From positions 293,198,001 to 293,262,000 of the forward strand of contig OZ024740.1 of the NCBI GenBank assembly GCA_964016885.1: a stretch of DNA of 64,000 nt. Direction: 5' to 3'. Source of the stretch: Eledone cirrhosa (lineage: Eukaryota). The position numbers and the translations under genes are program-made. Position 1 is the stretch's first letter. Each line of letters starts with the position of its first letter. Shown one piece after another: positions 1 to 64,000 of this stretch. The notes under the pieces were generated by a model. The model ran no database searches, was not told where the DNA came from, and saw only the letters and a program-made list of their open reading frames with translations.

Positions 1-1726
1 ACCACAAATTAAAGAATTATCTTATTTAAAATTATGGAAAGGAACTAACGAAGTTATCGACTGGTTTAAAGTCATTAAATACAACTATGATAATAAGTTT
101 ATTCAATTGGATATTGCTAATTATTACTCATCCATCACTCCTCATCTACTTAATAAAGCCCTAACATATGCATTTAAACATACAGATTTAACTAGTAATG
201 AAATGCGCATTATCTTAACTGCACGGAAAACATTAATTAAATTTAACAACCACCTCTGGACTAGAGCAGACAGAGATAATAATTTCGATATCACTATGGG
301 GTCATCTGATTCCGCCCAAATAACGGATCTTGTGGGGCTTTTTATTAATAATACTCTACATAGGAAAATACCGGAGATGACCGGAGGTTTATATCGCGAC
401 GATATGCTATTACTTATAGAAAATAATTGTTTCTACTTTTGCCACAAGGCCAGCAATTACCCAGTATATTACTGGTACTTTATTTTATCGACCCCCGTAA
501 GGATGAAAGGCAAAGTTAACCTCGGCGGGATTTGAACTGAGAACGTAAAGGGACGTAACTATGCTAAAAAGCATGGCATCCAACCCTCTACCGATACTGC
601 CAATCCACCGCACTTATAGAAAATAATAATTTTGAAATAAATAGGAAAAGAAAAGAAATTATACAATTTTTTAATTACCTTAATCTTAAAGTAGAAATAG
701 AGAATAATTATAAAATAGTTAACTTTCTAGATGTAACTTTAAACCTTAACACAGGCCTTTATTATCCATTTCACAAAATGAAAGAGAACTTAAACTACGT
801 TAATTTTAATTCCAATCACTCCAGATCCGTTAAAAGCACTATAGTAAACTCTGTGCAGCAACGTATTTCTAGAATTTCAGCCAATAAGAATATTTTTGAA
901 GATAAAGCGCAATATCATAACGAAGCGTTAGGTAGAGCCGGATATAGTAATACAATTAAATACATTGATAGTAATGATATGACAAATAACCATAATCTTA
1001 ACAACTATAATATGGTTATTAACCTTACAATAATTCAAAAAACAAAAAACGAAATAGTACTAGGAATATATTATGGTTCGCTCCTCCTTTCTCATTAAAA
1101 CTCCTATTGCTAAATTATTCTTTAAAGCTCTAGATAAATGCTTCCCTAGAACACATAGGTATTACTCAATATTTAATAGACATACTATAAAATTAACGTA
1201 TTCAACCACCAGTAATTTAGCGCAGAATATTAATAGAATTAATAATAGAAACTTAAAACCTAACCAGAATACCATTAATAACCCCAGCAATATCCAACTG
1301 AATTATACGGCACATAGAAACTCAAATTTTGATAAATGTAACTGTAGAAATAAATCTGACTGTCCGTTAAATAACAATTGTTTAGTTAAAAATATAGTAT
1401 ATAATTGTAATGTAAAAGCTAATTTAAATTCATTTAATTACGTAGGCTCTACCTCCACATATTTTAAGTCCCGTTTTAATAACCATAAATGCTCTTTTAC
1501 GAATATAAATAAAACATCCTCAACTTCTCTATCTAATTTACTATGGGACCTAAAATCAAAGAACACTAACTATTCTTTACTTTGGAATAGTATCTCCAAA
1601 GCTCCTCCATTCAATGCTTCTTCTGAAAATTGTGCTCTTTGTATAGAGGAAATATTCTTTATATTAACAAGTAAGAGTTCTGTTAATTTAAGAAATAATC
1701 TTTTCAGTTCTTGCAAACATAGGTAG
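1..1726 (+). pseudogene. Penelope-like element ORF (RT + C-terminal GIY-YIG endonuclease); 5' end outside the window; interrupted by a SINE and a frameshift near 1075
   Basis: Motifs FIQLDIANYY, FDITMGSSDSA, GGLYRDD, VNFLDVTLNL, then CNCR..CPLNNNCL..IVY..YVGST..FKSRFNNH..CALCIEE..CKHR. Removing the SINE restores the frame from 107..427 into 778..1098. Confidence 0.93.
428..611 (-). mobile_element. tRNA-derived SINE (Meta/MESC-like core) inserted in the PLE RT
   Basis: Minus strand shows A box tggcagtatcggt, B box gttcaaatcc and core ctttgcctttcatccttacgggggtcgataaaat. A 16-bp TSD acttatagaaaataat lies at 412-427 and 612-627. Confidence 0.92.
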
Positions 1727-2045
1727 AACTCAACGTTTAAATATATAAATAAAATGTAATAGATAACTCATCTTTATTAAAACTATCGATAATTCATTAG
1801 ATTCCTTCATATGACTGCTTATAACTCTCTTAAAAAGGTTTTTTCTTGAAAATCTTTTCTTGATAAACGTACTGAAAGATTTGAAGAAGGAGTTTTTTTT
1901 TTAATTCCTATGATGGGTATAATTCATAATTCATATTTTATACTGTGTATTTTATTTTCTATATTCTTATATCTTTATGAAAATTATAATTCATTTTTAA
2001 AAATTATAATTCATATTTTGTATTTATGTATTTTTCAAATGCTTA

Positions 2046-2144
<99 letters not shown>

Positions 2145-3133
2145 AAAATATTTATATATACATAAAATTTATACTTTAAATATATTCTATTGATATACTC
2201 TTATGAAAGAGTTTTTTTTATGGTTTATGTTTTAGATATATTCCTATGAAAGAATTTTTAAATGTTAACACGTTATAGCAAATACATTTATGTTTTTAAC
2301 AGTCATAACTGTATAACAGGTAGAGTTATAAAATTATAACTTGCTATAAAATAACATAAGATTCATACTCTAATTAAATTATTAAGATGGAAAATTTAAT
2401 TTTTTAACATCTTAACTTTATAGCATTTAATCCTTAGAGCTATCTAAATTATTAATAAATTGCTAGCAATTTCCTTTACGCTCTACTGCTATTACAAATA
2501 AGGGATTATTCTTCTGTAAACTCTCGGAATTTCCATGAGCTTAGAAATATTCGAATTTTAAACTTAACATTTTTTTTAAATAATTAATTAATAATTAATA
2601 AAATCATATATGGTTTTGTAATAACATATTTTCTAATAATATATATTTTAATAATATATATTCTTTCATAATATATAGGTCTCAACTTTAATAATCTAAC
2701 ATACACATTTAAACATTTAAACTACGGATTGAATTGATTAATTAAGCATTTAATCAAATTTATTAATTAAACATTAGATAAAATTCTTCAACTTACCTTT
2801 ATTATTGTTTATCCATGCTACGGTATTCATCCACGCTATATTTATTTCTTCGCCTCTTCTCTCAAAATTACGCTATTCTCTCTCACATAAATATACTCAG
2901 GTATTTTTCTCTTTCTTTCTTTCCTTTTTTTTTCTCTTTTTTCTCTTTCTTTCTTTTTGTTCCCTATTCCAACGGCTTAATTTAAATGTACTGTTATTTA
3001 AACCTTTCCGTCACTAATTTGCATAATAAACCAACAATAAATCTAATAACTCCACTATCTAGGAGATTCCAACTAGAATGGCTGCATTTTTTCAGGGTAT
3101 GTCAATATTTATTTATAAAACTAACCTATATTA

Positions 3134-3199
3134 TATTTTATCTGATGAAAGCGCACCATAGTTTGCCTTGGTGGCCCTTGAAATATGTATCATGAAATA
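3134..3199 (+). ncRNA. Type I hammerhead motif in the PLE 3' region (pLTR)
   Basis: tattttat-CTGATGA-aagcgcacca..tggtggccctt-GAAA-tatgta-TC-atgaaata; stem I pairs over 8 bp. Confidence 0.75.
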
Positions 3200-3583
3200 A
3201 ATATGGTATTATAAATATATGGTTTTATATATATACATATATATATATATAGTTTCTATTTGTTAATATATTGTATATTTAATCCAATATTTTGTTGAGT
3301 GCTTTGTATCAGTTATAAAAATATTTTGCTTGTTGTATCCCAACAAATTAAATATAACCTCTAAATCTTTCTGCACAGGCATTGCATGATAGAATTAATT
3401 AATAATTACTAATAATGGTATATCGTGCAATGGCCATACTCGATAACGAGGGGACATCCATTATATATATTTATATATGTGTATGTATATATGTATATAT
3501 GTATATATATGTACATATACATATATATACATTTATAAAAATTACATACATATATATATATATACATACATATGTATATAAAT

Positions 3584-3641
3584 ATAGGAACAAGTATGAC
3601 CCCGACGGCAGAGCCCAAGCCGTTTCGACGGCGAATTCTGT
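3584..3641 (-). repeat. Family G fragment (3' half of a hammerhead), single arm
   Basis: gaccccgacggcagagcccaagccgtttcgacggc matches the copies at 29.3, 40.3, 41.5, 46.1, 52.0 and 53.9 kb. Confidence 0.75.
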
Positions 3642-3684
3642 CCTTGGGGAGGAAGTATTGTGGAATAAAGACATTTTTTATATT

Positions 3685-3719
<35 letters not shown>

Positions 3720-4252
3720 GAAAGAGTGAAGAATAACATGGTCGGGCATACTTAAAGGGTTTTATTGATCAGGTGTCTCTAAATACCCGCTCAGGCTAAG
3801 AACAAAAGACTTGCTGAAGAAGTAAATCCTATGTTCTGTCGTCAAAAACCATTATATTGCAGACTCCTGCAATAGGAATTTGTCGATCTTGGATTTGCAG
3901 GAAACTTAGCGCTATTGTTGGATGTTATATGTGATGTATATTGATGATATACGATGTAAGTTATATATTTTGCACTCAGCCTCACCGCTATGTCCGGCTC
4001 AGTATAAAATCTTTTACTGGGTCCTGTATTTTCGTTGCTCTACTGATGCGGCTGGACTGCCGACCGCTATATCTGATTTGCTAAACCCATCTGAACGTAA
4101 TGTTATTATTCTGGGGTCTTTCCTCATCTGAGTGCTCAAGTTACAGACCGATTATGCATATACGCTAGCTTGGCTGTATTCTAAAGCTTCGTCAATGCTG
4201 TACTAAAATTTATATATATATATATATGTATATAGATATGTATATATACATA

Positions 4253-4480
4253 TGGTAGCTAAGATGCTTCCAAAGACGGTTTGCCGGTTGAGCACTCTAT
4301 GCTCTTACAGAGCAGAGTATGATAGAATAGAAAACGAAAAATCAGTGGTGCTTTTGAACTCAATTTATTGTGTTACAATTGTTTCCTCGGCAGACAGCTC
4401 GAGACGCGATCATTGTATGGATCTGTCTGATTCTGGACCCGCAGGTTCGACGGACACGTCTAATGATTTTGGTGCATATT
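4253..4480 (-). repeat. pLTR-like remnant with a degenerate hammerhead, between microsatellites
   Basis: Minus strand reads gtgt-CCGTCGA...GAAA-caattg-TA-acac followed by aataaa; the 5' core is degenerate. Confidence 0.4.
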
Positions 4481-4491
4481 CTCTCTCTCTA

Positions 4492-4573
<82 letters not shown>

Positions 4574-4728
4574 TTTTTTGTTTATAGTATATGTTGGTTG
4601 TATACCAACACCGCAGTATGCAGATTGGAGCACTCGACGAGGTGCGCAGGTTGGTTTGGTTACTCCAGAGTAATGTAAAATAAAATAAAATAAATAAGTC
4701 AAATGTTTAAAATTTGGCTTCGTTTATT

Positions 4729-4783
4729 ACTGCTATATATATTTCGGTGACAGCCATCTTTGGATGTGACCTCTTCAGGCAGT
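4729..4783 (-). ncRNA. Hammerhead motif (family A) in the 3' pLTR
   Basis: Reverse complement of the 9453-9507 motif. Confidence 0.85.
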
Positions 4784-6125
4784 CCGAATTAGTGTGGTAG
4801 AGACGAGTACACATGTTGTTGAGGTGTATAACTTTGTCAATACTCTGATATGCCCAGTTCCTGGTGGGGTTGTTATTTCACTGGGGAACTGGAATCATAT
4901 GAATTCAAACATACGAATTTCAGCGTCAAAGGGCCTCTTCTCCTCTCATTGGTCAGTTGTTAGAACATTCCTCAGTCAAAAGTCTATAGAAATTCGTTCT
5001 GAGGCAAGCCAATCTGTAGTTGTTGTTCTTGTTATTGTTAGGTACATCTGACCTCTATTCTTGTGTTGGTAGTGGTGTTATTGTTGGAGTCAGCTAAAAA
5101 AAATTGATAAAGTGGTAGAAGGAATAAGATGGTAAAGGAACAATATAAAATAAAATAATCGAATAAAATGTGTGTGTGTGTTATACCTATCTCAATGTTA
5201 TAAAGATTTGTAAGGTCAAACTTCCCATTGGTCAGTTTTGAGAGCATTCCTCAGTCCAAAGTCTATAGAAATTCTTTCTGGGGTGAGGCTCACTGTAGTG
5301 TTTGTGTTTGCTATTGTCAAGTACATCAGACCTCTACCCTTATTTTGGTAGTGTTGTTGGTGTTGTGGTCAGCTTATGTCTTGCTGCTGCTGACAATTTA
5401 GAAGTATCTGTGTGTGTGTTTCTTCATCCCTCCTGCCACCATCTCCCGTGGTCGTGGTGGGGGGGGGGGGGCATCTACCATGTATATGAAGAAATAGAAG
5501 GCAATAAAATAAAGTAAACAGAAAATAAATAATAGATAGAGAATAAATGAAAAATTAATGAAAAGGTAATGAAAAAGTAATGAAAAGTGAATATGGAAAA
5601 TGAAAAATGAAAATGAAAAGTGAAAAATAAAATGAAGATTCGAATAAAATAAGATAAAATGTGTGTGTGCTATAACCAATCTCAAGGTCAGAAATATGTT
5701 GGATAGATTGGTAGGAGTAACAAGATGGTAAAAGAATAAAACGAAATAGGATAATCAAATAAAATGTGTGTGTGTTATAACCAATCTCAACTTAAATATA
5801 AATATAAGGTGATAAAGTGAAGAAAACAGAAAACAAATAACAAATGAATAATGAGAAATCAAAATTGAAAAATCAAAAATCAGGTAAATTAAAATGTGTG
5901 TGTGTTATAAAGATGTTTGCCAAATTATAAAGGCTGTGTCAGAATCAATCTCTAGGCTATCATGGTGTCTGCTCAGCCTGGGTTGGTCCCTATGGCTTGA
6001 GGCGAGTTCGCAACCTATGGTGTTGTTACTGCCCATATAGCTTGAGAGAGGTTTGGCCGAGAGGTGTCTACATGTCCTGGAGAAGTCCTTATAGCTTGAG
6101 GGGAGTTCACATCTTATTATGTTGC

Positions 6126-8769
6126 TACTGTCCATATATCTTGAGGAAGTTTCCGGCCCTCAGGTGTCTGCATGTCCCGAAGAAGTCGGTTCTGAGGTTT
6201 ATCAGGCCGCTTCCACCTCTTAGTATCTCGAGGGTCTCGTTCAGACATAGTTTTCATATGCAAGATCCCCCTTTATCAGGTGGTACTTTCCTGATTATGG
6301 ACCAGGCCAGAGAGTACGGGGTCCTGTCCAGCTTAAGCTTCCAGATCAGGTCGGAGAGAGCCGTACTTTTCCTTTTGGCCTCCTTATTGAAGGAATGGCG
6401 ATGGTTATACCAGCGGTCTTTAAAGTTCGTTGATGTGGCTCCTATGTAGAGGTGTTCGGAGTTGGGGATTTTAACCCTACAACCATATACTAGGTTCTTC
6501 TTAAGACATTCATTACCAAGGAGGCATGATTCGGGGTTTCTGCAGTTGCAGAGGGTGGTCGACCTCTGCGTGCCTAGATTGGGGTTCCCGTTAGGTGTTA
6601 TGTGGTGGTCTTCCCCCAGGCGCGGTGGGGGGTCCCCGGGTCTGTTTGGGTTTCTTGGGTGGGCACTGGGTCCCTCCTTCCCTCTTTTCACATGGTTCTG
6701 CTGAGTGCTTGTATTGCCATCTTCTGGTTGTGTGTGGTTTTTAAGCCTACTCCTGTTGATGCTAGCTATGTGTTGGGCCAGATTTCACGTGGTGGAATAC
6801 GAGAGCTTCACAGTGTGTCTGTTGAAGATCTTGTGGTATCTATGGTCCCTCGGGAAGCATTTATCAAGTGCTCCAAAGAATGATCGGGCCAAGCTGTTCT
6901 TTAGGGCCGCTGAGTAGGGTGGGTTGTACCACGTGATTTATCTGTGTCTCCTCCTATATGTGTGGGTCGGGCGCGTCTTGAGTTGTTGGAGATTTGTTGG
7001 GTTGTTGGTGGTTCCCGCATTGTTGCTTCCCCTTTGGGCGCTATTCGTTTTGTTATCTTCACGGCCCGAATCTGTGGGGTGGTCGTTGCCCGCGCTGGGA
7101 GATCTACCGCGGGGTGGTCCCCCCCGTGTGTCCTGCAGTTTGGGTCGTCGGGCCCGGGGTGGTTATCATCACCCCTGAGACTGCTACTCATATTGGGTTT
7201 CATCCCATGGTTAAGCGTACTCGTCACCAACGCCCGTGTGGTGGTGTCGGGCTCATGGTGCCTATTTGTTTCTGTTCTGCCTGTATTGTTAGGGTTCGCC
7301 CCCCACCCCACCCCCAGGAAACGTGGGTCTGGGTGTCCGTTGGGCCATTCCCACCCCGGCGTTTCGGACTGTATGTTATATTTTGTCCATGTGCCGCCTT
7401 ATTTAGAGCTGCGTTGTAATATTCCGCGTTGTTATCGAATATTTCCTTACTTGCGGACAGGCTCGAGATCCTGTCCGAGACACTCTTCACCACGGCCTTG
7501 GTTATGGATCTAGGGTGGTTTGACTTAGCGTTAACATACACGATTTTCTCGTTGGGCTTGTGGTAGGGGTAGTATTGTTCGGTGTTCAGGATTAGGGTGA
7601 TGTCTAGGAAGTTAACTACCTTTCCATTTGGATCTAGTTCTATACTGAGCCCCTGGATCTTAAAGAAATGGTGAATACGCCTCCTCATTCCCTCCAACAT
7701 ATTGGTGCTGTGGTCATATACTGTGAAGAGAGCATCGTCACGATATAATCCGCCGCCCAGGCAGGGGATTTCATCTTTTATCTGCTTCAGCAGGAAGAGC
7801 CCAACCAGGTCCGTTAGATGTGCTGAGTCGCTGGAGCCCATCGTGATGTCAAAGTTATTTGGCCAATCACTCCTGGTCAAAAGGTCTTCATCGAAACGGA
7901 TTAAGGTCTTTATTGCGGCGTGGATGATGCTCACCTCCTCTCGGGTTAGGTCCGTATTGAGTACTATGGGTGAGATTGAGGAGTAGTAGCCTGCGATATC
8001 CAGTTGTATAAAGCTGGTCTTACTTTTCTCATGTAGTATCTTAAACCATTCTATTACCTCTCCCGTGCTTGACCATTGCTGTAATTTAGTTTTCTTCCGA
8101 AGCTTGAGCAAAATCCTATCTAGTATTCTTTTACTGACGATCCCTAGGTCAGATCTGGAGGGGGCTATTAGTCTGACAGGGAGGTCGGACTCAAAGTTTG
8201 GCTTGTGATCTTTCAGGGTAATCCGCGGCTCCCTTGGTTGGTATGGGGCCGTCCTGTCCTCTATGCCGAGTCCAGATATAATCCTGTAAACTGTGGCATG
8301 ATCTCATCCAGGGTAAATCCAGGTGGTTTTTTGTAGCACTTCCTCAGTTCCCTGAGAATTAGCTTATTATACAGTTCAGTGTTCATGTTGTAGAGGTTGT
8401 TGGTTTTGTCAGCATGGACAAGTATTCCAGTTGTCTCTTTAAGTACTGTAATCCGGTTTCTCGGGTGTCTGAGGTACTCCTGACTTCTGGTTGGGTTTCC
8501 GGAGAATTTGAGGTTGGATATGATGTTAATCATCTCGTTTTCAAACTCCTCCATTAGTCTGTTGTGTGTGTGTAGGGGGGGGGATTCCTCCTTGATCGAA
8601 AAAGGTACTCGATGTTTTGTGTGTTGGTAATTTTTTGCGCTCCTCTTTCGAAGTGGAACGCCTTCCATCTCATCCTACAGACGAGGGAGTCCGTACTCGT
8701 GATGAGATCACTGGTGTATTCTCGTTTGTCAGGTAGGGGGATGTCCTTTAGTGACGCTAAGGTTGCCAA
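6126..8769 (-). pseudogene. PLE RT-GIY-YIG ORF with several frameshifts and stops
   Basis: RMRWKAFHF, ADKTNN, ITLKDHKPNF..VRLI, FIQLDIAGYY, GGLYRDD, WYNPPYS, CNCR..CLLGNECL..LVY..YIGATSTNFKDRWYNH, CRH. Confidence 0.93.
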
Positions 8770-9452
8770 TTTTTCTATAGTGACTTAAGTCCGCTACTGT
8801 TTGAAGCGCTCAACCCGTGGGGGAGCTAGATAAATTTTGAGTATATGTTGGTTGTATACCACCACCTCAGTATGCAGATTGGAGCACTCGACGAAGTGCG
8901 TATGTTGGTTTGATTACTCCGGAGTAATGTAAAATAACATAAAATAAATAAGTCAAATGTTTAAAATTTGGCTTCGTTTATTACTGCTATATATATATTT
9001 CGGTGACAGCCATCTTTGGCCTTACAAATCTTTATAACATTGAGATGGGTATAACACACACACACATTTTATTCGATTATTTTATTTTATTTTGTTCCTT
9101 TACCATCTTATTCCTTCTACCACTTTATCAATATTTTTTTAGCTGACTCCAACAATAACACCACTACCAACACAAGAATAGAGGTCAGATGTACCTAACA
9201 ATAACAAGAACAACAACTACAGATTGGCTTGCCTCAGAACGAATTTCTATAGACTTTTGACTGAGGAATGTTCTAACAACTGACCAATGAGAGGAGAAGG
9301 GGCCCTTTGACGCTGAAATTCGTTTGTTTGAATTCATATGATTCCAGTTCCCCAGTGAAATAACAACCCAACCAGGAACTGGGCTTCTCAGAGTATTTAC
9401 AAAGTTATACATCTTAACAACATGTGTACTCGTCTCTACCACACTAATTCGG

Positions 9453-9507
9453 ACTGCCTGAAGAGGTCACAGCCAAAGATGGCTGTCACCGAAATATATA
9501 TAGCAGT
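9453..9507 (+). ncRNA. Hammerhead motif (family A) in the inverted pLTR
   Basis: actgc-CTGAAGA-ggtcacagcc-aaagat-ggctgtcacc-GAAA-tatata-TA-gcagt, followed by aataaa. Confidence 0.9.
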
Positions 9508-9553
9508 AATAAACGAAGCCAAATTTTAAACATTTGACTTATTTATTTTATTT

Positions 9554-9640
<87 letters not shown>

Positions 9641-9644
<4 letters not shown>

Positions 9645-10048
9645 AAGAAATTAAAAGATGGTTGAGAAAGTTCCATATATTTTATTATGCGCATTTCAAA
9701 AACAAATATAATCCTGGGACGATAGTTGCGTACTCATCAGATAAAATAAGGTAACATGATATGATGCCTAAAAAAACACTTGTGAACAAGAAAGTGTCCA
9801 GTCAACACTTTCTTGTTCACAAGTGTTTTTTTAGGCATCATATCATGTTACCTTATTTTATCTGATGAGAACGCAACTATCGTCCCAGAATGATATTTGT
9901 TTTTGAAATGCGCATAATAAAATATATGGAACTTTCTTAACCATCTTTGAATTTCTTCTTATATATACTCCAGTTCAATAAACTGTTGAGTGCTACTTAT
10001 CCGATATATGCATAGTTTTATTGTTCTACAATAAAACTCACCTCCTAC

Positions 10049-10050
<2 letters not shown>
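9641..10050. mobile_element. Palindromic pLTR-like mini-element (family B) with two opposed hammerheads, inside (TA)n
   Basis: Arms 9641-9797 and 9806-9965. HHR on + at 9854-9924: tattttat-CTGATGA..GAAA-tgcgca-TA-ataaaata; mirror copy at 9678-9748. Confidence 0.85.
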
Positions 10051-10089
<39 letters not shown>

Positions 10090-10093
<4 letters not shown>

Positions 10094-10909
10094 TGAGACA
10101 GTAAACAAAAAACAAAAAAAGACGTGGAAGCGAAGAGGCAGTACAAAAAGTTAATATTAGTTTCACGCTTGAGAGTGGGAGGGGTGGGGACGACGTTTCG
10201 TGCTTAAGCCCTTCATCAAGAGAAAAGAAGACAGGAAAAGAGTTCCGAGTGGTGGAAAGACATTAAAAAGTTGGGGAGAGAAAAGGGAGGAAAAGAAATG
10301 TTTTAAGATTAAAAAAATTTAAATGAAACAAGTGGTATGAGGCATGTAGGGGTAGTGGAGGGATAGGGGGTGTAGACGGGAGAAGGAGTCGGGGGTACCG
10401 AACGGGGAGGGCTGAAGGTGGTGTGTGCGTGTGTGTGTGGATGTGAATGTGAGAGTTGGGGGTAGAACGAGGTTCCATGTTCGGGTAATAGGGAAACCGG
10501 TGTGTACATGGGGTGTAAGTCGGTGTGGATGGAGAGGGTCAGAGGTTTGGGGGAGAGGGGGCGTCTGGAGTCCGGAGTCTGAGTGTGTGTATGTGAGGAT
10601 ACGCACGTGTGTGTGTGTGTTTTTGTGTGGTGTGAATGTATGGTTGCGTGGTGCGAAAATAGTGTAAGTGTTTGTGTGTGTATGTGTGTGTGTGTTCCTG
10701 GAGGTTTTTCCACGGACTGTAGGACCGGATGTTGAAGATTCCGACTGTGACAGGGTAGATGGGTGGAACGGTGGACCGGTGGTTTAAAATCCTGGTATGG
10801 TAGTGAGGAAGTGGAGAATTGTGGGTTGCGTGCGCAACAAGAAGTGATCGTGAATACTGGCAGTTGAAAATCATAAAAAAAGAAATCCATTCTATAATTC
10901 ATATATCCA

Positions 10910-10910
<1 letters not shown>
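10090..10910 (-). repeat. Probable PLE 3'-end remnant with a degenerate minimal hammerhead
   Basis: Minus strand near 10190-10220 reads TTGATGA-agggcttaagcac-GAAA-cgtc; (TA)n on both sides. Confidence 0.4.
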
Positions 10911-10995
<85 letters not shown>

Positions 10996-12293
10996 TAAAT
11001 ATATATTGTATTGTCGCATTTCTATTCTGCCCGTTTTGTGAATTTTAGAATGGATTTCTTTTTTTATGATTTTCAACACAGTTTCGAAGAGTATTTAATT
11101 ATAAAGGGTTATAACCTTGCCAGCAGCTATTTAATAAGAGCTGCAATAATAACTATTTAGATTATCCATTACCATTTCCCTGGCATGACATTTCTCTAAC
11201 ATCAGACTATACGTTATTTGTGTTGATTCAGCTCCAAGACTGACCTGACTAAACAGACCTATGATCAAAAACATTCTAGCCATAACTATTCCGCCTTTAC
11301 AGGCAGAGTTTATCCATCATCGCGTCCCTTTTCAATTACGAAGTGGTGTAATTGGAGAGGGAATGAGAGGGGAGAAACATTCATCTGCTATTTCTAGACG
11401 GTCAAGTAATCGCATAGATTCTCTCTTATTGGGTCTTATCATTACCAGTATAATTCGTATGTGGAATTTATATTTGTAACTAGACCAGCCGTGACCCGTG
11501 CTTCGACTTACGCGAAACTTGTTTTATACCATTTGTATTCCCATTTCAAGGGCAACTTCCTTGCAAAGTAATTTCCCATTATGCGCCCTTTTGGCTGTAT
11601 TACATTACAGACAAGCAACAAGTAATCACAGACTTTAGTAATATATAGATAAATGACTAAGTTATTAGATAAGTTATTTATTCTTATTTGTATAATTTGA
11701 TCCGATATGTATTTCATCCATAGTTGTGATGTCTCCAAAAGTCAGATACAAATAAAATTGTTGATAGTTATTAACCATCAATACACAGGGTTCAATACCA
11801 TCTGACAATATAATAAGGATAACATTTTAAATAGATTAACATTTTGATCTGTTGGTTAGCTCGTCTTTCTCTGGTGTCACATTTTCTATAATCTACAACA
11901 AATAAAACCACAGATATATCTAAAGATTCGATAGAAAGTTGACCAAATAGAATTATATTGACATGCACATCGAAAAGAATCTTAGAAAAGACAATAATCA
12001 GCAGAATGATTCAGACGTTTGGAAAGAAAAATGACTGGTATTGACAGTGCGAAATGTTAATCTAGTAGGACAACAATCACAAGCCTTACAACAGCAATTC
12101 TTTAAAGTTCTTTATTGATTTTTATCGGTGTGAATATCACTATATTTAATTGGTAGTCACGTTTTCTCTCTTTTGCTGATATTTACGTGAGCATTTACTA
12201 AATTCTGAGGAGACATTCAACAGGCTCGTCTTCTTAAAGCTCTTCAATCTCTACAGTAATGTTCATATTTTTTTTTCCTAGCGGCATTACGTG

Positions 12294-12345
<52 letters not shown>

Positions 12346-12575
12346 TGCGTGACAAACGTTGAAATCTGCTTACGAACATGCTCAGTTTTCATTTCAGTGA
12401 TCATATTCTCATTCATACAAATAACGTTTTATGTCCGAGCTGGATGAAAACTCGGCAAAGCATCGAATTTCATTTTGTTTCTGGTATATTCTGATATACA
12501 TCCCATTATGTTAGAGTTCAGTTCTCGCCTAAGATCGACTGATTCAAGAAAATTAAGTCCTCTAATACTGAGGTT

Positions 12576-12915
12576 AGGCGGCAAATTGGCAAAATCCTTA
12601 GAACGTCGGATTGAATACTTTCCAGCATCCGTTTTGACATTCTACTCTCTAAGTTTAAATCCCGTCAAAGTCATCTTTGTCTTTCATCCTTTCGAGGTCA
12701 ATAAAAAAAGTTCCAGCTAAGTATTGAGATCGATTCTTCCTCTATATCTCTTTCTCACTTCCCTTTTCTTACTCTCTATCCTTCTCCGGAAGAAATCTGC
12801 TGTATTCAGACCTGGGAAGGAGATAGGCTCCACCAGGTTTAAAATTGCCCTAGAAGCGCCATATGTCAATATGGCGCCCATACGGCTCCTTCAGGAGTTA
12901 CGGGGCTAAAGCGAA
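12576..12915 (+). mobile_element. tRNA-derived Meta-core SINE with a long 3' region
   Basis: ggcggcaaattggc head, ctttcatcctttcgaggtc core, and a 3' region shared with 13270-13410, 22860-23010 and 59290-59470. Confidence 0.8.
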
Positions 12916-12960
12916 GACTACTGAGCGTGGATTAATCGACTATAACAGTCCCCTATAATT

Positions 12961-12966
12961 ATGGTG

Positions 12967-13035
<69 letters not shown>
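12961..13035. repeat. (GGT)n/(AGT)n microsatellite
   Basis: Direct observation. Confidence 0.95.
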
Positions 13036-13269
13036 CAAAAAAATATTTTTTTTAATATAAAGAAATTGTTATTAAGGCACATTACTTTGGAAGGAGGGAG
13101 AAAGAGAGAGAAAAAAACAATGAGGGAGAGAAGTAAAAAGCTATCACATTACTGAAATTAATAGTGCTGCTTATACTTTAATAATCGATATATTTGTGAA
13201 TGTTAATCCAAAATAACTGGAATACAGAAAATAGAACGTAAAAAGACACACTACTAAAGTACATACAAT

Positions 13270-13550
13270 TAGAAATGTATGGCGTTTCTTGGGGCATTTT
13301 AAAACCTAGTAGATCCCATCTCCTCTCCAGGTTTGATTACAGCAGATTTCTTCCAGAGAATGATTGACAGTGAGAGAATGGAAATGAGAAAGAGATATAG
13401 AGGAAGAATCGATCCCCAGTACTAGACTGGTACTTTTTTAATCGACCTTGAATAGATGAAAGGCAAAGTTGACCTCGGTGAGAAGAGAGCCGAAACGAAT
13501 GCCGCAAAGCATTCTATCCAACGTTCTAACGACATTGTCTATTCTCCGCT
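13270..13550 (-). mobile_element. Meta-core SINE, long form
   Basis: Reverse-complement match to 12576-12860. Confidence 0.75.
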
Positions 13551-13839
13551 CTAGAAATATATTTATCTACTCTTAAATAAACCTGTTATGAACTTCAAAA
13601 CTAACTTATATTATAGAGCGATGAAATTAATTATTTTCTATCATGTATGCATATATTTAAATAAGTATGAATATAAAATGTCGATTGTAGCCACAGAAAA
13701 AGACTGGCATAAGATTATTTACTTTAATTTTGTTAAATACTTAAATGAAATCAAATGGAGTTAAAAATAAATCTCATCCAAAACTAATTTTTAAAAAATG
13801 TGAGGTTGGGGGTTATGGTTATGTATAGTTATGTATAGT

Positions 13840-14346
13840 TTGCAAAACGTTTTCTGAAATTTTTGCCAAAAATTTGTTTCGAACATTTTCACAAAATATT
13901 TTGCTTAAATTTTCAAAAATTGATATTTACTAAAATCTTTTTCGAAAAGTAAAAAAAGGGGTTCTTTTTTAAATTTTAAATTATGACAAATTTTTTTTTT
14001 TATTTTGTTAATTTCTGAAAAAAATTTTCAAAAATTTCCTTTTTTTCAAAAATGTTTCAATTTATTTTTTTTTTTTTTATTATTTTTTTACGAAAATATA
14101 GCTAAAGATTATTTTCAAAAATGTGAAAAATATTTTCTCCAAAAATTTTACCATAAATCTTTTTCAAAATTTGAAAAAAATCAGTTTTTCCGAAAAGTTA
14201 TAAATATTTTTTCCAGAAATAGAAAAATATTCTTTCCAAAAATTTGAAAGAAATCGAAATTTTAAAAGTTTCAAATATTTAAGAAAACATTTTTTCGAAA
14301 GTTTGAAAATAATATTTTCAAAAAAATTTAGGGAAACGTTTTGCAA
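13840..14346. mobile_element. A/T-tract-rich element bounded by ~25-bp inverted repeats
   Basis: ttgcaaaacgttttctgaaattttt at 13840 and aaaaaatttagggaaacgttttgcaa ending at 14346. Confidence 0.5.
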
Positions 14347-14559
14347 GTGACTGATAGTCACGAGATATGTCGTCTTCTCTTTTAATTTAGTCGCCGTGAT
14401 ACAGAGTCGTGTGTTCATCTCTCTCAATTGTCACCTACGTTTCTCTGCATCCCTAATCTCATCTATCTGTCTACATAGTTTTCTTATTCTTCCTATTTCT
14501 CTCTCTTGTTCTATCTCTCTCTTCTCCGTAACAATTTATTAAACTACCTTTCTCACGTC

Positions 14560-15410
14560 CTTGTTTTCCCTGTGTTAAAGAGGCCGTATCTGATGGAGCC
14601 ACTCGAACAGTAGTGGCTGCAAGACGGTTCCCTGAGGCATGCCACTTGTTATTCACGTTTCCTTTGAGAGGGCCCCGTTAGCTGCAACAGTCTGATTTCT
14701 GTCTTTTAAGAAATCATGAGAGCCATTCACATAATGTTCCAGCTATGCCAAAGTTACGTAGTTTATGACACATTATTCCATGATCAACCTTGTCAAAGTC
14801 CTTCGCAAATTCGAGCGGTCTAGCAGTTGCTTGCGTATTCAGTCATAATGCTGTAAGAGCTGAGTAAGACAACTTCTACCCTGGCGAAAGCCATACTGTG
14901 TGTCAGTTAGAAGACTATTTCCCTCTAGAAAAGTGATCAGTTTCCTTCTGATGATTGTCACATTGCCGATATGTGAGGTCAGGGAGACAAGTATGTAGTT
15001 TTCAGCATCTGCTCTGCTTCCTCCTTTATGGATAGGACATATGCTTTCTTTTGGTTTTCCGGGTTGTTTACCACTTGCAAAGGATTTTTGGAAGAAGATC
15101 TGTAGAGGTTTTGTTAATGTTCGCTTGCATGTTTTCGGAGGATTGCTGAGTAACCATTTGGACCAGCTGCTGAATTTGGTCTCATTCCGTCTATGGCTCA
15201 TATTACATCTTTCAACTTTATATCTATGTGATTGATGGTATGTATATTTCCGCATCTGCTATGCTAGCTGTCAGGTGAGTTTCAGTTAGTGCCATGCATA
15301 TTGCGTGGTTGCTTGTGGCTAGGTTTCTTAGGTAGGAGATCTTAAACATGTTGGTCAGTTTTAACAAGCTTTGGGGTGTCAGTGGTGGCTGCTGCTTATA
15401 TGGCATTTGT
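14560..15410 (-). pseudogene. CR1-type LINE ORF2 fragments (APE + RT), internally deleted
   Basis: ALTETHL, PIHKGGSRADAENY..SLTSH, QYGFRQGRSCLTQLLQHYD and SGMPQGTVLQPLLF. Confidence 0.85.
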
Positions 15411-15874
15411 GTGGGTATCGGTGGTGGCCACCCTGGGTCCTTTATTTGTGGTTGTCGCGAGTGTTGATATGACTGACTTTGGCTTTGTATTTGATGAAGT
15501 CAAATAGAAACAACAAAGCAAACAACACAGAACAATAAATACATATATTCATTTAACTTTTGAAATTACAGGAAAAGTCTTGACGTTTCAGCCACTAGTC
15601 CTTTATCACAGATAAACTAGAGAAACGAAGAGTGAGAAGGGGATGGAACGAGTAAACAATGAGAATAAAATACAGATAAATTGAACCCTCTTTATACCAA
15701 GCACTTCCAGTTTAGACGATAGTCCCAGTTGACCAATGGTTGAGATTAATATTGGATACAGGTACGCTCTTGGATCAAAATAAAATTGCAGACATAACTG
15801 TATACATCATTGAAGTATAAATAACAAATATAAAAATATTAATATATTAAAATATTATAGTAAATTGTCATAAA

Positions 15875-15995
15875 TGGTAGGGTATCGGATAAAATACCTC
15901 TGTGGCAGTAATTTGCTTCTTTTTATTTTGAGTTCAACTACTACCAATGTTTACTTTGCCTTCCATCCTTCCGGGGTCGATAAAATAATGTACCG
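15875..15995 (+). mobile_element. Meta-core SINE fragment
   Basis: tttgccttccatccttccggggtcgataaaataatgtacc. Confidence 0.7.
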
Positions 15996-16417
15996 GTTAC
16001 ATCAGAGGTTCTCACACCTTTTGGGCCACAACCCCACTCACGGCCAGGTAATGCCCTCGGCGACCACCAACCCATTTCCAGAGAGACCTGCCTATATACA
16101 AATTATAAATAGTATATAATAAATAAAATCGTAATTTATATATAATGAATAATATAATATATAGTATGTGTAAATAAATATTATATATATTTTTTATTTT
16201 ACTGTATTTATTTATAATATGTATCATTTGATATTTAATAAACTATTATATCATCTCTACCACCGCCCAACCACCACCACCACCACCACCAACAACAACA
16301 AAACCCTTAGGCGCCACCGACCCCTGGACCTAATCAACTTTAAGAACCTCTGAGTTACATACTACGGTTGATTTAAACATATTTGCTGAATTATCACACA
16401 ATATTAGTTTGTACTAA

Positions 16418-16698
16418 TCTATCTAAGGCGGGTAAAATTCCCGAGATCCATGGACAAGTTCTCTCCAGCGGTCTCTGTCCCTCATTATCGCTGCCATGTC
16501 CTGCGTCTCCAACAGACCAGTGTCTGACCTTAGGGCATCAACATACGTCAACCTTGGTCTTCCTCTTCCAGTGTGTCCATGTAGGGGCTCCCAAAGGATG
16601 AAAAACTCAGAGCTGTATGGGAGCATCCCAAAAGTCAGCTCAAAAGTGACACAGAGGAGACTGAGGTTAGCTGGACATGCTCACCGACATCCAGAGTT
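16418..16698 (-). mobile_element. RTE-type LINE 3' fragment with 5' inversion
   Basis: WEPLHGHTGRGRPRLTYVD..DRDRWR on -, upstream RRLRLAGHAHRH inverted on +. (TAGA)n tail; TSD agtttgtactaa at 16406-16417 and 16695-16706. Confidence 0.88.
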
Positions 16699-16707
16699 TG
16701 TACTAAG

Positions 16708-16926
16708 AAAACGATCGACTTTCGTCAAATCGGACCGACGAAACAGTGTTTCCGTTGGTCTTTCCAATTGCTAATACTATCTATCGGTCGCAACTCCAGG
16801 TAGAAGGAGCAACGTGAAATAAAGTGTCTTGCTCAAGGACATAACGCATCGCCCTGTCCAGGAATCGAACTCACAACCTTACGATTCTGAATCCAATTCT
16901 CTAACCACTCAGCCACACGCCTTCAC
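16708..16926 (-). mobile_element. tRNA-derived SINE, second family (CORE-like tgtccttgagcaagacactt)
   Basis: A box tggctgagtgg, B box gttcgattcc; other copies at 43158 and 52205. Confidence 0.85.
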
Positions 16927-17600
16927 TAAATATGAATTTAATACCATTAATTATCGATTAAAATTACAATTAGAGTAGGGTTGAACTTTGCTTTGTTTGG
17001 CTGAGGTGATAACATGTCATTCTGAGTTAGTTGAGCTATAACATTCTGAATGTGCTTGCCTCCCACTTGTATAGGTATGGGGTAACTTGTAGAGGTCTGG
17101 ACCAACATTAGGTAGATCATCAATATCTCATGCAGTAAGATTAGATGATTTGATATGAGAAATGTGTTGTGTTTAGTTGTTTGCTTTGCTGGAACTGTTA
17201 AAGAATGAAAATGCTGCTAATATTATTGAAAATAAGCTTTTGTGGACATTTTAATTATACGAAATCACGTTATCAAGAAATTCTTACTTAACAGTTTGTT
17301 TTGCTTTTGGAGGCTATGATTCAATGTCTTCCTCGCTCCTCCTATCACTACTGTTACCAACGAAAGTCCATTCGGTATTCCTTTGTTTCTTCATACAGTT
17401 ATTTTGTCTTATAAATTATTTCAGTTGAATATGCTTTCAGTGAGTGATTGGTTTTCAGCCATTTCATGACTCATAGCATGGCATGTGATTTGTTTTGTGA
17501 AACTGTTGCTAACCTGACTGTTATTCTTCTTAAAAAGCTTCAGGCTTTTGTAGCCGACCTATAATATTTCAAGTTCAACGCTTGAAGCACACACACACAC

Positions 17601-17657
<57 letters not shown>

Positions 17658-17671
17658 TGTGTGTGTATGTG

Positions 17672-18622
<951 letters not shown>

Positions 18623-18639
18623 TTTATTTTCAATGGCTG

Positions 18640-18835
18640 ACAATACCTTACCGGCGCCACTCGAATAAGGTAGTTATTTAACACATAAATAGGGCCCTAA
18701 CAGGTACTACTACTCCGGGCCAGAGCAGACCTGGAAGTTATGACAACTAAGGGGTAACTCCACATTCCCCACAGCTCCTGAACTCCCGAACTGGAGCCTT
18801 GACACTGAATGTAATTCAATGTCATACCCAGGACA
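18640..18835 (-). mobile_element. Ceph-SINE / RTE 5'UTR-like fragment
   Basis: Minus strand tgtcctgggtatgac..ggctccag..tggggaatgtggagttacccc..acctgttagggccc; family recognised from memory only. Confidence 0.5.
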
Positions 18836-19114
18836 TCTGTATGGGAGCCTCCCAAAAGTCAGCTCAAAAGTGACACAGAGGAGACTGAGGTTAGCTGGAC
18901 ATGCTCACCGACATCCAGAGTTGACCTTGCACTCAGTGCTCCTGTGGGAGCCCCTACAGGGACACACTGGAAGAGGAAGACCAAGGTTAACATATGTTGA
19001 TGCCCTAAGGACAGACACTGGTCTGTTGGAGACGCAGGACATGGCAGCGATAATGAGGGACAGAGACCGCTGGAGAGGACTCGTCCATGGATCTCGGGAA
19101 TTTTACCCGCCCTA

Positions 19115-19115
<1 letters not shown>
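18836..19115 (+). mobile_element. RTE-type LINE 3' fragment
   Basis: LYGSLPKVSSKVTQRRLRLAGHAHRH..GRGRPRLTYVD..DRDRWR. Confidence 0.88.
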
Positions 19116-19165
<50 letters not shown>

Positions 19166-19569
19166 TGCACGTGTGTGTATACATGCACATATGCACAGAA
19201 AGTACACGTGCACATACATACACACGGACTCTCTCACACACACATATATATATATATATACACACACATATATATATATATACATACATATATATGTGTG
19301 TGAGAGAGTCCGTGTGTATGTATGTGCGCGTGTACTTTCTGTGCATATGTGCATGTATACACGCACGTGCATGAATACGCATATATGTACTTTTATATAC
19401 ATAAATACATGAAGTATGTGTGAATAAAAAGAGACGCAAAGATCAGAGTCAGTGACAAAAAGACGTAGACTATAATTGTGTTAATCAACTGTAAACAAGA
19501 AAAAAATCTACAGTAGAGACGTTGAAGTGAGTTAGTAAAGATTTGTTTCTTATCTTGTTTGCTTTTCCC

Positions 19570-19611
<42 letters not shown>

Positions 19612-21049
19612 ATGTATATATATATATGTGTGTATATACACGTAACTACATACATACCTCTGTATAAATATATGTGCCATACATATTTATGTGTGAATAC
19701 AATACGTATATGTAGTTGCATGTGTGCGTGTATATTACACATGCACAAGTGCACTGCTTGCTGTTGCACACGATCATTTGATAATACTTGTGAAATCTAT
19801 TTATTTGATTTTATCGCTGACTGAACGGAAATGCACAACTAAATTACAATTACAATTGTATTAAACAAGTAAATGAAAATATTGATAGCTTTGCTTGTTG
19901 TTTTTGTAGTTGCTATTGGTGTTTTTGTTGTTGTTGTTTTGCCCTTGCCATTTTGAGCAAACGTATGTTCACAGCTGTTGCAGTCGTAATCATCTTTCTG
20001 TATTTAGACAAAATTATATGGTACTACATTATGCAATGTCTCCTTTTTTAAAGAAAATAACATGTAACTAAGGAACATTTGGCTGCTATTTCTAGAAGAA
20101 TGTTTGCCTATATAGAGACTTTTTCGTTGGCTTGGAGAAATAACTAATGCTGGTTCTAGTGTTTGCAATAGAAAGAAAAGGAAAAGTGGCTAACTATTAA
20201 AAAAGAAACTTTTTCTAACCAGGCTCTGTTTAGCTCCGTGATTTACTTGACCAAGGACTTCTATTGGAACAAGGGACTTCTATTTTGCTCGAAGTATTAT
20301 ATTAGATATAATACACAATTGTTTCTTAAATTACACCCTATCGTCAATAAAGTGGGAATATGGGAAATGGGAAATAACCGAGATTCAAATGATCGAGATT
20401 ATCCTCGCAATTTTAAGACCGAAACTCTCTTTAAACAGTATTCAAAGTTCGTGAGAAGCTCGCAAAAGAAGCTGACTTGTATAACTCGAACTGATGTAAG
20501 TTTGTTTTGAATATATATTGACAATGCAGTTGGCAATGTCTTGAAATGTTCCCCTTAAAATTACGTCTACTATCCCACATTGAACGATCTATTATTATAT
20601 GCATAGAAAGCTGGCACATAAACTACTATCATTTCCTTACACATTCTTGCTCTTGCTCTATGAGACTTGGGCCATCCTTGATCAGTGATACCAAAGGCAT
20701 TGCTGCTACATAATCCCAATTTTTGACATGGAAAGAATGAAGTGTAAAAACCAGCATTTGACATGTTGAATATAGATACATATAAAACAAAGCTATTTAT
20801 TCAGTCATTCTTACACTTCAGCTACATGAGCATGCTCTTAATTGATATATATATTCTCTTTGTGTTTCAAGGGAATTTATGTGTGTGTGTTTTGTGTGCA
20901 TATATGTGTGTGTGACGTTCTAAAAAGGATATATATTTGGCAGCAACGGCAGGAGATTTGGAGTATTCTTGAATCATAAATTCTCGTTTTTAGCTTGATC
21001 TCCCCTGTCGTTGCCCCCCTTTGTCAGTTTCCTATTTTTGACTACTTTT

Positions 21050-21480
21050 TGAAGACATCGCGCCCTCCATGATATTCCCTCTGCCACGTGGAATCATTAA
21101 AATTTGTTTATAAATATTCACTTTAGTTGATTATTTTATCAACACCTCTGATCTGTAACTGCATATGTTGCTTCTTGTAATTCCTCGTACAGAAGTTTTT
21201 CAGCCGTGGCTGATCCAACATCCATTTAACCTGACCAACCCATCGTGGTTTGTGATATAAAACTTCAGTCTTACTACTGCTGAGTCAGATCAAATCAGTA
21301 ATTTCGTTATTTGTAAAATGGTCTTGCTAACAATAGTACGAATAGAAGCGTTATTACCAGCCTTGTTATGGATACTTCGCAGATAATAGAGGTGATTATC
21401 TTGTTTAACAAGGTAATGATAAATTTAAATTTGGAAAGAGGGTTCTTCTATGCGATATAGAAATTACACCAGGACATTTG
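21050..21480 (-). pseudogene. Old RTE/BovB-like RT C-terminal remnant
   Basis: Degenerate RWVGQVKWMLD..LYEEL resembles the RWAGHV.RM..LYGEL motif. Confidence 0.4.
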
Positions 21481-21635
21481 TTGTATAGCTTACGATAGAT
21501 GCAAGGTGTTGATCAAACAAGAGAGAAACAAGAGAAAAGTCATTTGAGGGACGACAAGATCTTGTTGCGAAATAGATAGCTGTACCTTCCATCTTTACCA
21601 AATAGGAGACAGTATATATCTACACACGCGCGCGT

Positions 21636-21731
<96 letters not shown>

Positions 21732-21733
<2 letters not shown>

Positions 21734-21919
21734 CAGGATTAAACCAGTATTAAACTAGTTAGACCATTATTCAACAGAGTACTTCACACTTGGGATAGTA
21801 GAGTGTAACTATATTAGAAAGAATCGGGACTCGTCGGCTGGGCTCTTGCCATTTCGACAGCTAGTTCCAGACCTTGGAACTAACGGTCGAAACGACAAGA
21901 GCTAAGTTGTTGGACCCTT

Positions 21920-21920
<1 letters not shown>
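21732..21920. repeat. Diverged relative of family G; foldback centred at about 21870
   Basis: gccatttcgacagctagttcca-gacct-tggaactaacggtcgaaacgac; upstream agagtact..gtagagtg resembles family G. Confidence 0.6.
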
Positions 21921-21957
<37 letters not shown>

Positions 21958-22859
21958 GTGTGTGTGCGTGTGTGTGTGTTTGAGTGTGTGTGTGTGTGTG
22001 TGTAGTATATTTGCGTGTGTGATGCGAATGAGCCACACTTAATCGACAGTTTTGTTTATCAGCTGCTGAACATTACAAAAATATAATCTAGGAAATAAAT
22101 TATGCGAAACTTTGATTATTATTGATTTTTCTGCCACAAATGTGGTTGAGAGTTCCGAGAAAGGTAAGAAGTGCTGACAGTTAATTGACTTAAATTACTA
22201 TAAAGTGTCATTTGAGATACTGACAATTTGATCAAATGGAAATGTTCGCAAACTAATTAGTTTTAGAAGCTATGTAGATAATAGGAAAGTTTTAAACTTC
22301 TAAGCAGACATTAGCATGTAGCATAAAGTTTAAGCAGCCACTTAAATAAAGTTAATTGTATAATTCAAATATATCCAAGAAAGTAAATTTGTTAATTATC
22401 TATTCAAAGGCCAATTTCATTATTCTTTAATAAAATCTACTTTGAAAATGGTAAGTTTCATTTACAGACATATTTCAGGTTCATTACGTTTTCATTGCTT
22501 GTCAGAATTATACAAGTCTTTGTTGCCGGATTGTATTGAGACTTCTGGGAGGTAAATGGTATTGAGATTTGTGGGAGGTAATTGGCAACATATTTTCTTA
22601 CAATAATTAGTTTAATCAGGTAAAAAGAAAAAAAAAACACTGAAAACCATGGCTGTTTGCCGTGTCAGGCTTAAATTAATCTCTTATTAGAAGCCAAAAT
22701 TTAATAATTAAGCTAAAACTTCATTTATATACGCTTCTGTAATATAAAATACATGTATGTATTATCTTCCTTTGTTAAATTATTTCAAATGTACCTGTTT
22801 CCTAACAAGAAATCGAAGTCCCAATCACTAGACCATAGTTAGTGTTTTATGGTCTCTCG

Positions 22860-23532
22860 TAGCTGTGCCGTATTAACATTCGACGTTTTGGGGGTATTTT
22901 AAACCTGGTAGAGCACATCTCTCTCCTGGCCTGAATGCAGCCGATTCCTGCCATAAAGTGAATGAGAGAAGGTAAGGAAGAGATATAGAGGAAGAATCGA
23001 CCCCAGTACTAGACTAGTATTTGTTTTATCGACCTCGAATGGATGAAAGGCAAAGTTGACCTCGGCGAGATTTGAACTCAGAGAGCAGAGAACCGAAACG
23101 AATACCATAAAGCGAACATAGATAACGATTTCTAATTTAGGGACAACGCCAGCAATTTGTGATAAGGGTAACATTTGTTATACCGATGTCATTACATGAT
23201 TAGCATTTTATTTTATTCATGTCGAAAGAAAGGCAAAGTTCATCGCAGTGGGATTCGAACTCAGAACATAAAGAACCGATATAAATACCTCAAATCATTC
23301 TATCTGCGGATCTAAGAATTCTACCAATCTACCAGCCTTTATAGAACTTAGATAATGGTTTCTGATCTAGGCACAAGGCCAACAATATTTGTTAGGGGGT
23401 TCATTAGATCGACCCGAGTGCATTACTGGTGCTTTATTTTATCGACCTCTTAAGGATGAAAGGCAAAGCTAACCTCGGCGGGATTTGAAGCAGAGTGTCC
23501 GACGCTCTATATATACTGCCAATCTACCGCCC
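22860..23532 (-). mobile_element. Three consecutive Meta-core SINEs
   Basis: gatgaaaggcaaag..ctcggcg..tttgaac recurs near 23045, 23230 and 23460. Confidence 0.8.
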
Positions 23533-23544
23533 TATAGAACTGAG

Positions 23545-23870
23545 CTAATAACCAAGGTAAACAGTTACTTGTTAAAATTTAGAAACTTTGCATATTGTTT
23601 ACAGTTCCATTGCAAAATAATTTTCAGTGGGCGTGTTAGGTAGCCATTTTAATTGCTTGAAAATCCAAGTTCTTTTTGTATTATTACGTAGATATTTAGT
23701 CACATAGCCAAGTGCACCAGTGATTATGGGAACAAATAAATATTCATGATAGGTTTCGAAGGAGTTGTCTGTATATGTGCCCTTTCTCACTGATTTTGAA
23801 AGAAATCTTTTTTATCTGCATGACAGATGACTTCGATAAATGGAAATTATTTTTCTCTTCTATCCAAAAC
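23545..23870 (-). pseudogene. RLE-type (R2/R4/NeSL-like) LINE C-terminal remnant
   Basis: YLFVPIITGALGYVTKYL matches the PIIVGALG motif that follows the restriction-like endonuclease. Confidence 0.6.
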
Positions 23871-26099
23871 AACTATATATGTTGTGTGTGTGAGAGAGTG
23901 TGTGCGTGTGTGTGTTTGTCTGTCTGTGTGTGTGCGTGTGTGTTTTTGTTCTTATTTAACCCTAAGTAGGTCATGATTGAGCAGACCATTGAATAGCTGT
24001 CTCACAATTTTTCAGATAAAGTGTATGTATGATTACGCTATACAATGCATTCTACCATTTTTATAAAGGTAGATGTAATTGACAAATTTAGCTGTTATTT
24101 TTAGCAAGTATTACATAGTCACATATCCACATATTTAGTACATTCTCTCCTTTTTTATAAAGGAGGTAGGTCTGATTGGCAGATTTAGCTGTTATTTTCA
24201 GCAGGTAGTGTGAACAAGTACAGGCTCCATCCTCAAACTATTATGTTTGCATTTGGTGAACATTTTGATGCAAATGTTTAAGTTGAAGCGTATCTATTAT
24301 TCAACATTAGAAATATTTTTTATATTCCTCCCAGGGCATTAATTTCCATAGATGGTACGGTATATTATCTTAGCAATAACCTAGTACCGCATTGGAAGGT
24401 AGTATTTTAATATTTGTTTTGTTTTTTACAGTTGCTGATCCCAAATATGATATCTTCTTCAGAAATGTAACATATCAGAAAAAAGTTATTTTATTAAATA
24501 AACAAAATTCTGGGTTGTTTTCGAAATTATTAAAAGAAATATACCTAGTAAGTGTTTTTCAATAAAAACACGGTAACGAAAGAGTTAACAATAGTTTGCT
24601 TCAACACGATAATCTATATATAAATTTGAGTGACTGCCGTTCATCACAAAATGTGTGTGCTTGTGTGAATGTATGTGTGTATGTGGTGTGTGTGTGAATG
24701 TATGTGTATTTGTGTGAATGTATGTCTGTGAGTGTGTAATTTTGTAACTATGTCTGTGTTTGCGCGTTTTTATATTGATCGTTATCAGGTATTTTGTTTT
24801 AAATTTTTTATTAAATTTAATAAGATACTCAACGAATTATGTAATCTTACATCCAGTGCAGATTGTCTCTAGTCTTAAGCTTTGGTATATATTAATGCAC
24901 ACTTCTGTATGTATGAATATATTTCATTCACTTTCTTATAATGATTAAGACTCGATTTTATTCTCTTAATTTAATTTTTTTAAATTCTTTAATTCTTTTT
25001 TTTTCTTAATGTCAAATGACACCCTCTAAAGCTAATTTTTAAATGTAGATTAATAACCATTTAGTAAAATGTATCCTACGCAAGATGATGTTTAAATATT
25101 CATATTTCTTTAGACTAAATAATTAATCCCACACTAGCAATTAATAAAAAAAATGACGTTTTTCAATCCTAAAAACTTTTTATACATAATTCCGTTAATT
25201 TAATTTAAACCTTATCAATTAAAACTACCTGTTTATTTACATAAAATCAACATCCCTAGTAACTTATATTATGAACAACCACCTATTTTTATTTATTTAT
25301 AAATCAACATCCCTCGTAACTCATATTATAAACAAACTATCCTCTTAATAAAAAATACATATGCTATTATTAAAATATATATAGATATTTATATATTATT
25401 ATAATAAGATAAATAATTCTCCATATAAATATAGATAAATGGCTTAATATATTTCCCCTAAATTAACGTTTAAGTGGTCTTCCTTTTCCTTCTTCTTACC
25501 TTCCTTCTTCTTTAACAATTTTTGTTTGATAATTTATATAGCTTCGTTAAATTAACAATATTCTGAAAACATTCTCAATGTTGAAAATTTTTGAATCCAC
25601 AAATTATTCTAATCTCACAACTTAAAATTTCAACATCCTTCGTAACTAATATTTGTTATATAAAAAATCTTTAACAGATATTTATATACATATAGCCTAT
25701 TCTAATGTCATAAGATAAAAATACTTACAACCAGAAGTCTTCATATAATTTATATACAATATTATAACTCATAATATAGGTAACAAATTTCCCCCAAAAT
25801 TAACGTTATTCCTCTCTCTTTCTCTTCCTTCCTTATCATAATTATTTAAATTTTCCATAGCGTCTAAAATAACGTCTTTTCAGCCCTTTAATATAAACAT
25901 CATTTGCATACTCATATAATAATTTTAAATATCTGACTTTTCTTCTCTCTTCCCTTCACTTTCCAGGGATAACATATTTACATGTGCGTGTATTTGTATA
26001 CCTATGGTGGGTGTTTTCACGTATGCTTGTGTATGTACGTATTTGGATGCGTGTATGTATTTATTTAATTTCAATTACCTCTGTATTTTATTTACTTTA

Positions 26100-26499
26100 T
26101 TCTTAACTCTGAAGCGGAGAATCATTCGGTTTCCTAGTTAGAATTTTAGTCTACGACTTCTTTTATACCATAAACGTGGTTCTGTCTTTGCGTGTAATTG
26201 TTTTTCACCGCTCCAAATAATGACGTATTATATTCGTTTTTTCCCGTTCTTTGCCATGGAACGCGTCCACGAACCTAAGTGTCGTCTTCCTGTCTTACTC
26301 CGGTTGCAACGTTTTTTGAAATATTCACTTCTGCGTTCACAGATTGACTTTGTTAGTTTCAGAAGATCCCGTTAAGGGTGAAAGTAGCGATTCTTATCTT
26401 AAACTTTAATCTGCTATTTTAATAAATATTTGCTCTACGGTTCTTATCTTTATCCTTATCGAGCCCTCTTTGGATTTTAGTCTTCAAATTTATTATTAT

Positions 26500-26502
<3 letters not shown>
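26100..26502 (+). repeat. Family H pLTR-like sequence with a hammerhead-like motif at 26355-26405
   Basis: agttt-CAGAAGA-tccc-gttaa-gggt-GAAA..TT-aaact; shared with 35091-35263. Confidence 0.6.
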
Positions 26503-26552
<50 letters not shown>

Positions 26553-26656
26553 AGTGCATGTATATGCGTGCATGTACATGTGTATATATAGATTCTATAT
26601 ATATGTATACATAACATGTTTTCGACTTGTACAAAAGTCCTTAGAGATCTAATTGA

Positions 26657-26712
<56 letters not shown>

Positions 26713-26715
<3 letters not shown>

Positions 26716-27383
26716 TAAAAATTACCGAGAATCGAATTTCAGCCCATGAAATAACGAGAAAACACTTTCGAGTTGTAAGGCAAGCGCTCTATAATTCAAA
26801 TGAATTAGAGCTTACAACTTACTTTAAAGGCCAAACACACTGTGATGGTGGTTAAACTAATCATCCACACAGCGAAGATTCGATCCCCTATTTCGGGTCA
26901 AACAGATACACAGATATAAATGTTTGATACTCATCCGGACCCCTGGAATGATGGTAAAGTCCAGTGTTGGGGTGTCTGCGGCTCCATAAGTCATTTACTG
27001 TTCACTTACATAAAGGATGTTAAGTTTCTCGTATCCTGACTGAACTAGGAGTACGCGTTGTCAACGGAATTCAGTTCGAAAGTCCACATAGATGTGTCTG
27101 TAACTGACCCCACGTGCGGTTCAACAAGGGAGGCAACACCTAAAGTAGGTGATTGAATTCATCTGTGTATAATATTGCGAAAAAGCAAAATATCACAAAT
27201 CTAATGAAGCTCTCGACAGAGTGGTTAAATATAACAAAGCTATTCGGTAGTCAATAGAGTAGACCAAAACCAGTCAATAAAATTAACTGGCCAATAGCTA
27301 GACTCTGAAGATTAATACAAGTAAAAATTAGCGAGAATCGAATTTCAGCCCATGAAATAACGAGAAAACACTTTCGAGTTGTG
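26713..27383. mobile_element. Family I: 606-bp non-coding unit plus ~65-bp terminal direct repeat, next to (TA)n
   Basis: aagtaaaaatta.cgagaatcgaatttcagcccatg.. occurs at 26713 and 27319; diverged relatives at 46325-46540 and 56018-56360. Confidence 0.7.
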
Positions 27384-27409
27384 AATCGAGTTGTGAATAT
27401 ATATTTTGA

Positions 27410-27565
27410 CGCCATGCTTTGCAGCAAAGAGTTTCGGCCCTTTATGGTCTGAGTTCAAATCCCGCCGAGGTTAACATTGCTTTTCATCCTTACGGGGGTC
27501 GATAATATAAAGTGCCAGTAATACACTGGTTTAATTTCTGGCCTTGTGCCAAAAGTAGAAACAAT
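27410..27565 (+). mobile_element. Meta-core SINE, 5' truncated
   Basis: gagttcaaatcccgccgaggttaac..tcatccttacgggggtcgata. Confidence 0.85.
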
Positions 27566-27598
<33 letters not shown>

Positions 27599-27989
27599 AT
27601 ATATATATGCTTGTGTGTGTGTCTATAAATGTATGTTTGATTTAGTAGAATGTACAACCACTGATTCCAGCTATTTGCACTATCGTATATTTCGGTTTCT
27701 AGTAATTCCCCGGGGAATTTGGTTGACCAAACGTTTTGCTTCATTTTTTATTTATTTAAAAAAAAATGTTATTCTTTCTCTTAGCCTTCAGGTATTTTTT
27801 GAAAGCAAAGCATTGGCCCCTTAAATATTACAGTGGGCCCTGTAATGCTTCTATTGGCCCCTCGGTGCCAACTTGCCATTGGGCAACCTGATAACCTGGC
27901 CAGTCCGCCACTGCATATATATATATATATATAACTGTTTCTATATAACACTGTCCCGATTGGTTTGAGATATTTGCTGCTATAACTAC

Positions 27990-28500
27990 GAAAGGGAGGG
28001 AGTCTATACTACCAACATGAATTATTCCAGCCCCGGCAGTAACGACAACTTCGACAACAATAATAAATCTATTAAGTGAAATAATAACAGTAATAATATT
28101 AACGAGGTCGATAATACAAACAATATTAACTCTATCAACAATAATACTAAGAGCCCTATCAATAACCACAACAACCATATCTCCGAGAACAATATTGATA
28201 GCATCCACCATAACGAAGACACCAATTATTATGGCATTAACCACAATTACAGCAGCAGCACCAGCAACTGCAGCAGCAACACCAGCAACCAACTGCAGCA
28301 GCAGCACCACATCAGCAACATTAGCAATCTTTACGACGCTGACTACGTTTACTTGTAAAAGACAAACGAAGACAATAATATGGAAATCAATAAGAATAAC
28401 ATCACCGCAACCACCATCACCACCATCGCAACATCCATAACAACAACACGTAATATTTGTAATAACTGCAACGACAACAATGTCAATGGCATTGAATGAC
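27990..28500. repeat. Degenerate trinucleotide low-complexity tract (AAC/AGC/ACC/AAT)
   Basis: Direct observation. Confidence 0.8.
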
Positions 28501-29034
28501 AAGCTTGTTCTTGGTATCATAGGTTTTAGTATCATACCAGATTTGGGTGTATGTTTACAGTTGAGGTATATTTTGAATATCTATTGCTTACAATTGATAG
28601 CTAGCTCGGATTTCGTAATTATCAGGGGACAATTAACAAAAATGGTAGGTTATTGATCTTTCTAAATATTCTCTGCTGAAATAGTACGGGGGTCGCATAT
28701 GACAAAGAAGACTAAATGCCATAAAACACGGTATTTCTCAGTTTCAACCATCTCCGAACTTAAGTGGCACAGCTTTCTATAGAGCAAACACCCACCCCGT
28801 CCCCACACAAACTCACTCACATCCGTATATATATATATATATATATAAAATTACAAAATATGAGGAAATAATAGACAAAAATATACCTATTTTTTCTTCA
28901 AAGTCTCGACTACAGTTTCGCGGATCCGTGTACAACACTTTGCACTATAAAAATGCATCATTGCTGTGAGGTTGATACAGCTTACCAAAAGATCCCTCAG
29001 AAAAAAAAGAACTGTTTCCTGACGCGTTCTTAGC

Positions 29035-29098
<64 letters not shown>

Positions 29099-29127
29099 CT
29101 CTCTCTCTCTCACACACACACACACTT

Positions 29128-29160
<33 letters not shown>

Positions 29161-29288
29161 ATGTATTCATGCATGGAGATGTTAAAAAATAGATTGTAAA
29201 ATATGGTGAAGACCCTTTAATGGCGTTGCTATGTGGAATCGAACCTGACATCTTCCATATATTCGGTAGGTGCTCATATATATATATA

Positions 29289-29476
29289 TAGGAAAATGTT
29301 CAAGACCCCGACGGCAGAGCTCCAGCCGTTGGAGTCCAGAAAAAGCCGTCGAAACGGCTCGAGCTCTGCCGTCGGGGTCTTGAACGTTTTCCTATTACCC
29401 ACTCTACTACCCTAAGTATTGAGTACTCTGGTGCGTTATGGTCCACCTGGTTCCGTACCACACTTCCTTCGTTTTC
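29289..29476. mobile_element. Family G foldback mini-element
   Basis: Inverted arms of gaccccgacggcagagctc; (TA)n flanks. Confidence 0.85.
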
Positions 29477-30884
29477 GTTTTATATATATATATATATATA
29501 TAATTATAATTGAACACAAAAGAAAAACGAACACAGATATATACATATATGTGTTCAAATCGTAAGGGACCAGATTCGCTAAGGTCAGTTAGTATTCTTT
29601 TCGCCATCTTTGGGGTGAGTAAATAAAAAAATAAGGCCAAGTGCAGTCCAAGATATACTATGGCTATAGAAAAAGATGAGATAGTCAAGGTTGGCACAGT
29701 TTCGATATTATATCTGGAATAAAAACAACAACAATAATTTCCCTTTACCTGGTCGCTTAACCGGTTGGAAGGAGCAGCTAAATCTCTCTCGAATTCCCAA
29801 GCAACTACTTCAAAAATTACATTCAAGAATATAGTCGCTGTTACGGCTATGACACTTTCTATCAATCTCCCAATCAATCACATTTGACACCAACAACTAT
29901 ATCAATAATTTAGTCATGTGGCTAAACAACAAAGAGCAACAATATCAACAGCCTCAACTAAAAGTCTACAATCCTTGTGAGTAATTCGAATGCTCTCATT
30001 TGCTTTTATAATTCCTTTTGCTCAATAATTAGCATTCATCTATTGCAATTTATCATTGGCAGACTACAAGATTACAACCTACTACTGTAAGATAAAGAAA
30101 CACAGGACAAGTATGATATGATAATAGTCTTATGGACAAATAAGAACGTCTCTATATAGTTTCTTGATTTGCATACCAATGTCCCTTACCACATACAATC
30201 ATCTTTAATAAAAAGAAAAAGCTATGTTTGACAACGGGATTCTCTATACATCATGGCTGTCCGAATAGAAAAGGCAGGATGGTCATGGCAGTATTGCGTT
30301 TAAAGCAGATCCTAATCGGTCAGGGCATACAGCTAATTGGTCAGGGCATACAACTGACTGAAGAAATTACAGTTTCACTAAAATTGATAAAACTGGGAAA
30401 GCCTCTATGGTGACGTTGGAACTGCTATGCATAATAGTCAAATAGCTCTCAATTCTGAAATAAGCACATGTAATCCCTTATATACAAATCGGTAGGATAG
30501 TTATGAGTAGAAAATATTTTAGCGTAGGTAGGTTCAGTGCTGACCTCCTAAAAGGAGCAGCCAAATATTAAAGAAAAAACAACATACCTTAAATTTAGAA
30601 GGATAAATTAGTCGGACAATGGGGTCCTATACACTCATCGAGACCAGTGACTGTTGAACAGCCTTTGCAAGCAAACAGCCTCATCAACACCACTGAAACA
30701 AACGGATAAGGTTGTCATCTAACATGTGGTGTTTATGAGGCTGTTTACCAGCAAACAAACCGAATACTAATAACATTATTATATTATTAAATCATTATTA
30801 TTTATTCACGAATACATATAGTTATCTACCATGATAAGGGCGAAAACAAATCTATATATTCACACACGTATATATATATGATAT

Positions 30885-31780
30885 ATACCTGATACTCAAA
30901 GACTTAGCAATGTCCAGTAGTGCTAAGTTTAATATTCTGATCGCAGACTTGGTACGAGTGATGAAGAACGTGTCTCGCATGTGCGACCCAACAGAAATGG
31001 AAATACACATCCAACACTTCATCAACCGCATGCAGTTCTCTGGCTACAACCAAAGAGACAGAATCAGAGTATACGAAGAAGCCATGGAGAAGTATAAGAC
31101 CCTCATAGAACTGGATATGAAAGGAATTTGCCCATTATACAGGAGAAAATCATGGAATAGCTTAGATATGACTAGACCTAAGATAGGGAAAGCCACCTCA
31201 TGGTACGACAACCAGAGATACCAGAGTGTCATGTTCGTGGATGCTACCCCTGGAGGGAAATTAGCTAACCAGTGTAGAAAGGCCCTGAGAAAGACCCACT
31301 TAAAGATTAAGGTGGTAGAAAAGCCAGGAACCACCATAAAATCCCTGATCAGCAAAACCTTTCCTTTTTAAGAAAACCCACTGTAATAATAGGAAATGTA
31401 TCATATGTAAGGTAAATCCCCGGATAAACTGTAAAACTAGAAACGTAGTCTATAGCATAAGATGTACAGAGGGTACTTGCAGAAACACGACAACAACATA
31501 GATAGGCGAGACAGCTCGTAGCATAGGTGAAAAGATAGATCAACACTGGGGGGAACTAAAAGGACGAAAAAACGGTTCAGTACTATACGAACATGCCAGA
31601 CAACAACACGACGGTAACATAGACAAAATAGAAATTAGACTAATATCTAAACATAGAAATGACCCAGCAGATAGGCAAATCAGAGAGGCCAGTGAAATAG
31701 TACTTAGAAGGCCAAGGCTAAACAGAAACAATGAATGGAATAACAACATCCAAACAAACAACACTGACCTAAGTGAAGTA

Positions 31781-31815
<35 letters not shown>

Positions 31816-32308
31816 ATAGATAAATAAATAAATACATACACAAGCACAATAACAAAAAACACATATAAACACACACTAGTAAACTAAGATAGAATACAAT
31901 AACCAATACACAGTCACCCAAACACGAACACACATCAAACAAAACACTATATACACACGCAAACGCATGCGCAGAGAAGACAACAAAATAAACATATAAA
32001 TAAATAAATAAACAGACTAAATAAAGATGGCGTAGGCATACGATGCAACGGGAGGAAACATAATAGCACCACTGACGATGTTGCAGATGTGCAACGAAAG
32101 AACTTTGATAGACTATATATATATGTGTTTGTGTCTATATTGTATCTGTATTTTTGACCGTTGGTCAGTCAATGGTAACATTGAGGACCGAATAAATTAA
32201 ATTAACCGATATAAAGGACACAGAAGCGAAAACCAACCAAACAGTGAGTGTGTTCTGTTATTAATTCTGGCAATATTATTACACAAATATGACCCTCCCC
32301 AAGTAAAA
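30885..32308 (+). mobile_element. 5'-truncated Neptune-like PLE (thumb, Cys-rich linker, GIY-YIG, pLTR); frameshifted
   Basis: ILIADLVRVMKNVS..MQFSGY..VMFVDATPGG, CNNRKCIIC..NCKTRNVVY..YIGETARS..H; HHR-like CTGACGA-tgttgca..tgcaac-GAAA near 32072. Confidence 0.9.
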
Positions 32309-32332
32309 CAATATATATATATATATATAATA

Positions 32333-32828
32333 TATAAGATCAAAAGATGGTTAAAAGAATTCCATGTATTTTATTATGCGCATTTCAAAAACAAATATCA
32401 TCATACAATAACATTTGTGTTTTCATCAGATAAAATAGGAAGACATGATATGAAGGTTAAAAAGCACCTGTGAATAGTGCAGTTTTAAATCAACATATGA
32501 AAAGTAGTTTTAGATTGATGTGTGACATTGGGAAGAAAATTTTTGAGGGGGGGGGGTGAAAAAGAGGAGGAGATGAGAGTAAAAAGTGGAGGGGGAGGAG
32601 TATAATGAGGAAGGATGAGATAGGAGGAGAAATGGGTGATAGAGAGAGAGAGATAGCTTTTATAACTGAGAAAAATATATTGTTTTACATAGAGAGGTTG
32701 AAATGCACATAATAAAATACATGGAACTCTTTTAACCATCTTTTGATCTTATATATTATGTATACTCCAGTCCTACAAACTGTAGAGTGCTTCTTATCCG
32801 ATATCTGCATTGCTTTATTGTACTACAA
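32333..32828. mobile_element. Second family B element with inverted ends
   Basis: Minus-strand HHR at 32367-32437 (CTGATGA..GAAA-tgcgca-TA). The right arm starts at gaaatgcaca (32700) and has the same tail as 9905-10050. Confidence 0.8.
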
Positions 32829-32842
32829 TAAAACTCACCTCC

Positions 32843-32890
<48 letters not shown>

Positions 32891-32894
<4 letters not shown>

Positions 32895-33200
32895 TAAAAG
32901 GAAAAGAAAATGCTGACAAATTGTTCCCAGTGAAAAATAGTTTAATTAGGAATAAGTAAAAATTAGTAATAGTATTGGTTAGTATTCAGTTTTGGTTTTA
33001 AGTTTTACCGGTTGCGCATTTCTAATGCTTTTCAAAAATAATTTTGAGATAGAGCGCCCGTGATGTTTGCTCTAATCTGATTACTTTTGGAAATTCAACC
33101 TGTTTTATGTAAAAAAAAGTGGCTCCAGATGTATGAAAAAATTCTTGTGGTCAAAACAATTTTGATTGGTCGGTAGAGCTCATGTGAATGTTAAAAATTT
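32891..33200 (-). repeat. Family M pLTR-like remnant with a variant hammerhead at 33003-33038
   Basis: Minus strand TTGAAAA-gcat-tagaa-atgc-GCAA-ccgg-TA; matches 55610-55997. Confidence 0.65.
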
Positions 33201-33603
33201 AATTTGCGCTAAATGTAGGCTTGTCTCGGCTGATTGAGAAGTCACTGAAAAATAAGTGTTTCAAAACAAATATGTGTGTGTGTGTAGTAGTAGTAGTAGT
33301 AGTAGTAAAGAGGTTCGTTGTTGTGATAATGGTCAGCAGGGATGTGTGTGCGAACCGCAGCCTGTTGACAGTTCAAATGCCTATTAAGACAAGTGTGTGT
33401 GTGTGTCTGTGTGTGTGTGTGTGTGTAGCAGAGTAATTCGTGGTAGAGGGATGGTCAGTAGGAATGTGTCTGTACGTGTGTGGGGGATATTTTAACATGT
33501 TAAAAGATATTTTTCAGCTCTTGTCTTATACGGAGAAGTGTGTGTGTATATATGTCTCTTTGTATGTTAATGTACGCGTGTGTATGTGTGTGTGTATATA
33601 TGT

Positions 33604-33724
<121 letters not shown>

Positions 33725-33856
33725 TGTGAGAATGTGTGTGTGTGTGGGTGGACCAGTATTTTTGTGATACTGGTAAAAATGGTGTACATTATTCGATATT
33801 TTCAGTAAAAACGATTCTCTCAATAGAACATTAAATGCACACATATACACGCACTC

Positions 33857-33938
<82 letters not shown>

Positions 33939-34007
33939 GAGTGCGTGTATATGTGTGCATGTACATGTTTTCAACTTGTACAAAAATCCCTACGGATAAT
34001 TGACATT

Positions 34008-34049
<42 letters not shown>

Positions 34050-34109
34050 TATATTATTTGTTTGTTAAAATAATCAAATTAAATTAATTCAACAGTTAAA
34101 CACACATAC

Positions 34110-34620
34110 GAATAATAAAGTTGTTACCAAAAAGCCAGAAGTGGACCCTAAATATGACTAATATCTCTAGGAAAGCAATTAATGACACATACATTATTTT
34201 AACTTTGATTTTGAAAGTAGGTTTATACTTATTAATTTTCATTATGCCTCTGTAGCTGTCACGGCGGCCTAGTTGAAGGAATCATAAGCGGTGGTGATCC
34301 TGGGCGATGTTCGATCCTGGTCGGAAGTAGGGTTCCCGTTAAAATTTTCAGGTTTTTTTTTTATGGGATGTAAAATAAAAACTGAAACAGCTTACATGTA
34401 CCTCTCGACCAGGATTGAACCTAAGACCAGGATCTCATCGTCTCTAGTACCTACCACTAGTCCACTGAGACAACTACGAAAATCGTATGAAAATTCATAA
34501 TTATAAACCTACTTTCAAAATTTTCAATACAAAATGATGTAGTGTCGTTCATGTCTTTCTTAATGTTATTGCTCCTACTTAAGATCGACTTCTAAATTAT
34601 TTGGGTGTTCCATAAACTTC
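34110..34620. repeat. Diverged inverted repeat in which each arm contains a tRNA-like head
   Basis: Arms about 34110-34350 and 34375-34620; B boxes gttcgatcc (+) and gttcaatcc (-); shared ttttgaaagtaggtttata upstream. Confidence 0.65.
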
Positions 34621-34866
34621 ATCCTCGTTTTGTTTCACATCTATCTAGACTATATTTTAACCTGTAATCAATGTTTCATTTCTGTTGCACCTCATCCCCC
34701 CCCCCCTCCTCCTCCCCCTCGTCCTCGCTCTCTCTCTCTTTCTCTCTGTGATATTCGAATCTACTATTATCTGGACTTACCTTATTCATATATATATATG
34801 TCTTCGCATGTCAGTTAGATTCAAACTTACAATGATTTGCATTATATATATATATATAATATTTGC

Positions 34867-34920
<54 letters not shown>

Positions 34921-34925
<5 letters not shown>

Positions 34926-35259
34926 ATAATAATAGTAATAATAATAGTAATAATAATAAATTTGAAGACAAAATCCAGAGAGGGCTCGATAAGGATAAAT
35001 ATATATCAAATATATAAGAACCGTAGATCAAATATTTATTAAATTAACAGATTAAAGTTTAAGCAAAGAATCGCTGCTTTCACCCTTAATGGTTTCAGAA
35101 GATCCCGTTAAGGGTGAAAGCAGCGATTCTTTGCTTAAACTTTAATCTGTTAATTTAATAAATATTTGATCTACGGTTCTTATATATTTTATATATATTT
35201 ATCCTTATCGAGTCCTCTCTGGATTTTGTCTTCAAATTTATTATTATTACTATTATTAT

Positions 35260-35263
<4 letters not shown>
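34921..35263. mobile_element. Family H foldback mini-element
   Basis: Near-perfect arms 34921-35089 and 35108-35263; HHR-like motif at 35091-35141. Confidence 0.8.
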
Positions 35264-35317
<54 letters not shown>

Positions 35318-35400
35318 CTTTCATAACTTTGATAGGTTTCGGCCAGTATTGGCCCAGGCCATGTATAACTTAATAGCACCACCTGACGAAGTCTTATAAA

Positions 35401-38391
35401 TTAGTATTTGGGCACCATGGCCCACTCGAGCAGAGAGTTATTGTTTACGGGGGCATATCCGGGTGCAGGAGGCTTATCCGAGATTTCTTGAAGGAATTTG
35501 TCCAAAGACTTCTTGAACTTGATGGGATCTGTTTCTGCTTTGATGTGTTTTGGTGTAATGTTAAAGAGAGCAGGGCCAATTGAGGTGAAATAATTGTGCC
35601 GCATTGTTGTTATGAGATGCGAGTGAGATGTTTGTCGTAGGCGGATAGCACGGGCCCAAGCCTTGGGTGTTCATTAAAGGTGATGCCAACATCATTTGGG
35701 CAAAGCTGATGGAATATTTTCCACATCATGCAGATAATGTAGCGCGCACGGCGACGTTGGAGCGAATAAAGGTTGAGCTTTTCTAATCGACTCCAATAGT
35801 CAAGGCCTCTCATGCCATCTATCTTTTTTGTAATTGACCTTTGGGGTGCTTCGACTTTCATGATACTTTGTTTCGTGTGGGGAGACCACAGTGGACAACT
35901 GTATTCAAGGTGGGGGTCGGGCAAAAGTGGAGAAGAGAAGGATAACAGTGTGGATATCTCTCAACTGTAAAGTTCTGAGAATCCAGGAACACATTCTGCG
36001 GGCCATATCAACTTTGCTGTTTATATGAGTGGCCCAGCTTATATTGTTGTCCACAATTACTCCCAGGTCTCTGATGTTATTGGATGCCACTAGAGTTTCA
36101 CCCGAAGGAAGAGAGTATGGTAGTTTCAGGGCATCCTTTTTTCCAAAGTGGATTAATTCAAACTTATCCACATTCAACATCATATTATTCTTTTCTGCCC
36201 ATTGGATAACAGCCAGTTGGTCTGACTGAAGGCAAGTCCTGTCACCCTTTGGAGCTTGGAATCATCTGCGAAGATTCTTCCGTAGCTGTGCTTGATGATG
36301 TCAGTAATGTCATTAATGTAGATGATGAAAAGAAGTGGGCCCAACACAGTGCCTTGTGGGACGCCACTGCTGACTTTGGCAGGGCTTGATTTTACTCCTT
36401 CGACTACAACATGTTGGGTTCTGTCTGTCAGGAAACATTTGATCCACTGTAGTAACTTTCCAGAGACACCAATATTGGATATTTTTTCAGTAGAATCTTA
36501 TGATCAACCTTGTCAAAGGCCTTGCTGAAATCAAGGTAGATGACATCAGTGTTGGAGTCCTCTCCCAAGGCTCTCAAAACATCGTCAAAGTGATGCAGGA
36601 ACTGCGTTAGGCAGTCCCTTCTATTACGGAAACCATGTTGGTTGGAGTTCAGCAGGCCGTTGCTTTGAAGAAAGTGGGTTATTCGTGATCTCGCCATCCT
36701 CTCAAATACCTTGATAATATGAGAGGTGAGTGAGACGATAGTTCACTGCAAGGGACTTATTTCCCTTTTTGAAAACTGGGACAACGGACTGGGACAGGAA
36801 GTTTTCAGGAATATAGCCAGCATCCAGTGAGTTCCTCCACAGATTAGCAAGAGGAGATGCAAGTTGGTGTCGATACACCTTCAGGACACAAGCAGGGAAC
36901 CTGTCGGGGCCTACTGCAGAAGTGTTTTTAATTTAGTTTATTGCCGCTAAGTCATCAGGGGCGCCAAACGTTATGTCTGATATACGGTAGTGTGTTGGGG
37001 ATTAACATCACTGATACAGCCCAGATCGGCCATATCAGGATTGCTGAAAACAGAGGAGTATTGTTTCTGCAGTATCTCGCCCATGGTTTTGGTATTATCT
37101 TGGAATGTACCATTTTCATCAACTAGAGGTCCAACAGTAGAGACGGTGACCTTGTGTTTTTTAGCGAATGAAAAGAACACTTTGGGGTTGAGTTTGATTT
37201 TCTCAATGGCCCACCGCTCTTCAGCTATTCCCTGGTTATTGATGATGGTCATCATGCATTGCTGGAGGTCATTTTTTTTGTATTCAAGCAGTGTGATAGC
37301 CATCGAATGTGTGTGTTGCTGTTGGCAGTATTTTAGTGTGTTGATTTTTTTGTTTGTTATTTTTATTTTTCTGATAATTGTTTTTCTGTTTTGGGGGATA
37401 CTGCACTTGGTTTTGTTCACAGGTTTTGGTGGAGTGTGTTTTGTACATATATTTGTGACAGTGTCTACAAAGATCTGCCAAGATGTTTTTATGTTGGTGG
37501 AAATGTGTGCGTGTGTAAAAGACCAGTCAACATGTGATAGTTCGTTCATAATTGCATCCCAGTTGGCATTGTAGAGATCCATGTTATCAAATGGCTGGGC
37601 TGGAATCTCAGGTGGTGGAATCTCAGGTTACAAAGAGCCATGTCATGGTCTGAGAGAAGGGTTTTTTCCACTGTAATATTATGGATAGTGTTAGTGTGGT
37701 TACTAAACACTAGATCCAGAATGTTCTTCTGATGCCTTGTTGGTGCAAGGACAAGTTGGGACAAGAAAAGCTCATTCATGAAGTCAAGAAGTGACCCGAC
37801 TGCTTCTTTGTTAGTGGTAGAGGTTGGGGAGCCTGGTTTCAAACTGCATGTAGACCAATCGACACAGGGTAGATTAAAGTCTCCCATCAAAAGTATGTTG
37901 CTAGAATGGCATTGTTTAATAAAGCATTTAATACAGTTGAGGCATTCTTTGAAGCAGATTATGGGTGTTTGTGGTGGTGGCCTATAGAGCCCAACTAATG
38001 TCAGGTCATTGGCTTTATTGTGCACAGTGACTAATTCACAGTAGCCATTGGGGAATGTTGTGTTACTATCTGATGTAAAGGAATCATGCAGGAAAATGGC
38101 AGTTCCACCCTTCCTTCTGCCAACACGATCCGCATGGATGGTTGTGAAATTCCTCACTCTTACTTCGGCCTCCAAGTGGGAGTTGTCAAGGTGGGTCTCA
38201 GTAAGAATGAAGAAGGGGATGTGAAATGGATGGTTGCCAACCCAATCCTCAATGAATTGGATCTTCCATTTCTGTGCATTGATGGATGGGCTGATACCTT
38301 GTGTATTGAGTAAAAATGTGGAGGCTAGTGTGGTGGCTGGTTTTGACTGTTGCAGGGGACTTGTTTTGAGATTGTGTGTTAGTGACAGCAA
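35401..38391 (-). pseudogene. LINE ORF2 (APE endonuclease + RT), multiple frameshifts
   Basis: LTETHL, GLYRPP, MGDFNLP, LDLVF, SDH, QHGFR, YLDFSKAFDKVDH, SGVPQGTVLGPLLF, FADD, DLGVIVD, HLEYSCPLWSP, LYSLQRRR. Confidence 0.93.
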
Positions 38392-38449
38392 GGATGCTGT
38401 TGGGTGATGGGTAAAATGTTTTTCTGTGTCTCTTTTGCCAGGTTCATGG

Positions 38450-39494
38450 CTAAAAAAGAAAAATGTTCTTGTTCAGGGAGCAGTTTTTGATTGGATTTGT
38501 GGTTACACCATTGGATAGGGTTGCAGTTCCCTCTTTTGTTGTTGTATTTGTTGTAATTGTGTCTTTGTGAAAATACTGGAACAGCATTACTTTTGTTGTT
38601 GTTGTATTTGTTGTTGTTGTAATCGTGTCTTTGTGAAAAGACTGGAGCAGCATTACTGCAGCAGGGGGTGGCTTTATTGTGGTTTGTGTGTTGGCATGGA
38701 GCCCCTTTTCTGGTCGTGCGTTGAGTCCCAGGAAGATGAGTGAAGGGTCAGTCAGTCAGCACACATAGCCTCTCACGTTGGGAATGTTGGCAGATTTTGG
38801 GACTCCAGCTTATGCGGGTGGGCAGTGTGCTTTGGTGTTGCCTGGCAGTGTTAGTGCGCCTAGTACGCGGTAAATGGGTAAATATGCAGTCGCTACGTGT
38901 GCATAGCCTCTGACGTAGTGAGAAGCGGCATATTTTGGGGTTTCTAGTTTGTGTAGTGGGGGGTGCATACAGCTCCATAGATTTTTTTTTAAAGTTCTTT
39001 TAACTACAGCATGACTGTGGTGGTGATGTGGGGGAAGAAAGCAGTGTGGTGATGATGATGTTGATGACAACTGTGGTAGAGGCTGTTGATGTGGCAGAAG
39101 ATGGTGACAGTGGTGATGGTGATGGCGATAATGATGGCTGAGAGAGTGGTTGAGGGATACTGTCATTCAGTAACTCAGCTATTATGCTTGAATTCAGTAG
39201 TGGTGTCTCCTGATTTTCTGGCTGTTGTCGTTGTTGAGGCTGTTGTTGTTGTTGCTGTTGTTGTGTTTGTCCATTGGAGTAAATATGTCGAAGTTTTTCA
39301 AAATAGTTTTGAATTAGTTTGAAAGAGACTTCTACATGTTTTAGTTTGTTGTGTATCTGCTTAGCAGACCTTGTGTTGAATGTTTGAGCTGTTTTGTCAG
39401 CAATCTCATTCAGACCCGACGCGTTAATGTTTATTGTTTGTGACAGAGAAAACCATGTGTTTATTAAGAGGTCAATTTCATTATCAGTAGTCAT
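38450..39494 (-). pseudogene. LINE ORF1 (Gln/Ser/Thr-rich, with tandem CCCH-like fingers), disrupted
   Basis: Lies directly upstream of ORF2; KICRFSLRQRLCTRSDCIFTH and KICQHSQRERLCVLTD*PFTH. Confidence 0.7.
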
Positions 39495-39544
39495 ATTTTT
39501 TTTTCCTTGTGTGCATTTTTAGATATTTGATATTTGATATTTGA

Positions 39545-40121
39545 TACGTGAGTGAGACTTTGGTTATTTGAAAACTTTGGTTATTCTCTCTTATGGGTGT
39601 GGGTTTCGTTGTTTGAAGATGTTAATAGTTTTTGGTTATTTGGTTGTTTGAAGATATCCAAGGAAAAACGAGTGTATATAATAATTTGTAGTTAAGAAAA
39701 CTTACGAGTTTGTAGGAAAGGCATGTGTATTTGTATATACTTTTTTCCTTATGTGAGTGAGCCTTTGGTTATTTGAAGATATTAAAGTAGCGTATATATA
39801 TAGATATGTATTCTGTTTTATGGATGTGAGATTTGGTTATTAGATTGTTTGAGGTTATTAAAAGTTTTTGGTTATTTGGTTGTTTGAAGATATTAAGAGA
39901 AAAACGAGTGTATATAATAATCTGTAGTTAAGAAAACGTAGTTACGAGTTGGTAGGAAAAGCACGTGGTTACAAATATATATAAATATATATGTACGGTT
40001 TTTCTCTTAATATCTTCAAACAACCAAATGACCAAAAATTTTTAATAACCTCAAACCACCTAATAACCAAATTTCACATCCATGAAAGAGAATATATATC
40101 TATATATACGCTACTTTAATA
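39545..40121. repeat. Tandem ~240-bp repeats upstream of ORF1 plus an inverted copy
   Basis: tttggttatttggttgtttgaagata occurs twice; 39781-39912 is inverted at 39990-40121. Confidence 0.7.
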
Positions 40122-40175
40122 TATATATGTATATATATATATATATATATACATACATGCATACATGCATACATG

Positions 40176-40236
<61 letters not shown>

Positions 40237-40251
40237 ATCTGTATATATATA

Positions 40252-40471
40252 TAACGAAGGAATTGGGGTAAGGAACCAGATGGACCATAACGCACCAGAG
40301 TACTCAATACTTAGTGTAGTAGAGTGGGTAATAGGAAAAAGTATAACCCCGACGGCAGAGCTCAAGCCGTTTCGACAGCTATTTCTGGACTAATAGTGTG
40401 TGTTTCTGGACTAATAGTCCAGAAATAGCCGTCGAAACGGCTTGAGCTCTGCCGTCGGGGTCATACCTTTT

Positions 40472-40475
<4 letters not shown>
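40252..40475. mobile_element. Family G foldback mini-element
   Basis: Centre atttctggactaatagtccagaaat with a short internal duplication. Confidence 0.85.
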
Positions 40476-40537
<62 letters not shown>

Positions 40538-41402
40538 TTTGCATGTGTATATATATATATATTTTATAAACATATATGTCTGTTTGTGTGTGTATGTGTA
40601 TGTGCACGCCGCGCATATGTGTATGTTTAAGTGAGGTACTGAATATGTTAACAGATCAAATTAAAATCTAATCTATATACAGGTAAACGAAATCCCGAGT
40701 AATATATTGTTCTTATTTATATTCATAGTTCATAGGAATGTAAAGGAAATGAAAAGAGTCAATTAGATATATTCTTCGCGATTTCCGTAGTAAATAAACT
40801 ATAAAGGGATACGTAATTTTAGGTCAAGAAAAGAAATCGATATACGCCATTGTTGTAATTTATGTACATATTATAAAGGACATGGAGAGAAATCTATAAA
40901 CTGCTGTAATTTATGTACATATTGTAAAAAAATAATAAAAGGGATACTTCATTTTAAACCACGAAAGGAAATGTATAAACCTAAATCTTATGATTTATGT
41001 ACACATTGTAATAAAATGGTGACTGTGTCTGTTTAGTCCATGAATATTCTGCTAAACGGAAATATTCATTCATTGAAGTATAGTAGGAGTCAATACGATA
41101 ACAATACACTCTTGAACATTTAACGTATTTTTGACATACTCAGCAAGAAACTAAAGACGTTAAGGCTGTACTTTTGAATTATCGCTATAGATTATGGAGG
41201 TCCTTCAGGTTTTATCATGTTATAAATTGTTTCCAATAGAGAGAAATTCGCTCTCTAATAGACACAAGACACATTTGTTGGAATGTAGACATTAACTAGG
41301 TAAATAAGTATGTATGTATGTATGTATGTATGTATATATGTATGCATGTATATGCAGTTATATATAGATACACACACAGACGCATAAATATATAAACACT
41401 GG

Positions 41403-41468
<66 letters not shown>

Positions 41469-41599
41469 CCAGAATTAGCCGTCGAAACGGCTTGAGCTCC
41501 GTCGGGGTCCTACTCGTTCCTATTACCCACTCTACTACCCTAAGTATTGAGTACTTTGGTGAGTTATGGTCCACCTGGTTCCTTACCACATTTCCTTCG

Positions 41600-41601
<2 letters not shown>
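41469..41601 (+). repeat. Family G single arm starting within the putative stem II
   Basis: ccagaattagccgtcGAAAcggcttgagctccGTCggggtc. Confidence 0.8.
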
Positions 41602-41656
<55 letters not shown>

Positions 41657-41992
41657 ATGTATGTGTCTGTGTCAGTCTTTCTCTGGGTGTTTGTGTGTGT
41701 GTGTTTGTAATCATAAACACTTTATCAATCCCTTTTTATTGGAAATTTCAAAGCTGAATGTCACTCGTTAGAAATAGGTTGATATCTTAACTAAGGGGTG
41801 TGTTTTGAGATCAAAAAGGAAGTTGTAATTTCTGTTTGGCGTGCGTAGAGCAGCATAAAGCAGCCTAGAGCAGCTTTTCCCAAAATGAAAACTGATAAAT
41901 GAATTAAAAATGTGTCCCTTTATAATCGGATCTGTTGACTTGTAATGAATTGCAAGTACAGTCTTATAATAAGATGGGTTCCTAAAGAAAAT

Positions 41993-42194
41993 AGTTGTTT
42001 CTACTATAGGCACAAGGGCAGCAATTTGGGGAGAGTGGAAAGTCGATTAAATCGACCCCAGTGCATTACTAGTGCTTTATTTTATCGACCCCATAAGGAT
42101 GAAAGGCAAAGTTTACCTCTGCGAGATTTGTACTCAGAACGTAAAAGGCCATAACTCTATGCTGCAAGCATAGTGTCCGACGCTCTACCGATAC
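41993..42194 (-). mobile_element. Meta-core SINE
   Basis: tcgaccccataaggatgaaaggcaaag. Confidence 0.8.
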
Positions 42195-43157
42195 AGGTTG
42201 CATATATTCCTCTTCATGCAGAGAGCTTCAATCCGATAAACTAAACTGCAAAGAAAAAATTACATTTTATATGTAGAAAATAAAGGAAACTGAAGAAAAT
42301 ATAAAGAAGGGAAATATATATAGGAAATTTTTGCAGATTTTTTTTATTATTCCTGGTTTTTGTTCTGGAGAGAACCAAGAAGAACACGGTAATCTCATTA
42401 ATCTTCCACATATATTAAAGGCCACTATAAGAATAGCCTGGAAATCCTTAGCACAAGTAAGGGGATACCTCCCATCAGTACACAAATGAGAAAAGCTATT
42501 CAAAGTATGCAAAGTTAAGGTCAGCTACTCCAAGATCCCACTCTATAATCCGAAACATAGATTCACACAAACCTCAGCCAACAGCCAGCTTGAGACTGTC
42601 GAAATACATTTAACACTTCAACCTGTGATCTCTTTTTTTTTTCTTTTTTTTCAAATGTGCGTATTCAAAACATCCATAACACCTCTGCTCGGAATCCAAG
42701 CAAATATTACGTGCTTACTGACAATACGTTGAAGGGTTGTTAGCATTAGCATCTCTCCTGCTTTATGTCAAGAAGCACGAAATACCACCCACTTATCAAT
42801 TTCAATTTATTTGAAAAGTCATGGATGAAGAGTCTAAAAGATAAAGGATCCGCAGAATTAACCCGTGTTTCAACAGATACTTTGCCTAACTGAAAACTTC
42901 CAGATATTGATGACACCAGCGACTTCACTCAACATGTCGTCCGAGATATTATCTGAATATTCACATCAGAACATTCTCTCATAGAACATGTCCAGTTATA
43001 TGATCACAAGATAATCGAAATATATTCATGGACATCTTTTTCCTCGAGCTACACAGTTTAGCCTCCTTGGCTAATTATAGACTTGTACTACATAAGAACA
43101 GTTCGTTGAATATTTTACCGGCCTACAACATTTTCGACGTAATCTGCCATTATCAAT

Positions 43158-43372
43158 AAGGCACATGGCTGAGTGGTTAGAGAATTGGATTCGCAATCGT
43201 GAGGTTGTGAGTTCAATTCCTGGACTGGGCGATGCGTTATGTCCTTGGGCAAGACACTTTATTTCACGTTGCTCCTTCTACCTGGAGTTGCGACCGATAG
43301 ATAGTATTAGCAATTGGAAAGACCGACAAAAACATTGTTTCCTCGGTCCGATTTGACGAAAAGTCGATCGAC
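43158..43372 (+). mobile_element. tRNA-derived SINE, CORE-like family
   Basis: tggctgagtggttaga..gttcaattcc..tgtccttgggcaagacactt. Confidence 0.88.
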
Positions 43373-43572
43373 TGTCGATATATATACTCAATATATAATG
43401 CAGCACATACATGTTTCTTCAGGATGAATGAATAAACAATCTTACACATATACATACCTAAACGTAGAAACACACATACACACACCCATATATATATGTG
43501 TGTATACGTGTGTGTGTTAGTAGTTGACGGTTCACCCATTTACTACTCATAGTTTGATACGTGCTAATTGAA

Positions 43573-43810
43573 GGAACATAGCCTAGTGGGCTATGGGTTA
43601 AGGTTTTTGAATTACGATCCTAATATCGTGGGTTCAATTCCTGGACCCGTTGGCTAGCTGTGTTATGGATCAGATCAGCTGAAAATGAGTGCTAAACATA
43701 ACTGGTGGTTAATCCTGCGATGGCCTGTCATTCTGTCGAGGTGGAACTCAGACGCTTAAAACCGATAAAAATTGAAACCTGTGATAAGTACCTGCCTGAT
43801 GACCCTGATG
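43573..43810 (+). mobile_element. Older tRNA-derived SINE
   Basis: tagcctagtgg A box and ggttcaattcc B box. Confidence 0.55.
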
Positions 43811-44691
43811 ACTTGGGAGAGACATTAACTGTTTAATATATATTACACTAAACTGTGGACTAGGCAGATGAAGTATGTTATAAATGTGTATCTTTACAAA
43901 CAGCACAGCTTTATAAATGTTTACGAAAATACACATTTGTAAATATCTAAACATGTAAATATATCTTATATTCTCATTTCTCCATTGATTGATTGAACAG
44001 CTTGACACCAGTTTCAATTTTTGTTGAGATCTTCATCAGAAACAATCCTTTACGATCCATGAAGAAATGCGCATAACCCTATCCTATATAAATGTGTGTG
44101 TGAATGTCTGTGTGTGTGTCTGGTTAAAAGATGTGTGAAAAGGAATATTGATAACAATAATAAACTAGAATCCAGAGGAACGAATGATTGAAGGAGAGGC
44201 TGTAAATTGATAGAAATGGATTGCTGACCGTTCAGACACGATGATATCTAGGTTATTATTCATCATAGAAACCATTACTCAATGAGAAATTGAAATACAA
44301 GGTTTACGTATGACAACACATATATATATTTATTGCTTCAGATCACACTCAGTCAGTTGTGCATAACGATGCAATGAAAAGAAGTTTGCTGTGAATATGG
44401 TATCCAAAGAAATAAAACTGAAGCTAATGAAATACGTTACTCTGGTAAAAAAGTAGAATTTCCTTAATTAACAGAAACTTCTCATCCTCCAAAAACTGTC
44501 TTATAAGGAAATACTCAAGAGGAAAGAGTTTCGAAATGTTTTATGTTGTAAAATAGAAGAAGCAAGAATGTCGTATATAGCAGTTCTCTTTTAGCATTAC
44601 GTCCTTTATTGTTTTTTTTTTTAGTAAATTGTATTTATTGGATATATCTATAAGCGATTCTGTATATTCATTTTGTGTGAAAACAATTTAT

Positions 44692-44791
<100 letters not shown>

Positions 44792-44981
44792 GCTGAATAT
44801 ATACACGGGTTATTGCTGTTCTTATTCAGATTAGTAAACAGTAAATATGAAGATATGTTTTTTTTTCTTAAAAATTCCAACTGCAGTTTCACCAACTAGA
44901 CTGCAGCAAACATACAACACAAATGTGCACCATCACTGTGATGCTGAAGGCTTGTCAAGAGATCCCTTAATTTAGCACACA

Positions 44982-45039
<58 letters not shown>

Positions 45040-45264
45040 ACATATATATATATATACAAAATTAAATTAAGGGTGTCATGATTCGGCTGCTATTTCTAGC
45101 TGTCGATAATCCTATTCACGTCACTGGGATTACGCTGGTACGGGGTGTGTAATTTTAAAAAAATGCAACACGTGCTAAGAGTCATTCACAGATTTGCATT
45201 TGCCGTGTAAACACAGATAGTCAAATCTTCTCCTTTGTTGAAAATGCAGGATTTGACTACTGTG

Positions 45265-45490
45265 ATTTACCGATTGATGGTGAAATATATTTCTTTATTT
45301 AATGAAATATATACAAAAGAGATTAATCATTTTAAAAGGTATCTATATTTGAAGTTCTAGTTAAACTTTAATTAGTTACCTACCTAGCTGTGTGTGCTTG
45401 CACACTTTGCAAATTATTCCCTGTGATTGTTTCATATGTTTATTATATATATATATGTATATATATGTCAATCAATTTCTAGTTGATATA
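45265..45490 (+). repeat. Unclassified repeat, also present at 53495-53702, ending in (TA)n
   Basis: aagattaatcatttta.aaggtatctat.tttgaagttctagttaaacttta is shared. Confidence 0.75.
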
Positions 45491-46006
45491 TATATATATA
45501 TGCGTGCGCATGTATGTGTTTGTCTGTGTTTCATGTCTTATCATACATAAAGACAAGAAACATTTCATACAGATAAGTAGAGCATAGAAAAAAAATTTGT
45601 TCAAGAAAAAGAAGTTTGGCAGTGACATCGAAGTTTCGTTTGTAATAAGCTTCGACAGGCTGTCTAACGAAGGTGACTAGAGATCAAACGTCGAAGCCAT
45701 TAAGAAAAAAAAAGAAAGAAACGGAAACTTAAAATTATACTAGCTATTATAATTCAATAATTATAATTGTGTTATCTGATATTTTTTTATAAATGTAAAT
45801 ATAAATACTGATATTACAGAGAAACAATGACAAACCATAAATTAAATTAAATAGTGTTTGGTCTACCGTCCAGATTTTATAAGACTTATGAATAAATTGT
45901 ATTGTACTCAAGGGAAATTAATCGTCTGCCTATCAAACTCTCTTCCTCTTTTTCTTTCTTTCTCCTTCCCTCTCCTCTCATTTCATCTTCTCCTCTCTCT
46001 TTCTGC

Positions 46007-46088
<82 letters not shown>

Positions 46089-46092
<4 letters not shown>

Positions 46093-46282
46093 AACAAGTA
46101 AGACCCCGACGGCTGAGCTCAAGCCGTTTCGACGGCTAATTCTGGACTGCAGAATTAGCCGTCGAAACGGCTTGAGCTCAGCCGTCGGGGTCTTACTTGT
46201 TCCTATTACCCACTCTACTACCCTAAGTATTGAGTACTTTGGTGCGTTATGGTCCACCTGATTCCTTACCACATTTCCTTCG

Positions 46283-46284
<2 letters not shown>
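46089..46284. mobile_element. Family G foldback mini-element
   Basis: Perfect arms around gctaattctg-gactg-cagaattagc. Confidence 0.88.
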
Positions 46285-46324
<40 letters not shown>

Positions 46325-46325
<1 letters not shown>

Positions 46326-46540
46326 TAATTTCAGCGAGATTCGGATTTCGGCTGTAGTCGAAACAAAGCGAAACGCAATATCCGAGTTATGCTGGCTAAC
46401 GCTCCATGGACCAAATAAAGACCAGAGCAATAAACATAAGTTATAAAGGCCAAACAAACTGAGATGGTGGTCAAGAAGCCATCAACCACCTAAGCCAAAA
46501 AGACGAGGCAAGCCAAACAGGTCAAACAAAATAATTGAAA
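46325..46540. repeat. Family I diverged fragment
   Basis: cgagattcg..cgagtt..gctc..agagc..taaaggccaaac..ctgagatggtggt. Confidence 0.55.
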
Positions 46541-46788
46541 TGTATGCATCCCCCGGTATTCGCGATGGTTACCTTGCTAGAGCACTCGCAAAGAGTGAAA
46601 ACCGCGAATATCGGAAGTGGTCCATAAAAATGCCTATAAACGTAAAAACATGACGTAAAATATAGACCGGAAAATACGGTATAAAGTTATTAATAATTTA
46701 GCATTAAAATGCTTGAAAATATATATATTTCCACGAAAAAAATAAAAAGATACATTAAAATAACCGGGGCCTCGAATGCTGGGTATAC

Positions 46789-46792
<4 letters not shown>
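46541..46792. mobile_element. Possible pogo/Tigger-type MITE remnant
   Basis: Weak TIRs (cccccggtattcgcg versus tcgaatgctgggtatacact) and an internal ccgcgaata motif. Confidence 0.35.
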
Positions 46793-46862
<70 letters not shown>

Positions 46863-46866
<4 letters not shown>

Positions 46867-47557
46867 CTCTATAGTATTTTGCTCTGATTAATTTATTAAC
46901 TCTCCATTGAGCCACATCGTGAAAAGTTGCCAAAATACATATATACCTGTTATTTTGTTTAATTGGTGTATGTGTAAATATTTATATTTAATAATCTCCC
47001 ATAAGGTTGAGATAAAAATTTGGGCGATATTGGGCTGCGCTTTCTAGCAACCAACCCACTCGCCGTAAGCAACCAATCACACCCTTCCTGACTTGACCAC
47101 TGCTACGTCACAGTTCTCAACCATTTTGAATTCGTGTTTGGCGGGGGCCACTTCGGAAAATAATATGTCCTAGCGAGTTTATCCCCTGAAGAGCTCTAAA
47201 CTCGAGTATGAACCTTAATAAGGTATCTCAAATGTGAGCGAAACCCTAGGGTCGGGATTTAGTGATTTAATCCTGGTGTGTATATAAGCATTTCTAACAT
47301 TAATTTTTACCTAATTATGTATAGTTGACCGTATATTTAATTAATTTCCACGTGCTGTTGAAATGTTGGGTAAATATTCTATAGCGGTTGCACGCGAAGA
47401 CGCCACAATAGCGTATTTATTTACTGTTTCTTCATAGATGCCTTTTATTCTTATAGCCTGGTCTAATTGATTTTTTGTGTGGTTAATTATGCTGATTGGG
47501 AGTAGAGATGAGTTATATATATTATCAAATAATTCTCTGGACATGCTTTACTCTATA

Positions 47558-47559
<2 letters not shown>
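46863..47559 (+). mobile_element. Family J: non-coding element with a central hammerhead and 13-bp terminal direct repeats, inside (TA)n
   Basis: tttactctatagt at 46863 and 47547. Confidence 0.7.
47181..47258 (+). ncRNA. Canonical type I hammerhead motif
   Basis: atccc-CTGAAGA-gctc..gagc-GAAA-ccctaggg-TC-gggat; GUC site at 47251-47253. Confidence 0.92.
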
Positions 47560-47635
<76 letters not shown>

Positions 47636-47640
47636 ATATG

Positions 47641-48940
47641 TAGTAAGGGGTTAACAACAGGGATGTGCGGATCAGACAATGGCCTGTCGGTTGCGAAGCA
47701 GATAAAAAGAAGTGCTCAACGACCTGTATAAATGATACAAAACGGACCATTATATATTAATAAAAGATCGGAGGCCATATTCAGTTGATTCAGGTTTATT
47801 TAGAACTCTGTTATACATATTTCACTATGATAGCCTGAGCTCTTCAGACGGTAAAACCTAAAATAAACATAGACAGTTCTTAAGAAACCTTTAAATTTGG
47901 AAAAATCTAATAATTTCCCCGAAAAAAGATTTTGTTTTCATGATACAGAGGGCCGGTCGAACACGTGGTGTGGTTTCTTCGACGGCCGGCCCCTATATGA
48001 CTCCAAGAGTTTTGGCGGAAGTGCTGGTCAGTTTAGGAAGTAACGAAAACGATTAGTAGCCCTTCCCCCTTCCCTCTCTATCATTATCCCCCACTTCCTT
48101 TATATATCGTAAGATTTCACTCTGGCGTTCTGCTCATCGAGTGCTTAAATCTCTGGAGAGGCGGGGAATCGGACATCTGGATGTAATCCGTGAGCTTGAT
48201 CAAACGGGGAGATAGCAAGAAGTACGACTATCATGCTTCCAACAATTTAGAACCAGTTAAACTATAACTATACAACATCTACGCTATACACTCTGGTCTG
48301 TGGCCTAACCATACAGGCAGCTATTCCATACCTTTTAATAGTTTTCAATATAATATTTTTCCATTATAATTATAATCATCTCTTTCCCACATATATATCC
48401 CCTTTAATATAACCTTTCCTGTTGTTCTTAATAATTAATTAATTAGTTTATTTATTTTATTTTTATTTATTTCTTATATAGTTAATTTTGGTATCGGTTA
48501 TATTATTCAGAGTTGTTGCAGACCTGTGGACAACATAGAGCTGGGAGAGATTGGTTGTCACTACTGTTATAGCAGCCGCTGAGACTACTACAACAACGGT
48601 TAATGATAGAGAGAAGAGGGAGAAGGGCTACCAACCGTTTTCCTTACTTCATAAACTGACCAGCACTTCCGCCAAAATTCTTGGGGTTATACAGGGGCCA
48701 GGCGTCGAAGCAACAACACCACGCATTCGGCCGGTCCCTTGTATCATGAAAATAAAATCTTTTTTCGGGAAAATTATTAGATTTTTCCAAATTTAAAGGT
48801 TTCTTAGGAACTTTTATGTTTATTTCAGGTTTTCCGTCTGAAGAGCTCAGGCTATCATAATTGATAGTCCTCAGTGAAATATGTATAACGGAGTTTTAAA
48901 TAAGCCTGTATCAACTGAATATGACCTCCCATCTGTTATT
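47641..48940. mobile_element. Family K: ~1.3-kb element with ~200-bp inverted, HHR-bearing arms
   Basis: 47770-47961 is inverted at 48725-48930. Confidence 0.8.
48833..48892 (+). ncRNA. Hammerhead motif (family K)
   Basis: tccgt-CTGAAGA-gctcaggctatca-taat-tgatagtcctcagt-GAAA-tatgta-TA-acgga. Confidence 0.85.
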
Positions 48941-48941
48941 A

Positions 48942-49097
48942 CGCCATGCTTTGACGTATAGAGTTACGGCCCTTGCCATTCTGAGTTCAAATCCCGCCGA
49001 GGTTAACTTTGCCTTTCATCCTTACGGGGTCGATAAAATAAAGTACCAGTAATGCATTGGGTAATTGCTGGCCTTGTGCCTAACGTAGAAACAATTA
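48942..49097 (+). mobile_element. Meta-core SINE, 5' truncated
   Basis: Nearly identical to 428-611 and 63826-64000. Confidence 0.88.
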
Positions 49098-49099
49098 AT

Positions 49100-49725
49100 A
49101 TAGGAAGATGGAATGGATGGACCAAAGCCATACGGACACCCAAAAACAACGATCAGGTGAGAAAAATGGTCGCACATGTAGTAGAGGCTAGTATTAAAAC
49201 TACTGTAAAGGGCCACATGTTTAAATTTAAGGAGAAAACTCTACACCCACAATGAAGGAGCAGCCATTGGTGTCAGCATAGCTGGCGATGTTGCCAATCT
49301 ATTTATGGTGTGGTGGGAAAGGAGACTCAGAGAACTCTTAGAAGAGAACTCCATAACCCTCGTCATGTACTCTCGTTACGTAGACGATATCAATATAGTA
49401 ATAAGAACACCCCCACAAGAGAGTACCAACAAACCTGAACTAGAAAATAACACAATAGAGAGCATCCAGCAGATAGCTAACGCCATACACCAGAGCATAA
49501 CTGTAACTATTGATTACCCTTTCAAACACCCTAACAATATACTACCAGTATTAGACAGGGAACTCTGGTTAAACACTATAAACGAGAGGGCCCAAATTCT
49601 CCACTCCCACTATGCTAAACCCATGGCCTCCAAATACCTTATATTCAAAAACTCAGCGATTTCCAATAGTGCCAAGTTTAATATTCTGATCACAGACTTG
49701 GTAAGAGTGATGAAGAATGTGTCCA
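49100..49725 (+). pseudogene. Neptune-like PLE RT fragment
   Basis: GAAIGVSIAGDVANLFM, YSRYVDDI, LPVLD and HYAKPMASKY; the 3' end overlaps the start of the 30885 and 54062 copies. Confidence 0.88.
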
Positions 49726-51940
49726 GTGTATTGACAACTTTTAAGGCTCAATAGTGAGAACGTTGAGCAGGCGAAGGTCTTTCCATTTATAGCTGCTACT
49801 AATTTTGTAGTAATGTTTTACTTGCTTATGTTGTTTTCTTCTGTTTCCTGCGTCTGTCAATTATTTTGATGTCGGTTTTACATGATTTATTCCGGAGAGT
49901 CGTTTTATAGAATAAACCCATAAAGTGAAAAGCAGCAGACGATATCTCCACAATGACGTAACCACATGACGTAAATATTTCTTAGTTTAACTATTGAAAT
50001 GAGTGTCAATGGTTGCTTATTCAAATGTTAATGTAGGCTTGTTTACACATTTTAATTTTCTTCCATCCCAGCTTCTCTCTCATTCCGAATGTTGCTAATT
50101 TCTTTTTTCCACAAAATACCATTCAGTGATCAATTGAATTCATTCAACATGTGTAAATGGACACATACTATTAAAGCTTGCAACGCTGTAACCATTCAGC
50201 TACAAATATATTCTGTCAATAAAATATGTTGTGTAATAAATAAAAAGCAGCGATTGTAGAATTCTGTCTTTTTGCTTTTTATGAAAGCATTAATATCCAT
50301 CGCAACTATATTCTATTTTTCGCGTTTTCTTTGCAAAAGATTTAACTAAGAGGAGTAGATAAACAGTTGGGCTTATTGTCAAAGACAGATAAGTACCATA
50401 TGTTCAACTTGTGAATACACAAATATTACAAAACGTTGGTTGCATAAATCAATATTTTTATCAACAGCTTATAAAGACAAGCATCATTGTTATTATAGAC
50501 ATTATTTCTAGACGAGCTTAATTCAGTTTTCGACATTCCACCTATCTTATGTAAATATGGTCAGTATAATTAACTAAAACTAACGAAAAGCTTTATATTC
50601 TTTACCATTGTCAGCTGAATGAAGTACGTGGTATTTATCAGAAGCCAAGGATGTAATACATTCAAGAGGTTAATCTGCTGCAAAATATGGCACTGATTTT
50701 ACTTCAAAATCTTATTTGTTATATTTGTACTATACGTTAATGAAGTGTGGGGACAAAGGCCCCGTCATTTTCACGCTTGTGACTGGGGAGTTTGATGTTA
50801 TTGGTGTTCAGTTTATACATTAAAGTTTGCAAGAAAACGTTGCAAGAAAACGTTTGAAAGGAGCAGGAGGAAATGTTTAGTGTGGGATATATATATATAC
50901 TAGGAGCGACAGAAGGTGTAGAGACTGTAGCCAATACTTTTGATCCCTTGCTAAAATAATGTCTACTAGATATCCACTATGCCTCACCCATGATAATTCC
51001 TTATACAGTACTTTCACAGAGAAACCTCTCCCAATTGCTGCCCAATTTTCATCCAATTACAAGTTATAGATACTTGACTTAACTTCACCGAAAGCTTGCT
51101 TTTCAACTCCTCCAGTTTCACTGCCACGTAGTTTCACCAAGCGCGAAACCACATTCGTTCATGTGAAATCAACAAGACCTCCGGACATCTCATCTTCCAT
51201 TACCCTCAATCAGCACACTCTACAGTTAGCCCCTCTCAAATTCAGTTTTCCTCTCTTTCATACTAGGTTCATGGGGTCGAGCTCTGGGGGAAAGATACTT
51301 CCTCAATGTGCAACACACTATCGTTGAACACGAAACCATATAGTTGCCAGGCAAACGCCCTAACCAGAAAACTATCCATACGCTGATACAAACGATGTTA
51401 TGAAGACCATGACCAGTTTCATATCCCAATCTATAAATATTTCTCTTCAACGCATACGTGCATGCAATCATACACATACACATACATTCTTTCCCAAGTA
51501 TACAATGCGCACAAACATAAAAACATGTTCTTCAGATTTATTTCCGGGATGTTTCATGCAATTGATAGTAAAATAAACGCACATATTTATAACCGATAAA
51601 GACAAAATAAAGAATTATAAGTTAACAGAGTTACTATATCGTTATAGCTATTTCCCTCACAGTCAATAGTAAGCTTCTATTCACTCACAATATTTGTATT
51701 AAAGCCATTATTGATATACGTTAATGACAAACCGAACAATATGATGATTCATTAAACTGATCTTATATTACTATGAGTAGTGAGACATACTTTTGAACAA
51801 ATAGTATGAGTTAGTATTAGTTGTTAATATTCCACAAGAACTGGATATAAGACTATTGTTATTGTAGCTAAAATTGTATAAAGCAGATTAAATACAGACA
51901 TATAATGCAGATTTAATATATATAAAAGAATGTGGGGTAT

Positions 51941-51989
<49 letters not shown>

Positions 51990-51993
<4 letters not shown>

Positions 51994-52148
51994 GAAGGAA
52001 ATGTGGTAAGGAACCAGGTGGACCATAACGCACCAAAGTACTCAATACTTAGGGTAGTAGAGTGGGTAATAGGAACAAGTACGGCTAATTCCGTACAGAA
52101 TTAGCCGTCGAAACGGCTTGAGCTCAGCCGTCGGGGTCTTACTTATTC

Positions 52149-52151
<3 letters not shown>
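51990..52151. mobile_element. Family G element, internally deleted foldback
   Basis: acggctaattc-cgtaca-gaattagccgt centre. Confidence 0.8.
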
Positions 52152-52183
<32 letters not shown>

Positions 52184-52204
52184 GATATATATATATATAT
52201 AGAA

Positions 52205-52383
52205 GACGATCGACTTTCGTCAAATCGGACCGAGGGAACAATGTTTCCGTTGGTCTTTCCAATTGCTAATACTATCTATCGGTCGCAACTCCAGGTAGAA
52301 GGAGCAACGTGAAATAAAGTGTCTTGCTCAAGGACATAACGCATCGCCTGTTCCAGGAATCGAGCTCACAACCTTACGATTGC

Positions 52384-52387
<4 letters not shown>
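52205..52387 (-). mobile_element. CORE-like SINE, 5' truncated
   Basis: Matches 16708-16890. Confidence 0.85.
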
Positions 52388-52426
<39 letters not shown>

Positions 52427-52431
52427 CTCAC

Positions 52432-52473
<42 letters not shown>

Positions 52474-52606
52474 GTGAGTTTTTTTTTTTACAAAATGAAA
52501 AATAACCGAGGTGTCCTACACGAGTGAAAGTATAAAGAAAAAAAGATGAAATCGAAAATGCAACTGGAGTCTTATTTTTTTTAAAAATATATATATTTAT
52601 TTGGTT

Positions 52607-52644
52607 CCTTTACCGGTTTCGCAGTTCTTCTGCTTTTCAAAAGT
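52607..52644 (-). ncRNA. Minimal hammerhead with U3-A8 core
   Basis: ctt-TTGAAAA-gcag-aagaa-ctgc-GAAA-ccgg-TA-aag. Confidence 0.65.
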
Positions 52645-52723
52645 AGAGTTGAGATGGAGGGTCTGTGTTTTTTCTCACATCTGAGATAAATATATAAACT
52701 TTCTCACATCTGACATAAATATA

Positions 52724-53022
52724 TAAACAGACTAAATAAAGATGGCGTAGAAAATACAATGCAACGGGAGGAAACAATAGCACCACTGACGATGTTGCAG
52801 ATGTGCAACGAAAGAACTTTGATAGACTATATATATGTGTTTGTGTCTATATTGTATCTGTATTATTTTTGACTGTTGGTCAGTCACTGGCAACATTGAG
52901 AACCGAATAAATTTAATTAACCGATATAAAAGACGCAGAAGGGAAAAGCGAAAACCAACCAAACTGTGAGTGTGTTCTGTTATTAATTCTGGCAATATTA
53001 CGCAAATATGACCCTCCTCAAG
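52724..53022 (+). repeat. Partial pLTR of the Neptune-like PLE
   Basis: Almost identical to 55192-55495. Confidence 0.9.
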
Positions 53023-53028
53023 TATATA

Positions 53029-53087
<59 letters not shown>

Positions 53088-53089
<2 letters not shown>

Positions 53090-53432
53090 TTCGGCCCCAT
53101 TCGGTCACGAATGACCATGGTTTTGCACCTAGAAAGTTTCCCTCCAAGGCACAAGCCTGGGCAAGTTTTTTTTGTGGAAGACCAGTAGTCGCCGCCCATG
53201 CATACCAGTCTCCCCTCTCCACGCCACCGATGTTGTTCAAGGGAAAGGCAATGGCAGATACAGCTTGGCACCAGTGGCACCAGTGGCACCAGTGATGTCG
53301 CAACTCATTTCTACAGCTGAGTAAACTGGAGCAACATAAAGTGTCTTGCTCAAGGACACAACGCATCACCCGGTCCGAGAATCGAACTCACAACCTCTCA
53401 ATTTCAAGCCCAAAGCTCTAACCACTAACCCG
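53088..53432 (-). mobile_element. tRNA-derived SINE (CORE-like head, different 3' body)
   Basis: gttcgattctc B box and gtgtccttgagcaagacactt. Confidence 0.8.
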
Positions 53433-53696
53433 TATGCTATATATATATATAGTGTGTAAAAATGAGTAAGCACACATAGCCAGCATCTGGCTACCAATCG
53501 ATTAATTTGTGAAATATATTTCTTTAATGGAATATATACGAGGAAGATTAATCATTTTATAAGGTATCTATTTTTGAAGTTCTAGTTAAACTTTATTTAG
53601 CTACCTACCTACCTAGCTATGTGTGCTTACACAGTTTTACAAATTATCCCCTGTGATTGTTTCATATGTTTATTTATATATCAATCAATTTCTACT

Positions 53697-53823
<127 letters not shown>

Positions 53824-53845
53824 ATGTTATTTATATATGTATATA

Positions 53846-54048
53846 TAACAAAGGAATTGTGGTAAGGAAGCAGATGGACCATAACGCACCAGAGTACTGA
53901 ATACTTATGGTAGTCGAGTCGGAAATAGGAAAAAGTATGACCCCGACGGCAGAGCTCAAGCCGTTTCGACGGCTATTTCTTGACTACTAGTTCAGAAATA
54001 GCCGTCGAAACGCCGTGAGCTCTGCCGTCGGGGTCATACTTTTTCCTA
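53846..54048. mobile_element. Family G foldback mini-element
   Basis: Centre ctatttcttgacta-c-tagttcagaaatag. Confidence 0.85.
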
Positions 54049-54061
54049 TATATATATAGGA

Positions 54062-55495
54062 AAACTATGCTAAACTCATGGCCTCCAAATACCTGAGACT
54101 CAAAAACTCAGCAATGTCCAGTAGTTCTAAGTTTAATATTCTGATCGCAGACTTGGTACGAGTGATGAAGAACGTGTCTCGCATGTGCGACCCAACAGAA
54201 ATGGAAATACACATCCAACACTTCATCAACTGCATGCAGTTCTCTGGCTACAACCAAAGAGACAGAATCAGAGTATACGAAGGAGCCACGGAGAAGTATA
54301 AGACCCTCATAGAACTGGACATGAAAGGAATTTGTCCATTATACAAGAGCCAATCTTGGAATAGCTTAGATAGGACTAGACATAGGATAGGGAAAGCCAC
54401 CTCATGGTACGGCAACCAGAGATACCAGAGTGTCATGTTTGTGGACGCTACCCCTGGAGGGAAATTAGTTAACCAGTGTAGAAAGGCCCTGAGAAAGACC
54501 CACTTAAAGATTAAGGTGGTAGAAAAGCCAGGAACCACCATAAAATCCCCGATCAGCAAAACCTTTCCTTTTAAGAAAACCCACTGTACTAATAGGAAAT
54601 GTATCATATGTAAGGTAAATCCCCGGATAAACTGTAAAACTAGAAACGTACTCTATAGCATAAGATGTACAGAGGGTACTTGCAGAAACATGACAACAAC
54701 AGGCGAGACAGCTCGTAGCATAGGTGAAAAGATAGACCAACACTGGGGGGAACTAAAAGGACGAAAAAACGGTTCAGTACTATACGAACATGCCAGACAA
54801 CAACACGACGGTAACATAGACAACATAGAAATTAGACTAATATCTAAGCATAGAAATGACCCAGCAGATAGGAAAATAAGAGAGGCCAATGAAATAGTAC
54901 TTAGAAGGCCAAGGCTAAACAGAAAAAATGAATGGAATAACAACACCCAAACAAACAACACTGACCTAAGAGAAGTATAAATAAATAAATAAATAAATAG
55001 ATAAATAAATAAATACATACACAAGCACAATAACAACAAACACAAGTAAACACACACTAGTAAAGATAGAATACATTAACCAATACACAGTTACCCAATC
55101 ACGAACACACATCAAACAAAACACTATACACACACGCAAACGCATGCGCAAAGAAGATAAAAAACAACTACAAAAATAAACAAATAAATAAATATATAAA
55201 CAGACTAAATAAAGATGGCGTAGAAAATACAATGCAACGGGAGGAAACAATAGCACCACTGACGATGTTGCAGATGTGCAACGAAAGAACTTTGATAGAC
55301 TATATATATGTGTTTGTGTCTATATTGTATCTGTATTATTTTTGACTGTTGGTCAGTCACTGGCAACATTGAGAACCGAATAAATTTAATTAACCGATAT
55401 AAAAGACGCAGAAGGGAAAAGCGAAAACCAACCAAACTGTGAGTGTGTTCTGTTATTAATTCTGGCAATATTACACAAATATGACCCTCCTCAAG
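54062..55495 (+). mobile_element. 5'-truncated Neptune-like PLE; open 300-aa C-terminal frame (54078-54980) plus pLTR
   Basis: CTNRKCIIC..NCKTRNVLYSIRC..GETARS..QH; the YI of YIG is deleted in frame. HHR-like core at 55259-55286. Confidence 0.9.
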
Positions 55496-55501
55496 TATAT
55501 A

Positions 55502-55575
<74 letters not shown>

Positions 55576-55609
55576 TATAAATAGAGGTGTGACACACGAG
55601 TTGTGATAT

Positions 55610-55997
55610 GTTAGTAAAAAGGAAAAGGAAATGCTGACAAATTTTTCCCAGTGAAAAATAGTTTAATTAGGAATAAGTATAAATTAGTAATAAGTATTAG
55701 TTAGTATTCAGTTTTAGTTTTAAGTTTTTACCGGTTGCGCATTTCTTATACTTTTCAAAAATAATTTTGAGATAGAGTGCTCGTGATTTTTGCTCTAATC
55801 TGCAAAAATCACGAGCAAAAATCACGAGCACTCTATCTCAAAATTATTTTTGAAAAGCATAAGAAATGCGCAACCGGTAAAAACTTAAAACTAAAACTGA
55901 ATACTAACTAATACTTATTACTAATTTATACTTATTCCTAATTAAACTATTTTTCACTGGCAAAAATTTGTCAGCATTTTCTTTCCCTTTTTACTAA
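55610..55997. mobile_element. Family M foldback mini-element with two opposed variant hammerheads
   Basis: Arms about 55610-55795 and 55813-55997; plus-strand motif TTGAAAA-gcat-aagaa-atgc-GCAA-ccgg-TA at 55850-55879. Confidence 0.8.
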
Positions 55998-56017
55998 TAT
56001 ATATATATATATATATA

Positions 56018-56360
56018 AACATAAATTATCGAGATTCGCACTTCGGCCCACGAAATAACGAAAAACAACCTCCGAGATGTGCGGCAAGTGCTCAATGATT
56101 CAGATGAACCAGAGCTATAACAAACGTTAAAGGCCAAACCCACTGAGACGATGGTTAAACAATCATTCGCATAGCCAAGAAAAAAATGATCAAGTAATTC
56201 GGGTATTGAAAATTTACCCGGACCCCTGGAAGGTTGGTAAAATCCAGTATATGGGTTTCTGTGGCTCCTAAATCAAGTACCGTCCGCTTACATAAATAAT
56301 GTCAGGCTTCTGGTAAGATGATTGAACAAGGAAGCCACTTTCTCAACAGGTTTTAGTTCA
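56018..56360. repeat. Family I diverged copy between (TA)n tracts
   Basis: Colinear with 26713-27080 (taaaggccaaac, ggacccctggaa..ggtaaa.tccagt). Confidence 0.7.
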
Positions 56361-56375
56361 ATGTTAATAGAAGGA

Positions 56376-56420
<45 letters not shown>

Positions 56421-56436
<16 letters not shown>

Positions 56437-56665
56437 TTAGAAACACACAGATACATGCGGACACACACATATATACATGAATGCATCCGCACCCAACTGT
56501 GAGTTAAGGGTGCCAACTTCACCGATGTTGCTCAATGAATGACTGGGACAGACCAATCCAGTTGAACTAGACTGAACCAGTATCAGAGTTAAAAATACAT
56601 TATGAAGAGAGAAGAAACATTTAGATATAATTAGTAATAAAATGTATCATACCTAAACTGCTTCT
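56421..56665 (-). repeat. Family O partial copy
   Basis: Matches 58268-58505. Confidence 0.85.
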
Positions 56666-56734
56666 ATATTTATATATATATATATATATATAAATATATA
56701 TATACACATATATATATACATATATATATACACA

Positions 56735-57186
56735 TGTCAACTCTGGATGTCGGTGAGCATGTCCAGCCAACCTCAGTCTCCTCTGTGTCACTTTTGAGCT
56801 GACTTTTGGGATGCTCCCATACAGCTCTGAGTTTTTCATCCTCAGTGTATACTGATTAATGTTCAGAGCCATCCTCAGCATTCTCGTGTAGCAGCCATCC
56901 ACCATCTGAGTGAGTTTCTTGGTCAGTGTCCAAGTCTCAGACCCATACAGCAGCACAGACTCCACTACAGCAATGAAGAGGCAATGACATTGCACTCAGT
57001 GGTCCTTTGGGAGCCCCTACATGGACACACTAGAAGAGGAAGACCAAGGTTAACATATGTTGATGCCCTAAAGACAGACACTGGTCTGTTGGAGATGCAG
57101 GATATGGCAGCGATAATGAGAGACAGAGACCGCTGGAGAGAACTTGTCCATGGATCTCGGGAATTTTACCCGCCTTAGATAGATAG

Positions 57187-57190
<4 letters not shown>
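56735..57190 (+). mobile_element. RTE-type LINE 3' fragment with 5' inversion
   Basis: 56735-56984 inverted (VESVLLYGSETWTL..RRLRLAGHAHRHPELT); 56985-57178 sense (TLHSVVLWEP..DRDRWR); (TAGA)n tail. Confidence 0.9.
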
Positions 57191-57231
<41 letters not shown>

Positions 57232-57355
57232 GCGGTGATTTCTTTTTATTTTGCATGAGTGTTTGAAAGAAAAGAGGCAGGTGGATTTATTTAAGAGATG
57301 TAGATGGCACGAGAATAAAGTAACTGTTTAAGAAGTAAATGATATTCACTCAGCA

Positions 57356-57414
<59 letters not shown>

Positions 57415-57420
<6 letters not shown>

Positions 57421-57790
57421 ATTATTATTATGTAATAAACAACATAAGGCAATTATTCCATTTACCAGTGGTTTCTTAAAAGCAAAAGGTTTTGCTTTCA
57501 ATCCTCAGAATGAAAAATCCTGGTTTGTTTATTGAATATGGATTCTAAAAACCCATATTTTGTTTATTGAATATGGATTCTAAAAACCCATAGGTTTTTA
57601 GAATCCATATTCAATAAACAAACCAGGATTTTTCATTCTGAGGATTGAAAGCAAAACCTTTTGCTTTTAAGAAACCACTGGTAAATGGAATAATTGCCTT
57701 ATGTTGTTTATTACATAATAATAATAATAATTAAGCTCTGTTGCATACATAGAGCACTCTTTTTTCCTGGACTTTTCCGATGGAATTACT
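57415..57790. mobile_element. Family N foldback mini-element with two opposed canonical hammerheads
   Basis: Plus-strand HHR 57632-57690: ttcatt-CTGAGGA-ttgaaagcaaaa-cc-ttttgcttttaa-GAAA-ccactgg-TA-aatgga; mirror copy at 57456-57514. Confidence 0.88.
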
Positions 57791-57792
57791 TC

Positions 57793-57835
<43 letters not shown>

Positions 57836-57842
<7 letters not shown>

Positions 57843-58667
57843 TATGAAGAGAGAAGAAACATTTAGATATAATTAGTAATAAAATGTATCATACCTAAAC
57901 TGCTCCTAAATTCCTCGACTACGTAGTTTCGTGGCATAAACAAAAACAATATATCATGAAGATATAGAGTCCTTGCGAGGTCTGCCGACTTATCAAGAGG
58001 ATACCTCATTTTACTAGTCTCAAGAACGCGTCTACACGACGTGAGAAAGAATCCCAAAAGGCGGAGGGGGAGATAGTCACGCGATATAACGGTCGAGAAA
58101 CAGAGCTAAGCCTCTTATAACCCCGAAGAAAATACCACGGAGGGGGAGGGGGTATTTATATCGAGGCCGTAGAAGAGGTGGTGAAGAAGGCAAGAAGTAT
58201 GAGTAATGGAAGCCTTCCAGCTGTCCCCACACCTCAAAGATTGCTCGACCAGAGGGAGTTATTAACAATATAATTAGAAACACACAGATACATGCGGACA
58301 CACACACATATATACATGAATGCATCCGCACCCAACTGTGAGTTAAGGGTGCCAACTTCACCGATGTTGCTCAATGAATGACTGGGACAGACCAATTCAG
58401 TTGAACTAGACTGAACCAGTATCAGAGTTAAAAATACATTATGAAGAGAGAAGAAACATTTAGATATAATTAGTAATAAAATGTATCATACCTAAACTGC
58501 TCCTAAATTCCTCGACTACGTAGTTTCGTGGCATAAACAAAAACAATATATCATGAAGATATAGAGTCCTTGCGAGGTCTGCCGACTTATCAAGAGGATA
58601 CCTCATTTTACTAGTCTCAAGAACGCATCTACACGACGTGAGAAAGAATCCCAAAAGGCGGAGGGGG

Positions 58668-58669
<2 letters not shown>
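57836..58669 (-). mobile_element. Family O retrozyme-like element: two ~234-bp direct repeats, each with a hammerhead, 597 bp apart
   Basis: HHRs at 57912-58001 and 58509-58598: tcctc-TTGATAA-gtcggca..tgccac-GAAA-ctacgtag-TC-gagga. Confidence 0.82.
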
Positions 58670-58721
<52 letters not shown>

Positions 58722-59289
58722 TATATTGCTGAGTGAATATCATTTACTTCTTAAACAGTTACTTTATTCTCGTGCCATCTACATCTCTTAAATAAATCCA
58801 CCTGCCTCTTTTCTTTCAAACACTCATGCAAAATAAAAAGAAATCACCACCATTTCAGATTTCACAAAGAGAAAATCCTCAACAATACATTTTCTCTGGA
58901 CCCCAGTAACTTATTACAACATCTAAATATTAACCCGTCCAGTTGGATAGACACTTACATTGTAGTATTTCTAAAGTTATCGTCATTTTCACATTTACAT
59001 TTTCATAAATATGGCATTTTGCTCTATTGTTACTCAGGAAAATAAATCATGTTTATACCAATTTCTATATCTTTCTTTGCAGCTGTTATTATATCTCATG
59101 TAATTGTAAGTATCAGTCGTTTTTTTTTTTTTCTTTCTTGTTATGTTAAAAGATATATTGTAAAAGGCTTTCAGTACCTCTTTAAATGTGAGAAGCTGAC
59201 TTCAGAAAGACATTATGATTGGTTGTTTTCGAAACCTTTCATTCTTTGATTTAAACAATTAAAAATATTTGTTTCAATATCTAAATACC

Positions 59290-59945
59290 AAGGGTCGATT
59301 CTTCCTCTATATCTCTTTCTCACTTCCATTCTCTCACTCTCTATCCTTCTCAGGAAGAAATTTGCTGTTTTCAGGCCTGGCGAAGGATGGGCCTCGCCAG
59401 ACTTAATATGCCCAAGTAACGTCGTAAGTCAATACGGTGCCCCTAAGACTACACCAGGAGTTACGGGCCCATACCATCTGAATACACCATCTCTAGGTGA
59501 TCTTCAATATTCGAAGGTTTCATTGCATTACTTCCAAATCTCTTTTCACATAACATATACGAGCTATTGTCTAATTATTAATCGAATAATTAAAGCCAAA
59601 TTTCAAATATTTCTGTGAATATTGTCAACATATTTGGATGTGATGGATGTATTTATAATCTCGTGGCATTCTGGTTTCTATACATTTTTAAATGGTAGAG
59701 GAACATGGGAAACTGGTAGAATCGTTAGAGCTTTGGGTATAATATCTTATGGTATTTGTTCTGGTATTTTGCACTCGAAGTTCAAATCCCGATTAAGCCC
59801 AATTTGCCTTTCATGCTTTTGATGCCGATAAACTAATGTATCAGCTCAGAGCGGTGGATTTATGGAATTGTTAGACCGTCGGACAACGAATATGCGGTAC
59901 TTACTTCGGATATTTGATTTATGAGTTCAAATTACGCTGTGGCCT
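59290..59945 (+). mobile_element. Cluster of decayed SINE fragments
   Basis: Long-SINE 3' region at 59290-59470; degenerate tRNA heads near 59705 and 59850. Confidence 0.55.
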
Positions 59946-60201
59946 ACTTAAGTAGTAGACTTAATCCAACGCCCGTTTTAACACCACCACCTGTCTCTTA
60001 GATATGTTTTTAACGGCGTCCACTGTCTTGCAGTTATTTAGACAAAATTTCCGGTTTGAGGGTACGTCCCTCCTTCACGCTCACTAATCTCGGTCACCTT
60101 GAAAAAGGGCATGGTGACTGCCTTTCGTAAACTGGGTAGTCAGAAATAAAATAGAAGAATTTCCATAAAAAAGTATTTTGTTCAATAATAATTACAAATT
60201 A

Positions 60202-60359
60202 CAGTATTTACTGGCTTATTGGACACCTCTTCGTGTAAGACACTCCCCGGTTTTACAAGGACATTTTGAGAAAAAAAGAATTTTAGTATATTTCTTCATA
60301 AATGTATTAAAAATTATTTGTTTAGAATAAACGTGCGTCCAATAGGCCGGCAAATACGG
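60202..60359. mobile_element. Tc1/pogo-type MITE
   Basis: TA-flanked ~26-bp TIRs: cagtatttactggcttattggacac versus the reverse complement ccgtatttgccggcctattggacgc. Confidence 0.75.
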
Positions 60360-60405
60360 TAATTAAAGCTATTTTCCCTTTCACTCAGGTGTTTTTATTT
60401 AATAC

Positions 60406-61303
60406 TAGCATTAAAGCCCGGCGTTGCTCGGGGTCATTAAGTTACCAAAGTTAGGTTGCACCACCCATTTTATGGCACCACTTTTTTGTCTGCCAGGCAC
60501 TGGGTGAATGAATTACAGACCTGGAAGCATGAGCTGCGCCAGCAGTGACAATTGTAGTTTCGCCTATGGATATAATCTCTGTGCAAAAAAGTGTTGAAAT
60601 TTATTGTTTCACAGTACTTGCACAACACGCGCGTAGACGATGCCAGCCGAACAACAGAGCTGCGATGGAGTTGTTCTACATGGTTGTCTGTGTGTTTTCT
60701 AAATTTAAGACAGTAGGGAGGGTTGTGATATGAGGGAGAGTTAGCTGTTGATTCTAGCAGGTTTAGTGACCTCATAGAGGATATGTGTTTTCTAAATTTA
60801 AGACAGTAGGGAGTGGTGTGATATGGGGGGAGAGTTAGCTGCTGTTTCTAGCAGGTTTAGTGACCTCATAGAAGATATGTTTTCTAAATTTAAGACAGTA
60901 GGGAGGGGTGTGATATGGAGGAGAGTTAGCTGCTGTTTCTAGCAGGTTTAGTAACCTCATAGAGGATATGTGTTTTCTAAATTTAAGACAGTAGGGAGTG
61001 GTGTGAACGGACAGTATCACCATCAAGCTTGGAAAGAGAAAGTAGCAGAAAGTATGAAGTTGTATAGATTTTGAATGGTAGTAGAAAGAGTTCAGCAGTT
61101 TAAATGAGAGAGAAAAATCGTAAAATATTGAGTTTTATCTATTTTTTGCGTAATTGTGGGTGAAATTGAAAAGATTATCTGCGTCAAGACGCAATCGAAG
61201 CTATTTCGAATACTGAATTGAAAATTTCAATTGAAGAAATTCTATATCGTAGATTTCTATAACGAAGGAGCATGACCACACACTGAGCTTTATAGATTAT
61301 GAT
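60406..61303 (-). mobile_element. Non-autonomous Helitron with an internal ~93-bp tandem repeat (60690-61005, about 3.4 copies)
   Basis: Minus-strand 3' end has hairpin cccgagcaacgccggg 8 nt before CTAG-t; probable 5' end a-TCataatctataaagc near 61300. Confidence 0.65.
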
Positions 61304-62099
61304 GCACGTATTTGCTACATAACATTTACTCGTCTAAATCAGGTAAAATTCTGTTCATATTCAGCGCGAGTTTTACAGAGAAATTTTGAGAATAAATTAC
61401 ATGCAATCGTCTCCATTTATGGCTATTTCTGATAAAATTAAAGCAATCTCTTTGAAAATACCATAAAAAATATAACGTGGTAAATGCTTCTTTAGGAAAA
61501 CGTAGTATTACAAGGGGAAATAACTGGGAGATGTAAATTTCAAATGGCACAGTATGTATATTAGTGTGTATGCAATAAAGCAGATGTATGGTATCATGTG
61601 GTGGTATGTAATATAGAGATGTTTATATTTATTATGCTATGGAGGTGTAGTATAGAAAGAGTACTGGGTTGCGTAAGTGAGGGAAAAGAAAAGCTTTTAA
61701 GAAAGCAAAGAATTCAATATTAAGGTGGTTCAAAATCAGTTGAATTCATTGAGTGCTTGCACTTAGCAAGGAGTTGGCCTTTGAGATGAAGACATCCTTT
61801 AAAATCTCGTTCTTAGAGTTCAACTAGTTATTGTTCGGAGACGACAAACCTTGTAATATTCTGGGTTTTTTTTCACTGGGACAGAGATAACAAAGATACA
61901 TTAAAATCTTCAACCGCAATTCCACTAAAATATTCTATTCTTATGGCCCAACTATGAGATAAAAAAATTACTGCAAAGAAAAAATCCAACGTAAATCCAA
62001 ACTGCTCTTGTAGGATGAAATAGAAGCAATAAAAATGTAATATCGAATCCGTTGTGTATGAGACAGAGATTACACACAACATCATAGAAAATTCTGAAG

Positions 62100-62308
62100 T
62101 TAGTGAAAGATATGTAGTATGGGCAAAATCGTTTTACACAACGTTTATACTCACATCTCCACTCCTTTATGGACCCTGATATGAGAACCAGCACTACCTT
62201 GGCAAAAGGAATCTGGCAAATAAAGTAGAAATGGATCCCAAGTAAGATTAGTTGGAAGGTAATTGAAAGGTCCAGACCTTATAACAACGGTACCAAAAGA
62301 CGTTGTTT
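62100..62308 (+). pseudogene. PLE GIY-YIG remnant, same clade as the first two PLEs
   Basis: RFTQRLYSHLHSF..STTLAKGIWQIK..ISWKVIERSRPYNNGTKRRC. Confidence 0.7.
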
Positions 62309-62949
62309 CAAGATTTTAATTTATAAGTGGCCTGCTCAAAACAGAACACATACATGATTGAAAATGATTGAAAATGATTAAATCGAACAACGTTCCTAAC
62401 GAAGTCGCATTCTATATCTGTTATTCTGTTCTTAAGATTGTGATAAATTGTCACGTAAAAGTAATATTCCTTGAGAAATGTTGTAATACAAGATTTAGAA
62501 CCAAGCATTAGTTGACTCATCTCTAGAAGGTAAGCACAATTAAACCCATAAAAGGTAAAATAGTTCAACTAAACAATCATTGCAGCTTTTGGATCACGCA
62601 GTCCAATTTTGTCTAAAAACATAAAAGGGAAAAAAATCACTTTCGGTAACATTTTCATCTTTCAAATAAAGTATTTGGGAGCAAATATTTTGCCATTATT
62701 TTCTTCATGTTTTCTATTAATGGCTATATGATTAATTATCTCTGTAGCAACAAGAATGCTGTCAAATTCCAATGTCGATATCATTTGTCAGTTTATATTC
62801 CAGTGAGTCGATGTGATTCAAGTATAATTTGCTAGTCTTAGATAAAAAAATATGCGGAAAAACAACTACAAAACATGTTTTAGATGTGAAGCATTGATGG
62901 TGTCACATAATTCTCGGAGAGCATCTTCACTGTCATTATTTACAGCAAA

Positions 62950-63170
62950 AGGGTGGTGGGTTGGCAGTGTCGGTAGAGTGTCGTACAGCATTCTTTTACC
63001 ATAGAGTTACAGCCTTTTACCTTCTGTGTTCAAATCATGCCGAGGTTAGCTTTACCTTTCATACTTACGGGATCGACAAAATAAAGTACCAGTAATACAC
63101 TGAGTTGATTTAATCGACATTCCCCTCCCCAAAAATAGTTGGCCTTGTACTAAAATCAGAATATATTATT
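62950..63170 (+). mobile_element. Meta-core SINE, full length
   Basis: tggcagtgtcggt A box, gttcaaatc B box and core. Confidence 0.85.
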
Positions 63171-63336
63171 TAGGCAGTTGGTTGGCGGAATGGCATGAGA
63201 GGGGACCAAAATGGTCAATAATTTGAAGAATCAGTAGAGCAACGGAATTGGATGGACGTCGACTAACATTGTCAGTTGAGTAGTAAAGAAATTGTGGGCG
63301 TGACTGCTGTTGGATTGCATAATCTGTAGAGCTTCG

Positions 63337-63394
63337 TCTTCTTCTTCTTCTTCTTCTTCTTCTTCTTCTTCTTCTTCTTCTTCTTCTTCTTCTT
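63337..63394. repeat. (TTC)n microsatellite
   Basis: Direct observation. Confidence 0.95.
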
Positions 63395-63590
63395 GAGAGG
63401 ATCGTGGGGGCTGAGTCCTCAAACACTCCTTCCAGCAGACCCTGTCAGAAGCAACCGTCTCCAACTTATCCGACTGGATTCCCAAGCGAGATCAGCCAAG
63501 CTCGGGGATATTATCCAACCATCATACTCGTAGTCTACCCCTGGTTCTCTTGTTGGTTGATTTTGCCCGTAAAATCTGACCAGTGATTAT
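63395..63590 (-). pseudogene. RTE-type LINE 3' fragment with probable (GAA)n tail
   Basis: KRTRGRL..WLDNI and LETVASDRVCWK directly upstream of the (GAA)n tract. Confidence 0.6.
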
Positions 63591-63825
63591 TTCCTTTAGA
63601 GCAACTGACAAAATAGTGTTGGGGGGGGGGGGATTATTATAGCAGTGAACAAAATACCTTGCAGTATTTAACCATGCCTCCTTACGTTGTGACTCTGAGT
63701 CTCAGCATGGCCATCTACGCCAATCATATTTTTTGTAACGATAAAATAAGTACTACATCTATATAATAGATTTACCATTCACCCAAAATTACTGCCCTTG
63801 TGTCTCAATTAGAAACCATTATTAT

Positions 63826-64000
63826 ATTGGCAGTATCGGTAGAGGGTCAGACATGCTTTCCAGCATAGTTACTTCCCTTTACGATCTGAGTTCAAATCCC
63901 GGCGAGGTTAACTTTGCCTTTCATCCTTACGGGGTCGATAAAATAAAGTACCAGTAACGTACTGGGTAATTGCTGTCCTTGTGCCAAAAGTAGAAAGAAT
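63826..64000 (+). mobile_element. Meta-core SINE (a degenerate copy precedes it at about 63635-63825)
   Basis: tggcagtatcggt..gagttcaaatccc..ctttgcctttcatccttacggggtcgataaaat. Confidence 0.88.

Follow-up and report, generated by a model that had tools for sequence, protein, structure and literature searches.

The window, a 64,000-nt stretch of contig OZ024740.1 of Eledone cirrhosa, contains on its minus strand an 833-nt insertion (57837–58669) that consists of 1.4 turns of a 597-nt tandem unit, is 5'-truncated at unit position 442 and ends on its 3' side at a site designated A. Exact comparison showed 57837–58072 and 58434–58669 to be 236-bp repeats with a period of 597 and one mismatch (58030/58627). 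An earlier reading made from the letters alone (the sequence-only reading) had described an A-B-C-A layout; the two repeats and their single mismatch were confirmed, but the repeats are not ~234 bp long, and they belong to consecutive tandem turns instead of being LTR-type repeats around a body. The third partial copy it had listed is present at about 56430–56666 (minus strand, from site B at +247 back to +5/+9, 97.5% identical to the unit). With no ribozyme core and with alleles of a different subfamily, this piece is a separate short insertion of the same family and not part of the 833-nt one. It is extremely improbable that the duplication is an assembly error, as the two repeats differ at one base and dozens of further insertions, whose flanks are unrelated, contain the same read-through junction.

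Each repeat holds one type I hammerhead motif on the minus strand, in agreement with the sequence-only reading. The 5' motif (58509–58598, predicted cut 58514|58513) comprises stem I (58598–58594/58513–58509), the core UUGAUAA (58593–58587), the helix II domain (58586–58528), and GAAA with a palindromic helix III (58527–58514); the 3' motif (57912–58001, predicted cut 57917|57916) is identical to it. The predicted cut-to-cut monomer (57917–58513, minus strand) is 597 nt long, with a GC content of 42% and no conserved ORF. Site A (57837–57851, unit +77 to +80, CUCUUCAUAAUG|UA), a fixed 3' end of insertions and putative start of reverse transcription, shares TA microhomology with the (TA)n target and recurs internally at 58435–58448. 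Site B (58263–58283, unit +244 to +252, GUGUUUCUAAWUAUAU), the second fixed 3' end, is internal in the window copy. Three hairpins, whose pairing is kept between subfamilies, are predicted 3' of the cut (58277–58504; +10..+62, +87..+145 and +170..+237). Both flanks are (TA)n, as had been noted: 57796–57839 on the 3' side of the element and 58678–58726 on its 5' side, where TATGTGTG, starting at 58670, sits between the unit and the right-hand array.

The hammerhead motif and the monomer

The motif, identified in each repeat by inspection, has the order UCCUC-UUGAUAA-(59-nt helix II domain)-GAAA-CUACGUAG-UC|GAGGA. Stem I (UCCUC/GAGGA) has 5 bp, the core contains U3-A8 instead of C3-G8, the 59-nt helix II domain is built from GU, a bulged C and GGCA on one side and UGCC AC on the other, helix III is the 10-nt palindrome ACUACGUAGU, and the cleavage site is GUC. 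With such a stem I, core and helix II domain, the motif departs from canonical type I hammerheads, including their loop 1–loop 2 contacts, and no hammerhead was matched by Rfam, at any threshold used, in the repeats, the whole window or the 831-nt stretch. The identification is based on inspection, our own descriptor and conservation among copies. Hammerheads with U3-A8 cores can be active. This variant occurs in the Penelope-like element (PLE) ribozymes described for Schistosoma (PMC4209133), and the ribozyme of the unit is, by its sequence, an atypical one of the PLE kind. For predicted Xenopus retrozymes, cleavage in vitro was reported for just 1 of 9 (bioRxiv 10.64898/2026.07.22.740005). 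As Rfam misses this ribozyme, elements of such a kind may be undercounted. A pattern search for short-helix-II versions of the unit's ribozyme yielded deletion copies only. The helix II extension has 20–22-nt deletions in L031 and L032; in the latter the deletion is present in both units, so the shortened form has itself been copied. A canonical CUGAUGA-type hammerhead-like motif at L097:255–290 lies in the flank and comes from another repeat family.

Three older monomers were compared with that of the window: identity extends to 42 of the 44 columns of the ribozyme, and to 437 of 597 over the whole unit. This comparison partly selected for the 3' half of the ribozyme, but not for its 5' half (18/19 identical). 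The ribozyme is thus the best conserved part of the unit across 21% divergence. A structure drawn from the window sequence, comprising the ribozyme and three hairpins (95 pairs), was paired in 96% of the cells of an alignment of 25 copies (A1), which left out three junction chimaeras and six other picks. The ribozyme stems are nearly invariant among these copies, the helix II extension and the hairpins vary chiefly by G-U/A-U swaps, and two pairs are changed on both sides between subfamilies, representing few independent events.

The longest ATG ORFs on the circularised unit encode 82 and 48 aa, and the unit length varies from 585 to 599 nt without retention of frame; protein-coding capacity is lacking, as the sequence-only reading had held. 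The monomer is predicted to fold with -188 kcal/mol (z = -7.0), and 0 of 100 shuffled sequences were equally stable. In all 14 circular monomers, the active hammerhead lies 6–11 kcal/mol above the predicted minimum-energy fold, and predictions for nascent fragments do not favour it either. Through the helix III palindrome, an intermolecular duplex of a predicted -14.3 kcal/mol could be added. Pairing of the cut region with +67..+79, right at site A, is predicted at p > 0.9 for 7 of 10 young circles; the helix is weak in the other 3 young and in 4 older circles. No such junction-spanning helix was predicted for the PLE family C described below (z = +1.1).

The TATA-like box that had been located on the minus strand near 58155 is TATAAATA (58160–58153); with the C-rich box that follows (together 58139–58160) it makes a candidate internal promoter. 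CCCCTCCGCC boxes resembling the C-rich box are found on the same strand at 58069–58060 and 58666–58657. The TATA-like box varies among copies (TATGAATA, TATAAGTA) and lies inside the monomer, at unit +354; for two ribozymes to stand downstream of it, a copy must comprise ~1.55 units. In the window copy it precedes only one ribozyme and no TATA stands upstream of the first, so this copy may not release a monomer by itself and, with its 1.4 units, would need read-through transcription.

Family size, insertion ends and arms

A 21-mer across the cut has 7,545 exact matches in the genome (reversed control, 0), and the family was extrapolated to ~3,850 insertions from the first 100 of these matches, which represent 51 insertions. 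A DNA search of the same genome gave at least 91 matches (40 of 1,255 candidates scored) on many contigs, nearly all 96–100% identical. Insertions span 0.2 to 7.6 units, with up to 6.8 units in a single arm, and the sampled copies are circularly permuted and multimeric, as a genome check proposed by the sequence-only reading had anticipated. Two or more consecutive units occur, each with a complete type I motif, and there are no LTRs: 5' ends are scattered, repeat length depends on truncation, and GC content is below 50%. A second, older subfamily, 79% identical, has a closed unit of ~590 nt (585–595 nt) in (TA)n with the same ribozyme and ends. The main family is young, its copies being 95–100% identical to the window unit. 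A recent insertion had been suggested earlier from the near identity of the two repeats, but that identity reflects a common template more than age, and the older subfamily exists as well.

Measured from the cut, insertion 3' ends lie at +77 to +80 (site A) or at +244 to +252 (site B), both of them fixed sites, in each case with UA merging with (TA)n; the distance between the sites, ~167–171 nt, corresponds to the 'tail' of PLEs. We classed a positional sample, the 51 insertions that hold the first 100 matches of contig C1, by eye from the search output. Of these, 23 insertions were two-armed with one arm ending at A and the other at B, 2 had one canonical and one other end, 12 ended at A only, 13 at B only, and 1 was unclassed. 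Neither A+A nor B+B was found (p = 2.4e-7 for 23/23; the A+B count is 22 if the near-duplicates L107 and L110 are counted once). In an overlapping set of 53 insertions, from which L110 was dropped, 30 were A+B, 1 A+A, 1 A with another end, and 21 one-armed; in the older subfamily A+B was seen in 17 of 29 loci. Partial tandems, 5' truncation, an inverted 5' arm and a tail at one end only (23 of the 25 two-armed insertions of the positional sample) are as expected of PLE-mobilised elements. The insertions lie in (TA)n, in which a TSD cannot be delimited.

Spread at the DNA level in a minisatellite- or MITE-like manner (unequal exchange, rolling-circle DNA, or cut and paste), or by a LINE reverse transcriptase, the hammerhead being incidental, would account for the tandem arrays, and later duplication of DNA is indeed visible at L066 and L107/L110. 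However, the fixed 3' ends, scattered 5' truncation, strict A+B arms and lack of a poly(A) tail are marks of PLE-type retrotransposition, and the copies are dispersed over many contigs, making this explanation highly unlikely. At L066 (G000:C1:160090832–160094901), a 6.8-unit array, variants recur with period 3 (units 2/5, 3/6 and 4/7), a pattern that would reflect either a three-unit duplication or a trimeric template. Fold-back as the sole origin of the inverted arms was rejected, since the two arms have different end sites and the longer one may be either of them; a few head-to-head junctions (L073, L219 and L229) are exact palindromes.

The arms and turns of an insertion also share their sequence. 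We compared 87 young insertions, 48 of them two-armed, excluding the GT repeat at +198..+218 and dropping L110 and two loci of the older subfamily (L205 and L226). Among the 48, mismatches between arms affect 10 of 1,143 subfamily sites, versus 18% between insertions. Of the private alleles, 16 were common to both arms (6 insertions), three of these occurring in all 7–8 overlapping units of one 7.6-unit insertion, and 53 were not; across overlapping units, 24 were present in all, 8 in some and 104 in one. This sharing suggests that both arms and all turns were copied from one source sequence, for which two RNAs of one source locus, or later homogenisation, could also be responsible. The 8 alleles found in only some units call for later duplication or conversion, or for a multimeric template.

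The 5' ends of 131 arms (the same three loci dropped) are scattered around the unit, the longest arm being 4,069 nt. Fourteen of them fall in +1..+30 (post hoc p = 0.008), against 4 of 69 in the positional set. Counted by hand genome-wide, (TA)n junctions at 5' ends just 3' of the cut were found at 56 distinct loci, versus 27 and 25 in control windows. This is no more than suggestive of run-off at a cleaved end, as TA microhomology at +9/+10 accounts for many of the near-cut ends and those at +1..+3 number 16. The cut is passed by most cDNAs, whose template would therefore have been ligated or uncut.

The second of these options can be framed as a unit that is likewise non-autonomous and PLE-mobilised but is copied from an uncleaved linear multimer, no circle being needed, with a ribozyme that is weak, cuts solely to set certain 5' ends, or has been retained for the protein-binding fold it forms. 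Such a template agrees with the active fold not being the predicted ground state, with the partially shared alleles and the period-3 pattern, with the twofold excess of near-cut ends, which fits some linear cleaved templates, and with unprocessed RNA as the main substrate in the in vitro work of PMC11167929. Yet 5' truncation would shorten the arrays in each generation, whereas insertions of 4–7.6 units exist and have uniform private alleles in both arms. The ribozyme is, moreover, the part of the unit that has been conserved best, and the 56 near-cut loci make up less than 1% of the 7,545 ribozyme copies. We regard a linear template as rather unlikely.

Reads coded as 17 organisms contain the unit, but horizontal spread or a free replicon was rejected as the cause: unit depth is ~2–13 in X4, X10 and X17 and that of the neighbouring PLE is similarly low (4 runs checked), which points to traces of genomic DNA. 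No RNA run was among those listed for the unit, a result with no bearing on its expression. A 620-nt contig of X4 that closes a 590-nt cycle was rejected as evidence of a circle, as tandem DNA yields the same. No exact match to a 20-mer was found in viral contigs. In the literature searched, whose supplementary lists may hold one, we found neither a described octopus retrozyme nor A+B pairing in a retrozyme.

Penelope-like elements and known retrozymes

The flanks and the genome, in which PLEs abound, were searched for a PLE to which the unit might belong. Among 87 young and 29 older sampled loci, no continuity of the unit with an RT and GIY-YIG ORF was found, and (TA)n stands between the unit and each PLE match in the fetched flanks. 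Comparison with family A and with the families sampled by GIY-YIG (30 + 20 of 150 listed matches; 10,596 candidates) gave no homology, only short low-complexity matches.

Several PLE families of the genome combine a CX2-5CxxC linker and, at the C terminus, a GIY-YIG domain, given in PMC8557442 as a mark of Neptune/Nematis, with U3-A8 hammerheads containing the palindrome ACCGGU. Motifs of this kind number at least 21,640 genome-wide, in several PLE families (control, 14), and U3-A8 looks like the dominant core in the Neptune-type elements of this genome. Family C, one of these, is young (98–99% identity between 6 of 8 compared copies). Its ends lie at +75–78 and +141–143 from its own cut, 7 of 11 inverted pairs are A+B (the other 4 unclassed), and its B end reads TTTCTAATATA, resembling TTTCTAAATATA of the unit with the common motif TTTCTAA. 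Family C is the best partner candidate among the sampled families; since true homology to any of these is lacking, the partner stays a candidate only. Family A (35,365 candidates in the genome) is characterised by a 4,133-bp unit, (TA)n targets and numerous intact ORFs of 1,217 aa, in which a long stretch is rich in Asn. Its ends are asymmetric (+26 and +69/+84 of the ORF), the asymmetry being present in 6 of 6 inverted pairs. As a partner by homology it was rejected: it has the target and end asymmetry in common with the unit, but no sequence. Its protein had no Pfam match. For the protein of the neighbouring PLE, the best named homologue is from Octopus vulgaris (68%). The GIY-YIG search also gave one PLE family without the Zn-finger linker, which is not homologous to the unit.

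The sequence-only reading had offered, as the alternative to a retrozyme, a tandem pLTR from a truncated PLE, and this is half right, PLE-type features being found in the class of the ribozyme and in the ends of the insertions. It had allowed that all copies might be 3' ends of an ORF-bearing PLE, but none of those sampled enters a PLE ORF. In its wider form, the unit would be the pLTR of an unseen autonomous PLE and the copies its truncated 3' ends and partial tandems; the TATA-like box and the target are also of PLE type, and PLE families have been sampled in part. However, among the 87 young insertions and 29 older loci sampled, what follows in every copy longer than one unit is another unit and never an ORF, (TA)n separates the unit from PLE matches in the flanks, both subfamilies, 21% apart, consist of closed units of ~590 nt, and the ribozyme has no short-helix-II relative except deletion copies. 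We therefore consider a pLTR very unlikely. The retrozyme reading proper held up, in that units with a hammerhead but no ORF are found in tandem, in permuted and multimeric copies, and with no exit into a PLE ORF in those sampled.

By its sequence the unit is a non-LTR retrozyme under our working definition, and neither an LTR retrozyme nor, in the copies sampled, an autonomous PLE. Like the non-LTR (metazoan) retrozymes described by Cervera & de la Pena 2020 (PMC7229834) and Li, Clavereau & Pollet 2026, it has tandem ORF-less units with one type I hammerhead each, a GC content below 50%, a palindromic helix III, a self-paired monomer and co-occurrence with PLEs, and its 597 nt lie within the 51–972 bp given for retrozymes in bioRxiv 10.64898/2026.07.22.740005. 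It is larger than the 170–400-nt circles demonstrated for such retrozymes by northern blot. Compared with the non-LTR retrozymes of these accounts, it also differs in i) its non-canonical ribozyme (5-bp stem I, U3-A8, 59-nt helix II domain), ii) its mostly dispersed (TA)n insertions of 0.2–8 units with inverted arms and two fixed 3' ends, and iii) the lack of pLTR homology to a sampled PLE. Tertiary-contact nucleotides are also reported as lacking in mussel retrozymes (PMC7229834).

With the pLTR hammerheads and tails of EN+ PLEs (PMC4209133, PMC8557442, PMC3846280, PMC11167929) and the Neptune-type families of this genome, the unit shares U3-A8, a short stem I, a bulge near the base of helix II and a palindromic helix III, as well as the (TA)n target, head-to-head inverted arms and one-sided extension; it differs from them in having no ORF and a closed 590-nt unit. 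The first start lies ~80 nt 3' of the cut in the unit, at +75–78 in family C and at 85–92 in Anolis Poseidon (published coordinates), whereas the tail is ~167–171 nt in the unit, ~65 nt in family C and 30–40 bp in the PLE literature consulted. The Chlamys MRC1-type elements (PMC8557442) are likewise non-autonomous PLE partners with multicopy head-to-tail insertions, but they have 3' sequence in common with an autonomous family and belong to a clade without canonical hammerheads, according to that account. Plant LTR retrozymes resemble the unit in size class (600–1000 nt) and in a ribozyme predicted to be masked in the circle, and differ in their type III ribozyme, true LTRs, PBS/PPT, 4-bp TSD and Gypsy partner (PMC7229834); the unit has a type I ribozyme in tandem.

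A proposed route of mobilisation

The footprints seen in the genome are a tandem ORF-less unit with a conserved ribozyme motif, two fixed 3' ends in strict asymmetry, one haplotype per insertion, and read-through of the cut. These data suggest that the unit is very probably a non-autonomous hammerhead element mobilised by a PLE, and it is likely that the RT/GIY-YIG protein of a Neptune-type PLE acts in trans. That it is, in full, an ORF-less non-LTR retrozyme copied by a PLE into (TA)n from a predicted circular RNA appears probable to us. For the unit itself, we infer transcription, cleavage, ligation and priming by a PLE dimer as follows. Multi-unit copies would be transcribed, perhaps from the internal TATA/GC-box region, and the U3-A8 hammerheads are predicted to cut at GUC, probably as dimers through the helix III palindrome or with the help of protein. 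As in known retrozymes, the monomer would then be ligated to a circle of ~590–597 nt, where predictions put the active fold at a disadvantage of 6–11 kcal/mol. The insertions bear the footprint of cDNA starts at two fixed internal sites, +78 and +247, where UA matches the (TA)n target. Both target strands would be nicked by a dimeric protein, which would use A as the priming site of one arm and B as that of the other, with the template sequence common to both; the cDNA would cross the cut site, often for several turns. The arms, 5'-truncated at scattered positions, are joined either to (TA)n or to each other head to head; the window insertion is of the one-armed kind, its arm being joined to (TA)n.

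Published work offers parallels to several of these steps. A PLE protein described in PMC11167929 introduces nicks into both strands, extends each of them and uses two internal start sites, and cleavage was dispensable for insertion of the one PLE studied there in vitro. Inverted PLE insertions are described with a tail at one end (PMC8557442, PMC3846280), and animal retrozymes produce circles (PMC7229834). Shared ribozymes, co-occurrence and homology of pLTRs have led to the proposal that PLEs mobilise animal retrozymes (PMC7229834; bioRxiv 10.64898/2026.07.22.740005), to which the present family adds evidence from insertion scars in thousands of young copies. The strict A+B pairing and the single haplotype of both arms bear on the origin of the tandem and inverted structures and the tails of PLEs, named as unsettled in PMC8557442, and the 597-nt unit provides a small RNA substrate for testing PLE insertion.

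A more specific joint reading, which we put forward as a tentative model of doubtful standing, is that two fixed positions on a single circular RNA would be held by one protein dimer, whose subunits would each prime from one nicked (TA)n strand and both roll through the ligation junction. On this model the family would be a genome-wide fossil record of PLE insertion, and the PLE tail and inverted pLTRs would be direct products of asymmetric twin priming. The junction-spanning helix would form site A and, besides silencing the ribozyme, expose the start point for the RT, restricting copying to RNA that is ligated or uncut.

The window contains other repeats. A 5'-truncated family A PLE lies at 54060–55494 (plus strand), with a 306-aa thumb/Zn-finger/GIY-YIG frame; its pLTR (55188–55487) ends in (TA)n and has a 100% identical 300-nt copy at 52715–53014, and no clear stem I accompanies the family's hammerhead-like motif (CUGACGA). 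Family A is also represented by two further fragments, at 30886–31720 and 49100–49733, and family C by a terminal piece at 52466–52683 (minus strand), with a U3-A8 hammerhead at 52640. A 190-nt inverted pair (55606–55795/55813–56002) with a U3-A8 hammerhead-like motif in each arm, having GCAA in place of GAAA, is likely, from its sequence, the two-armed end of another PLE family; a motif of this GCAA type is also present at 33035 (minus strand). Near-perfect inverted pairs are found at 57415–57556/57590–57731 and at 57230–57362/58720–58852, the latter enclosing the retrozyme with (TA)n on both inner sides. Finally, a fragment at 56730–57180, between TA/TAGA arrays, has a minus-strand translation that we take to resemble the 3' part of an RTE-type LINE.
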